Below, in pieces: positions 1-47,723 of a stretch of DNA of 47,723 nucleotides. This DNA is from a virus. Its lineage: Duplodnaviria; Caudoviricetes. The notes under the pieces were generated by a model that did not search any database, was not told where the DNA came from, and was given only the letters and a program-made list of their open reading frames with translations. The first letter of the stretch is position 1. The number at the start of each line of letters is the position of its first letter. Where the stretch lies: the IMG/VR virus record IMGVR_UViG_3300036798_000156, positions 1 through 47,723 of that record; one strand, given 5' to 3'. The translations under genes and the position numbers were made by a program.

Positions 1-80
1 AGAAAGCGGTTGTTGCTTCTACTCAATCGTGCGACTCATAATCTCCACGTCTGAAAAAATTTTGATATACCCTCCTGACC

Positions 81-121
81 TGAAAAATTTTTATTGCACT
101 TCCCCCTTTATAGGCGATATT
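81..121 (+). promoter_or_regulatory. early promoter P1 (A/T tract, TTGCAC-N16-GATATT), near-leaderless
   Basis: TTGCAC 94-99, GATATT 116-121, ATG at 127; GATATTTAGGTATGA recurs identically at 4929-4943. Confidence 0.7.
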
Positions 122-126
122 TAGGT

Positions 127-579
127 ATGAGATTAAGGAACAAAACGAAGTTCAGCACAGAGTTGATTCGCGAAATTGTTCGATTTGCCAAGCCAAGCGG
201 CTTACACAACTTCACCCTTCACGTTAAAAGCTCAAGAAATGGGTGGCATGGACATGCTTGGGGAGCCGGGGATAAATACGCAACGATCTACGTTCCTCGC
301 GGAACGACTGAAAAAACAAAATATACCCGGCCAACTGGTTGGAACATCGAAGCTCTCAAGAAGGGCTATATCAACTCAAAACAATTTACTCCTATTGAGG
401 ACATGGTGCATTTGATTGCCCATGAACTCAGGCACGTCTGGCAACCGAGCCATCGAAATCGAAGGCCGGTCTGGGGATCGAAAAGAGGTCGATACTCGGA
501 GAGAGATGCGGATGCATACGCGATTCGCAAGACCAGAGAATGGAGAAAACTACACGGATTTGGAGTACCAAAATTATGA
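127..579 (+). CDS. HExxH zinc metallopeptidase-like protein
   Basis: IAHELRH motif plus downstream E (SERDAD); start moved to ATG 127. Confidence 0.65.
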   Translation: MRLRNKTKFSTELIREIVRFAKPSGLHNFTLHVKSSRNGWHGHAWGAGDKYATIYVPRGTTEKTKYTRPTGWNIEALKKGYINSKQFTPIEDMVHLIAHELRHVWQPSHRNRRPVWGSKRGRYSERDADAYAIRKTREWRKLHGFGVPKL

Positions 580-773
580 TGGCAGCAAGTTACAAAACCA
601 AGAAAGAACTGAAGGCAGCGGTTGGACAGTCGTTGCGCTTTGTCGAGACTTCGCTTTTCGGCACAGAGTATCGTCCGGATGGCAAATTTGCCGTAGTTGG
701 TCCCTCGCCTTACCAACGGAAATGGTTTGCAGAGGTCACCATGAAAGACGGCAAGATTGAAAGGGTAACATGA
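576..773 (+). CDS. small phage hypothetical protein
   Basis: ATGA overlaps with both neighbours. Confidence 0.7.
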   Translation: MMAASYKTKKELKAAVGQSLRFVETSLFGTEYRPDGKFAVVGPSPYQRKWFAEVTMKDGKIERVT

Positions 774-1201
774 TCGACTTTAAACCAGAAGACCTGACAC
801 ACGTTAGAAAGCTTGCCGAGGTTCACAACATTAAGTTTGTAGATAGGCTTGAGGCGATAAACAAGGTAGGAGCCTTACAATTCCTAATGTTGGGAACTTC
901 ATTTGCTTCCAAGAACATCAAAACTGGAGAGCAAATCGTTTACATCGAACCCAGGGAGATGAGCAACCAGGACGAGATGTATTTTGTCGCGCTTCACGAA
1001 ATCGGCCATGTGGTCAAGCATCACATGGAAGATGAAGATGCAAAGGGAATTGATCGTGAAATCGAAGCTTCAGAATGGGCTTTTGATAACCTGGCGCGAC
1101 CTTTTACGGACAAGATGGCAATTTCGGCAATTGACGCACTCTTCACGCACCTGGAGATAGATTGGGTAAAAAAGACCCCACATTCACAATTCAATGAATA
1201 A
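770..1201 (+). CDS. ImmA/IrrE-like HExxH metallopeptidase
   Basis: ALHEIGH ... REIEASEWA. Confidence 0.65.
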   Translation: MIDFKPEDLTHVRKLAEVHNIKFVDRLEAINKVGALQFLMLGTSFASKNIKTGEQIVYIEPREMSNQDEMYFVALHEIGHVVKHHMEDEDAKGIDREIEASEWAFDNLARPFTDKMAISAIDALFTHLEIDWVKKTPHSQFNE

Positions 1202-1337
1202 ATTCAGATCATGGCTCTACTTCCTCGCCAGGCTGCTCGGGGACATACAGGCAGTCAGGTCAGGGCGCGTGGGACAGAGGATTAAGCGTCGAATCTACGG
1301 AAAGCTGGCAGGAAGGGTTCTACGCCGTCTCCCATGA
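1194..1337 (+). CDS. 47-aa basic protein (MNKFRSWLYFLARLLGDIQAV...), not in the ORF track
   Basis: own translation; fills the gap exactly and its stop overlaps ATG 1334. Confidence 0.65.
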   Translation: MNKFRSWLYFLARLLGDIQAVRSGRVGQRIKRRIYGKLAGRVLRRLP

Positions 1338-1531
1338 TTTTCTCAAAGAAGCGTGAGCATTACCTAAAACGTCCTATGAAGTTCGAGGACGAGCATCCAG
1401 AGGCGGCGGAGATTCTGGCTACGATCTATTCTGAGCCTCCCCGCTATCACCGAAACGACAGGATGAGATATTTCACCAAGCGGTGGCATCTGACAGACAA
1501 AGGCCTGATTGAAATTTCTCACAAATATTAA
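1334..1531 (+). CDS. hypothetical protein
   Basis: operonic ORF. Confidence 0.55.
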   Translation: MIFSKKREHYLKRPMKFEDEHPEAAEILATIYSEPPRYHRNDRMRYFTKRWHLTDKGLIEISHKY

Positions 1532-1568
1532 AACTTTTTATTGAAATCTTTATTGGTGGATGTATATT
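1531..1568 (+). promoter_or_regulatory. early promoter P2 (TTGAAA-N16-TATATT), near-leaderless
   Basis: TTGAAA 1541-1546, TATATT 1563-1568, ATG 1574; same 33-nt TTG-to-ATG distance as P1. Confidence 0.7.
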
Positions 1569-1573
1569 GGTAT

Positions 1574-1795
1574 ATGAAAGGAACAGACAAATTGAGGGCA
1601 GAGTTGCACGCCTCATTCGACCGACTGTGGCACCACAGCACGAAGTCAGAACGATTGATCTTGGGGGTAATCCTCATGGTTTTCGGTGCTTACTTGTCCC
1701 ACGTCCACTCACTTGCTCCCGATACAATTTGGGAAGCTTTTGCCTGGGCGATACACGGACTCGGATTGGAGCGTTTAATTTCCCTCGTAGATTAA
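1574..1795 (+). CDS. small membrane protein
   Basis: hydrophobic segment LILGVILMVFGAYL. Confidence 0.6.
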   Translation: MKGTDKLRAELHASFDRLWHHSTKSERLILGVILMVFGAYLSHVHSLAPDTIWEAFAWAIHGLGLERLISLVD

Positions 1796-1852
1796 TATGG
1801 AAATTCTAACAATAATCATTCTCGCGGAGGTAGGAGTTTACATCCGCTGGGC

Positions 1853-2233
1853 ATGGAGAACATTCAAACAGGAGACAATATGACACGCGAAGAAATGAAG
1901 CACGTTCACACGATCAACGAGCAGCTACACGCTGCCCGGAGTCCATATCTTCTTCACATCTCAAAAGATGGAATCGAGATCGGACATGATCAGTTTGGAA
2001 TGGTAACAGGCGAATGGTCGAAGGGGTCACAAGATGCCCGACGAGAATTCGATAGCATCAAACACCACGGCGATCACCACGGACGACATCGCACCTTGGA
2101 AAGCCAGGAACGATTCGAGCGCAGGGAGGAAGATGATCGGGTCGAGACGAAAGAGAGTCTCGCCCACATCCAACCATTCACCCGTGGACACGCAGCAATC
2201 CCTCTTAATTGGGGGAGCGAAAGGGACTGGTAA
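1853..2233 (+). CDS. hypothetical protein (start may be 1880)
   Basis: ORF track. Confidence 0.5.
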   Translation: MENIQTGDNMTREEMKHVHTINEQLHAARSPYLLHISKDGIEIGHDQFGMVTGEWSKGSQDARREFDSIKHHGDHHGRHRTLESQERFERREEDDRVETKESLAHIQPFTRGHAAIPLNWGSERDW

Positions 2234-2507
2234 TATGGAAGCACTTTTAATTTCAATCGGAACAGCACTGGCAATCAGTTTGCCTATGCTAATCCTAGAA
2301 CTTGTGGAGGCACTATAATGGACACAACACTATCAGGCTGGGCTTTGATAATTCTGGCCATAATCCTGGGGATCATACTAGCAATATGACCTACCGGATA
2401 ACAACAATCGGCCCACTAGGGTGGCGATACGAATACGAGATTATCGCAGACGAGCCACCCGAGGTGGGAACCTGGTATCAAGGAAATAGAATTATCGAGG
2501 TGCGGCC

Positions 2508-2954
2508 ATGAACACAATACGAGATTTTGGATATAGCGGCGTAGGTCCCTCAATTGAGTTTGAGAAGGACGAGGCGCGGAACTTTTACATTCCTCGAACG
2601 GACATGCCCCAGGTGGATGATTCGGATTACACGAAACTCATCTCGTTCCTGGCAAGTCACAATATCGAAGGACGATTTGGTTCTGCCGCACCGCACTTGT
2701 TTATTCCCCATCAGAGGATCGACAAGAAACGTGCGCGTGAGATGATAATGGCGATTCGGGAAATACCCGTTCTTACAAGCAAAGAAGGATTTATCTTGGA
2801 TGGAAACCACAGGTGGTATGCCATCAGAGAGAATGGGGATGAGTATGTGAATTACATCATGATTGACCTTCCTTTCGAGGAGGCAATCGAAATACTGTTT
2901 CGCTTCCCGCAAACGATGACAAGCAACACAGAGAAATATAAGGATTCAAAATGA
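2508..2954 (+). CDS. ParB/Srx N-terminal-like domain protein
   Basis: PVLTSKEGFILDGNHRW matches the ParB-N DGxHR motif. Confidence 0.7.
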   Translation: MNTIRDFGYSGVGPSIEFEKDEARNFYIPRTDMPQVDDSDYTKLISFLASHNIEGRFGSAAPHLFIPHQRIDKKRAREMIMAIREIPVLTSKEGFILDGNHRWYAIRENGDEYVNYIMIDLPFEEAIEILFRFPQTMTSNTEKYKDSK

Positions 2955-3160
2955 AAAACACATCAGTAAAAATGACATTACAGAAAATGCCCCACGACCC
3001 TATCTACATGATAGCAAAACTTCGTGGAGCAATCACGGTCAGAGACACGACAAACAGGATTGACCTGACAGTAGGTTCTACCATAACTGAAACTGAAGCA
3101 GTTGACTTCAATCAACGATACGATGTAACTGTCGTCCCTGGAAAAACATATCGGCGATGA
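2951..3160 (+). CDS. hypothetical protein
   Basis: ATGA overlap. Confidence 0.6.
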   Translation: MKNTSVKMTLQKMPHDPIYMIAKLRGAITVRDTTNRIDLTVGSTITETEAVDFNQRYDVTVVPGKTYRR

Positions 3161-3301
3161 AGTGGACAATAACCAATACAGATGACGGATGGTTTGCCAT
3201 TTACGAGGAATCGGAACATGGTGTTCAGATGATCGCTAAATTCCTGACCAAACACGATGCTATCGATTACAAACGATACATGGAATCAAGGTGGAACAAC
3301 T

Positions 3302-3466
3302 ATGAGTAAGTTCGATCCCCGATTTAAAAAGCCAGTGGACAAATGTGGCGTGACTAGAAAGAGGAGATTTGAGTCTCCCTTTCTGGCGCAGGCTGTAGCC
3401 CATGAACTTGGATTCAGGATTTACTTTTGCCTGATTTGTGGCGGATACCATCTCACTTCCAAGTAA
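3302..3466 (+). CDS. small zinc-binding phage protein
   Basis: C...KRRF...YxCxxCxGYHLTSK pattern. Confidence 0.65.
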   Translation: MSKFDPRFKKPVDKCGVTRKRRFESPFLAQAVAHELGFRIYFCLICGGYHLTSK

Positions 3467-3496
3467 GATACGCACTCACAGGTTCGCCAAAATAAA

Positions 3497-3536
3497 TGAA
3501 AATAATTATTGCATCCCTCACTGGGGCATGTAATAT
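3497..3536 (+). promoter_or_regulatory. early promoter P3 (TTGCAT-N16-TAATAT) upstream of the ncRNA region
   Basis: TTGCAT 3509-3514, TAATAT 3531-3536, upstream A/T tract. Confidence 0.7.
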
Positions 3537-3555
3537 ACAGGTAGTTCTTTTATAA

Positions 3556-3718
3556 TGTCACCGAGAGGTTCTGGAAGCATATTCCACCTGAAGCACAAAA
3601 GGAATCGGAGTCGGGCTGGCTGAGTAAAGTGATCACTGCCTATAACGGTTCTGGGGACTTAGAATAGGTCTCAAACGATCAGGTGCCTTCCATAAGGGTT
3701 TGACTCCCTTGGGTGACA
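3556..3718 (+). ncRNA. 163-nt tRNA-mimic RNA (acceptor stem, T-arm, long interrupted helix)
   Basis: TGTCACC/GGTGACA, TAAGGG-TTTGACT-CCCTTG, TGGAAG/CTTCCA, CACCTGA/TCAGGTG; ORF-free. Confidence 0.6.
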
Positions 3719-3721
3719 CTA

Positions 3722-3817
3722 TCAGAGAATCGACAACGGACAAGGCTATGGCACGGTAGCTGTCCTGAGGCAGTAAAATCCGTGATGGGTAGCGAGTGGT
3801 TGACCATGATTCTCTGA
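3722..3817 (+). ncRNA. structured RNA closed by a 10-bp stem
   Basis: TCAGAGAATC/GATTCTCTGA perfect; internal GGACA..GCTAT/GTAGC.TGTCC hairpin. Confidence 0.5.
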
Positions 3818-3826
3818 ATAAAATTT

Positions 3827-4162
3827 ATGACACCAGAAATTAGAACATACATAGACAAAGACGGAAAGACTCAGGCAACTTTTGCAGAGTCAGAGAAACC
3901 TGAAGACGAAATTTGTGACTTCTGCTTAGGCAAGGAACGACCTTACACGGTTTTTACCGCCAAGCAGTTCGTCATATGGCCTTGCGTATTCGAACCAGAG
4001 TGGAACGCATGTCCAAAATGTGCCGCATTCATCAATGCGAATGACAGAGAGGGCTTACTTAACAGAAGTTCAGCAAACTCCGCCGCATTTCCAAAGGAAC
4101 GAGAGGGAGTTAAGATGGTTCAGGACAAATTTTTTGAAAACAAACAACCAGAAAGAGAATAA
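3827..4162 (+). CDS. zinc-finger protein
   Basis: CDFC ... WNACPKC. Confidence 0.65.
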   Translation: MTPEIRTYIDKDGKTQATFAESEKPEDEICDFCLGKERPYTVFTAKQFVIWPCVFEPEWNACPKCAAFINANDREGLLNRSSANSAAFPKEREGVKMVQDKFFENKQPERE

Positions 4163-4163
4163 G

Positions 4164-4469
4164 ATGAACACATACGTTGGAATTGCAGACGCGCATGGCA
4201 TCGAAAGCTTCACGGACGGAGAGCCTGGAAAGGTTCCCTGGACAATGAAGATGCGAGCCTCGCTAAATCGCCAGAGACATGCTCTGGTTTATCAAGTTGA
4301 ACTGGACGACAAGGGTCGCTCCGAGGTGGAGGGACTAATTGTCAAAGGACAGTTCAAGAAAGCCCTTAAATTCCTTAAGGCACAACCAAGCTTCTCGGTT
4401 GAGGAAGAGATGCGACGGTCAGCGGATATGATTCCGGACGACAAACTAGACCCCTACTGGGGACAATGA
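4164..4469 (+). CDS. hypothetical protein
   Basis: ATG 4164 directly after the previous stop. Confidence 0.65.
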   Translation: MNTYVGIADAHGIESFTDGEPGKVPWTMKMRASLNRQRHALVYQVELDDKGRSEVEGLIVKGQFKKALKFLKAQPSFSVEEEMRRSADMIPDDKLDPYWGQ

Positions 4470-4648
4470 TGAACGCAAACGCACTTAACGCAGCGGCCTG
4501 GGCATTCGTGGAGTCATACCAAAAAGTTTTGGGACGACCAGCGCCAGGCGATCTGTTTAACAACACGAAGGCAGTTATAACTCCTGCCATAATCACATAC
4601 ATAAAGGAATTAGCAAAATCATATGAGAACACTAACAATCAGAATTGA
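4466..4648 (+). CDS. hypothetical protein
   Basis: ATGA overlap. Confidence 0.55.
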   Translation: MMNANALNAAAWAFVESYQKVLGRPAPGDLFNNTKAVITPAIITYIKELAKSYENTNNQN

Positions 4649-4895
4649 TACAAGTCCAAAGCCGGATAACCAGGGCGCAATCACCATTGAGGCAGACGCG
4701 CCAGGGAAAGACGAAGTGGAAAACAAACTGACGAATGCCCTTGGGCATTTGTTCACCCATACTGCCGCCAAGTTTCTTGGCAATGCTACCATGGGATTCG
4801 GTTTCGGGAAAACTCTCGAAGACGCCAAGAAGGACGCAGATGAAAACTATCGCGCCTCTAAAATGGCAGAGTCCTCGAAAATTCCCTCGCAATAA
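4623..4895 (+). CDS. hypothetical protein
   Basis: operonic ORF. Confidence 0.6.
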   Translation: MRTLTIRIDTSPKPDNQGAITIEADAPGKDEVENKLTNALGHLFTHTAAKFLGNATMGFGFGKTLEDAKKDADENYRASKMAESSKIPSQ

Positions 4896-4934
4896 GAAAA
4901 TACTTCTTGCATGTTCCCCCCAGGCAAGGATATT
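4896..4934 (+). promoter_or_regulatory. early promoter P4 (TTGCAT-N16-GATATT), near-leaderless
   Basis: TTGCAT 4907-4912, GATATT 4929-4934, ATG 4940. Confidence 0.7.
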
Positions 4935-4939
4935 TAGGT

Positions 4940-5110
4940 ATGAAAAAGGAAACGAAGTCCCTAGAGACCCTCAAGCTTCTAAAGGCTGAGTGGGACCAAG
5001 AGTCGGTCTCAGATACGCTTAGAGCAGGCAAGCGAAACGACCTGTATTACAGGTGGCTTGTCCAAAGAATCGAGGCGATGGAGAGTGATCTACCCTCAAC
5101 TCGTTCTTGA
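4940..5110 (+). CDS. hypothetical protein
   Basis: ATG 33 nt after the -35 TTG. Confidence 0.6.
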   Translation: MKKETKSLETLKLLKAEWDQESVSDTLRAGKRNDLYYRWLVQRIEAMESDLPSTRS

Positions 5111-5373
5111 GCAGGGATCGGAAGCAATCAATCGAGCGTGGGAAATCTACCGCGCCAGATGCGAAAGGCAAAATGAACGCAGAAACAGAAAAGGTGATCG
5201 ACGAGCTAATCCGCAAACACGGACTGAACAAGGTCAAGCGTCACCTAAATAATTTAATCGGAGAATCCTACTGGAGTGATTGGCAACGGGTGGATTCAGC
5301 GGTAAAGAACAGAGCCAATCGAATGAAAAGATATGGTATACATCAATATAACACTACAGCAAAATGGAGATAA
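5107..5373 (+). CDS. hypothetical protein (start uncertain)
   Basis: ORF track. Confidence 0.5.
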   Translation: MSRDRKQSIERGKSTAPDAKGKMNAETEKVIDELIRKHGLNKVKRHLNNLIGESYWSDWQRVDSAVKNRANRMKRYGIHQYNTTAKWR

Positions 5374-5524
5374 GGTCAGGATGACTGTTCACGGTCATGC
5401 CGACAACGATGAGGCAACGCCAGGTGAGGCTGAGGCAGGCGAAGCAGTTAGGAAAGCGATTCACGCAATGCCGCAGTCGGTTCTGGAGCAGTCTTATGAC
5501 TTGAAAGGAACGATATCACAATGA
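5333..5524 (+). CDS. hypothetical protein
   Basis: operonic ORF. Confidence 0.55.
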   Translation: MVYINITLQQNGDKVRMTVHGHADNDEATPGEAEAGEAVRKAIHAMPQSVLEQSYDLKGTISQ

Positions 5525-5715
5525 CGCCATCAGAAAAATCTCCTGAAATCGAAAGCTTTCTAGAGAAGTCTTTCGGCAGGACAACTTCAATCGAAGGTAA
5601 CAAGTGTGTCTTTTGTGGCGGCGACGCTACGCACTTCAAAGACGCGCTTTCACGCAGGGAATACGCAATCAGTGGTCTTTGTCAGAAGTGCCAAGACCAA
5701 ACATTCGGAGAATAA
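5521..5715 (+). CDS. small zinc-ribbon viral protein
   Basis: CVFC...FKDALSRREYAISGLCQKCQD. Confidence 0.7.
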   Translation: MTPSEKSPEIESFLEKSFGRTTSIEGNKCVFCGGDATHFKDALSRREYAISGLCQKCQDQTFGE

Positions 5716-5716
5716 T

Positions 5717-5929
5717 ATGGTAACAATTACAGCAGTATTAACAGATCAAGGTAATGACCTGGTCAACGCGGAAATTCATGGCAGGGGAACTGCTAACGAC
5801 GTTGAGCTAGAATATGCCAACCGCATGATGGACGCCATGAAGAATGTGACTCCATCGACCCGCAAGAGCAGGGTTGTTAGTCTGACAGACGAAGATCGGA
5901 CGGAAGAATTACATGGACATGCCTCATGA
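5717..5929 (+). CDS. hypothetical protein
   Basis: ATG 5717 after the previous stop. Confidence 0.55.
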   Translation: MVTITAVLTDQGNDLVNAEIHGRGTANDVELEYANRMMDAMKNVTPSTRKSRVVSLTDEDRTEELHGHAS

Positions 5930-6137
5930 ACTGATGGGTCATTACGGGAATGATCCCGTAGACCTGGGAAATTTCACCGGAATAGGCGGGAGCGATGCTC
6001 CCTCCTATTCTGTGTGGCGCAAGGCAAACAGCAAGAAAAAATCTCTTGACACCTACAACGAGTGGCTTAAGGTGGACAAGAAGGCACGAATCAAAAAATA
6101 TGGAAAAGCAATATATGAAAAAAGAAATACCAAATGA
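5913..6137 (+). CDS. hypothetical protein
   Basis: operonic ORF. Confidence 0.5.
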   Translation: MDMPHELMGHYGNDPVDLGNFTGIGGSDAPSYSVWRKANSKKKSLDTYNEWLKVDKKARIKKYGKAIYEKRNTK

Positions 6138-6378
6138 CATACTGAAATTAGCCGGAGCATTGGTGCTACGGCAAGTAGTTACAGACCTGTTAACAATGCC
6201 AGAAGAGGCCTACAAGTCGATTCTGGACGTTCCAGACGGCTATCAGTCCAATCTAAAGATACCTGGTGCGCTATCAAGCGTTAAGGAGCAAACCCAGGTT
6301 CTTTTCGATGCCCGAGAAAAGCTTATTGCTATCGGGGAGAAGCGATTAATCGAAAAGGCCGGCACGCCGACGCAATGA
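6115..6378 (+). CDS. hypothetical protein (start 6100 or 6115)
   Basis: operonic ORF. Confidence 0.55.
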   Translation: MKKEIPNDILKLAGALVLRQVVTDLLTMPEEAYKSILDVPDGYQSNLKIPGALSSVKEQTQVLFDAREKLIAIGEKRLIEKAGTPTQ

Positions 6379-6557
6379 AAGAGGGCGACCTGATCAGAAT
6401 CCGTGTTAAGCAGGGATGGTTGCACATGAAACTAGACACTATCGACACTGTGGGTCTGCATGGCACCGTCCCTGACTACGTGTCAGGGCTTAGATTTCTG
6501 CTTCGATGGGAGGACATACGATGCATCAAGGTTGTTCACAAATGGAGTTGGCTATGA
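6375..6557 (+). CDS. hypothetical protein
   Basis: ATGA overlaps. Confidence 0.55.
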   Translation: MKEGDLIRIRVKQGWLHMKLDTIDTVGLHGTVPDYVSGLRFLLRWEDIRCIKVVHKWSWL

Positions 6558-6748
6558 AATACTTTGCCGTCTTCAAATACAAAGCTATGGAACTGGAGAA
6601 CGAGTCAGATGACCTGGTCTCCATCAAGAAATGGATTGCAGACCTCTTGGCGGAGTATCCTGACCCGGACTACATCTGTATCAGGGACGAGGAATACGAC
6701 AAAGTGATTTTTAATGAGGAATACAGAAAGATGAAAGATGAAGATTGA
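6554..6748 (+). CDS. hypothetical protein
   Basis: ATGA overlap at 6554. Confidence 0.55.
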   Translation: MKYFAVFKYKAMELENESDDLVSIKKWIADLLAEYPDPDYICIRDEEYDKVIFNEEYRKMKDED

Positions 6749-7130
6749 AAAGATTTGCAGCACTATCGCAAAGGCGAAACACGATTGGGAGACTTCCGGA
6801 GGAAGCTACTCCGAGTGGCTAACATTTTTCGAGATTAAGCAGCAAATGTTGTTCGAGTTATACGAAAAATATCCAGAGTTAAGGCACATGGAACACTTCT
6901 GGACGTGGTTGTTCTCAAAACCACCACATGCATGGGTGGCTCAACTCGAAGATGCTATAAAATCCCTTGAAAAGGGCATAGCTTGCGTTGATTGCGGAGA
7001 ACTATGCAAGTATCCAGCGATGCGATGCGATAAGTGTGCCATCGAACACAAAGATTTACTTAAAGAACGCAGAGAAATAGCCCAAAAGATCAAAAGGAAG
7101 ATCAGGAGAAGGGCAAGCAGAAGGAAATAA
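6738..7130 (+). CDS. zinc-finger protein with a basic tail
   Basis: CVDC...RCDKC. Confidence 0.6.
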   Translation: MKIEKICSTIAKAKHDWETSGGSYSEWLTFFEIKQQMLFELYEKYPELRHMEHFWTWLFSKPPHAWVAQLEDAIKSLEKGIACVDCGELCKYPAMRCDKCAIEHKDLLKERREIAQKIKRKIRRRASRRK

Positions 7131-7131
7131 A

Positions 7132-7500
7132 ATGAAAACAAAAATAACATCAGACGAAGAACTAAGGAAAATGGCAGGCATTGGAGCCGACATTGGGTTG
7201 GTTATCTCACAAGCAGTTGTGGGAGTTACCAAGACATCAAGTGACGGAATCACGTTCCTGGCCACGATGATAGCCACCATGTTGGTGAACTTCAGTGACA
7301 TTAACTGGAAATACATGATGGAATCAGTGCGCGGCGGGCTTGATAGTGAATTACCAAGTTCAATCACCCAGTCACAACACGATGACCTAATCCGGCCTAT
7401 TTTTGAAGCCATGGACAAGGCGCGTGAATCATTCAAGGCGCTACGAGAAAAGGAAGCAGTAATAACACCAACAGTCGCCACGCCACAGGTCTCACAATGA
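7132..7500 (+). CDS. hypothetical protein
   Basis: operonic ORF. Confidence 0.6.
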   Translation: MKTKITSDEELRKMAGIGADIGLVISQAVVGVTKTSSDGITFLATMIATMLVNFSDINWKYMMESVRGGLDSELPSSITQSQHDDLIRPIFEAMDKARESFKALREKEAVITPTVATPQVSQ

Positions 7501-7856
7501 GGAAGCTACCAAAGAAGCTTCGCAAGGAAGGGTTCGACCTTGAATTAGTCGAACGTAAAGGTCACGTTTGCATCTATCGTCACCACTTACCGTTTAACGA
7601 TGAGGACAACGACGATTACGAAGTGGTCATACCAAACTTATACAATCGTGACTTCAACGGTAATAAGGTAGAGACTTATGAGTCTTACCCTGGCACCAAC
7701 CAGTGGGGATCAAAGGGATTTACTATTGCTGGCGGGAAATGGAATCCTGTCAGTCAGATGGTAGAACGAACTGAACCGGGAGTGGCTTTGTCAAGAGCTA
7801 AGACAAAGATGAATGATCTCCTGGCCACAACTGAACCTCCGCCATTGCCAAAATGA
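7497..7856 (+). CDS. conserved-looking phage hypothetical protein
   Basis: YEVV...ESYPxxxQWGxxGFT pattern. Confidence 0.65.
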   Translation: MRKLPKKLRKEGFDLELVERKGHVCIYRHHLPFNDEDNDDYEVVIPNLYNRDFNGNKVETYESYPGTNQWGSKGFTIAGGKWNPVSQMVERTEPGVALSRAKTKMNDLLATTEPPPLPK

Positions 7857-7985
7857 AAACCCTGGTAATAATCTTCATTGAGTGGGCAATTTGGATAACA
7901 TGCTTTGTTTACCAGGGCAGGCCTACCGACGAGAGGTGGGAATGGCAAATCGGAACGAAAGAAAAGATAGAAGGAACAGGAACAT

Positions 7986-8210
7986 ATGACTAGGATACCG
8001 GAACAAGAACTGGCAGACCTTGAAGCACGCGCCGAAGCCGCAGAGAAGCGTTGCGAGCGGTTGCTGGCGGCGCTTCGTAGGCTAGAAGTGGCAAGTCGTG
8101 AGCCTACAGAGGCTAGAGAGCGAATGGAATGGACTGGTAAGATTTGGTGTGATTACGTTAACAAGACAGCGCGCTCCGCAATCGCAGCCGCAGAACAGGG
8201 GCAGCCATGA
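7986..8210 (+). CDS. coiled-coil hypothetical protein (paralog of 8207-8464)
   Basis: shared RCERLL and AIxAEQxQ ends. Confidence 0.6.
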   Translation: MTRIPEQELADLEARAEAAEKRCERLLAALRRLEVASREPTEARERMEWTGKIWCDYVNKTARSAIAAAEQGQP

Positions 8211-8464
8211 AAGAGTTTACTGTTCCCTTTGAAGCCGATGAACCAGAACGTCAACGCGACCAGTTACAGCAGCGAACCATTAAGGACATGAGATATATTG
8301 GGGGACTAGAGGTTAAAGTTCGACAACTGGAGCAGCGTTGCGAGCGGTTGCTGGAAGTGTGCCAAGAGTTGCTTGAGCATGGGTACTGGCGAGACAGCTA
8401 CGAAAAGGAAGATGTTGCAAAACGGGCACAAGCCGCAATCGTAGCAGAACAGGAGCAGCAATGA
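8207..8464 (+). CDS. coiled-coil hypothetical protein (paralog of 7986-8210)
   Basis: 21-bp identity between 8047-8067 and 8334-8354. Confidence 0.6.
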   Translation: MKEFTVPFEADEPERQRDQLQQRTIKDMRYIGGLEVKVRQLEQRCERLLEVCQELLEHGYWRDSYEKEDVAKRAQAAIVAEQEQQ

Positions 8465-8469
8465 GTGTT

Positions 8470-9219
8470 TTAAAATAAATCTCTCTGAGATTCAGAAGGA
8501 CGTATCAGTTTATCTGATTCGTCCTTTTTTCGTATGGTCAAACCCCACCTGTTCTTAGGTGAAGGCGCCTGATAGTCCAATTTTCCGTGGCCAGGACGCC
8601 CTGTCGCGCCCCAAGACACAAACTCGGTCTTTCTCTCCAGAGTCCACCCAGAAGCTTTGTAGATCGTTCCCTTGTGAACGGCAGTGTCCTGATAGGAAAT
8701 CAGTTTGATAACGTCAGGACGAGCTTTCCTGATCTCTTTTACCATGATTGACAGGAACCTTGAGGCCGTGTTCTTCGGAGCGTCAGGGGCGATTGCCATC
8801 CTTCGAAGCTCCAGACATCTGAACCCATCCGTAATCCTGTTGCCAGCAATTGGACACGACCAAAGAGCCACGGCATAAACTACATTCTTATGGACGACAG
8901 CATAACATGGATTACAAGCTGCCCCTCCCCAGGTAATTTCAGGCACTCTTGAGTGCCACTTTTTATTTAGTCGTCCGGCAAGTTTGTTATCACACTGAAC
9001 CACTCGGAAATCTTTGGCGCTTTCAGGCGGATCGAAAGATGCTGCCTCCAGTGGATGTAAAATTCTTTCCCCGCTGAGAGAGTCCAATTTTTCAGCCCTA
9101 TTCGGGTTTCGGTGTCTGGATTCCTTAGTTGTGCCCTCTCTCACTTCGCCGCGCGTAACAAGCAACGGCTCCGCCAACACAGGCGCGGGGAAAATTAAAT
9201 CTTGAATTTCTTTTGCCAT
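8470..9219 (-). CDS. mom: Mu Mom-like GNAT-fold DNA (adenine) modification enzyme
   Basis: LELRRMA...PKNTASRFLS...LISYQD..HKGTIYKASGW, the hallmark motif series of Mom/XF1762-type proteins. Confidence 0.8.
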   Translation of the reverse strand: MAKEIQDLIFPAPVLAEPLLVTRGEVREGTTKESRHRNPNRAEKLDSLSGERILHPLEAASFDPPESAKDFRVVQCDNKLAGRLNKKWHSRVPEITWGGAACNPCYAVVHKNVVYAVALWSCPIAGNRITDGFRCLELRRMAIAPDAPKNTASRFLSIMVKEIRKARPDVIKLISYQDTAVHKGTIYKASGWTLERKTEFVSWGATGRPGHGKLDYQAPSPKNRWGLTIRKKDESDKLIRPSESQRDLF

Positions 9220-9395
9220 TCTTCTACGAACCAGGCCGCCATCTGAAATTTGGCCTCCAGGTTTTCGTCCATGTTATCGTTGTTTTCAAGAAATTTTTTA
9301 AGTGACGGAACGTCAATGACCTCCGCTAGATCGATTAGCATACAAATATCTTCCCCTGCCCTGCCGGCTTTGGGTGTTAGGAATTGATCAGCCAT
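9195..9395 (-). CDS. hypothetical protein
   Basis: overlaps neighbours in the minus-strand operon. Confidence 0.55.
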   Translation of the reverse strand: MADQFLTPKAGRAGEDICMLIDLAEVIDVPSLKKFLENNDNMDENLEAKFQMAAWFVEEWQKKFKI

Positions 9396-9784
9396 CGCTT
9401 TGGTATGTCTTCCGGTTTAGTTTTCCACCAATCCTTATCGCAGAAACCTTTTGGCGTTTCACGAACATCAGGAGCAGGCGGCACGATAAATTTTCCGTAT
9501 GCATTCTGTCCAAGTCTGATTTCTGAAGGCCTCTTTTTTCGATACCAGTTTCGTTTTCTTCGAGTTGGTAGGGACTTCTTCACCCTGTCAGCAAGCCTTA
9601 CACGCTTGATCTCTGGATGCATCGCCCTCCATCTGTTTCTGGCCTTCTCCTGTATCTTGGCCTTGTGGCGCAGGTAAAATTGCCTTCGTTCTTCCCTACC
9701 TTTAGGAGTTGCGTTGTAAGCGTTGGCATAACACGACTTACAAACCCCATTCTTTTGCAACTGCCTATTGTGAGAACAATTCAT
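9377..9784 (-). CDS. basic Cys-containing protein (zinc finger plus helix)
   Basis: C-x-H...GVCKSCY; start moved to ATG 9784, just after the tRNA-like element. Confidence 0.55.
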   Translation of the reverse strand: MNCSHNRQLQKNGVCKSCYANAYNATPKGREERRQFYLRHKAKIQEKARNRWRAMHPEIKRVRLADRVKKSLPTRRKRNWYRKKRPSEIRLGQNAYGKFIVPPAPDVRETPKGFCDKDWWKTKPEDIPKRWLINS

Positions 9785-10151
9785 TGGAAACAGAGAGCGC
9801 CTGGGTTGGTCGTGAGCCACCATCTTCTCCCTGGAGGGGAGACAATCTACATTGATCTACAGGCGCTTTCTGTCTCCTATTTGAAATTTGTTGCTTGGGC
9901 GAGGCCCATCTGCAATTGGATGGCATGTAATGTCCGCTGGGATCAATTCTGTCCAATGTCATACCGTGAGGCCTTTCACCCATGTCGTTCAGAAAATTCG
10001 AAAAATCAAACCAACGGGCACAAACTTGTATGCCCCTGCCCCCATAATTGCAGAAATTAATATGATTCCTGCCATAACATCTGCGTTTCATTCTCTTCCA
10101 TGAATAGTAGGTTCTTGAAATAATACCTCTTCTTGCGTGTCCGTGTTTCAT
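9765..10151 (-). CDS. HNH homing endonuclease
   Basis: Y..W..M..RC...YGGRGI.VC.RW..F..F..DMG.RP....LDRID..G.Y.P.NCRWA. Confidence 0.85.
   Translation of the reverse strand: MKHGHARRGIISRTYYSWKRMKRRCYGRNHINFCNYGGRGIQVCARWFDFSNFLNDMGERPHGMTLDRIDPSGHYMPSNCRWASPKQQISNRRQKAPVDQCRLSPLQGEDGGSRPTQALSVSNELFSQ
9796..9866 (-). tRNA. atypical tRNA-Gly(UCC) embedded in the 3' end of the HNH ORF
   Basis: GCGCCTG TA GATC AATGTA GATT G TCTCC CCTCCAG GGAGA AGAT GGTGG CTCACGA CCAACC CAGGCGC T: full cloverleaf, anticodon TCC (9835-9833), G1-C72/C2-G71/G3-C70, U73. Confidence 0.75.
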
Positions 10152-11821
10152 ACTTGTTCTGTAATTATCATTCTAGCACCATCGAAGTTAAATGCAACCA
10201 AATGTCCACTTGATCCGCTGGTATTTTTTAGAACCTCAATATCGATTATAGCAGGATCGGGGCGTGACATTCCAAGCACCAGGTTTGATGAATTCTCCAG
10301 TGAGCCGGAATCTTTCGCGTCAAATAGAGTTGGACGAAACGTTGCCATCTTCTTACCCTTCTCATGATCAGGCCTGGGCACTTGGCTGGCCATAATAAGA
10401 ATTGTATTTGTCCTCTTGGCTATGATCTTCAACTGCTCGGCGTTGTCCGACAGGGCCTCGTATCGTTTCCGCCCACCCTTATGCATTAAGCCAACGTAAT
10501 CAACAAAAACCAGAGACGGCCTTTCCCCGAAAAGTAATTCACTCCTGTCAATGTAGTTTTCGATTTGATCAGGGGTGATTCCGCTCTCCGGACACACCAG
10601 GATATTTTTCAGGTCGTGAAAGGTTTGGGCATACTTTTCGGTGCCCTCCTTGTATTCACCCTCCACATCTCTGGCGTAACACTTCAACTGCATCTGGGCA
10701 AACCTCTCATACATTTTTCCGAGAGGCAACTCAAGCTCAAAGAAAACCGTTTTCAAGTCCGTGGCCTTTGCTATGGTCTGAAGGAAGGCGGTCTTTCCAA
10801 TTCCTGTTGTGGCCAATACAAGAATTAGCTCACCTGGCACACACTTCTCAACGAAACCTCCAAGTATCGGCATGAAGTCGCTAAATCGTAACACCTGCTT
10901 GGCTCTCTTTTGAATCTCATGACGATATACTTCCTCCATCTGCTCGATGCTATAAAGGGGAGCAGGCTTGAGAGTGTGGGGCGTGGATTCAATAGCCTTG
11001 TTAAGGTGAAATGACGCATTGGCAATGTCCGAGCCTGGATGATTAATAAAGTCAAACAGGTCTTTATGAGGGGCAAGGTTGAGTCTCTTGATAGAGCCTG
11101 CCTTATCCCTGATAGACGCATAAACATCATCACCATATTTCTTTCCGGCTGGGTCGTTATGCTCAATAATGATAACGTCTTTGCCCTTAAAGAAGTCGCC
11201 ATAAGCCGAGAGCCATCCGCTTGACCCGCCTGAGCAACACGTAGCTACAAGTCCCATTGACTCTGCCGCCATAACATCTTTTTCTCCTTCGCAGATGATA
11301 ACAGACTTGGCTTCTACGAGCCTAGGCAAGCGAAAGGGAACCCTGGTTACGTTCTCCAGATTCCAAACAAGTCCTTCCTCTCTGTGATGACGTTGCCGGA
11401 ACGATTTTGGTTCATATCGGCAAACCTCATAGAGGAGGTTGCCGTTTTCATCCGTGTAAGGATAAATAGCTGTTGGTTCGCTTAGGTCAAGTTTCTTCGG
11501 TTCGGGATGGTTACTCATATGTTCTCTTGTGAAATCCTTGATACCATATCCGCCTTCGAATCCGAAGCTTTTCATAACGTCAAGTGAAGATTGTCCAGTC
11601 TCAATCATTTCCCAATCTATAATCGACCCACCCTGATGGCAGTCGTTACAGAACCAGATGTTTCGATCCGGGTCGATGCTCACGCAGAAGTGGCCTTTTT
11701 TATGCTCCACTACTGGGCACATATTTGTGGCGAATTGTTTTCCTGATCGCCTCAGGGTCGCGCCCTTGTTTTCTAAATAGGATTGCAGGGGGTTATTTCG
11801 GATTATTTCGTCTCTGGTCAT
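10148..11821 (-). CDS. primase-helicase (CHC2 zinc finger, TOPRIM, DnaB-like helicase)
   Basis: CP..H...WFCNDC; ICEGEKD and HND; Walker A ATTGIGKT, FELE, VDYVGL, ASQ. Confidence 0.9.
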   Translation of the reverse strand: MTRDEIIRNNPLQSYLENKGATLRRSGKQFATNMCPVVEHKKGHFCVSIDPDRNIWFCNDCHQGGSIIDWEMIETGQSSLDVMKSFGFEGGYGIKDFTREHMSNHPEPKKLDLSEPTAIYPYTDENGNLLYEVCRYEPKSFRQRHHREEGLVWNLENVTRVPFRLPRLVEAKSVIICEGEKDVMAAESMGLVATCCSGGSSGWLSAYGDFFKGKDVIIIEHNDPAGKKYGDDVYASIRDKAGSIKRLNLAPHKDLFDFINHPGSDIANASFHLNKAIESTPHTLKPAPLYSIEQMEEVYRHEIQKRAKQVLRFSDFMPILGGFVEKCVPGELILVLATTGIGKTAFLQTIAKATDLKTVFFELELPLGKMYERFAQMQLKCYARDVEGEYKEGTEKYAQTFHDLKNILVCPESGITPDQIENYIDRSELLFGERPSLVFVDYVGLMHKGGRKRYEALSDNAEQLKIIAKRTNTILIMASQVPRPDHEKGKKMATFRPTLFDAKDSGSLENSSNLVLGMSRPDPAIIDIEVLKNTSGSSGHLVAFNFDGARMIITEQV

Positions 11822-11975
11822 GTAGTTTCTCTTCGATCTTCTGTAATGTTTCTCTGTAAAGGTCGTCGCCCAGAAGTTGGCGATTGAACCCAAAAATGTA
11901 TGTCCGTTGATCGTGGTCTAGGAAGTGGTGAATCTCTTCCCGGCCGCGGTTTGAAATCCAAATCTCCACCATCAT
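11793..11975 (-). CDS. hypothetical protein
   Basis: ATG 11975 overlaps the initiator stop (ATGA). Confidence 0.5.
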   Translation of the reverse strand: MMVEIWISNRGREEIHHFLDHDQRTYIFGFNRQLLGDDLYRETLQKIEEKLHDQRRNNPK

Positions 11976-12598
11976 ATATTGAGCTTGAAGCCACCCTCGT
12001 CCGGGTTCCATTCTTCCTCCGATAATGTGTAACAACTTTGATTCATCCAGCTAGATATTAATTTGATAAAACGCGGAGCAATTTCACGGGTGCACTTGGT
12101 AAAGGCCTTCACCTTCGATAGCATTTCTTCGGCAGTAAGTCCACTTTTTTTAATGGCTTTTTCTATCACATTGTAGGCTACATCTTGTGATTCTCTCCTG
12201 CCTTTTGGATAGGCCTGCCAGATTTCATAAAGTAAAGGGGAGGGGGTTACCGGTTCTTTGGTGGTTCTGGGAGACCTGGTGGTTAGTGTCTCAATTTGAG
12301 ACATGGTGCCATGTCCCTTTTTGAGACATGGTATGTCATTTAAAGGCAGGTGGTAAATGTTGGAAATCTTGCCTTTGTATTCCCTATTTTCGATTTTTAA
12401 AAATCCAAGGCGTTCCAGGGTTTGTATGTGGCGATTGACTGTTTGCCTTTGCAGATTGGTATGTTTTGCTATTGTTGACTGTGACGGCCAGCATTCCCCT
12501 TCGTCATTTGCATTGTCGGCGATTTTTACTAAAACAAATTTAGCGTTGGATGGTGAAACATCCTGCCGAAACGCCCAATCAATTGCCCTTATGCTCAT
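11972..12598 (-). CDS. phage replication initiator with an N-terminal winged HTH
   Basis: MS..A..WA...K.VL..IAD.AN..G.CWPS..TIA......TV...I..L...G; C-terminal W..YPK...W.N domain. Confidence 0.8.
   Translation of the reverse strand: MSIRAIDWAFRQDVSPSNAKFVLVKIADNANDEGECWPSQSTIAKHTNLQRQTVNRHIQTLERLGFLKIENREYKGKISNIYHLPLNDIPCLKKGHGTMSQIETLTTRSPRTTKEPVTPSPLLYEIWQAYPKGRRESQDVAYNVIEKAIKKSGLTAEEMLSKVKAFTKCTREIAPRFIKLISSWMNQSCYTLSEEEWNPDEGGFKLNI
12287..12332. repeat. iteron-like repeats, candidate origin inside the initiator gene
   Basis: TTTGAGACATGGT at 12295 and 12320; palindrome TGTCTCAA-T-TTGAGACA 12287-12303. Confidence 0.45.
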
Positions 12599-12767
12599 TC
12601 CTAAAGAATTTAGTGAACGTTTCCTCCCAGCAATCCCATATCATATTACTAAGCAAGACAAGCTTATCTAGTTGATAGCCTTCGGGCATTAATTCTTGCA
12701 TTTCAGAAAGGGCTGACCTGGCCTTTTCATACGCATCGCCGATTTTATCGATTTGTTCTTTGGTCAC
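12579..12767 (-). CDS. hypothetical protein, first gene of the leftward operon
   Basis: GTG start; overlaps the initiator start. Confidence 0.55.
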   Translation of the reverse strand: MTKEQIDKIGDAYEKARSALSEMQELMPEGYQLDKLVLLSNMIWDCWEETFTKFFRNEHKGN

Positions 12768-12778
12768 AGAGGACTGAT

Positions 12779-12861
12779 TACTTACTGCCGTTTTCCGTTT
12801 TTGTCAACATTCAAATTGTCACAGATTGGAAATTTGACCGTTACAAAAACGGTGCCAGATT
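12779..12861. promoter_or_regulatory. divergent promoter region
   Basis: (+) TTGACC 12834-N16-CAGATT 12856; (-) TTGACA 12807-12802 with a weak -10. Confidence 0.5.
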
Positions 12862-12868
12862 TGGTAAC

Positions 12869-12941
12869 AGCAGGGTGGAGCAGTGGTAGCTCGCCTGGCT
12901 CATAACCAGGAGGCCGCGGGTTCGATTCGCCGCCCCTGCCA
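12869..12941 (+). tRNA. tRNA-Met(CAT), initiator-like
   Basis: cloverleaf; anticodon 12901-12903; unpaired A1/C72, A11-U24; one extra G in the T-stem; no encoded CCA. Confidence 0.85.
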
Positions 12942-12994
12942 CTTTTATGAAACTCAACAATCCACCGCGACCATCGCAACTTTCTGGGTTCTCC

Positions 12995-13067
12995 CGGGCA
13001 GTAGCGCAGTGGTCAGCGTGTGCGCCTTGGAAGCGCGAGGTCGTGGGTTCGAATCCCGCCTGCCCGA
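12995..13067 (+). tRNA. tRNA-Pro(TGG)
   Basis: CGGGCAG/CTGCCCG acceptor, loop CTTGGAA, GGTTCGAATCC, A73. Confidence 0.9.
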
Positions 13068-13086
13068 GCGAGTCCAGAAAATAATT

Positions 13087-13263
13087 ATGGAAAGAATATA
13101 CTGGTCAAAATTTGTTCCCACGGACGCCTTCGAAGATATGCAACTAACTCTTCAAAGAAACGGATACCATCTCGTAGCAAAGTTCGACAAAACGAGAAAA
13201 GCTACGGACGTTTACATAGTGAAGTTGCCTGAAGGTCAAAGATTTGCCGCCCCCATTAAATAA
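13087..13263 (+). CDS. hypothetical protein
   Basis: ATG 13087 after the tRNA; TAATG overlap with the next gene. Confidence 0.55.
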   Translation: MERIYWSKFVPTDAFEDMQLTLQRNGYHLVAKFDKTRKATDVYIVKLPEGQRFAAPIK

Positions 13264-13463
13264 TGCAGGTCGTTCAGAATCCTCACGTTGCGCTCAACAA
13301 CGCCAGAGAGGAAGCAAGACAAGACCTGTTCAGGTCGATATCGCATCCAGTTTCAAGGTTCTGCCCCATCTGTGGAAGGGAGATCGAATTTCAAAAAGCC
13401 AAGTGGATTTGTAATTCTAGAAAATGTAAGGGTCGCGTGATCGAAAATTGCTGCGGAGACTAA
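13263..13463 (+). CDS. zinc-ribbon protein
   Basis: CPICG...WIC....C. Confidence 0.6.
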   Translation: MQVVQNPHVALNNAREEARQDLFRSISHPVSRFCPICGREIEFQKAKWICNSRKCKGRVIENCCGD

Positions 13464-15292
13464 TGCTCAACCGAAAACAGATCATAGAACTTCACAGGAT
13501 GGTCGATAAGTCTCGACCAGAAACCTACATTCCCGCTGCCGAGCTTTTGATAAAGCTGACCGGCCTTAGCGCCAAGCAACGTAAGTTACTGACCCTCACG
13601 CCCGAGACCGCAATTCAAATCCTGCAAGGATTGTATCAGTCGTTTCTTGAGGAAGAAAAATACATCGAGGCTGCCCTACTGGCATGGGGACCGGACGTGT
13701 TCAATCCAGAACCCCCAGAGGTTCAGAGAATGTTCTCGGCCTATCACGAAGACCATTTTGTTTTAGTAATGGGCGCTGGCGGACTTGGAAAATCCTACTC
13801 AACGATTGCCTGGATTTTGATGGATTGGTCGCGTGATCCGGAAAATACGAACTGGAAATTGATTTCCACTTCAGAGGCCCACGCACGATCAAACACCTGG
13901 TCGACACTTTGCTCACTTCATGCTTCCTCAATAATCCCAATGCCAGGAAAACCTCAGACGGATTTCTTGGGCCTGTCCAACACGGATCGGCAAGCCGCAA
14001 TTGCTATCGTGAAGATTCCCACCGGCGACGACGGCAAAGCACGACTTCAGGGATTTCACCCTCTTCCTAGAAAAGTTCCCCACGCCAGATTTGGAAAAAT
14101 GACGAGGGTGGGCGCCTTCATAGACGAAGCTGAAAAAGTTCCAGTTGGTGTATGGGTGGGCGAGGACAACATGCAAACGTCCATGACCGCCGAAGGTCAC
14201 GTAAAAGTTTTCGCAGTCACCAACCCTGACGACATCAGTTCCATTTTCGCGCTCAAGGCAGAACCCGAAGAAGGGTGGCAGGATTTTGATCCAGACAAAG
14301 ATTTCGATTGGAGGTCAGCGAAAGATTACCGAGTCTTACGACTTGACGCGAAATATTCAACCAACGTAAAAAAGAAAACCGAGATGTTCCCCGGAATGCA
14401 AACGTGGGAAGGCTATGCAAAGCTGGAGAACCAAGGCATTCATTCCAGGTCATACTGGACTTTCGGAAGGGGTTGTTACCCAATTGCAAATGTTGAATAC
14501 AATATAATTCCGGCTGCATTTATTCGAGGGGCTTCAGGGAATTTTCACTGGTTGCAAGCCCCGACTAATGTGGCCAGCTTCGACGGCGCCTTCGCTGATG
14601 GCGGAGACGATCCTACTGTAACTACAGGTCGATATGGATTGGCGATCAAAGATGGCAAAGCCAGGCCATGTCTCCTGGCAGAACAGCAATTCAACCTGAT
14701 TAAAAAGAATTCTATGGACATGCTTGACGACCTAATGAAGATGCTTTCTCCGCCGAACCTTTATGTCAGGCCCGAGCATTTCATCATGGACAAAACCGGA
14801 AACGGATTGGTGTTTCATGATGCTATGAAGAAAAAATTTGGAGACATACGGGGAATTGCCTGGTCAGAAAAACCTACCACAAGGAAGATTCTCGAAGAGG
14901 ATACGATGACCGCCGAGGAGCAGTTCAAGGACATCATTTCAGAAATGTGGTGGTCTGCATCTCGGTGGCTAGAATTTGGATATCTAAAGTTTGCCCCCAC
15001 GATGCCCACTCAGGAAGTGTTTATGGAACTAACCTCCAGAAAGTATGGCAGGTTTCGCAAAACCGAAACCAAGGCCGAATACAAGAAACGAACCAAGCGA
15101 AACTCACCCGACAAGGCAGATTCTCTAATCATGCTTGTGCATCTCTGCCGAATCCTGAACACCTATGGGCGTCCAGAAATGATCACGGTTCCCACTCGAC
15201 AGTCGGTCGCGGATTGGACTACAGGCGAACCCGTCGAACCTCAGGGTGACGTGGTTCAGATGATAGATTTTGAAGATGAAGCTTGGCGATAG
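13463..15292 (+). CDS. terL: terminase large subunit
   Basis: Walker A GAGGLGKS, Walker B FIDEAE, coupling motif VTNP, RNase H-type SFDGA...DD and SPDKADS. Confidence 0.9.
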   Translation: MLNRKQIIELHRMVDKSRPETYIPAAELLIKLTGLSAKQRKLLTLTPETAIQILQGLYQSFLEEEKYIEAALLAWGPDVFNPEPPEVQRMFSAYHEDHFVLVMGAGGLGKSYSTIAWILMDWSRDPENTNWKLISTSEAHARSNTWSTLCSLHASSIIPMPGKPQTDFLGLSNTDRQAAIAIVKIPTGDDGKARLQGFHPLPRKVPHARFGKMTRVGAFIDEAEKVPVGVWVGEDNMQTSMTAEGHVKVFAVTNPDDISSIFALKAEPEEGWQDFDPDKDFDWRSAKDYRVLRLDAKYSTNVKKKTEMFPGMQTWEGYAKLENQGIHSRSYWTFGRGCYPIANVEYNIIPAAFIRGASGNFHWLQAPTNVASFDGAFADGGDDPTVTTGRYGLAIKDGKARPCLLAEQQFNLIKKNSMDMLDDLMKMLSPPNLYVRPEHFIMDKTGNGLVFHDAMKKKFGDIRGIAWSEKPTTRKILEEDTMTAEEQFKDIISEMWWSASRWLEFGYLKFAPTMPTQEVFMELTSRKYGRFRKTETKAEYKKRTKRNSPDKADSLIMLVHLCRILNTYGRPEMITVPTRQSVADWTTGEPVEPQGDVVQMIDFEDEAWR

Positions 15293-15536
15293 AAATTGGC
15301 AGCACCCTGAACACGTCAAGGGAATTAAGCCTCAAAAGATTTTCGACAACATAGTTCTTGGCGATCTGACGGACAGGCAGATAGACAAATACGAAAAGAT
15401 GGGACTGTATTCGAGTAGGAGATATTATCGTAAAGAGCTTAAAAAGCTACAGATGGAAAAAGCACTGTTCGCTAAGAAAGAGAAAAGGTTGATTTACAAC
15501 ATCGAGACCCAGGAGTTTGAGCTTCGTGAATTTTGA
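15276..15536 (+). CDS. hypothetical protein
   Basis: overlaps the terminase end. Confidence 0.55.
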   Translation: MKLGDRNWQHPEHVKGIKPQKIFDNIVLGDLTDRQIDKYEKMGLYSSRRYYRKELKKLQMEKALFAKKEKRLIYNIETQEFELREF

Positions 15537-15560
15537 CAAACTCAAATGCCCCGGTAGGTT
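15533..15560 (+). promoter_or_regulatory. promoter TTGACA-N16-TAGGTT
   Basis: consensus -35; ATG at 15569. Confidence 0.55.
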
Positions 15561-15568
15561 GCACGATC

Positions 15569-15709
15569 ATGGCACAGGAAGATAAAAAAATGGAAAAGAA
15601 GATTGTCCCTGTGCCACTTCACGCGGGTCACAACCCACATGAGGTAGTCCTCACAAATAAGGAATACAGAAAACTCTTCAAGGAAATATTGCCAGATTGG
15701 AATGAATAA
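15569..15709 (+). CDS. 46-aa micro-ORF
   Basis: own translation MAQEDKK...PDWNE. Confidence 0.5.
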   Translation: MAQEDKKMEKKIVPVPLHAGHNPHEVVLTNKEYRKLFKEILPDWNE

Positions 15710-15711
15710 TT

Positions 15712-15816
15712 ATGGATAAACATGGCGCACATCACGTAATCGTAGCAGGCGAAATCGTAGCTTTACCAACTTCGATTTTAACAATTTCCAGTAATGGAAC
15801 AGTCCTGAAATACTAA
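15712..15816 (+). CDS. 34-aa micro-ORF ending TVLKY
   Basis: own translation; TAATG coupling to the next ORF. Confidence 0.5.
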   Translation: MDKHGAHHVIVAGEIVALPTSILTISSNGTVLKY

Positions 15817-15923
15817 TGCTACCTCAAAACCAAATCTACCCTCGCGTTACAACCGCGGCTGATGTAGCAGGTCGAGCAACGACTGGTGGTAATTTTGGAA
15901 TTTCAACAGTTTCACCTTACTAA
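15816..15923 (+). CDS. 35-aa micro-ORF ending TVSPY
   Basis: own translation; tightly packed. Confidence 0.55.
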   Translation: MLPQNQIYPRVTTAADVAGRATTGGNFGISTVSPY

Positions 15924-15924
15924 C

Positions 15925-16068
15925 ATGCCAGACGATACAGTTCAACCAGATCAATCTAACGTGTCACTTGGGGCGGTCCCGCCAGAGACTAATACAGATT
16001 TATCAACCACCAACGCAGAAACAGACCAGAGCCAACTAATTCCAATGGCCACAGTTCAACCCTATTAA
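15925..16068 (+). CDS. 47-aa micro-ORF ending TVQPY
   Basis: ATG 15925, 1 nt after the previous stop. Confidence 0.55.
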   Translation: MPDDTVQPDQSNVSLGAVPPETNTDLSTTNAETDQSQLIPMATVQPY

Positions 16069-16069
16069 A

Positions 16070-16297
16070 ATGAAAAACACAACCAAATCAATCCTATTCT
16101 CACTCATCCTTGCCCTTGCAATTGGCATCGGTCTTTCAATGCCAACACAAAACCGCACCCGCGACATACCATTGGCTCAAATCCAAACTTCCGGATCACA
16201 CACCTGGGCGGTTGCGCCAGTGCAGGATCGTAGTTGGTGCGTCGAGATGGTCGACCCAACAGCCATTGAAGCCGTCGCGTCAATTCGGCTAGAGTAA
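16070..16297 (+). CDS. small exported/membrane protein
   Basis: N-terminal hydrophobic segment. Confidence 0.55.
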   Translation: MKNTTKSILFSLILALAIGIGLSMPTQNRTRDIPLAQIQTSGSHTWAVAPVQDRSWCVEMVDPTAIEAVASIRLE

Positions 16298-16300
16298 TTT

Positions 16301-16492
16301 ATGTCAGACGAAAAACAAGATAGCGAACAACTAACTCCCGTGTTTAATCCGGCGCCAGAGATTGAATCTCCGGAGACGGAGGAAGGACAGGAGTTTCAGA
16401 GGGACGTTCACACACGGCCAGGAAGTAAATTCCGAGGCAGTCCTCCTGCTGAAGTTGTTCCGCCAGGTAAGCGTTCAGGCGTTTACTCTTAA
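16301..16492 (+). CDS. hypothetical protein
   Basis: operonic ORF. Confidence 0.55.
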   Translation: MSDEKQDSEQLTPVFNPAPEIESPETEEGQEFQRDVHTRPGSKFRGSPPAEVVPPGKRSGVYS

Positions 16493-16497
16493 GTCCC

Positions 16498-17052
16498 ATG
16501 CAGGGAATGGAGGTTGTTCCTCCAGCCAGCAAGAAATCTGGCCAGCCTGATAATTGGGATTTCTTTGATGACGGAGTTTGGTTCTCCGCCCCCGATCGGT
16601 TCGCCCTGGCTGCAAAAGTTCGAGATCACCGCGAGGCGAATAACCAACCTTTAGGCAATCCACTGCAAGAGGTTTTGGATTTCAATATAGCCAAAACCCG
16701 CACAGTTCATCCTAAGAAAATCGACCGCACCCTTCGCGAGCTTGTGGTCAAGTGGCTTGAGTCCAAGCTACGAACCAAACCAAAATACGTTGACCTGGAT
16801 GAGGCCAATAGGCGGGCGGCAATCTGCGCGACTTGCCCTAGAAACATAATGGGTTGGCAGGAGGGCGAGAAATGCGTCCGTTGCAAGGAAAACGCAAACC
16901 GGGCTACGGCAATCATCCTTATGGGTCGCCCACAGCACCGCCCGATTGGCGCCTGCGAGTTACTAAAGCAATCCAACACTGCCGCAGTGTGGTTAGATGA
17001 AGCTAAGGTTCAGGACGAAAACCTTCCAGATTTCTGCTGGAGGAAGGCTTGA
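16498..17052 (+). CDS. Cys-rich metal-binding protein
   Basis: R..IC..CP, CVRC, AC, FCW. Confidence 0.65.
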   Translation: MQGMEVVPPASKKSGQPDNWDFFDDGVWFSAPDRFALAAKVRDHREANNQPLGNPLQEVLDFNIAKTRTVHPKKIDRTLRELVVKWLESKLRTKPKYVDLDEANRRAAICATCPRNIMGWQEGEKCVRCKENANRATAIILMGRPQHRPIGACELLKQSNTAAVWLDEAKVQDENLPDFCWRKA

Positions 17053-17057
17053 GAATT

Positions 17058-17085
17058 TTGACTTAAGTTCTTTATGGAGCAATCT
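17058..17085 (+). promoter_or_regulatory. promoter TTGACT-N16-CAATCT
   Basis: lies directly after a stop codon; ATG at 17095. Confidence 0.45.
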
Positions 17086-17094
17086 TGTCCTTTA

Positions 17095-17265
17095 ATGCAA
17101 CTAGAACGCGAAAAGGCGCTTCAAGATGTTCAGAATATTCCCTGGGAAGCCTCCGAGGAAGTGATCGGAGAGTGGTTTAATGTTTGGTGGTCGTCCGAGG
17201 GTTTAACGAGCTTCGAGAAGTTCCTTCAAAGCAGAGGAATTAATGTAACAGAAGATGCCCGCTAA
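17095..17265 (+). CDS. hypothetical protein (start 17074 or 17095)
   Basis: operonic ORF. Confidence 0.5.
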   Translation: MQLEREKALQDVQNIPWEASEEVIGEWFNVWWSSEGLTSFEKFLQSRGINVTEDAR

Positions 17266-18550
17266 ATCACAAGCCCAACAAAGACTGATGGCTGCTTGTG
17301 AACACGGTGCTGGCTGGTCGAGTTGTCCGAATATGACACACCAGCAGTTTCACGATTTTGCCGCCACGCCAAGAACCGGACTACCGGTGCATGTTAGGAA
17401 AAAATATGATGATGGCGGGGTTTCCGATTATGACTCAGCGTGGGCCAGTATGTCCCCACCACATGGAACAAAATTAACGACCGCAAATTTAAGCGGGATC
17501 ATGCCACCGATTACAAACATTCCAATGAAAGTGCCTCAGGGATTTAATAATTTTCCGCCCGAAATACAAGATGCCTACAACAAATATTCCAACGCATTTA
17601 GTTCCGGAAGCATTACATGGCCTCAATTTCAACAGTCCATGAGACAGCTTGGGATTGGCCCTGGTGATATTACCCGAAGTTCAACTCCAGTTAACCAAAT
17701 GCAAACTGGGGGCATGGCGCAGCAAGGAAATACAGACCCCCTTCCTTCATCTCAATATGGTTCCGATACAATTCCTGCCGCACTGACGCCAGGAGAAATG
17801 ATTTTAACACCAGACCAGCAAAGCGCAGTCGCGCCCATTCCGGGTCAGCAGCACAAACTTAAACCCGACCAACTCGCAAAGTTTCACGCAATACACGGCT
17901 CAACTAACTGGGCGCACGTTCACAGAACTGGGTTTCAAGACGGCGGGGTCGCGAGCCTGGAGCAGCAATATCAGAATCCAGATTTATCCTACGAGGAACG
18001 ACGGGCGATTTACCTTAAGATTCTACAAGCCAGAGGCATTACACCATCTCAAACTCAGCCGCCAAACATGGCAACTCCAACTCCAACTCCATTCAAGAAT
18101 GGGGGAGTTGTTTGGTTTAGGAGATTTCACGGAGGTGGAAATGCTGGAGACGGCATAGAAATATCTGGACAAGACCCGTTTGGTTCGATACCTCATGGTT
18201 TCGGGCCAGCTAGTAACACATCTCCAAAGGCCCAAGGCCCTCCGGATCAATGGTCTCCCCCGGGAGATTTAAACCAAAACCCGGACAAAGGCGACGCAGG
18301 ACGCGGCGGAAGAGAGGGCTGGTATAACCAGGGATGGGATAGCTGGAGCGGGGCGCCAACACTGTCTGGTCTATATGGGCAACCACAGAGTTTCGGCACA
18401 TCACCAGATGTAAATTATGGAGCATTCGGCGACACGAAATTACCAACGTGGTGGGTTAATTATCCTGATGTCGGAAACGTTCCAATGGCCATTCCTTACG
18501 GGCCAGCGGCCGGAACCGATAATTACGGATCAGGTGAGAAAGACGACTAA
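17255..18550 (+). CDS. low-complexity protein with repeated [FYM]xxGG motifs, probably virion-associated
   Basis: MPAKSQAQQR N-terminus (DUF3008-like); YDDGGV, MQTGGM, FQDGGV, FKNGGV, FHGGG; GSDTIPAALTPGEMIL. Confidence 0.6.
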   Translation: MPAKSQAQQRLMAACEHGAGWSSCPNMTHQQFHDFAATPRTGLPVHVRKKYDDGGVSDYDSAWASMSPPHGTKLTTANLSGIMPPITNIPMKVPQGFNNFPPEIQDAYNKYSNAFSSGSITWPQFQQSMRQLGIGPGDITRSSTPVNQMQTGGMAQQGNTDPLPSSQYGSDTIPAALTPGEMILTPDQQSAVAPIPGQQHKLKPDQLAKFHAIHGSTNWAHVHRTGFQDGGVASLEQQYQNPDLSYEERRAIYLKILQARGITPSQTQPPNMATPTPTPFKNGGVVWFRRFHGGGNAGDGIEISGQDPFGSIPHGFGPASNTSPKAQGPPDQWSPPGDLNQNPDKGDAGRGGREGWYNQGWDSWSGAPTLSGLYGQPQSFGTSPDVNYGAFGDTKLPTWWVNYPDVGNVPMAIPYGPAAGTDNYGSGEKDD

Positions 18551-21039
18551 TGGATAACAAGCTTCCTGCCGTTACGGAAACTAATTACGGCGTCAACAAT
18601 CCAGAGGTAACTGTAGAGGGATCAAGTCTTAAAGTAGGACGCAGGGCTGTATCAAGCGACGATCAGGCATGGCAGTGTTACTGGAACCTTAAGCACAATC
18701 AGGAAAAGCGAAACATCGTTAATGCTAAAATAGCCGAGCGATACACAGGCAAGAGGCCTCGCGACCCAAGCACCCTTAAGAACGAAGGAAGGTCATGGCA
18801 ATCAAACTTCCCAACAGGAATGCTGGAGGGAATTATCAATCGAATCGTTCCCAACTTTCTTAACGCTGTCGAACAACAGCAATACCTTACCCAGGCAAAA
18901 CTTCCAGACCAAATCGATGGCAAGGACGTTGTTGATAAAGACAGCAAGGAAAATATTTTCAGGGATGTTTTTACCCGAAAAGTAAAGTCGTGGCGAGAGT
19001 GGCGTAATTTCAATGCCGCTTTAGCTACTGAATTAGTGTTGATTGGATATTTGTATACCCTTTACACGGATGAAGACACGCCATGGCCTATGTTCGCCAG
19101 ACAAGATCAGGCCTGGGTTCACGAAGGATCGCCCCAGTTCGCTGATTACCTTCAGACATTCTCTTACGAACAGCCCATCTTAATCAACCAATTAATCAAG
19201 CTCGTAAAAAACAGAACCGCGGATGATGGATCAGGCTGGAGGCTGGAAAATGTGGCCGCAGCACTAAACAATGCAATGCCTCTTGATAGGACTCAAGGCA
19301 GGAAAAACGCAGACACAACCCAGATTCGTGCATTCGTTGACCTTATTCGTGAATCTTCCACTGCTGATTCGTTTGTGGCTGGAGCCAAGGGGATTTATTT
19401 GGGCCACCTTTATGTCATAGAGCCAGACGAAGAGAAAGGAAAAGGAAATGTAACCCACTACATGCTCGACGTTGCAACGAAAAAGGTTTTGTTTAGTCGC
19501 GAGCGCAGATTCGATACAATGGGTGATGTGGTTACACTATTCACTCTTGAGCCAGGTAACAATAAATTTTATGGATCGAAGGGAGTGGGGCGCATGTTAG
19601 CCAACCTTTCAATCGGAGTTGATGAGTTAGTAAATGATGCGGTCAGCCAGATGAAAATGTCGGGCATGATGGTCATCAAAACTGACTCATCCAAGACCGC
19701 TATCAACGCCAACATCAAGGTGAGGGCACCTTTCGCAATCGTAAATGCCGATGGAACTTTAGAGAAAGAACAGTTCCCTACAGACATCGAGGGATTCGTT
19801 TCCCTTTACGAGCAACTTACTAAAATTGCCGAAGTGGCGGTAGGGGCATACATTCCTAATGTTCTGGCCTCCGACCCGTCTCAGGGCAGGCGAACAGCAA
19901 GGGAATCCACAATTGATTATTCACGCGAACTTCAATCCCAATCGGCATACATAGCAAGGTTCGTTGGGCAATACCAAGGCGAGATGTTGCACAAGGTTCA
20001 GAAGCGACTTGGTAAGAGAGATTCCACCGATGATGACGCCAAGTCCTTCAGGGCTGAATTACTAGAGAAGAAACTCAGTGACAAAGAAATTGATTTGCTT
20101 TGCGAAAGTCCTGCCGTTGAAAGCATCAGCGATAGTAGCTCCCAACAAGCGCAGTCCATTGCCATGCTCGCAACCGAACTTGCAGGTAACCCAATGATCG
20201 ACCAGAAGAAAGTTCTGGAAGCTAAAATCGTAAATCAGGCCAGCCCAGATATCGCCAAGGATTGGATATTGACTGACGCAGAAGACCAGACAATTCAAGC
20301 CGAGGCAATAAGCAAGCAATTACTGGAATGTGTTGCCATGGAGGACGGCACGCCAATGCCTGTTTCTCCGCGTGACGCGCATGAGATTCACCTTAAGACA
20401 CAGATCGGAAAACTTCAGCCAGTTCTTCAGGGACTCGTAGGCGCTATTGGAGAAGACCCAAGTCAAATCGATCCCAAAGACCTGGACGCATTGAACCTAA
20501 ATTTAGCTCACGGAGAGGCCCATATTCAATACATGCAAAAGGGTGGCATTAAGGACGAGGAACTAAAGACCGCGACCGCATTCTTCAAATTCTTGGATAA
20601 GGTGATCACGAAAGCTGCCCAAGCCCAACAAGAACAGGCAGCACAGGCCCAAGACGTTTTACAAAAACAACACGACATTATGCTTCGGGACCATCTGGGA
20701 ATGCCCCAGCCCGGCGCACCTGGGCAGGGAGACCCATCTCAGGACAACTCCGGACTGCCGGAGGGTGTAACACCACAAACCTTACAAGGAATGCCTCCGG
20801 GCACACCTCCTCACATGGCGAAGATCGCGCTTTCAATCACATACAAAGATGCACCACCACATATCCAACGACAGATCGAGAAGGCGGCAGGGTTTGACAC
20901 TACTGGACTCCCTGACGAGGCGTCGCAGCCTACTACACCGCCTCCTACTTCTACCATTCCACCTGCTCAAACTACTGGCGCGCAAGCACCTAGCACAGTA
21001 GTTCCCCCAGCCCAAGCAGGGACTCAGCCGAAAGTGTGA
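18550..21039 (+). CDS. portal protein (podovirus-type) with a Pro/Gln-rich tail
   Basis: 829 aa between terminase and scaffold/capsid; FYGSKGVG and RTARE motifs as in P22/T7-like portals. Confidence 0.75.
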   Translation: MDNKLPAVTETNYGVNNPEVTVEGSSLKVGRRAVSSDDQAWQCYWNLKHNQEKRNIVNAKIAERYTGKRPRDPSTLKNEGRSWQSNFPTGMLEGIINRIVPNFLNAVEQQQYLTQAKLPDQIDGKDVVDKDSKENIFRDVFTRKVKSWREWRNFNAALATELVLIGYLYTLYTDEDTPWPMFARQDQAWVHEGSPQFADYLQTFSYEQPILINQLIKLVKNRTADDGSGWRLENVAAALNNAMPLDRTQGRKNADTTQIRAFVDLIRESSTADSFVAGAKGIYLGHLYVIEPDEEKGKGNVTHYMLDVATKKVLFSRERRFDTMGDVVTLFTLEPGNNKFYGSKGVGRMLANLSIGVDELVNDAVSQMKMSGMMVIKTDSSKTAINANIKVRAPFAIVNADGTLEKEQFPTDIEGFVSLYEQLTKIAEVAVGAYIPNVLASDPSQGRRTARESTIDYSRELQSQSAYIARFVGQYQGEMLHKVQKRLGKRDSTDDDAKSFRAELLEKKLSDKEIDLLCESPAVESISDSSSQQAQSIAMLATELAGNPMIDQKKVLEAKIVNQASPDIAKDWILTDAEDQTIQAEAISKQLLECVAMEDGTPMPVSPRDAHEIHLKTQIGKLQPVLQGLVGAIGEDPSQIDPKDLDALNLNLAHGEAHIQYMQKGGIKDEELKTATAFFKFLDKVITKAAQAQQEQAAQAQDVLQKQHDIMLRDHLGMPQPGAPGQGDPSQDNSGLPEGVTPQTLQGMPPGTPPHMAKIALSITYKDAPPHIQRQIEKAAGFDTTGLPDEASQPTTPPPTSTIPPAQTTGAQAPSTVVPPAQAGTQPKV

Positions 21040-21060
21040 CAACTTTTAAGCCTGGAATTA

Positions 21061-21089
21061 TTGACTTCTTTACAGGTTTGGCATAGAAT
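21061..21089 (+). promoter_or_regulatory. promoter TTGACT-N17-TAGAAT
   Basis: near-consensus, intergenic. Confidence 0.7.
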
Positions 21090-21101
21090 TCATGCACAAA
21101 G

Positions 21102-21359
21102 ATGTGGACTAACAAAGACACTGCGTTCCTGAAAAAGTTCCTTGAATCAGATACAGGCCTCAAGGTAATCGATGCAGTCAAGGCCAAAGAACCTGTTATG
21201 GATTCAGATACGCTTGAAGGTCGCGCCTTGCAAGCAGCGGAATTTTCGCAGTATCGAAAAAACGTGAAACTAATCAAAGACCTTTTGGTAATTAGCCCTG
21301 AGGCTAAAAAAGTCAAAGACCAATATATCGAAATGGAAGACCTGGACGTTAAAGAATGA
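21102..21359 (+). CDS. small post-portal protein
   Basis: size and position typical of the gene between portal and scaffold. Confidence 0.65.
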   Translation: MWTNKDTAFLKKFLESDTGLKVIDAVKAKEPVMDSDTLEGRALQAAEFSQYRKNVKLIKDLLVISPEAKKVKDQYIEMEDLDVKE

Positions 21360-21559
21360 AAAAACCCAAAAAGAAAACCATCAAACTAGGTAAAGGTAAA
21401 TCGATTAAGATTGTCCCTGGATATCTACATCGAGCTACTGGCACTCCGCTAGGACAGCCGATTCCGGCAGAAAAGAAGGAGGCCGCCTTACGCAGTAGCA
21501 ACCCCCGAACCCGTAAAGCCGCCGAGCTTGCCAAGACGATGGCCGGATGGCACAAATAA
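21356..21559 (+). CDS. small basic phage protein
   Basis: PG.LH...G.P.G..IP......A.......K.A.LA.T pattern. Confidence 0.65.
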   Translation: MKKPKKKTIKLGKGKSIKIVPGYLHRATGTPLGQPIPAEKKEAALRSSNPRTRKAAELAKTMAGWHK

Positions 21560-21562
21560 TAT

Positions 21563-22879
21563 ATGGCCGAAGAACAAGAAATAATAGAACCACAGTTGCC
21601 TCCTAATGCAGAAGACGCCATGCGATCCTTGCTTGAGGTTGCTCCCGAAGTGCAACCTGAGGTTAAGAAAGAAGATAAACCTGGAGAAAGCCCTCCTCCA
21701 GTTGATGAAAAACCACCAGTCAAACCCGACGATGTTGTCCCACCTAAAGCGGATGAGAAGCCGATTGTTGAGCCACCAATTGAGCCAGTTGTTGAAGATA
21801 AATTTGATTCCGAAATAGACGCCGAGGAACTTCCTCCTAACGCCTCCGAGAAATCCAAGAAGGGATTTGCTACGGTCAAAAGCCGGGCGAAGGCCGAACA
21901 TAAGGCGAGAGTCGAGGCCGAGCAAAGGACAGCCAAGATAGAGGCAGAACGTCAAGCAGAAGCCGAGCGCATCAAAGACCTTGAATCCAAACTGCCTACT
22001 CCTGAACAAATCCAAAGGCAGAAGGAACTGGAACAATTCCATCAGACGTTTGGGCTTGAAAATGACCCTGCTCTTTCTGCGCCATTCGATCAGAGAGTAG
22101 TTTCAGCCAACCAATCCCTTGAGGGAGTCATGAAGCAGCTTGGTGTTCCGGACGGAACAATAAAGTTCATCAACGAGAATGGTGGGTTATATAGCTTTAG
22201 AATGTCGAACACTAGGATGCCGCAGAACGTCAAAAACAAAGACGGCACGCCCATGACGCAAGGTCAGTTTTACAAGTTATACATCGAACCTAATTTGTCG
22301 GACGCCCAGAAGGAAGAAGTTTCAGACGCCTACACGGAAATCAGAAAGGCCCACAGAGACAAACAGCAAGCAGTTGATCACCTAAAATCTAACAGGGGAG
22401 AGTTTCTTAAGAAGAGGGAGGAATCAGTTAAGGCCGCCCAACAGGATTGGGTAGACAGAGTAGGCAAACACTCCGAGGTCGTGAAGAAATCATACGGAGA
22501 AGCTGCCGTATTGAAAGACATCCCTCCCGACGCCACGCCTGAACAGAAGAAGGCAATCGAGGCGCACAACGCGAGCTATCGCAAGGCCGAGGCCAGGGCA
22601 CTGAAAATCATTTCAGAAGTCACTCCGGAAAACCTTGTAGAGGCCGCCATCGCCGCAGGATATGTTGATATCATGAAGGACAAAGTTCTGGACGTATCAA
22701 ATGAACTGGAAAAGGTCAAGGCAGACAGAGATAGCTACAAAACCAAATACGAAGACTTGAAAAATGCTGGAAAGACTTACAAGGCCCGCGTTGAAGGCGC
22801 CCCCGCTAACGTCAACATCAAGCATTTCAAAACAGCCGGGGATGCCATGACAGCCCTCGTAGAAGCAAATATGGAATAA
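21563..22879 (+). CDS. probable capsid scaffolding protein
   Basis: acidic Pro-rich N-terminus, long coiled coils, position before the capsid gene. Confidence 0.65.
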   Translation: MAEEQEIIEPQLPPNAEDAMRSLLEVAPEVQPEVKKEDKPGESPPPVDEKPPVKPDDVVPPKADEKPIVEPPIEPVVEDKFDSEIDAEELPPNASEKSKKGFATVKSRAKAEHKARVEAEQRTAKIEAERQAEAERIKDLESKLPTPEQIQRQKELEQFHQTFGLENDPALSAPFDQRVVSANQSLEGVMKQLGVPDGTIKFINENGGLYSFRMSNTRMPQNVKNKDGTPMTQGQFYKLYIEPNLSDAQKEEVSDAYTEIRKAHRDKQQAVDHLKSNRGEFLKKREESVKAAQQDWVDRVGKHSEVVKKSYGEAAVLKDIPPDATPEQKKAIEAHNASYRKAEARALKIISEVTPENLVEAAIAAGYVDIMKDKVLDVSNELEKVKADRDSYKTKYEDLKNAGKTYKARVEGAPANVNIKHFKTAGDAMTALVEANME

Positions 22880-22880
22880 T

Positions 22881-23567
22881 ATGGAACTAACCAAAATCGT
22901 TTTAAACAAGATCAAAGAACTAGGCGCCACAAAAGCCGCTGCATACTTCGGGGTGTCCGTCCCAACAATCTATTCTTGGAAGTCTAAGAAGAACCCTCCT
23001 GTCAATGCCGCGCAAAAGGTTTTCGATGAGATCACAATGGATTGTGAAGGTAAATTGAAGCTTCCCGGCGAAAAAGGTTGTGCTACAACTCAATCAAAAT
23101 TCCCCGGCCCAAAGGTCAATGTGAAAAAACCCATCACCGAGGAATGGATTTTAGGCCAGCCTAAAACCGTTGATTACGTAGCCGTTCAAGAGTTGAGAAA
23201 ATTCATGTCTCAGACTAATGACAGATTCGCTCTCATAAACGAGGGCCTGGTTGCAATCTCTCACGCTATCCTTAGAGGAGATGCCCGTGAGTTGAGATTC
23301 TGGGCGATGAAGTCCACAGACCCGGATGCGAAAACACCTGTCACCAGCGGAATTAATCCCTTCAAGAATCCGGAATCAGGCATGGTTGTCAAATCTGCCG
23401 TAGAGATTCTTGGCACCGCTCCGGTTCCGGCCAACTTGCCAAAAAATGATAACTGGAACGAACCAGAGAATCCCGCTGGTAAGCGGGCAGATAATTGGAA
23501 CACTCCAATCAATCCAGTCGAAAACATAAATCGAGACGAAGCGTGGAATAAGCCGCTAGATAAATAA
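22881..23567 (+). CDS. Cro-like HTH protein with C-terminal NWN repeats
   Basis: GATKAAAYFGVSVPTIYSWK; NDNWNEP/ADNWNTP/EAWNKP. Confidence 0.6.
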   Translation: MELTKIVLNKIKELGATKAAAYFGVSVPTIYSWKSKKNPPVNAAQKVFDEITMDCEGKLKLPGEKGCATTQSKFPGPKVNVKKPITEEWILGQPKTVDYVAVQELRKFMSQTNDRFALINEGLVAISHAILRGDARELRFWAMKSTDPDAKTPVTSGINPFKNPESGMVVKSAVEILGTAPVPANLPKNDNWNEPENPAGKRADNWNTPINPVENINRDEAWNKPLDK

Positions 23568-23571
23568 CCCC

Positions 23572-24336
23572 TTGAAAAGGTTACTTCTAGATATTGAAAC
23601 GTGTCCCAATGTTGGCTTTTTCTGGACAGCCGGATACAAGATCGACATTTCCTACGAGCAGATTCTTCAGGAACGCCGCATCATCACTGCTGCATTCAAG
23701 TGGCAAGGCAAGAATAAAGTTTATGCCCTCGATTGGAACAACAAACAACGGGACGATGAGAAGATCATCAAAGAACTGCTGCCCGTAATGAATGAAGCGG
23801 ATGAGATTGTGGCTCATTACGGAAATGGGTTTGATTTGCCTTGGGTGAGAACCCGGGCGTTGTTTCATGGCGTTGTGTCGCCAATATGGAAATCGGTAGA
23901 CACCAAGGCATGGTCTTCTAAATATTTCCTGCTTAATTCCAATAAGCTAGATTACCTGGCCCAGTATTTAGGCGTGGGCACTAAAATCAGGACTGACTAC
24001 GACTTATGGAAGATTGCCACCATGGGTTCAATCAAGGACGGGCAAAAGGTTCTTGAAAAGATGGTAGCATACAATAAGCACGACGTTGAGTTACTTGAAC
24101 CCGTCTATGACAAATTGAGTTTGTATTGTCCTCTATACACTCACGCGGGTGTATTGGAAGGCCGTCCACGGTGGACTTGCGTAAGATGTGCCAGTGAGCA
24201 TGTCAAACGAAAGCATGTATTATCAAGCGCGGCAGGCATAATTTCCTACCAGATGCAATGCTGTGACTGCAAAAAATATTACAACATCAGCGGAGCGGTG
24301 TATAAAAAATTCCTAAAACGAGATGACAGCCTATAA
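23572..24336 (+). CDS. RNase H-fold 3'-5' exonuclease (DnaQ/YprB-like) with a C-terminal zinc ribbon
   Basis: LDIET, HYG..FDLP, NKLDYLA..LG, YNKHDV; CVRC...C.DC. Confidence 0.85.
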   Translation: MKRLLLDIETCPNVGFFWTAGYKIDISYEQILQERRIITAAFKWQGKNKVYALDWNNKQRDDEKIIKELLPVMNEADEIVAHYGNGFDLPWVRTRALFHGVVSPIWKSVDTKAWSSKYFLLNSNKLDYLAQYLGVGTKIRTDYDLWKIATMGSIKDGQKVLEKMVAYNKHDVELLEPVYDKLSLYCPLYTHAGVLEGRPRWTCVRCASEHVKRKHVLSSAAGIISYQMQCCDCKKYYNISGAVYKKFLKRDDSL

Positions 24337-24715
24337 TGCAGTCCAGTTTCATTTCAAAACTCGCGTTCCCCTCTATGACGAGCTAGAGATTCATCTAGTC
24401 ATCGCCAAAGACATTGCCATCGCACACGCGGCTTTAAAGATTCCCTTTCAGTCAGATTGTGCCCGCAGGGGAGGAGAAACTCATATGGACGAGGGATCGT
24501 TTGACGTATATCTGATTATCAATGAAGACCACATTACCTACGAATGGCTAGGTCATGAGTTGAGCCACGTTGTTAATGCTATCGCCGGCAGGGTAGGGAT
24601 TGACGCCAGTAGAGATAACGACGAAGCGGATGCAAGGATAGCAGGCTTTCTTCATGCCTGGGTGTATAAAATTCTTGAAAAGTCAGGACTGAAAGTGACT
24701 CACAAACCTCAGTAA
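24323..24715 (+). CDS. HExxH metalloprotein
   Basis: GHELSH ... DEADA. Confidence 0.6.
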   Translation: MTAYNAVQFHFKTRVPLYDELEIHLVIAKDIAIAHAALKIPFQSDCARRGGETHMDEGSFDVYLIINEDHITYEWLGHELSHVVNAIAGRVGIDASRDNDEADARIAGFLHAWVYKILEKSGLKVTHKPQ

Positions 24716-24717
24716 AT

Positions 24718-24746
24718 TTGACAGGTGTGCCATTCTGGCATACTTT
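24718..24746 (+). promoter_or_regulatory. capsid operon promoter TTGACA-N17-TACTTT
   Basis: consensus -35 directly after a stop codon. Confidence 0.65.
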
Positions 24747-24752
24747 CTGTCT

Positions 24753-24908
24753 CAGAGGTTAATACCGGGAAACGCCTCGCCCGGCGCGACATCGTGTCTG
24801 ACTCGCGTAAGCCGAAAGGCAAAGACTCTTTAACCAAAAACGGCAAGCCGCCGTTTCTTCTTGGGAAGAGTCGATTGGCTTGTCATAACCAAAAATTTGA
24901 AAGCCAAT
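24753..24908 (+). ncRNA. highly structured 5' leader of the capsid gene
   Basis: four hairpins plus a helix that covers the start codon. Confidence 0.55.
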
Positions 24909-26139
24909 GTATCCAAATGACTGTCTCGAACCACAAGATGTGGTCGATTTAGCTAATAAGGATGTGAACAGGCTCATTGGGGAAATCGGCAACTTTATGT
25001 TGCGTTCAGACCCCTATATGAATTTGTTTACAGGAGGCACCCTGCCGAACGTTTCGGAATCTGTCCGAACGGTTGTGCCGGAACGTGCCCTTCCTGGCAC
25101 ATCTCTTGTTAAGCCAGTGTTCGTAAACAGTGAAGACGCATGTTTACTTCCTGGTGAAGTGACCCAGGCAGGTTCGACCGAGTTTACGTCTCGGTTGCAG
25201 ACCCACCGTGAGAGAGGTCCCCGTGTTTGCGTGAAATCCACGCGAACCCAGTGGCCGGGTTCATATCAATCCTTGATCAACTCACTCAAGGAATCAATGC
25301 GTGAAGTTATAGCTTCAGATGGACGTTCCATCCTGTTGTTCTCCGGTGGTGATAAACTTACCGTTACAACTGGACAGACGTTTGCGGCCTCGTTTGCGGG
25401 AACAGTGAATGCTCTCGGAACGAACTTCGTGAACCTTGTTCCAACTGGCAATATTAGCTTCGGCGGACTTCAGTATCTTGCCCAACACATGCGGGAAACG
25501 CTAGACGTTGAACCGTATGAAGGCGAGAGCGCGGAAGGTTCAATGCTGGCAATTTTCTCACAGGAACAGCTTGCCCACTTCAGAGATGAAACGGGTATTC
25601 GTGCCGACGTTCAGGCGTTGACCACGGGCCGTTACCAAATGGGAGATGAAACAATTGAGGGGTATTCCTTTAAGGGACCTTACCACGCAATTGCTTTCGG
25701 CATGGATCGCAAACCTTTGCGAGCTTCTGGAACCGTTACGGTTGCCACGAATGCCATTGACCCTAATACGGGAGTATTGAACACGGGTTCTCCTTATCAG
25801 ACCCCTGTGTTTGTAGAACCGTATGTCGCTGTCACCACCACAAAGGGAACTTCGGCTCGTCCGAATCCAGCGTGGGTGTCTGCCGGGTTTGAAATTGGAT
25901 TCCTGGTAGGACAACGATCCTTCTCACGAAGGGTTCCGGAGTCTTATCGTATACCTGGTATGGAGTTTAATCCTCCTATCGCCAACACAGGCTTGAAATT
26001 CAAGCTTCTGTCCGATGCGGATTGTAACTTCTGGGAAGACCTTGGACAACATCGTTATGAGATCGAAAGGGCTTATATCCCTCAGTCTCCACACTCTGTT
26101 GCCGCTATTCTTTACGCCAGAGCCGGATTCACGTTCTAA
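24907..26139 (+). CDS. major capsid protein
   Basis: 410 aa, downstream of the scaffold, own promoter, strong terminator immediately after. Confidence 0.75.
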   Translation: MYPNDCLEPQDVVDLANKDVNRLIGEIGNFMLRSDPYMNLFTGGTLPNVSESVRTVVPERALPGTSLVKPVFVNSEDACLLPGEVTQAGSTEFTSRLQTHRERGPRVCVKSTRTQWPGSYQSLINSLKESMREVIASDGRSILLFSGGDKLTVTTGQTFAASFAGTVNALGTNFVNLVPTGNISFGGLQYLAQHMRETLDVEPYEGESAEGSMLAIFSQEQLAHFRDETGIRADVQALTTGRYQMGDETIEGYSFKGPYHAIAFGMDRKPLRASGTVTVATNAIDPNTGVLNTGSPYQTPVFVEPYVAVTTTKGTSARPNPAWVSAGFEIGFLVGQRSFSRRVPESYRIPGMEFNPPIANTGLKFKLLSDADCNFWEDLGQHRYEIERAYIPQSPHSVAAILYARAGFTF

Positions 26140-26161
26140 TCTGTAACAATCAACCCCTAAT

Positions 26162-26193
26162 CCCGGTCTCTCTAACAAGAGGGACCGGGTTTT
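26162..26193 (+). terminator. Rho-independent terminator
   Basis: CCCGGTCTCTCT-AACA-AGAGGGACCGGG-TTTT. Confidence 0.85.
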
Positions 26194-26200
26194 AGACCAA

Positions 26201-26443
26201 ATGATACAGAACCCCGCCGGCAAAAGAAATCCTACACAAACCGACGATGTTCTTACATCAATTAGGGATGCCCTCGGCATCCTTCAGACACCAACAGTTC
26301 AAGGTGGCCCTACTTACCTTGTAGGACTTGTTTGGTATATAGGCGACCATGCCAGGTTCACAGCATTGCCTAATGGCGTAAAGTTAGAAATTCTTCAAGA
26401 TTCAAGTGGAAACTGGATCGAGCAATCAAGGTGGACGGAATGA
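26201..26443 (+). CDS. small structural-region protein
   Basis: follows the capsid terminator; ATGA overlap with the next gene. Confidence 0.6.
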   Translation: MIQNPAGKRNPTQTDDVLTSIRDALGILQTPTVQGGPTYLVGLVWYIGDHARFTALPNGVKLEILQDSSGNWIEQSRWTE

Positions 26444-28764
26444 GAAAATTTATATCAATATTAGCGAGTTTATGCCTGGTGGCTAATATCTACGCTGACG
26501 TTACCCAATCAGTTCCTTGGGAGTTCTTGGCTGGATCGAGCCTTAAAATGGACAGTGGTGTCACAACCACTTTTTCAGCAGGATCAACTGTAAACGCCAC
26601 AGGAGCAACCTTAATAGGATTTCCTGGGGGTGGCAACGTTTCCAATTCAGGAACACCTACTGCCGGACAATTAGCCGCATGGGTGGATTCCACGCACATT
26701 CAAGGCATAACGGCTAACGGCGCAGCGGTAGGACTAGGAAGTGTCACCAACGACGCGCAGACCAAGTCTGCAATTATGCCGAACACGGCCCCTGCGGCAG
26801 GACAGTTTCCCGTTGGAAACGCCGGCGGAACAGCCTACGCTCCAGTTACATTAAGTGGATCAGGTGTTACGGCAACAATGTCCAGCGCGGGAGTGTTGAC
26901 CCTTAGCGCAATACCGAACTCTACACTTTCAAATTCATCGATGACGATTGCTGGAACGGCCACGTCATTGGGCGGCTCGATTTCACTTGATACAATTATC
27001 GGCGTGTCATCCAATGGATACTTGAAGCGCACCGCAGCCAATACACTTACAAATGTTGCTTCCATCCCTAATGCCGACCTTGCCAATTCTGGAATCACTA
27101 TTGCGGGAACATCTACTTCGCTAGGTGGATCAATTTCTCTTGATACAATTACGGGTGTATCTTCCAACGGATTCCTCAAAAGAACTGGAGCCAACACTCT
27201 TACTAATGATACCTCCACCTACATAACATCTGTTCCCGTAGGGGCGACGATTTATGTTGATGCTATCAATGGAACATCTGGAGGAGCCAGGGGTAATGCC
27301 AGTAAACCTTTTGATACAATCTCTCATGCCATAGCCGTTGCCGTATCTGGTGATATTATCGAGGTAGGCCCGGGGACATTTGTAGAGAACTCTGGCATAG
27401 TCCTTCCTAACGGAGTAAGTTTAAACGGTCAAGGTAAGTTCGTTACGATTATTACTTCAACACTAGCCGGGCCGCCCGAACCTGATATATTAGTGCCTGG
27501 AAATAATTCCGTCATATCAAATCTTAGCGTCCATGCCTCAGGCGCTGGAACAGGTTGCATAGGCAGTGCAGTTGATGCCTCTCAGCCGAATTTTACCGGA
27601 GCGATATTGGTAAACGTTGAGGCATTTGCCCCGGCGGATTGTATTTACATTAAAAGCCAGGCCGCAACTTTAAGTGCCTACCACTGTAATTTCTCAACAA
27701 ATCAGGATTGCGTGACGCTTATTGGCACAACCAGTCCCACGGTCACTCTGTATGATTGCACCATTAGCACAGATGGATCAGGAGGTTTGTCAAGGGGTAT
27801 AGTTAACACCTCTACCACTTCTACCGTATATGTTTATGGTGGAAGCATTACTACCAACAAGGGAACAGCAACCCTGAGTGATGCGATTGTAAGTAGCGCC
27901 ACGGCATACCTTTTTAACGTTGTCCTTATTCCCACGAACGCAACTACTGACATAGTGCAGACAGGGGGCACTCTAGGAACTCTAAATGTAGCAAAGCTAG
28001 ACGGAACCGCTCCAACTACATCAGGAACGATTACACTGTTATCCCGCGCTGCGGTCAGAGACAATAACCTTTCAGACCTGACTAACGTTTCTACTGCCAG
28101 AACCAATCTTGCAATTGGCGCCAACCCTACTGGCACCATCGGACTGGCTGCGGTTAACGGAGCAGCAAATACCATGATCCGCAGCGATGGGGCGCCTCCC
28201 TTAAGTCAGGCGATTGCTCCTACCTGGACAGGATTGCATGTTTTTCACCAGGGCATAGATAATAATGGAGCATCTATTACTGCCACTACCGCCGCCATCA
28301 ATACTACGGAAACAGTATTAGTTAAGACACCTGCCTTGACTGCCTCTAGGCTTGTGGCCGGCACAGTATTCCGCGTTACACTTATAGGGACATGCACCAG
28401 CAGTGTAGCAAATGCCTCAACATTTGCGGTGCGTTACGGGACTAATGGAACTACGGGAGATGCACTTCTCGCCACGTTTACCACGCCCACGGCAGGAACA
28501 CTTGCAACAAATGTCCCATTTCGTGCCGTTATTGAAATTACGATCTTAACGACAGGTGCCTCAGCTACGTCTTACGGAGCCATTCAAATAACGACGCAAA
28601 CAGGTGGAATAATAGGCGCCGTTACGGCCGCTACAGGAATTCCTACCATGACGGCAATAAATACTACCACGGCGAATGCAATACTGTCTGTCACATACAA
28701 GTCTGCCGCCACAACCACAACCAGCACGTTTCAGGAAGCATTCACTGAATTCGCATACAAATAA
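26440..28764 (+). CDS. spike/adhesin with a pectin-lyase-like beta-helix and an N-terminal signal peptide
   Basis: IYVD..NG......G..SKPF.TI..AI..A..GD.I.VGPGTF; MRKFISILASLCLVANIYA. Confidence 0.7.
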   Translation: MRKFISILASLCLVANIYADVTQSVPWEFLAGSSLKMDSGVTTTFSAGSTVNATGATLIGFPGGGNVSNSGTPTAGQLAAWVDSTHIQGITANGAAVGLGSVTNDAQTKSAIMPNTAPAAGQFPVGNAGGTAYAPVTLSGSGVTATMSSAGVLTLSAIPNSTLSNSSMTIAGTATSLGGSISLDTIIGVSSNGYLKRTAANTLTNVASIPNADLANSGITIAGTSTSLGGSISLDTITGVSSNGFLKRTGANTLTNDTSTYITSVPVGATIYVDAINGTSGGARGNASKPFDTISHAIAVAVSGDIIEVGPGTFVENSGIVLPNGVSLNGQGKFVTIITSTLAGPPEPDILVPGNNSVISNLSVHASGAGTGCIGSAVDASQPNFTGAILVNVEAFAPADCIYIKSQAATLSAYHCNFSTNQDCVTLIGTTSPTVTLYDCTISTDGSGGLSRGIVNTSTTSTVYVYGGSITTNKGTATLSDAIVSSATAYLFNVVLIPTNATTDIVQTGGTLGTLNVAKLDGTAPTTSGTITLLSRAAVRDNNLSDLTNVSTARTNLAIGANPTGTIGLAAVNGAANTMIRSDGAPPLSQAIAPTWTGLHVFHQGIDNNGASITATTAAINTTETVLVKTPALTASRLVAGTVFRVTLIGTCTSSVANASTFAVRYGTNGTTGDALLATFTTPTAGTLATNVPFRAVIEITILTTGASATSYGAIQITTQTGGIIGAVTAATGIPTMTAINTTTANAILSVTYKSAATTTTSTFQEAFTEFAYK
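26908..27207 (+). repeat. tandem 51-aa (153-nt) repeat, two copies
   Basis: IPN..L.NS..TIAGT.TSLGGSISLDTI.GVSSNG.LKRT.ANTLTN. Confidence 0.85.
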
Positions 28765-28765
28765 T

Positions 28766-29092
28766 ATGAACGGAGACTTACCTAAAAATGGAAGATGGAG
28801 AAGTAACCCTGCCTTCTGGACATTTCTTCTTGTCTTGATCAGTGCCTTCATAAACATACTTATGCTCACCGCATCTCTTTACGTGCAGGTCGGATATGTG
28901 CCTAGGTCAGAATTTAATGCCTTCAAGGACAAACTGGAGTCCTCCGAAAAGGAAGTAGGCAAGGAAACCAATAACCAGTTAAGGGACATCGCAAAGCAGT
29001 TACAGGTCATTGCAGATCAGGCCCCATTCAAGCAACAAGAGGAAGATCGACAAAACGAAAGGATTGCAGCTTTGGAAAATAGGAAACATTAA
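28766..29092 (+). CDS. single-TM coiled-coil membrane protein (holin-like)
   Basis: TM segment followed by a coiled coil ending RIAALE. Confidence 0.55.
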   Translation: MNGDLPKNGRWRSNPAFWTFLLVLISAFINILMLTASLYVQVGYVPRSEFNAFKDKLESSEKEVGKETNNQLRDIAKQLQVIADQAPFKQQEEDRQNERIAALENRKH

Positions 29093-29093
29093 A

Positions 29094-29585
29094 ATGGATA
29101 CCCAGCATACAAGAGAAATCGTGGAAGCATTGGATACAAGGACTGCAATTATTTTGTGGTCATACGTCTGTGGCTCCCTTTTAACCATGCTGGCTTTTTC
29201 AGTCCTTACGTTCTTCTTTATCAAGGAAGTCAATGTAATAAATTCGGGCCACGCCGCTATTCTAACTGCCGTCGCAGTTGTTAATGAAAAAAGTTCTAAA
29301 AACGAGACTGACATTAAGGAGGAGAGGGCGAGCATGTTGAAATACATAGCCCAGAGCCTTGATTACCTGGAGAGTCAAAATAAGAAGATAGGACTCAAAG
29401 TCCCAAAGCCCATACCCCCTCCATCACTTGGTGTAATTACTCCGAACTCCAAGTTAGATCGACCAGAATACCTACCCCCAGCCCAAGCCCATGGTAGGAC
29501 AAAAACCATTACGAAAAGAATCTATATACCTCGGAAGGAACCAGATAAGAAGCCCTGGTATGACTTCTTCAAGACCACCCGTTGA
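29094..29585 (+). CDS. single-TM membrane protein
   Basis: hydrophobic segment near the N-terminus. Confidence 0.55.
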   Translation: MDTQHTREIVEALDTRTAIILWSYVCGSLLTMLAFSVLTFFFIKEVNVINSGHAAILTAVAVVNEKSSKNETDIKEERASMLKYIAQSLDYLESQNKKIGLKVPKPIPPPSLGVITPNSKLDRPEYLPPAQAHGRTKTITKRIYIPRKEPDKKPWYDFFKTTR

Positions 29586-29590
29586 CAAAT

Positions 29591-29618
29591 TTGACTTACC
29601 CCTCACATATTTTATACT
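29591..29618 (+). promoter_or_regulatory. promoter TTGACT-N16-TATACT
   Basis: near-consensus; ATG at 29632. Confidence 0.7.
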
Positions 29619-29631
29619 CCAACTTAACAAA

Positions 29632-30162
29632 ATGCGTAAATTAATTGCCCTCCTATTCCTGATTCCTGTCCTGGCATTTGGACTCCAGCCAGTCGAGCCA
29701 CAATATCAGAGCAGGGTCAATGTCAACTTCTATGCTACGAATGTCGCCGCTGGAGCCACAGGCGTTGAGACGGCAATCACCCTTACACGAACGCAGAATT
29801 TCCTGGCAACTACTACTGGTTCAAGTTTTGTTCTCACCGCCGGCAAGAGACTTCGAATCACATCCATCACTTTCGCAACTCTAGGCAACGCCACGGCCAC
29901 AGCACAGACCACTACATTTAGTGTTCGCGTGAATACGGCCGGAGCAGTCACGACCGGATCGACGCCTATTATCTACCAAGTTGTCAGTGCTACACCTGCT
30001 GTTGCAGGTGCGTGGGATCGATACCAAATTCCAGTTGAAGACGGATGGGAATTAATTGGAGACGGAACAGTTCAATTTGGCATCACCGCCAATTCAGTAT
30101 ATGTCACGAATGCCCCAGCGTGGTATGTAGAAATTACGGGGTTCGAATACCAAACACCATGA
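29632..30162 (+). CDS. beta-rich protein with a signal peptide
   Basis: MRKLIALLFLIPVLAFG. Confidence 0.65.
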   Translation: MRKLIALLFLIPVLAFGLQPVEPQYQSRVNVNFYATNVAAGATGVETAITLTRTQNFLATTTGSSFVLTAGKRLRITSITFATLGNATATAQTTTFSVRVNTAGAVTTGSTPIIYQVVSATPAVAGAWDRYQIPVEDGWELIGDGTVQFGITANSVYVTNAPAWYVEITGFEYQTP

Positions 30163-30575
30163 TCAAATTAATAATCGCCCCCGTTCTGGCCGTAGCACTA
30201 TTACTAAGTGGATGCGCCACAGTCGGACAATTCACCAACACTGAAGTTATTACGGCTGTAGCAGTCGCAACTTCCGTAGGCTTAAAACAGGTTCCCGCTG
30301 CTCATAAAGCTGCGGTGATTTCAATCCTGAACATCGTTGCAACTGACCTTGGGACGTTAACAAGTAATCCCACGCCGCAGCAATTGGGCGATCTATTGAC
30401 CAACTCGATTCCTGCTGACATACGGGCGCAATACTCCGAGGCCATTACATTTGTAGTTCCCCTTGTGGTTGCGAATTACCAGATTGCTTACGATAAGTAT
30501 GCAACCAACCAAACCAAACTCATCCAAGTTTTAAACGATATCGCAACCGGAATCCGGTCGGGTATCATTCAGTAA
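30159..30575 (+). CDS. lipoprotein
   Basis: lipobox LSGC after a hydrophobic leader. Confidence 0.75.
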   Translation: MIKLIIAPVLAVALLLSGCATVGQFTNTEVITAVAVATSVGLKQVPAAHKAAVISILNIVATDLGTLTSNPTPQQLGDLLTNSIPADIRAQYSEAITFVVPLVVANYQIAYDKYATNQTKLIQVLNDIATGIRSGIIQ

Positions 30576-30597
30576 GTAAACAAAGGAAAAACATAAC

Positions 30598-31032
30598 ATG
30601 CTCAAGCAAAGAAACTTGAAATACGGAAATAGAGTGTTCGTTGTGTCATATGCCGATATCACCCCTCTTGGAGCGACATTGACAGGTGCCATTAACCTAC
30701 CCCTTATCCTTCCGGCTGGCGCAGTCGTAGACCTGGTTCTCCAGGTACCAACGGTTCAATTTGCGGCTCCTTCACTTTCGGCCTTATCAAGCCGAGTGAT
30801 CAGCGCCCAGCATAACTATGGAACTGCCTTCAACATCTTCCAGGCCCCTGGCCCAGAAGTTTTTGATGCAGACCAGGTTAGATTCAGGGAAAAGCTAGGC
30901 AGCACCACTCAGATGCAAGTCACATTTGTAGCTGTTGGGGCTAACCTCGGCACTTTGACTGCTGGCGAACTACAGATTGTGATCAATTACAGTGGATCAA
31001 ACGTTGTAGCCGCGGGTGGACAATTCCTGTAA
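30598..31032 (+). CDS. probable virion structural (decoration-like) protein
   Basis: LPAGAVV ... LTAG.L.I.I.Y beta-sandwich pattern. Confidence 0.5.
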   Translation: MLKQRNLKYGNRVFVVSYADITPLGATLTGAINLPLILPAGAVVDLVLQVPTVQFAAPSLSALSSRVISAQHNYGTAFNIFQAPGPEVFDADQVRFREKLGSTTQMQVTFVAVGANLGTLTAGELQIVINYSGSNVVAAGGQFL

Positions 31033-31045
31033 TAGAAGGACGACA

Positions 31046-31426
31046 ATGGGCAATATTCTCAATTCGGATTTTGTTCAATGGATGGTGCGGTTCGCATTCT
31101 CTAAATCCGGCGTAGCTATCCGATGGATTATAGGTTATTTCATGGGATGGCTCGCCGCGAAGAATATTGTTCCGAGCGGAGACGTAGCTCAAATATCAGT
31201 AAGTTTAACCAGTGGCCTTACCGCCCTGGTGGCAATTCTATATGCCGGCCTACAGTATTGGCTGAATAAAAGACAGTCCAATGCTATCAAGGTCGTGCAG
31301 ACCCTCGCCGGGCATCCAGCCGACGGAATCGTAGGGAATGGTACCATTCAGGCAGTGGCAAAAGCAACTGGACAAAATCCAAATGAAGCCATTGCTATTG
31401 TTACTAATACTAGTCCTATTGTGTAA
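31046..31426 (+). CDS. holin-like 2-TM protein with a C-terminal peptidoglycan-binding-like motif
   Basis: two hydrophobic helices; VQ..AG..ADGIVG.GT..A. Confidence 0.55.
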   Translation: MGNILNSDFVQWMVRFAFSKSGVAIRWIIGYFMGWLAAKNIVPSGDVAQISVSLTSGLTALVAILYAGLQYWLNKRQSNAIKVVQTLAGHPADGIVGNGTIQAVAKATGQNPNEAIAIVTNTSPIV

Positions 31427-31562
31427 TTGCACTACAACCAAGACAGTTGTGGTTGAAACAAGGGCGCAGGCGGATTACAAAGCCGCTATCAAAACCCAAT
31501 CCGAGCTTTCCACAGATTCTACGTGGCAAATGTTCATGAATTCTTTAAGACATGAAAATTGA
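31383..31562 (+). CDS. small lipoprotein (spanin-like)
   Basis: MKPLLLLLILVLLCNC; overlaps the upstream membrane gene. Confidence 0.5.
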   Translation: MKPLLLLLILVLLCNCTTTKTVVVETRAQADYKAAIKTQSELSTDSTWQMFMNSLRHEN

Positions 31563-32055
31563 AACTATTGCTACACTTTCAGGCGAGGGGTATGATTCTA
31601 GGATCGACAAAACTACCACAGACCTGGGGGATGAATTGATAGAGTTTCCAGCCGACATGGACATCGACGGGGACGGAAGTGATGGCAACCCAGATAATGA
31701 CCCTGATTTTCAAAATGAAACCTCGCTCAAACATTCAGACGGAACGTCTCTCAACTCTTCAGAGGAAGCTTTTATTGTTGTTCCTCCTGTTATCCCTCTT
31801 CGCACTAATCAGAAAGTTCTCGGAAGCCTTGCTTTCGTTGAAAATACGGTTAATCATCTTATCGCATTCGCTGTCGTCGGCGATATAGGCCCCACCCGTA
31901 AGGATGGAGAGGGCAGTAAGAGACTTGCCGAGCTTCTTATGATTCCCTCCAATGCTAGAAATGGTGGGGTGGATAAACCTGTAATCAGATATACAATTTT
32001 CGTTGGCGTTCCCGCAGTTGTGGGAGGTCGTCAATATCAACTCAAATCTTATTAA
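31552..32055 (+). CDS. GH75 chitosanase-like glycoside hydrolase, candidate endolysin
   Basis: ADMDIDGDG, FQ.ETS, LN....FIVVP, LG..A.V, AVVGD.GP....GEGS..LA..L. Confidence 0.75.
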   Translation: MKIETIATLSGEGYDSRIDKTTTDLGDELIEFPADMDIDGDGSDGNPDNDPDFQNETSLKHSDGTSLNSSEEAFIVVPPVIPLRTNQKVLGSLAFVENTVNHLIAFAVVGDIGPTRKDGEGSKRLAELLMIPSNARNGGVDKPVIRYTIFVGVPAVVGGRQYQLKSY

Positions 32056-32057
32056 TT

Positions 32058-32465
32058 ATGGCTTGTTTCCAACCTCCTTTTAATGGCGCAGAACCATCCC
32101 TTACGGATGGTTGCGGATTTTGTGGTCCCGCTTCTCCCCCATTAGTTCCCACACCTGTTACACAAAGCGGTAGCGTTACGTTACAACAAGCCCAAGACCG
32201 CGTTACAATTGTTTTACCTACGCCTCTAACTCTTGGACATGCTTACGAAATTCAAGTATGGACGGAGAACCTTAAAACAGGTGATCCTGATCAGCAGATT
32301 TACCCCACAGTTTTGGTTTCGAGAAATAACAACGGCGTGAACGAGATTGGGTTTACCTACCTCCTAAACTCCCCTCCAACTACTGGCCCTGGCACATTTG
32401 GGCCAAATGGAGTTTCCCTGAATTCCTACACCCTATTCCAGTGGAGCATAACCTACACCCCGTGA
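32058..32465 (+). CDS. structural-region protein
   Basis: beta-rich, in the tail region. Confidence 0.55.
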   Translation: MACFQPPFNGAEPSLTDGCGFCGPASPPLVPTPVTQSGSVTLQQAQDRVTIVLPTPLTLGHAYEIQVWTENLKTGDPDQQIYPTVLVSRNNNGVNEIGFTYLLNSPPTTGPGTFGPNGVSLNSYTLFQWSITYTP

Positions 32466-34636
32466 AACGATTTCTAACTCTCATATCTCTGTTACTGGCC
32501 TCTACGGCGCTGGCAATTGATACTCCCATTACTAATGGAGTTCTTCAAACTAATCTGAACGCTAATGGTTTTCAGGTTACTAACCTTAATGTAACCAACC
32601 TTCCGCTTCAGCCTCTAAATAATAACCTGACCGTTATTTCGAATGGAACAGGAGTCTCAACTGCGGCAGTTAATTTCCTGGCCCAACCAGACGTTCCATC
32701 GATGGTCGCGTTTTTGGGACTGACCAATACCGGAACATTTGTCCAAAACACGCCTCTAATAGCAAGCAAATTCTTTACGGCATTCAATAGTGGAACAGGA
32801 GCCTTCACGCAATCCTTCGTTAACTGGTCGGACATACAAGGCGCTCCAACGTTAGCTAACAACACTCCGCCAGTAAGTAATCAGGTCATCACTGGATATA
32901 ATTCCTCCACTGGCGTATTCACGCAAGCCCAGCAATCATTTTCCAACCTTTCGGGATCGGCTACGGCCGGACAACTTCCTGCTCTAAATAATATCACTAT
33001 ACCAAATGGTGATTTGAGTTTGAACAACCATAAGATCACAGGTCTTGCAACTCCAGTTAATGCTGCCGATGGTGCTAGAAAAGATTACGTGGATACATCA
33101 GTTTCGGCAGGTATTCCTCCCCCTCACCAAGCAGTCGCCGCTGCCACGACAGCAAACATTACCCTTTCCGGAGAGCAAACAATCGATGGAGTTACTACCT
33201 CTGCAAGCCGAGTCCTGGTCAAGAATGAAACCACCGCCTCTACAAACGGACTTTATGTTTCTGCCGCAGGAGCATGGACAAGGGCAACCGATTCCACTAC
33301 AAGTGGACAATTTCCTGGCGGGATTTTTGTATCAGCGGGAACAGTAAATGCCAATACTGGATGGGCGATTTCCAATGCCCAGCCCATTAATGTTGGAGTT
33401 GATAGCTTAACTTACGTTCAGATTTCCTCTGTCCCGCCTTCTCACAATCCGGTTACTTTCAGTGGACAAAATTATCTAACGCTAGACCAGCCTAACCAAA
33501 TTCTTACCGCCAATGCGGTAGACCTTTCAGGAACAAATGCCACAGGTATTTTAGCTGCTGCAAGATTTCCTGCGTTGTCAGGACAGGTCACGACCGTGGC
33601 AGGAAGCTTAACCTCCTCAATAGCTGCCAACACAGTTTCGAACGCCAACCTGGCCCAGGTGCCTGGCAATTCAATTAAGGGCAATAAAACAAGTAGCACC
33701 GCCAATGCCACAGACCTGACTGTCACAGATACCAGAACACTTCTATCAATCAGCAACGTAGAAAACACCGCCCTATCTACATGGCCCGGTAGCGCCAACA
33801 TAACAACACTTGGATCAGTTACAACCGGCACCTGGAATGGCACTACCGTTTCAATTGCCAAGGGAGGAACGGGTGGCACGACTGCTGGAACAGCATTAGG
33901 AAACCTTCTGCCTGCTGGATCGGCTGGACAATCTTTGGTTTATCTTACTTCTAGCACACAGGCCTTCAAATCTACTTATCGCAAGGTCAATGTTGTGGTT
34001 CTTACTACTACAGGAACATATACCCCCTCAACTGGCACGACTGAAATATTTGTTCAAGCTGTAGGCGGAGGCGGAGGTAGTGCCGGCGCTAAGGCAGCTT
34101 CTGTTCAGACATCAGTTGGTTCTGGAGGTGGCGGAGCGGGTTATGCGGCCAAATGGATAACAGGAGTTTCTGGAACATATGCTTACGTAATCGGAGCCGG
34201 GGGACTAGCCGGAATTGCCAATAATGGCCCCGGCGGAAATGGAGGTAATACTACATTTACTGCTGTATTAAGCGCAGGAGGCGGAGGTGGCGGAACCAAT
34301 AATGGATCGGGTACCAATTTAGCACAAAATGGTTTCGGAGGCACGGCCGGCATAGGAATCACAGGAGATATTAAAATAGGAGGAAGTGATGGCACGCCTT
34401 CTCTTAGATTGTCATCCTCTCAAGGGGTGACAGGTAATGGAGGAAGTTCTCAACTCGGAGGAGGTGGTGTTACTACTACGGCAGGTGGAAGTACCGATTC
34501 TAATGGTAATAATGGATATAATTATGGCGGAGGGGCCGGAGGGGCAGCTTCGTTTGACGCGACAGGACAGGTTGGAGGGACGGGTGCGCCAGGTGTTATT
34601 ATTATCACCGAATATATTGCCACCACCGCACCATAA
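32462..34636 (+). CDS. tail fibre with a glycine-rich C-terminal domain and an N-terminal signal peptide
   Basis: KITGLA.P....D.A.K.YVD; LSG.QTIDGV....RVLVKN; GTYTP..G......AVGGGG...G.PG.III.EY; GTG start overlaps the previous TGA. Confidence 0.8.
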   Translation: MKRFLTLISLLLASTALAIDTPITNGVLQTNLNANGFQVTNLNVTNLPLQPLNNNLTVISNGTGVSTAAVNFLAQPDVPSMVAFLGLTNTGTFVQNTPLIASKFFTAFNSGTGAFTQSFVNWSDIQGAPTLANNTPPVSNQVITGYNSSTGVFTQAQQSFSNLSGSATAGQLPALNNITIPNGDLSLNNHKITGLATPVNAADGARKDYVDTSVSAGIPPPHQAVAAATTANITLSGEQTIDGVTTSASRVLVKNETTASTNGLYVSAAGAWTRATDSTTSGQFPGGIFVSAGTVNANTGWAISNAQPINVGVDSLTYVQISSVPPSHNPVTFSGQNYLTLDQPNQILTANAVDLSGTNATGILAAARFPALSGQVTTVAGSLTSSIAANTVSNANLAQVPGNSIKGNKTSSTANATDLTVTDTRTLLSISNVENTALSTWPGSANITTLGSVTTGTWNGTTVSIAKGGTGGTTAGTALGNLLPAGSAGQSLVYLTSSTQAFKSTYRKVNVVVLTTTGTYTPSTGTTEIFVQAVGGGGGSAGAKAASVQTSVGSGGGGAGYAAKWITGVSGTYAYVIGAGGLAGIANNGPGGNGGNTTFTAVLSAGGGGGGTNNGSGTNLAQNGFGGTAGIGITGDIKIGGSDGTPSLRLSSSQGVTGNGGSSQLGGGGVTTTAGGSTDSNGNNGYNYGGGAGGAASFDATGQVGGTGAPGVIIITEYIATTAP

Positions 34637-34639
34637 TGT

Positions 34640-34960
34640 ATGAACGATACAATAGACCTAGGGGATGATTTAGATGATCCTAGTGTTCCCCAACCTGAGT
34701 CACCGAATTCTTCTGAACCGTATTATCCAGAAGTCTCGTTAAGCCATCCTTCCTTAGTTGGATTTCCTAATACCGGAAAATCTGTTATCGAGCATAAAGT
34801 TGTTAGCAGAACCCACGAACTAGACGAAAAAGGACGCCCTCATCACCGAATCCGACTCAAGATAAAATCTATCCGGGCCATGGGGCGCAAGAAAAACTCT
34901 GGCGCTCACACTACGGCTGCCGAGAGTGCAATGAGGGGATTAATGGATGAGAGTCAGTGA
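34640..34960 (+). CDS. hypothetical protein
   Basis: operonic ORF. Confidence 0.6.
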   Translation: MNDTIDLGDDLDDPSVPQPESPNSSEPYYPEVSLSHPSLVGFPNTGKSVIEHKVVSRTHELDEKGRPHHRIRLKIKSIRAMGRKKNSGAHTTAAESAMRGLMDESQ

Positions 34961-37553
34961 AATCAAAACAGATGCTAAGGAAGTATTGGGGTATTGCGAA
35001 GACGATACCTTATACGGCCGCCTGACGCAAGCTGTAGAAGTCTTATCAAAAGAAGGTAACTGGGACTCACTTCAGGCCTACATCGATATCGTTGTCGATG
35101 ACCGGGTTGTTACACTTCCGCGGGATGTATTGATCCCTCTAGAGATAAACATCAATAACCATCCCGCATTCTCCAGAAGCAAGCTTTACGAATTCACCAT
35201 GAACGGTCCCGGTAGCGATATGCAGGACACTCTTGGATATAGCTGGATGGACAAAGGCACTGTTCCGGTCATGAAGCAGCCCAATGGAATGCAAATTGCC
35301 GCATCAGGTATTAATGTCGCAGATGCAGGACTAACTATAAAGCTTTGGGGATACGACCAGTCAGGCAGAGAATGCTACGATGCTATCGTTATTGGCGGAA
35401 CAGACCCGGCCCAACTCACTCCGTCAGTAAATACTTTCCAGATAATCACACAGGTATCAAAACCTGTTACTGCTGGCAGGGTTGATTTATATGGAATCAA
35501 AACCAATAGACCTCCAGGTATTTTCCCGCCCCCTCCCCCTGGCCCTCCTCCACCACCAGTTCAATGCGCCGATCCTACAATTGTTCCTAATGGCGGGACT
35601 TTCCCTGGCAGGGTAGCAGTTGCAATCAACGACAACGAGCCTGGCGCTAAAATGAGTATTACGCTAGATGGTTCAATTCCAACACCAGATCATGGACAAA
35701 TTGTAGATTCTCGAAGATTTGCTTACTCGCCTCCATTTGGAGATACAACGGTTTCGGTTCTGGCATTTAAAGACGGACTCGCTAATTCAGACGTAGTTAC
35801 AGCAGTATTTCACATAGTAACACCTGACCACTCTCCTGGTCCCAGCTTTAATCCTATAGGTGGAACATACCAGCTACCAGTTTTAGTGGCAATTAATGCC
35901 CCAGGCGCAGATCATTTAGCTTACACTATTGATGATCCAATTCCTCCATCCCCTACGCATGGTATCCAATCGCCTCGTAACTTTACTCATGTAAGAATAA
36001 ATAGCGGTACCCACACCTTGCGAGCCATGTCCTACACCGCAGGGAGACAGAATTCTGCCGTAACTGTAGCTACCTACATTATTGTCCATGGCAGAACCTT
36101 CGGTTTGCCTTTTGAAGACTTAGGCGAGAACCCATTATTTGATTCCGGAACAGGAAACCCTCCTCCAGTTGGAAACGAAATTCCGGTTCCTAACCCACCA
36201 ACTCCATTTCCTCCAGTTCCCCAACCACCTATCCTAGACGGAGGCCCTGATTTCTTAATCTTTCTCACGTCGTATTATGCAGATGAAACAGAGCCAGCAT
36301 ATCGACAGATTCTACTGAATGCTGTTGTGCCCGGAACGAACATAGCCCCCCGTGGAATCAGGATGCTGTATCGTCGCCGGACTTACGCTATCACATCTGA
36401 TGATGATTGGATTCCCTTGAATTCACACATGGCAATACTTACTGCGCTAAGAGCATTGGAGTCACTTAGGAATGGAACGACCGAGGAATTACAAAAAGTC
36501 GATCCACTGTTGAAGCAGGCGGTGGATTTCTTACAGAAGGATCAGAAGGTTTTGGATATGTTCGACCTGGCTGCCCAAAGCGAAATTCCACCTACTTTGG
36601 ATTTGAATTATGTCACGGCAGATTCACTGGTCGTTGCCGACATATTTGATGATGCCTGCCAAATATTTGGCCCCATAGGCCGCAATCAGATTTACGATAA
36701 AATCACGGCCGCAGCGGAGATTTTGAACAACCAAGGTCAGTGGGATGGACTTATTGGATACGTAGACCTATTGACTGATTCCCACCACTACATTACTCTT
36801 CCTAGATACGTGGAGGCTCCAATCGCTATCAACATTAACGGAACTCCAAGAATGATGCGTAATAAGTGGTTCGAGTTTCACCTGAATGGGCCCGGTAGTC
36901 ACAATATGGGAGCTTTAAGATATTGGGACGACATGGCTGACGTGGTAACCATACGTCCAATTCCCTGGCCTTCTAAGTTGGTGGCACGATGCGATTTGGC
37001 CAGCGATAATGGAAAAATCATCAAGGTGTTTGGATACGATGCTTATGATACTGAACTAAGAACACAGGCAGGAGATGTTGCGCCTGAAGACGGCCTTACT
37101 ATTCCTATGTCCACAGATGGAGTATTAATAGATGCACAACCATTAGTGGCAAGGATAGAAAGAATCACCAAGCAGCAAACAAATGGATACTGCCAACTCA
37201 TGGCATGGGAGCCACAAACCAAGACTGCTGTTCCGATTGGATTTTACCACCCCGACGAACTGGAGCCTAACTACCATAGGGTTAGACTTCCCCACAAATG
37301 CGCGTGGGTAAGAATGAAATACCGAAAGCGACAGATTAAGGTTAGCGGATTGACTGACCCATTGCACCTTAGAAGTAAAATGGCAATTGTTACTGCTATG
37401 AAATCTATCAAAGCTCTTGATACTGACCCTGGCCTAGCTGAAACACTGGAGAAGAAGGCGATTGATTACCTGGATAAGGAACAATCTTCCCGTAACCCGT
37501 CGGAAACTTTCAACATCCAGTTCGAGGGACTAGAGACAGAGGTCATTATATAA
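34947..37553 (+). CDS. tail adaptor (tubular protein A-like), internally duplicated, with inserted Fn3-associated/chitobiase-like domains
   Basis: TLPR.V..P..ININ..P....K..EF..NGPGS occurs twice; Pro-rich-flanked inserts. Confidence 0.65.
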   Translation: MRVSEIKTDAKEVLGYCEDDTLYGRLTQAVEVLSKEGNWDSLQAYIDIVVDDRVVTLPRDVLIPLEININNHPAFSRSKLYEFTMNGPGSDMQDTLGYSWMDKGTVPVMKQPNGMQIAASGINVADAGLTIKLWGYDQSGRECYDAIVIGGTDPAQLTPSVNTFQIITQVSKPVTAGRVDLYGIKTNRPPGIFPPPPPGPPPPPVQCADPTIVPNGGTFPGRVAVAINDNEPGAKMSITLDGSIPTPDHGQIVDSRRFAYSPPFGDTTVSVLAFKDGLANSDVVTAVFHIVTPDHSPGPSFNPIGGTYQLPVLVAINAPGADHLAYTIDDPIPPSPTHGIQSPRNFTHVRINSGTHTLRAMSYTAGRQNSAVTVATYIIVHGRTFGLPFEDLGENPLFDSGTGNPPPVGNEIPVPNPPTPFPPVPQPPILDGGPDFLIFLTSYYADETEPAYRQILLNAVVPGTNIAPRGIRMLYRRRTYAITSDDDWIPLNSHMAILTALRALESLRNGTTEELQKVDPLLKQAVDFLQKDQKVLDMFDLAAQSEIPPTLDLNYVTADSLVVADIFDDACQIFGPIGRNQIYDKITAAAEILNNQGQWDGLIGYVDLLTDSHHYITLPRYVEAPIAININGTPRMMRNKWFEFHLNGPGSHNMGALRYWDDMADVVTIRPIPWPSKLVARCDLASDNGKIIKVFGYDAYDTELRTQAGDVAPEDGLTIPMSTDGVLIDAQPLVARIERITKQQTNGYCQLMAWEPQTKTAVPIGFYHPDELEPNYHRVRLPHKCAWVRMKYRKRQIKVSGLTDPLHLRSKMAIVTAMKSIKALDTDPGLAETLEKKAIDYLDKEQSSRNPSETFNIQFEGLETEVII

Positions 37554-40240
37554 TGGATATCGCACTGGACGGTAAGTGGATCAAGGGAATTAATAGCCTG
37601 CTTGACCCATCTCTATTACAGGAGGGAGAATACCCTTGGTCTATCAACACAGATAACACTGGCGGCATCATCCAAACCCGACAAGGCTTCAATGCCATTG
37701 GCGTGAAGGACAACCCCTTGCCAGCACTAGAACCAAAAGGATGTGAAATATTTAAAGGAAAGGACGGAACCACTAAATTTATTCTTGCTTTGGGCAGCGA
37801 GCTTTGGGCGATGAGTTTTCCTATCGTTCAAGACTTTAAGAAAATTGGAACAGGATTCTTTGCCGATGGTCCCGTGTTCTTTACTAAGACATTACAGAGT
37901 GTCCAATTACAGCCAGATGGAACCCTTCAGGTTCTACCGAATCCAATTCCCTATTTGATTATGACCAATGGCACCGAGCAGGCAAAATACTGGGATGGAT
38001 TTAATCTGAAAACCTCCCTGCCCTCCGGAGTCACTCCTCCTGCTGGCGATACGATTCAACCCGGAATTCCTGTGGGAAAAATAACTGTATGGAGTGGGAA
38101 TCGCCTGTGGATTTCGAATGGGAGAACACTTCAAGCATCCGATCTGGGCAATCCACTGGCATTCTTCGAGGCGACTTACGTTGCGGGAGGAGGGGCTTTG
38201 TTTTTCGATGATGAAATTGTTGGCATGACCCAGACCGCCGATCTTCAGAACCTTATTGTTTGTTCTGACTTCGATACATCTGCCGTTCAAAGCAACATCT
38301 ATGATAGGACAACCTGGGGATCAACCCCCGGATTCCAAAGAGTCATATTCCCTGGAATAGGATGTGCAGCAGCAAAATCTTTTGTTAGACAATGGGGAAT
38401 TAATTGGTGGATGTCTCACGGTGGATGGATTGGCATGGATCAGGCGCTTTTAACTTACCAGAGGTCTAGAATCCAATATCGCGACCAGCAAATGATGAGG
38501 GCCAAGGAGAGACTGAATGGAGACAAATCAGTAATCTGTGCCGAAAAGTTTGGAAATTCTCTTTGTATTTCGGTTCCTTACGGCAATAAATTTAACGCAG
38601 GAACGTGGGTATTGAACCAAAGAGTTTTGGACTTGGCTGCCCCTGTGCCTTATCTGGACTATAGTGATCCTGCCGCATGGTCGTCCCAATGGACTGGCAT
38701 CCTGCCAGTAGAGTATGCCCTAGCCGTAATAGACGGACAGGAACGTTTGTTTTGTTTGTCTCGACACAAGAATCTGGATGGCAGTGCCCAGCCTGTAGTT
38801 TGGGAGATGTTCACCGGAGAAAGGCAGGACAGATACAACGATACGATTTATAGAATTCCTTGCTTATTCGAGGGTAGGCTAATGGGAGTCGATGGCACCT
38901 TGAGGAAATTTCATTATGGGGAGATCGACACTTCTGAACTTCTTGGAATCACAGATGTTGAGGCATTGGTAGCGGGACGAAAAGGTAATTACCACTCCAT
39001 ATTGAAAACGCAAATCGTTGCATCTCCTGGTAGTATTAATTCATCAATTACTGCCCAGTTTGTAACCGAGACCACGGACGATGTAGCTGGCGATGCCACA
39101 TTTCTACCAGTTGCAAGCGTTGAAGGCGCCCTCACGCCTCCCGCAGTTGTTTTCGTTAATGGACTTCCATATTCTTACATTGGAGTCCAGGTCGGACAAG
39201 GACAATCAGGTGGAGGCCAACCCCCTCAGACCGAGCAACAGGCAGGAGAGACAGGATTTATTTTAGCGGGACCTGGAGGCATTAATCCACCTCCCCAACC
39301 GCCTCCGCCGGGACCTCCTCCAGAAGTTTTACCGGTGCCATCTTTTGATCCAGCAGGCGGAACATATGATGTCGTAGCACTGTATGTGCAAATAGGAGTG
39401 GCCGTGAACGGAGCGAAGCTTGCCTGGACGGTCGATGGAACAATCCCTTCCAGAACGCATGGACATCAGACTCTTCAGAATGCCGTAATAGTAAGAATTG
39501 ACGGAGGAACTTTTACTTTACAGGCTATGGCATATTTACCAGATGATCAAAATTCTGATTCACCGGTTGGTTCTCAAATATATGTGGTGGCCGGAGGTCG
39601 CCCACAAGATATTATGAATCCTTTCGGCCCTGATGTGGTTGTTCCAGATGGGCCTGATCCTACTAATCCCAACCAATTTCCAATTCCCGATATAGTGGTT
39701 CCTACACGTCCTGCGATACCTAAGGGCACTCAAGTTATTCAGATTCAATTTAATTACGCCCCACCTCCACTCGTCTCTCAACCTGCTGCAACAATTTTGA
39801 CTTCTTACGTATCTCAACGTAGGATGCTTAGAACTGAAGAATGGGATATAAGAAAATACTCATGCACGTCTTGTGGCGTAGAAGATTTCCATCAGGATAA
39901 CATTGATCGAGGGTTTTCTTTTCTCATTAAATGGACAGGGCGAATGGCAATTAATGGCATAAGAATGATGACTGAAAAATATCCAGACCCTCAAAGGGGT
40001 CGATGCACCGAAGATGAACTATTATCAAGGGCACTTGATCAGTCAGGCTGTGGAAACAAGTCGTTAATAATTCTAGAATCTCCGACATTCGATACCGCTC
40101 CATTGCATTCTCAATACCTTCGAAGCGTTACGCATCGTGCATTTGATGAACCTGATTACAGTCCAGTTCCAGTTGAAGTAGCGCAACCTCCGCCTGGTGG
40201 CTCACCTCAGCCTACCGTAACTCCCCCATCTTCAACATGA
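37553..40240 (+). CDS. tail nozzle (tubular protein B / gp10-like beta-propeller) with an inserted Fn3-associated domain
   Basis: G.N....P..L..GE, NRLW...SD.GNP, GIGC.A..S; position after the adaptor. Confidence 0.7.
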   Translation: MDIALDGKWIKGINSLLDPSLLQEGEYPWSINTDNTGGIIQTRQGFNAIGVKDNPLPALEPKGCEIFKGKDGTTKFILALGSELWAMSFPIVQDFKKIGTGFFADGPVFFTKTLQSVQLQPDGTLQVLPNPIPYLIMTNGTEQAKYWDGFNLKTSLPSGVTPPAGDTIQPGIPVGKITVWSGNRLWISNGRTLQASDLGNPLAFFEATYVAGGGALFFDDEIVGMTQTADLQNLIVCSDFDTSAVQSNIYDRTTWGSTPGFQRVIFPGIGCAAAKSFVRQWGINWWMSHGGWIGMDQALLTYQRSRIQYRDQQMMRAKERLNGDKSVICAEKFGNSLCISVPYGNKFNAGTWVLNQRVLDLAAPVPYLDYSDPAAWSSQWTGILPVEYALAVIDGQERLFCLSRHKNLDGSAQPVVWEMFTGERQDRYNDTIYRIPCLFEGRLMGVDGTLRKFHYGEIDTSELLGITDVEALVAGRKGNYHSILKTQIVASPGSINSSITAQFVTETTDDVAGDATFLPVASVEGALTPPAVVFVNGLPYSYIGVQVGQGQSGGGQPPQTEQQAGETGFILAGPGGINPPPQPPPPGPPPEVLPVPSFDPAGGTYDVVALYVQIGVAVNGAKLAWTVDGTIPSRTHGHQTLQNAVIVRIDGGTFTLQAMAYLPDDQNSDSPVGSQIYVVAGGRPQDIMNPFGPDVVVPDGPDPTNPNQFPIPDIVVPTRPAIPKGTQVIQIQFNYAPPPLVSQPAATILTSYVSQRRMLRTEEWDIRKYSCTSCGVEDFHQDNIDRGFSFLIKWTGRMAINGIRMMTEKYPDPQRGRCTEDELLSRALDQSGCGNKSLIILESPTFDTAPLHSQYLRSVTHRAFDEPDYSPVPVEVAQPPPGGSPQPTVTPPSST

Positions 40241-41238
40241 CAAATCGAATTAATTTTTCTGTAGTTCCCTTTCCGCAAATACAGTTTAGCGGGGACGTTA
40301 ACCAACTCGCCCAACTACTGGCAGATCACTTGCAGGGAAATCTCGACCAATCCGTATTCACCGGACAGGACGGGGGAACGATGCCTCAAACGAATATAGG
40401 ACTGTGGTTAGACAATGACATATGGAAGATATGGGACACCATACTGGCAACCTACGTTCCTATTGCTTGCGCTGCTGGGGCTGTAACCAATGGGGTTCTG
40501 CATGTTGCGCGAATGCACGCCAACAACGAAACGGCAGACATCGATCTGCAATTGCCAAGTCTGGCTGGAACTATTGCCAGAATTGAAGACATTACCGCGC
40601 CCCTTGCCCCGGGAACTAATTCAGGAAATACGATTAACCTGGATTGGACTGTGACAGACTTTTATGCCCAGATTACGGCTGCTGCCACAGTTGTTGATCC
40701 TGGCACGGCAGTTAATGGGGCTAGTTTAGTTTTGTGGATTGAAACTCCGGTAGGACATGGAACTGCCCTTACGGTAGCGTTCCCAAGCACCTGGATTGTA
40801 GATTCAGCTATCCTGGGAACCACGGATGCGACCCATAGGGCCGTAGATCAATTTGTGATTAGGAGAATAGGAACCAAAACTTTCGTTCATCATGAAGCCC
40901 TATATTCAATCAACCAGGGCGGGCCAGGGGGTGATACCTCTCCGCCAGTTGTGTCTCTCATCGATGCAATTGTAGGACATTCTGCCGTGAGGGTGCATTG
41001 GCTCCAGTTAATGCAGGGACCAACCCCTGTAACAGATTGGATTGTCAAGAAAGACGGAACTAATGTTCCCATATCGGTTGTCAATGTATCCGGAACCCTG
41101 GTTCAGGTTGTTATAAATAGTCCAATTGTTCAAGGGTCTGTTTACACAATACAATACACAGGTAGTTCACTGAAGGATGTTGCTGGCAATTTAGCATCTC
41201 ACTTCGGTCCCTGGCCTGTAAGCCTGGTGCAAAACTAA
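40237..41238 (+). CDS. tail-associated protein with a C-terminal Ig-like domain
   Basis: DT.PP.V ... LKDVAGN Ig signature. Confidence 0.6.
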   Translation: MTNRINFSVVPFPQIQFSGDVNQLAQLLADHLQGNLDQSVFTGQDGGTMPQTNIGLWLDNDIWKIWDTILATYVPIACAAGAVTNGVLHVARMHANNETADIDLQLPSLAGTIARIEDITAPLAPGTNSGNTINLDWTVTDFYAQITAAATVVDPGTAVNGASLVLWIETPVGHGTALTVAFPSTWIVDSAILGTTDATHRAVDQFVIRRIGTKTFVHHEALYSINQGGPGGDTSPPVVSLIDAIVGHSAVRVHWLQLMQGPTPVTDWIVKKDGTNVPISVVNVSGTLVQVVINSPIVQGSVYTIQYTGSSLKDVAGNLASHFGPWPVSLVQN

Positions 41239-41849
41239 TGGAAGGAGGGTCTTCCTCGTCCGGCGGTTCAGCCGTCTCGCCGACAGTTTATCCAGTAAAT
41301 ACTTTGGCCACTGAACAGGCAGGCATAGCTGCCGATCAGTATGGATACAACCTGAGTGACGCAGACTTTGCCAGTCGGTTCCCAGGTTTAGTAGCCTCTC
41401 GCGGAACAGACATGGCTACGGCCGAGAAAGAGATGACCGGCCCCCTGGCTGCTCCAGTTGAAAATGCCTTTACATCCTCCGGACTTTCTAAGGCCTTTTC
41501 TGCTTTCGGAGGAGGGTCAGAAGACCCAAATGTAACGGGAACTGGCAGTATAGGTCGTAAAACTATTGGCGCTTCAGTGGCAAATGATACGATGTCCTAC
41601 CAGAACGCTGCCAGGGATTACTTCCAGAACCTAATCGAGCAGAACCCTCAACGTGCCTTTGGATTGTCTGGAGGTGACCTGCTTAATCTTTCTATTCTCA
41701 ATCAGGGAAATCTAGCGCAAGCGAATCAACAGGCAGCGGGCATTGCATCTCAGGTTGGGGCTGCCCAAGCTCAGGCAAGCCAATCGCAAACAAATTCACT
41801 TATCGGAGCAGGAAGCTCCATAGCAGGCGCTGCCATAGCCGCATTATGA
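41238..41849 (+). CDS. internal virion (DNA ejection) protein A
   Basis: MEGGSSSSGG start, Ala/Gln-rich, hydrophobic GAGSSIAGAAIAAL end. Confidence 0.65.
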   Translation: MEGGSSSSGGSAVSPTVYPVNTLATEQAGIAADQYGYNLSDADFASRFPGLVASRGTDMATAEKEMTGPLAAPVENAFTSSGLSKAFSAFGGGSEDPNVTGTGSIGRKTIGASVANDTMSYQNAARDYFQNLIEQNPQRAFGLSGGDLLNLSILNQGNLAQANQQAAGIASQVGAAQAQASQSQTNSLIGAGSSIAGAAIAAL

Positions 41850-42634
41850 TTAGATACCTATCGTCTATGACCCAGATCAATAAGTGGCTAGAAAGGTTCA
41901 GAAACCCAGTCGTAATGATGTCATTCGGAAAAGATTCCATGGCGCTGGGATTCATGATCTTCAAAATGCTAAAGTTGAAACTTCCTGTTATTTATTACCG
42001 CGACCCATTCGATCCCATTAAGAATGAATGGCCGGATAAAATCATACACGAATGGGGACTTGAGGTTTACGATTACCCGCCATATCAATGCAGGGTAAAA
42101 GTGAAGGGAGAATTTATTGAACTATGTCCATCCTACCAAATTGGGGAACTTCCAAATGGATGCATAGACGTTCCCAAGGCAATTCTTGAGCCTGATTACA
42201 AAGGCGACTGGCATTGTGGCCTAAAGATTCTAGAACGCCCAAAAGGAAGTTTTAATTTTCCGTGGGACCTGATTCTTCATGGCCATAAGTCGGCAGACGT
42301 AGATCGATTCTATGGCCCTGTCAAGCTGAAGACTGAACTGGTGGAGAAGGACGGAATTCCAGCCGTGGCGTTCCCCCTTAAGGACTGGACTCATGATGAC
42401 ATATGGGATTTCATTGAAGACTTCGACATTCCATTCCAGCAGGATCGCTATTTAAACCGCGTTGAATCCGCAGATAAAATAACAAACAACGATTATTTGG
42501 TTGCCTGCACAAACTGTGTCGATCCCCGCAAGGCAGGACAAGACGTTTACTGTCCTCTCGTTGGTCATGGCATTAAAAACATTTCCGAGCAAGTCCTTCA
42601 GGCGCCGGCACTGTTACCTGATTACATCATATGA
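41846..42634 (+). CDS. PAPS reductase/CysD-family adenine nucleotide alpha-hydrolase
   Basis: PP-loop SFGKDS; FPLKDWTHDDIW; CTNC...CP. Confidence 0.8.
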   Translation: MIRYLSSMTQINKWLERFRNPVVMMSFGKDSMALGFMIFKMLKLKLPVIYYRDPFDPIKNEWPDKIIHEWGLEVYDYPPYQCRVKVKGEFIELCPSYQIGELPNGCIDVPKAILEPDYKGDWHCGLKILERPKGSFNFPWDLILHGHKSADVDRFYGPVKLKTELVEKDGIPAVAFPLKDWTHDDIWDFIEDFDIPFQQDRYLNRVESADKITNNDYLVACTNCVDPRKAGQDVYCPLVGHGIKNISEQVLQAPALLPDYII

Positions 42635-43662
42635 CACTTCAAGAAGAATATAAAGCAGTATCAATACGGTGCCTGGGAGATATAGATTTCTTCATAGTTG
42701 GACTGCCGAGATGCCGGATGGCATGGATTGCAAATTATCTGACGTATGGAGACACGGAATGCCACTTCGATGGATTCGTGCCGGGATTATACGGAGAAGG
42801 CCCAGACGTGATAGAAATGTATTATAACCCCGAAAAGGTAGTTGGAGTTGCAGATGGGGCCGCCCTAATGTTCCAAGATCGACTGATAGAGAAATATCCA
42901 CATGCCAAATGGGTGGTAATAACTAGACCTCATCCAACTGTCATTGCGTCAGTTAAGAAGCTTGGCATCCCCATTGATGACCGACTCACGACCCTCCACT
43001 ACAAGATGGGCGAACTTAGAGCCAAGGTTCAACCACTTGTGGTTCCGTTCGATTCTCTGGACAAGTCCATTAAAGACATCGCAACATTCGTTAACCCGTC
43101 ATGGAAATGCCCCCAATGGAGACACGACATGCTGGTAGGTCTTAATGTCCAAACCAGAATTACCCAAGATGACCTCGTAAAGATTCCCTTAATTAATCCA
43201 CTGAGTAAGGCCGCCGAACCTGTAACGCCAACCAAGACTCAGGATGATTTCTTCAAACTTATTCAAGAAATTTGCGGAGACAATAAACTCGCTTATAGGT
43301 GGTTATGGCAGGCGATAGAAGTCGCCTCCATTTTGGATCATGTAATGGATAGCGAGCTAATTGATTTTCAGCATTTCGATACAGTAATGAAAGGAGTCCT
43401 GCTGGAGTGGGGCATCAATGAATTTTACAAGAAGAATGCAATTTACCTTTCGCCTGTCATGAGTCAGGCAATTGCCTCCTGGCAACATTCCACCGGCTCA
43501 TTTAAAAGGGCGGGTCATTACAACATTTACACAAGCGTTCCAACTGCGGTTGCCTTTTTAATGGGCGGGCAGGAATACGTGGACAAGTTCGCGCCACGCC
43601 TACATGCATTGGTGGAACAACTTGAAATTGAGGACACTAAACGAGATGGAGAAACATTATGA
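42631..43662 (+). CDS. sulfotransferase-like P-loop domain fused to an isoprenoid-synthase-like helical domain
   Basis: FFIVGLPR.R.AW.AN.L, P.AK.VV..R; C-terminal LDHVMD (DDxxD-like) followed by N.FY. Confidence 0.55.
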   Translation: MTLQEEYKAVSIRCLGDIDFFIVGLPRCRMAWIANYLTYGDTECHFDGFVPGLYGEGPDVIEMYYNPEKVVGVADGAALMFQDRLIEKYPHAKWVVITRPHPTVIASVKKLGIPIDDRLTTLHYKMGELRAKVQPLVVPFDSLDKSIKDIATFVNPSWKCPQWRHDMLVGLNVQTRITQDDLVKIPLINPLSKAAEPVTPTKTQDDFFKLIQEICGDNKLAYRWLWQAIEVASILDHVMDSELIDFQHFDTVMKGVLLEWGINEFYKKNAIYLSPVMSQAIASWQHSTGSFKRAGHYNIYTSVPTAVAFLMGGQEYVDKFAPRLHALVEQLEIEDTKRDGETL

Positions 43663-44588
43663 TAGGTGGAGTTGGCGATCCTACTGAACTGGCCAACAGA
43701 CTTAATCAACTGGGCCTTGGCGGGGGTAATAACCAAGGGCAGGGAAATGGATTTGGAATACCTGATTTGTCCACAGGATTTCCGAATGAAGGAATATCCT
43801 CACTGAGCGACATCCCGAATATCACTGGAGGCATACAGAAACCCAGCCTGGTAGGTACCGGAGTTAAGGGAAACAAATCAGGAAAATTCAAATTCCTTAA
43901 CCCTAATAAACTTGAAGCCGAGGCAGTTCAAGCAGACCAACTTGGCTACAACCTTTCCGACCAGGATTTTGCAAAGAGATTCCCGCAGCTTGTAGCCGGC
44001 CGTAATGCATCCATGGCATCCGCAGAAAGTAATTTGGCCGGAGCGCCAGACCCCTTCGTGAACAATGCCCTCAAGGCCGCGGGACTAGGAGACATCAATT
44101 TAGGAACTGGAGAATTTACTCAGGCTCGAAACCTTGGACAACCTATAGCAGCCAAAGAGCAGAGAGATCGAGCTTACTTCCAAAGGATATTAGGTGACAA
44201 CCCCCAGAGAGCATTTGGATTGAACTCTGGAGATATTGCCAGAATCGCCGTAGCTAACACCAATGGAGTCAATATGGCCGGACTTGGATTAGCGCAAGGA
44301 CGGGCACAGCAGGCAATTTCAAATTTAAGCACTTCGGCTCAGAGCAACGCAGCCTTAATTTCTTCACTTGGACAGATAGCGGGCGCCGGCGTAAAGGCAG
44401 CCGGATCGTCTGGTAGCTTCGCGTCCCCCACCTTGGAGCCTGGATATTACAACACTGGATATGGATACGGACTTCCGCCTGGATTACAGACCGGGCAATC
44501 CTTTGGATACAACGACCAATATAGCGGTAACGCTTACGATGCCTCAGGAAATTATGTAGGTAATTCATTCACTGGAGAAGGACTATGA
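43659..44588 (+). CDS. internal virion protein, paralog of 41238-41849
   Basis: ADQ.GYNLSD.DFA.RFP.LVA.R and YFQ.....NPQRAFGL..GD are shared. Confidence 0.7.
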   Translation: MIGGVGDPTELANRLNQLGLGGGNNQGQGNGFGIPDLSTGFPNEGISSLSDIPNITGGIQKPSLVGTGVKGNKSGKFKFLNPNKLEAEAVQADQLGYNLSDQDFAKRFPQLVAGRNASMASAESNLAGAPDPFVNNALKAAGLGDINLGTGEFTQARNLGQPIAAKEQRDRAYFQRILGDNPQRAFGLNSGDIARIAVANTNGVNMAGLGLAQGRAQQAISNLSTSAQSNAALISSLGQIAGAGVKAAGSSGSFASPTLEPGYYNTGYGYGLPPGLQTGQSFGYNDQYSGNAYDASGNYVGNSFTGEGL

Positions 44589-45244
44589 GTTTCGATACAT
44601 TACAACGATGGCATGAGACCAGGCACGTTGATACCTCGCCAATGCGAATCACTCCTGCCGTTCGCGCTCCAATACCCAGATATTCACCATTCCCTGCCAT
44701 TGCAGCTTCCATAGGGGAACTAACCAATGCCCTCGATCCATTGAATATGGCGAAGAGAAAGTTGGCTCTTGCACAGACCCAGAATGCAACACAAATGTTC
44801 CCCCTGCAACAACAGCTTCAACGTCTTCAGATTCAAAGGATGATGGGTTTGATGGGTGGTAAAGGATCGCCAGATTATATCGTTGGGCCTGATGGAAAGG
44901 TTCATTGGTTGAGCGCAGCCCAGAAAGCCCAGAGAGATAGGGCCGCCCAACACAATGCCACTTACAATCAATTAATAGATGGCGCAAATGCCGCCAGCCA
45001 AGGTCATCCTGTTTCTAAACCAGGGCCTGCGCCTGACTGGGCAAATCCTAGTATTTACCAGGGTAACGCCCCTGGTTCTCCTATTCCTCCTACAGGTCAG
45101 CCAGCTTTAACGGAGACTGGCCCGCAGGGCACTATTTCAGATAATAGTTCTGACCAAAACAGTGTTGCATATACAGGGCCTGACCTAGGTGACAATACCG
45201 AGCCTGACTTGGGCGCAGGAGATAACGGGGAAATTCCAACATGA
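44585..45244 (+). CDS. internal virion protein
   Basis: Q/P-rich, in the ejection cluster. Confidence 0.55.
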   Translation: MSFDTLQRWHETRHVDTSPMRITPAVRAPIPRYSPFPAIAASIGELTNALDPLNMAKRKLALAQTQNATQMFPLQQQLQRLQIQRMMGLMGGKGSPDYIVGPDGKVHWLSAAQKAQRDRAAQHNATYNQLIDGANAASQGHPVSKPGPAPDWANPSIYQGNAPGSPIPPTGQPALTETGPQGTISDNSSDQNSVAYTGPDLGDNTEPDLGAGDNGEIPT

Positions 45245-46842
45245 GTCCTGAAGACATAACAAAACAAACTTATTATTACCCGGCTACGGATGAGGACACC
45301 GAGGCAGCGGGACTTGATCCATCTATAGAAGGCGGAACACAGGGATCGGGACCGTTTAAGAATTTAGATTTACGAAACCATACCCTTGAGGCATATCGGA
45401 GAGAAGAATCTCCATTTGTTGCTGTGGCAATGAAAGACGTTCCCTATGGGACGCAATTCCCACTGAAGCTTCATGGTTCTAACGAAGTCGTTCCAGCGAA
45501 GGTTGTTGATACAGGCGGTGGCCTGGCCTCTGGAACCCATGTTGACATTGCAACTGAGAATCCTCAATTAGCAAAGACTGGTGGCGGAAAAATTAGTCCC
45601 CCTCCTGAGTCTGCGCCAGGCGATCAGCAAGTTCCCTTAGACCTTCCTAGCCTTGACCAAATATCCGCTGGAGGAATACCAGACGTGACTGCCGCAGGAC
45701 AGGATACGGGCGATGCTATCAGGGCAGCTATTGATGCCACGCCAGCCAGGGCTTTGGTAGCGGGAGACAATACAGACGCGGCGGATGAATATGCATCGAC
45801 CGATACCTCAGATGAGCCTACGACAACAGAGATGTCCAGTGAAACTCCCGTTGCAGCAGCACAGCCTCAAGAACAGGAAGGTGCCCCCACACTAGGCAGG
45901 TTGGGTAAAATTCCCCAGGTGGATCACGTTGATGCAGACAAGGGTTTGATCTATTACAAAAACGGAATGATCTTGGACACCAATTCTAAGGACATATACA
46001 CTACTGATCCTGCCGGAAACCAGTGGTTGCATCCCGCTGATGGATCAAAGCCCGTCAAGATCAAGGGAGCAGCGGGCGCGATACATCCTGCCATCATGAA
46101 TCAATTGATAGCCAACGGTGCACCCGTTACGAATCCAGATGGATCGCCTTACCAGAATGACGCCCAGGCTGCCCAAGCATTGCAAGACTTCCAGAAAGCC
46201 AATGGCATTCCTACTAAGGTTCAGCAACACATTGCCGACATGGTTACAAATAAGTTGGGTTCTTCCAGAAATCCCTATACCAAGAATTATCTTGCCATGC
46301 AGGGAAATTATGAATCAGCGATGGACAACATTGATAAGCAAGGACGAAATGGTATTGACGATGCCTTCCTTTTGAGCGCCATAGCAGGTATCGAGAATCC
46401 TGGCCGATCAAACACAGAGAATGATTTTAGGGTAGCATTACGATCAGCAGGTATTAGAGGCAACATAGAGGTAATGGCAAAGAGAGCTTCTGCAATATTT
46501 AACGGAAGCACCCAAGACCAAGGACGTATTCTGCCTGATGAAATGCTTCCACAGATTAAGGGAGCCGTCACAAACGCCGTCAAGGCACGATACAACTTAT
46601 ACCAGGCAGGCGTTGAACCTTTTCGAAGGCAATTGGCGAATGCCGGCCTCAATCCCGACAATTACATTCCGCCTATTAAATTAAGGGGAGGGGCTGCTGT
46701 GCCCCCAGCGCCTAGTGCGGCCTTTCCCAACCAACCGCCTCCAACTATTTCAAGCCAGTCTGAATACAATCAACTTCCCCCTGGTAAATACCAAGCAATT
46801 GGCTCCGATGGACAACTTCATACATTCACCAAGGCTAAATAA
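45241..46842 (+). CDS. internal virion protein with an N-terminal 3D/DPBB lytic transglycosylase-like domain
   Basis: YYP...IEGG...VAVA...PYGT...VVDTGG......VDIA. Confidence 0.65.
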   Translation: MSPEDITKQTYYYPATDEDTEAAGLDPSIEGGTQGSGPFKNLDLRNHTLEAYRREESPFVAVAMKDVPYGTQFPLKLHGSNEVVPAKVVDTGGGLASGTHVDIATENPQLAKTGGGKISPPPESAPGDQQVPLDLPSLDQISAGGIPDVTAAGQDTGDAIRAAIDATPARALVAGDNTDAADEYASTDTSDEPTTTEMSSETPVAAAQPQEQEGAPTLGRLGKIPQVDHVDADKGLIYYKNGMILDTNSKDIYTTDPAGNQWLHPADGSKPVKIKGAAGAIHPAIMNQLIANGAPVTNPDGSPYQNDAQAAQALQDFQKANGIPTKVQQHIADMVTNKLGSSRNPYTKNYLAMQGNYESAMDNIDKQGRNGIDDAFLLSAIAGIENPGRSNTENDFRVALRSAGIRGNIEVMAKRASAIFNGSTQDQGRILPDEMLPQIKGAVTNAVKARYNLYQAGVEPFRRQLANAGLNPDNYIPPIKLRGGAAVPPAPSAAFPNQPPPTISSQSEYNQLPPGKYQAIGSDGQLHTFTKAK

Positions 46843-47723
46843 TGGCAGACGAAGCTCAGTGGGTACCTCCAGATCAGCCAGACGACGCCAAGCCGTGGAC
46901 GCCACCTGACACGCCGGACGATCAGATCACGCCCGAGAACGTAGGCAACCAGGCTTCTCAACACCTGGCACAGTATCGTGCGGGAGAACGTCCAGACCTT
47001 TTACCACACGAAGCAGAATTCCTTGAAGGCATAACCCCCTTAATAGGTAAGACTGAATCCGATTTCATGCCAGGTATTTCAAAGCTTCCTGAAGCTGATT
47101 CTGGATTCACAAACGCAACCAACCTGCCAGGCCCGGGTAATGCAGATGAACTTTCTCATTACATGCAGACCGAGCAAGAGGCCGCAGGGGGACAAAGCAC
47201 TACAGAACGTATGGTGGGAGGAATTGCACAAATTCCAGGTCAGGCTATGAAGGCAGCCCCCGGAATATGGGGAGGGATCAAATCATTTTTCGGAAATGCA
47301 TTTCAAGGTGCCCGCGTGGCTGGCAATGATGAAGCACTTCAAAGAATAGGCGATACTTCTACGGAGGAAAAAGCCGTTCAGGACGTATCGAAAGAATATC
47401 CTGCTGCGTCAGCAAAGGTTCTTTCGGCCCTGGCGGACATGGGAGCATGGGGAACAAACATGGCATTAGAAACGGCTGTAGGCGGTCCCTTAGGCCCAAT
47501 TATAGCCCAACATCCGTTTGTCCAAAAGCTAGAGTCAGTTGCCCCTGCATTGGCGGATTTCTTTGTCAATCGAACTACAGCCAACGTTAATAAATACCAA
47601 AAGGAAATGGACATCGATCCAAATTCTTTCGCGTCCCAGATTACAGACCTTGCGGCATTTAGTCTATTGCCGGGAGCGCAACTTGGCCATGCCGGAGATT
47701 TAGCTAAAATCATCGATGATGCA
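46842..47723 (+). CDS. large internal virion protein, truncated by the window end
   Basis: ATG 46842 (TAATG overlap), MADEAQWVPPD...; no stop seen, so absent from the ORF track. Confidence 0.65.
   Translation, partial: MADEAQWVPPDQPDDAKPWTPPDTPDDQITPENVGNQASQHLAQYRAGERPDLLPHEAEFLEGITPLIGKTESDFMPGISKLPEADSGFTNATNLPGPGNADELSHYMQTEQEAAGGQSTTERMVGGIAQIPGQAMKAAPGIWGGIKSFFGNAFQGARVAGNDEALQRIGDTSTEEKAVQDVSKEYPAASAKVLSALADMGAWGTNMALETAVGGPLGPIIAQHPFVQKLESVAPALADFFVNRTTANVNKYQKEMDIDPNSFASQITDLAAFSLLPGAQLGHAGDLAKIIDDA

Follow-up and report, generated by a model that had tools for sequence, protein, structure and literature searches.

A bulged tRNA-Gly-like RNA linked to phage mom genes, and its probable role as a glycine carrier for DNA modification

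Mom of phage Mu uses Gly-tRNA-Gly as its glycine source, does not accept Gly-tRNA-Ala, and is supported by each of the three E. coli tRNA-Gly isoacceptors; R151 and an HTH-like insertion (175-209) are essential to the enzyme (PMC13219725). The preliminary description of the locus studied here had named Gly-tRNA-Gly as the Mom donor, and this is borne out in print. In the available part of its text, the 2026 Mom paper assumes that host tRNA is scavenged, and a phage-coded donor is unmentioned there (PMC13219725). A second described system is the cell wall of S. aureus, where the non-proteogenic tRNA-Gly species NP1-NP3 are the donors for FmhB, FemA and FemB. How tightly a tRNA binds EF-Tu is determined by the first three pairs of its T-stem, and in the S. 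aureus Fem donors these pairs are weak. EF-Tu withholds donors from FmhB, for which S. aureus maintains isoacceptors that bind EF-Tu weakly (PMC7826273). Third, a 2011 report describes a conserved 76-bp tRNA-Gly-like "pseudo-tRNA" in the first 150 bp of a mom homologue in Dehalococcoides ssrA islands, the tRNA-Gly-like locus inside mom being found in 16 Dehalococcoides modules and one fosmid (PMC3146451). Fourth, irregular tRNAs with 8/4 or 9/3 acceptor branches and a bulge at 51a are known, some of them charged yet unused in translation (PMC5389517). As for charging, GlyRS reads G1-C72, C2-G71, C35, C36 and U73, and the enzyme of L. plantarum disfavours C4-G69 and needs the L-shape (PMC10464925).

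The locus compared here with these systems lies in a single stretch of virus DNA, 47,723 nucleotides long, which is called the window. Its virus record (47.7 kb) is about 69% complete. The sequencing run that best matches the DNA is a soil metagenome; no RNA sequencing run is among the listed runs containing the window, and a second DNA run covers merely 24 nt of the RNA element. The features of the locus are collected in the table. The gene order along the - strand is initiator, primase-helicase, HNH, two unknown ORFs and mom.

Features of the mom locus of the window. All coordinates are positions in the window.
Feature	Position	Strand	Remarks
tRNA-Gly(UCC)-like RNA gene, mom-linked bulged-T-stem family	9796..9866	-	71 nt, 21/21 stem pairs
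Anticodon UCC	9833..9835	-	C35, C36 are GlyRS determinants; C replaces U33 (sequence, parse, PMC10464925)
Bulged A, 3' strand of T-stem, between pairs 51-63 and 50-64	9806..9807	-	Family hallmark
Mom-family GNAT enzyme, 249 aa	8470..9219	-	Pfam PF25680, phrog_1384, 8bv8 by profile and fold
Unknown 66-aa ORF overlapping mom start	9195..9395	-	No family above cut-off
Unknown ORF between RNA and mom	9377..9823	-	No family above cut-off
HNH endonuclease ORF	9765..10151	-	Domain residues 7-96; later codons read through RNA gene
Primase-helicase, same-strand gene run	10148-11893	-	Family/profile match
Replication initiator, same-strand gene run	11972-12598	-	Family/profile match

The 8470-9219 protein had been called mom-like from its sequence. 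It matches Pfam PF25680 at 56.3 bits (cut-off 27.1, residues 134-199) and phrog_1384 with an E-value of 4.5e-18, and its only significant solved relative by sequence profile is Mu Mom, 8bv8. The predicted model (pLDDT 82) has the GNAT fold, and 8bv8 is also its top Foldseek match (E 6.8e-11, TM 0.53/0.64). In the alignment Mu residues R111, S124, D149 and Y159 correspond to R140, S153, D178 and Y187. The counterpart of Mu R151 in the pairwise alignment is A180, and no helix is predicted between strands 193-198 and 222-228, where Mu Mom has its HTH-like insertion. The enzyme is therefore one whose substrate and product may differ from those of Mu Mom. Judged by sequence and predicted model it is a member of a distant Mom clade, not of the Mu type that forms 6-NcmdA and has R151 and the HTH-like insertion, and its chemistry is one that we infer. 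In a tree of 170 Mom cores it joins P0001-P0004, four proteins 70-78% identical to it, and then L007, L017 and L001, whose RNA is of the nested type described below (support 0.58, 0.98). The DNA encoding P0001-P0004 was not found in viral contigs (best identity 49%) or metagenome contigs.

The RNA element, reported earlier as a cloverleaf about 580 nt upstream of the mom-like gene, is real: it ends 577 nt upstream of the mom ATG at 9219, with two ORFs between. It runs on the - strand from G1 at 9866 to U73 at 9796, and no CCA is encoded after it. The parse gives an acceptor stem with 7/7 pairs, beginning with G1-C72, C2-G71 and G3-C70 and including C4-G69; a D-stem with 4/4 pairs and a D-loop of 6 nt, AATGTA, which is without GG; an anticodon stem with 5/5 pairs and the loop CC-UCC-AG, with C at 33; a variable loop of 4 nt; and a T-stem with 5/5 pairs (G49-C65, G50-C64 and U51-A63 among them) plus an extra A, which is one of two adjacent A's, closed by the T-loop CTCACGA. 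G3-C70 is a GlyRS determinant as well. Of the features of a canonical tRNA-Gly(UCC), the element has the cloverleaf and the determinants G1-C72, C2-G71, C35, C36 and U73, and all of G18G19, U33, the TTCRANY loop and the unbroken 5-bp T-stem are altered. Both halves of the preliminary description, kept GlyRS identity elements in four fully paired stems and altered D-loop, position 33, T-loop and T-stem, are thus seen item by item in the parse. The cloverleaf is the minimum-energy fold (z -2.35), and 2 of 200 shuffles fold equally well.

Judged from overlapping starts and stops, the RNA and mom would belong to one operon. No terminator-like site is listed between them on the - strand, and a promoter scan gave sites no more numerous than in shuffles. 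The ORF between the RNA and the 66-aa ORF has its listed start inside the RNA and a second in-frame ATG at 9784, 12 nt past U73. HNH codon 96 is G1C2G3, so the RNA begins where the HNH domain ends. The observation that the RNA hides in the tail of the HNH ORF is correct as to position; the overlap is incidental, the usual place of the family being inside or at the end of mom. Two other candidates at the mom start of the window were rejected: a fossil nested tRNA in the 5' end of mom (156 of 300 shuffles score equally, and no model matches there) and a long hairpin across the start (z 0.08).

We consider that the window RNA is probably a dedicated glycyl donor for the neighbouring Mom, diverted from EF-Tu, a reading that rests on sequence comparison. 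It is in essence the carrier role first proposed for the element, and the comparative evidence that follows leaves that proposal well supported. The proposal had asked for co-occurrence near mom homologues and for covarying stems. The first was surveyed in both directions and proved strong in each.

In the survey that started from the protein, the best 80 of 543 viral stretches encoding Mom relatives were searched with a motif and a model, R1, trained on 44 of the RNA sequences of this set. The bulged RNA was found in 52 of the 80 loci, as 45 distinct sequences. No copy was found anywhere in the other 28 contigs, which are mostly partial, one being at least 90% complete. Among prokaryote-genome mom loci, none of which was used for model building, 17 of 36 also match. 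In the survey that started from the RNA, a DNA pattern for the bulged tRNA-Gly(UCC) returned at least 121 stretches and a control pattern for ordinary tRNA-Gly(UCC) returned 120, and 80 with flanks were analysed from each, with equal mean flank in both sets and a Mom profile built without the RNA-coded residues. Among the matches listed, mom lies within 3 kb in 74 of the 80 bulged loci, always on the same strand, versus 1 of 80 controls; among these 74 mom matches, one is weak and DruA-like, and 4 of the 6 bulged loci without mom have less than 340 nt upstream. Because this Mom profile was trained on the test loci, the co-occurrence was repeated with Pfam PF25680 on whole records, taking the first 50 of each set, of which 48 control records were searched: 46 of 50 bulged records match (44 over the cut-off) versus 3 of 48 controls (2 over the cut-off). 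The loci are related by descent and 4 contigs are in both sets, so that these counts are not independent events. Both main Mom clades in the tree carry the bulged RNA, in different layouts.

Outside these sets, the bulged RNA had no match in plasmids, and Blast matches in Atu_ph07 and XM05 were discarded, being unbulged tRNA-Gly in records that gave no PF25680 match. Of the phages in culture, Psychrobacter phage Y8A carries a pair of mom genes, one of which is followed directly by two unannotated RNA copies in tandem. In these copies the D-stem is gone but the acceptor, the bulge, the UCC anticodon and CCA remain. The copy in Verrucomicrobia phage P8625 lies next to a ParB-methyltransferase gene, and this phage gave no match to PF25680. 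In Mu, JeffCo and Riggi mom is present and an RNA copy was not found.

The position of the RNA relative to mom follows a few layouts. All 52 protein-first RNAs are nested within the 5' end of a mom reading frame (in L028, L030 and L071 it is a second mom gene), and in most nested copies the CCA ends 52 nt ahead of the W of WHSR. Among the 74 RNA-first copies, 34 overlap the 3' end of a Mu-type gene and 25 lie within the mom 5' end; in 8 the mom stop falls no more than about 10 nt from G1, one copy sits just upstream of mom, and 6 are free-standing, 185-1786 nt from mom. In the nested layout the Mom consensus protein "motif" PLFQ..GG..PTS.LQ is the RNA read in frame. An in-frame ATG lies at most 20 codons upstream in 33 of 40 nested copies, and an ATG lies between CCA and WHSR in 4 of 40. 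Of 13 mom genes that have no nested RNA and were tested for the RNA-coded peptide, 7 still keep it (0 of 300 shuffles in each case), which suggests that the peptide is really translated and that the RNA has been lost repeatedly. The reading-frame register shared with the nested copies was set aside, as the other frames would tend to hold stops.

These layouts bear on the possibility that the element works in cis, as a tRNA-Gly mimic within mom mRNA whose binding or cleavage by Mom, GlyRS or RNase P would time or limit Mom synthesis. Such a role would explain why 67 of the 74 RNA-first copies and every protein-first copy overlap or abut a mom frame, and it draws further strength from the upstream in-frame ATGs, because excising the RNA from those nested copies would destroy the mom message; Mu mom translation is itself annotated as controlled through Com. 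Against it, the position varies from the 5' end to the 3' end to as much as 1.8 kb off, the window copy being separated from mom by its 577 nt and two ORFs. CCA, which is relevant only to a released RNA, is encoded in 52 of the 58 protein-first and 59 of the 76 RNA-first copies whose features were counted, and Y8A has its copies in tandem. We regard a cis role as unlikely.

The second part of the computational test concerned the stems. The family was defined by a GCG/CGC acceptor top, an NCC anticodon, G49-C65, G52G53/C61C62 and a bulged A after 63, on the same strand as mom and at most 3 kb away, and the window RNA has all of these. Covariation was read from 51 of 111 distinct 73-nt copies, the 51 being of one geometry and the other 60 having a 7-nt D-loop. 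In the 51, 98.8% of cells pair versus at most 47.7% in slid controls, and two-sided changes are seen at 15 of the 21 pairs (230 cells; 0 of 500 shuffles), a result somewhat favoured in that the split into 51 and 60 used pairing. The stems do covary, in favour of the preliminary description. The unbulged register fails in 51 of 51 copies, while G1-C72, C2-G71, G3-C70 and C35C36 are invariant among them; two genome copies have the anticodons ACC and CCC. The bulge is an A in 58 of 58 parsed protein-first copies (60 distinct). Scores on model R2 rise to 61 bits for ordinary tRNA-Gly(UCC), so model score was ruled out as a test of membership and the family is defined by its bulge.

It could still be that the family is functional and the window copy is a relic, stranded by the two intervening ORFs and decaying in the HNH read-through tail. 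The copy has no CCA, has C33, a 6-nt D-loop and an unusual T-loop, and sits in a rare layout. The nearest Mom relatives, L007 and L017 (support 0.58), have nested copies, and the L017 copy, which shares the T-loop of the window RNA, has an extra base that shifts the mom frame. Against decay stand the 21 intact pairs and the full set of GlyRS marks: relative to its two nearest relatives the window RNA has 6 two-sided and 1 one-sided pair changes, and none of the pairs is broken. A missing CCA (17 of 76) and a non-U at 33 (26 of 76) are common among RNA-first copies, and the two ordinary tRNAs that the window also has show no full CCA either, in alignments. That the window copy is a relic seems quite unlikely to us.

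Decoding features were counted in the same 58 protein-first and 76 RNA-first copies and in 77 ordinary controls, with "GG" taken as any GG in the D-loop and with the control T-loop and the RNA-first bulge fixed by the search patterns. A D-loop GG is present in 27/58 and 29/76 family copies versus 73/77 controls, a 7-nt anticodon loop in 20/58 and 47/76 versus 74/77, and a U preceding the anticodon in 55/58 and 50/76 versus 72/77; a TTCRANY T-loop is present in 33/58 and 23/76 family copies. GG, TTCRANY and a 7-nt loop occur together in 0/58 and 7/76 versus 70/77. At the level of sequence, selection is shown on the stems and the GlyRS marks, and the decoding features erode. Phage tRNAs can replace host tRNAs cut by anticodon nucleases. 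A working translational tRNA, which would read GGA codons or make good a host tRNA-Gly lost in this way, is consistent with the full cloverleaf, with the variation of anticodon-loop positions, with the two other tRNAs of the phage and with the finding that tRNAs of unusual acceptor/T-stem layout can translate (PMC5389517). Against such a tRNA stand the anticodon loops of 6 or 8 nt in 38 of 58 protein-first copies and the Y8A copies without a D-stem. Moreover, ordinary viral tRNA-Gly(UCC) is mom-linked in just the 1 of 80, and two genome bins with the bulged element also hold an ordinary unbulged tRNA-Gly(UCC). We find a translational role very unlikely.

The earlier expectation that tRNA scanners would miss the element holds for the window copy and fails in part for the family. 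Default ARAGORN does not call the window RNA, which it reports only at -ps80, as one among 43 calls, and Rfam searches gave no match, and so no RF00005 score, at E<=5 on the whole window or E<=10 on a 261-nt region. Of the 52 protein-first copies, default ARAGORN recovers 19, and Rfam detects 4 of 7 family copies tested. Those 19 calls (9 are Gly(tcc), and in the other 10 the "tc" loop is unreadable) are all that default ARAGORN made at the 80 viral mom loci; all sit on the mom strand, and 16 fall in the first 60 loci. A relaxed cloverleaf scan that tolerated at most 1 defect found, on both strands of the window, only a tRNA-Pro and the RNA at 9866->9796. Bare cloverleaves arise by chance (11 in 18 shuffled windows, or about 0.6 per window), which makes the fold alone weak evidence and leaves the weight on the family match. 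Although these chance cloverleaves and the missing Rfam score might suggest that the element folds by chance or is left over from an integration site, and has no role itself, this is extremely unlikely, given that 0 of the 11 chance cloverleaves has an NCC anticodon, that the window RNA is complete from G1 to U73 with the family bulge and is the top match in the window of models built without it (44.8 bits; 56.8 bits), and that the mom linkage (74/80 versus 1/80; Pfam 46/50) and stem covariation contradict it.

For the dedicated donor, the following course is proposed. The RNA would be co-transcribed with the initiator-primase-HNH-mom run, excised by host tRNA-processing enzymes and given its CCA. 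Host GlyRS would then charge it, since G1-C72, C2-G71, C35, C36 and U73 are intact. The bulged A, placed among the first three pairs of the T-stem, may weaken binding to EF-Tu, and the altered D-, T- and anticodon loops may keep the RNA off the ribosome, so that the charged RNA would stay free. Mom would transfer the glycine to adenine N6 of new phage DNA, as has been demonstrated for Mu Mom with host tRNA, and the N6-modified DNA would be shielded from restriction. The RNA would in this way boost the Mom reaction. With its bulged A invariant and the T-stem around it nearly so, the structure has the look of something recognised more than of simple damage. This hints at binding by Mom, and the bulged T-stem may double as a positive handle for the enzyme.

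Several observations speak against a dedicated donor. Any of the three E. coli isoacceptors serves Mu Mom (PMC13219725). Mu, JeffCo, Riggi and 28 of the 80 mom contigs have no RNA, and conversely P8625 has the RNA without PF25680 and 6 of the 80 RNA-first loci are without mom. The window enzyme is distant from Mu Mom, with A180 for R151 and no predicted HTH-like insertion. The window copy itself is without CCA, has C33 and C4-G69, and belongs to the rare free-standing layout (6/74). The RNA is accessory, not required across the Mom family, as Mu and the 28 contigs attest.

More tentatively, and as a possibility that we would not call probable, many Mom enzymes may use a private aminoacyl-RNA cofactor, recognised via the bulged T-stem, preferred over host tRNA-Gly and often coded in frame inside mom. 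If so, one transcript would yield either enzyme or cofactor, and phages would encode a widespread system of enzyme plus carrier RNA for DNA hypermodification, of which the window holds a freed, stand-alone form. Independently of this possibility, the RNA family explains the conserved N-terminal "motif" of many Mom proteins as an in-frame tRNA, and here the same bases clearly code for both protein and structural RNA. For charged glycine tRNA, Mom has EF-Tu as a competitor. The lone bulge is a candidate antideterminant for EF-Tu or determinant for Mom, and is relevant to how tRNA-using GNATs choose their donor. A conserved carrier RNA tied to mom would take non-proteogenic tRNAs beyond the staphylococcal cell wall, into phage anti-restriction.

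Each half of this picture is already known separately, and the nested RNA was glimpsed in 2011 (PMC3146451). The Mom-wide RNA family, its bulge and its donor role appear to be undescribed in print: a search made mostly outside the subscription literature found no paper proposing a Mom-donor role for a phage RNA. The Dehalococcoides element, likened here by its description alone, agrees in size and layout with the 52 nested copies, whereas the window copy is free-standing; the available part of that report gives no function, bulge or phage-wide link (PMC3146451). Irregular tRNAs are alike in their non-canonical acceptor/T branch and, in some, a bulged A, and differ in belonging to the Sec, Cys, Ser or His types and carrying their bulge in the 5' strand (PMC5389517), whereas the window RNA is a 7/5 Gly RNA with a 3'-strand bulge and is tied to mom.

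Mu Mom and the window enzyme share PF25680, the fold and the counterparts of R111, S124, D149 and Y159, and the glycine source of Mu Mom, Gly-tRNA-Gly (PMC13219725), is the one proposed for the window enzyme. They differ in that the window enzyme is 20% identical to Mu Mom and is without an R151 counterpart or a predicted HTH-like insertion, and in that Mu, which has no gene for such an RNA, draws on the isoacceptors of its host. The window RNA is not a member of NP1-NP3, to which it may be likened in its way of working. NP1-NP3 are chromosomal and staphylococcal, are not nested in the enzyme gene and serve peptidoglycan; they have the weak pairs A49-U65, U50-A64 and A51-U63 where the window RNA has G49-C65, G50-C64 and U51-A63 plus the bulge (PMC7826273). 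What the two would have in common is a glycyl-tRNA reserved for a GNAT-fold transferase, with a T-stem altered in the EF-Tu region and with its differences lying in the D and T arms (PMC7826273).

The peptide that the mom-linked tRNA-Gly-like RNA encodes when read in frame can outlast the RNA itself. At the 5' ends of seven mom genes (L006, L010, L029, L040, L073, L075 and L079) this stretch of Mom is retained and the RNA is undetectable. At L017 the RNA lies inside the 5' end of the mom reading frame and carries one additional base, which leaves the ATG upstream of it in a different frame from mom. Long-range pairing across the mom 5' coding region of the window (9060-9195, minus strand) was also considered, and was no better than in shuffles (z 0.08).

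Because family copies with two other glycine anticodons exist, C35C36 appears, as judged from sequence, to be the anticodon constraint in the family. The discriminator position also varies, with A73 in 9 of the 58 copies from the protein-first set of viral mom loci. Only one control tRNA-Gly(UCC) adjoins mom; it is atypical, and is possibly a further variant of the mom-RNA system.

Features of the window and of other loci (L-numbers)
Feature	Position	Strand	Remarks
Nested copy, 77 nt	L017:3986-4062		T-loop CTCACGA, identical to the window element's
Family copy, anticodon ACC	L103:580-655		
Family copy, anticodon CCC	L096:63-138		
Control tRNA-Gly(UCC)	L286:3001-3075		G-A at acceptor/T junction; D-loop altered
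GNAT closest to L129 family copy	L129:1300-2004		Pfam DruA match better than Mom match
Ordinary tRNA-Met(CAT), tRNA-Pro(TGG)	window 12869-12942, 12995-13067	+	Replication run on one side, terminase on other
Weak tRNA-Asp call	window 32776-32865	-	ARAGORN -ps90; antisense within tail-fibre gene
PAPS-reductase-like ORF, then hydrolase-like ORF	window 41846-43662	+	Among late genes; weak PHROG matches
Two tandem family copies, unannotated	L433:2390-2530 (OQ059336.1 7786-7926)		Psychrobacter phage vB_PmaS_Y8A; immediately 3' of mom
Family copy	L429:1995-2070		Verrucomicrobia phage P8625; adjoins ParB-N6/N4 methyltransferase fusion

Two Mom-matching ORFs were found no more than a few kb apart in 9 of 160 loci (L002, L008, L028, L030, L070, L071, L118, L130 and L142), and several of these pair one enzyme like phage Mu's with one like the window's. 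Elsewhere in the window, a full CCA was seen in neither ordinary tRNA, the tRNA-Asp call is probably chance, and the late ORF pair could, by its sequence matches, be an additional modification module.

Family copies are also present in cultured phages. The P8625 copy has a C-C mismatch at pair 50-64, and a search of that genome for the Pfam Mom family (PF25680) gave no match; the copy may be an orphan or the partner of another enzyme. The tandem copies of vB_PmaS_Y8A keep the acceptor, UCC, bulged T-stem and CCA and have no D-stem, and they provide a test case in a cultured phage.
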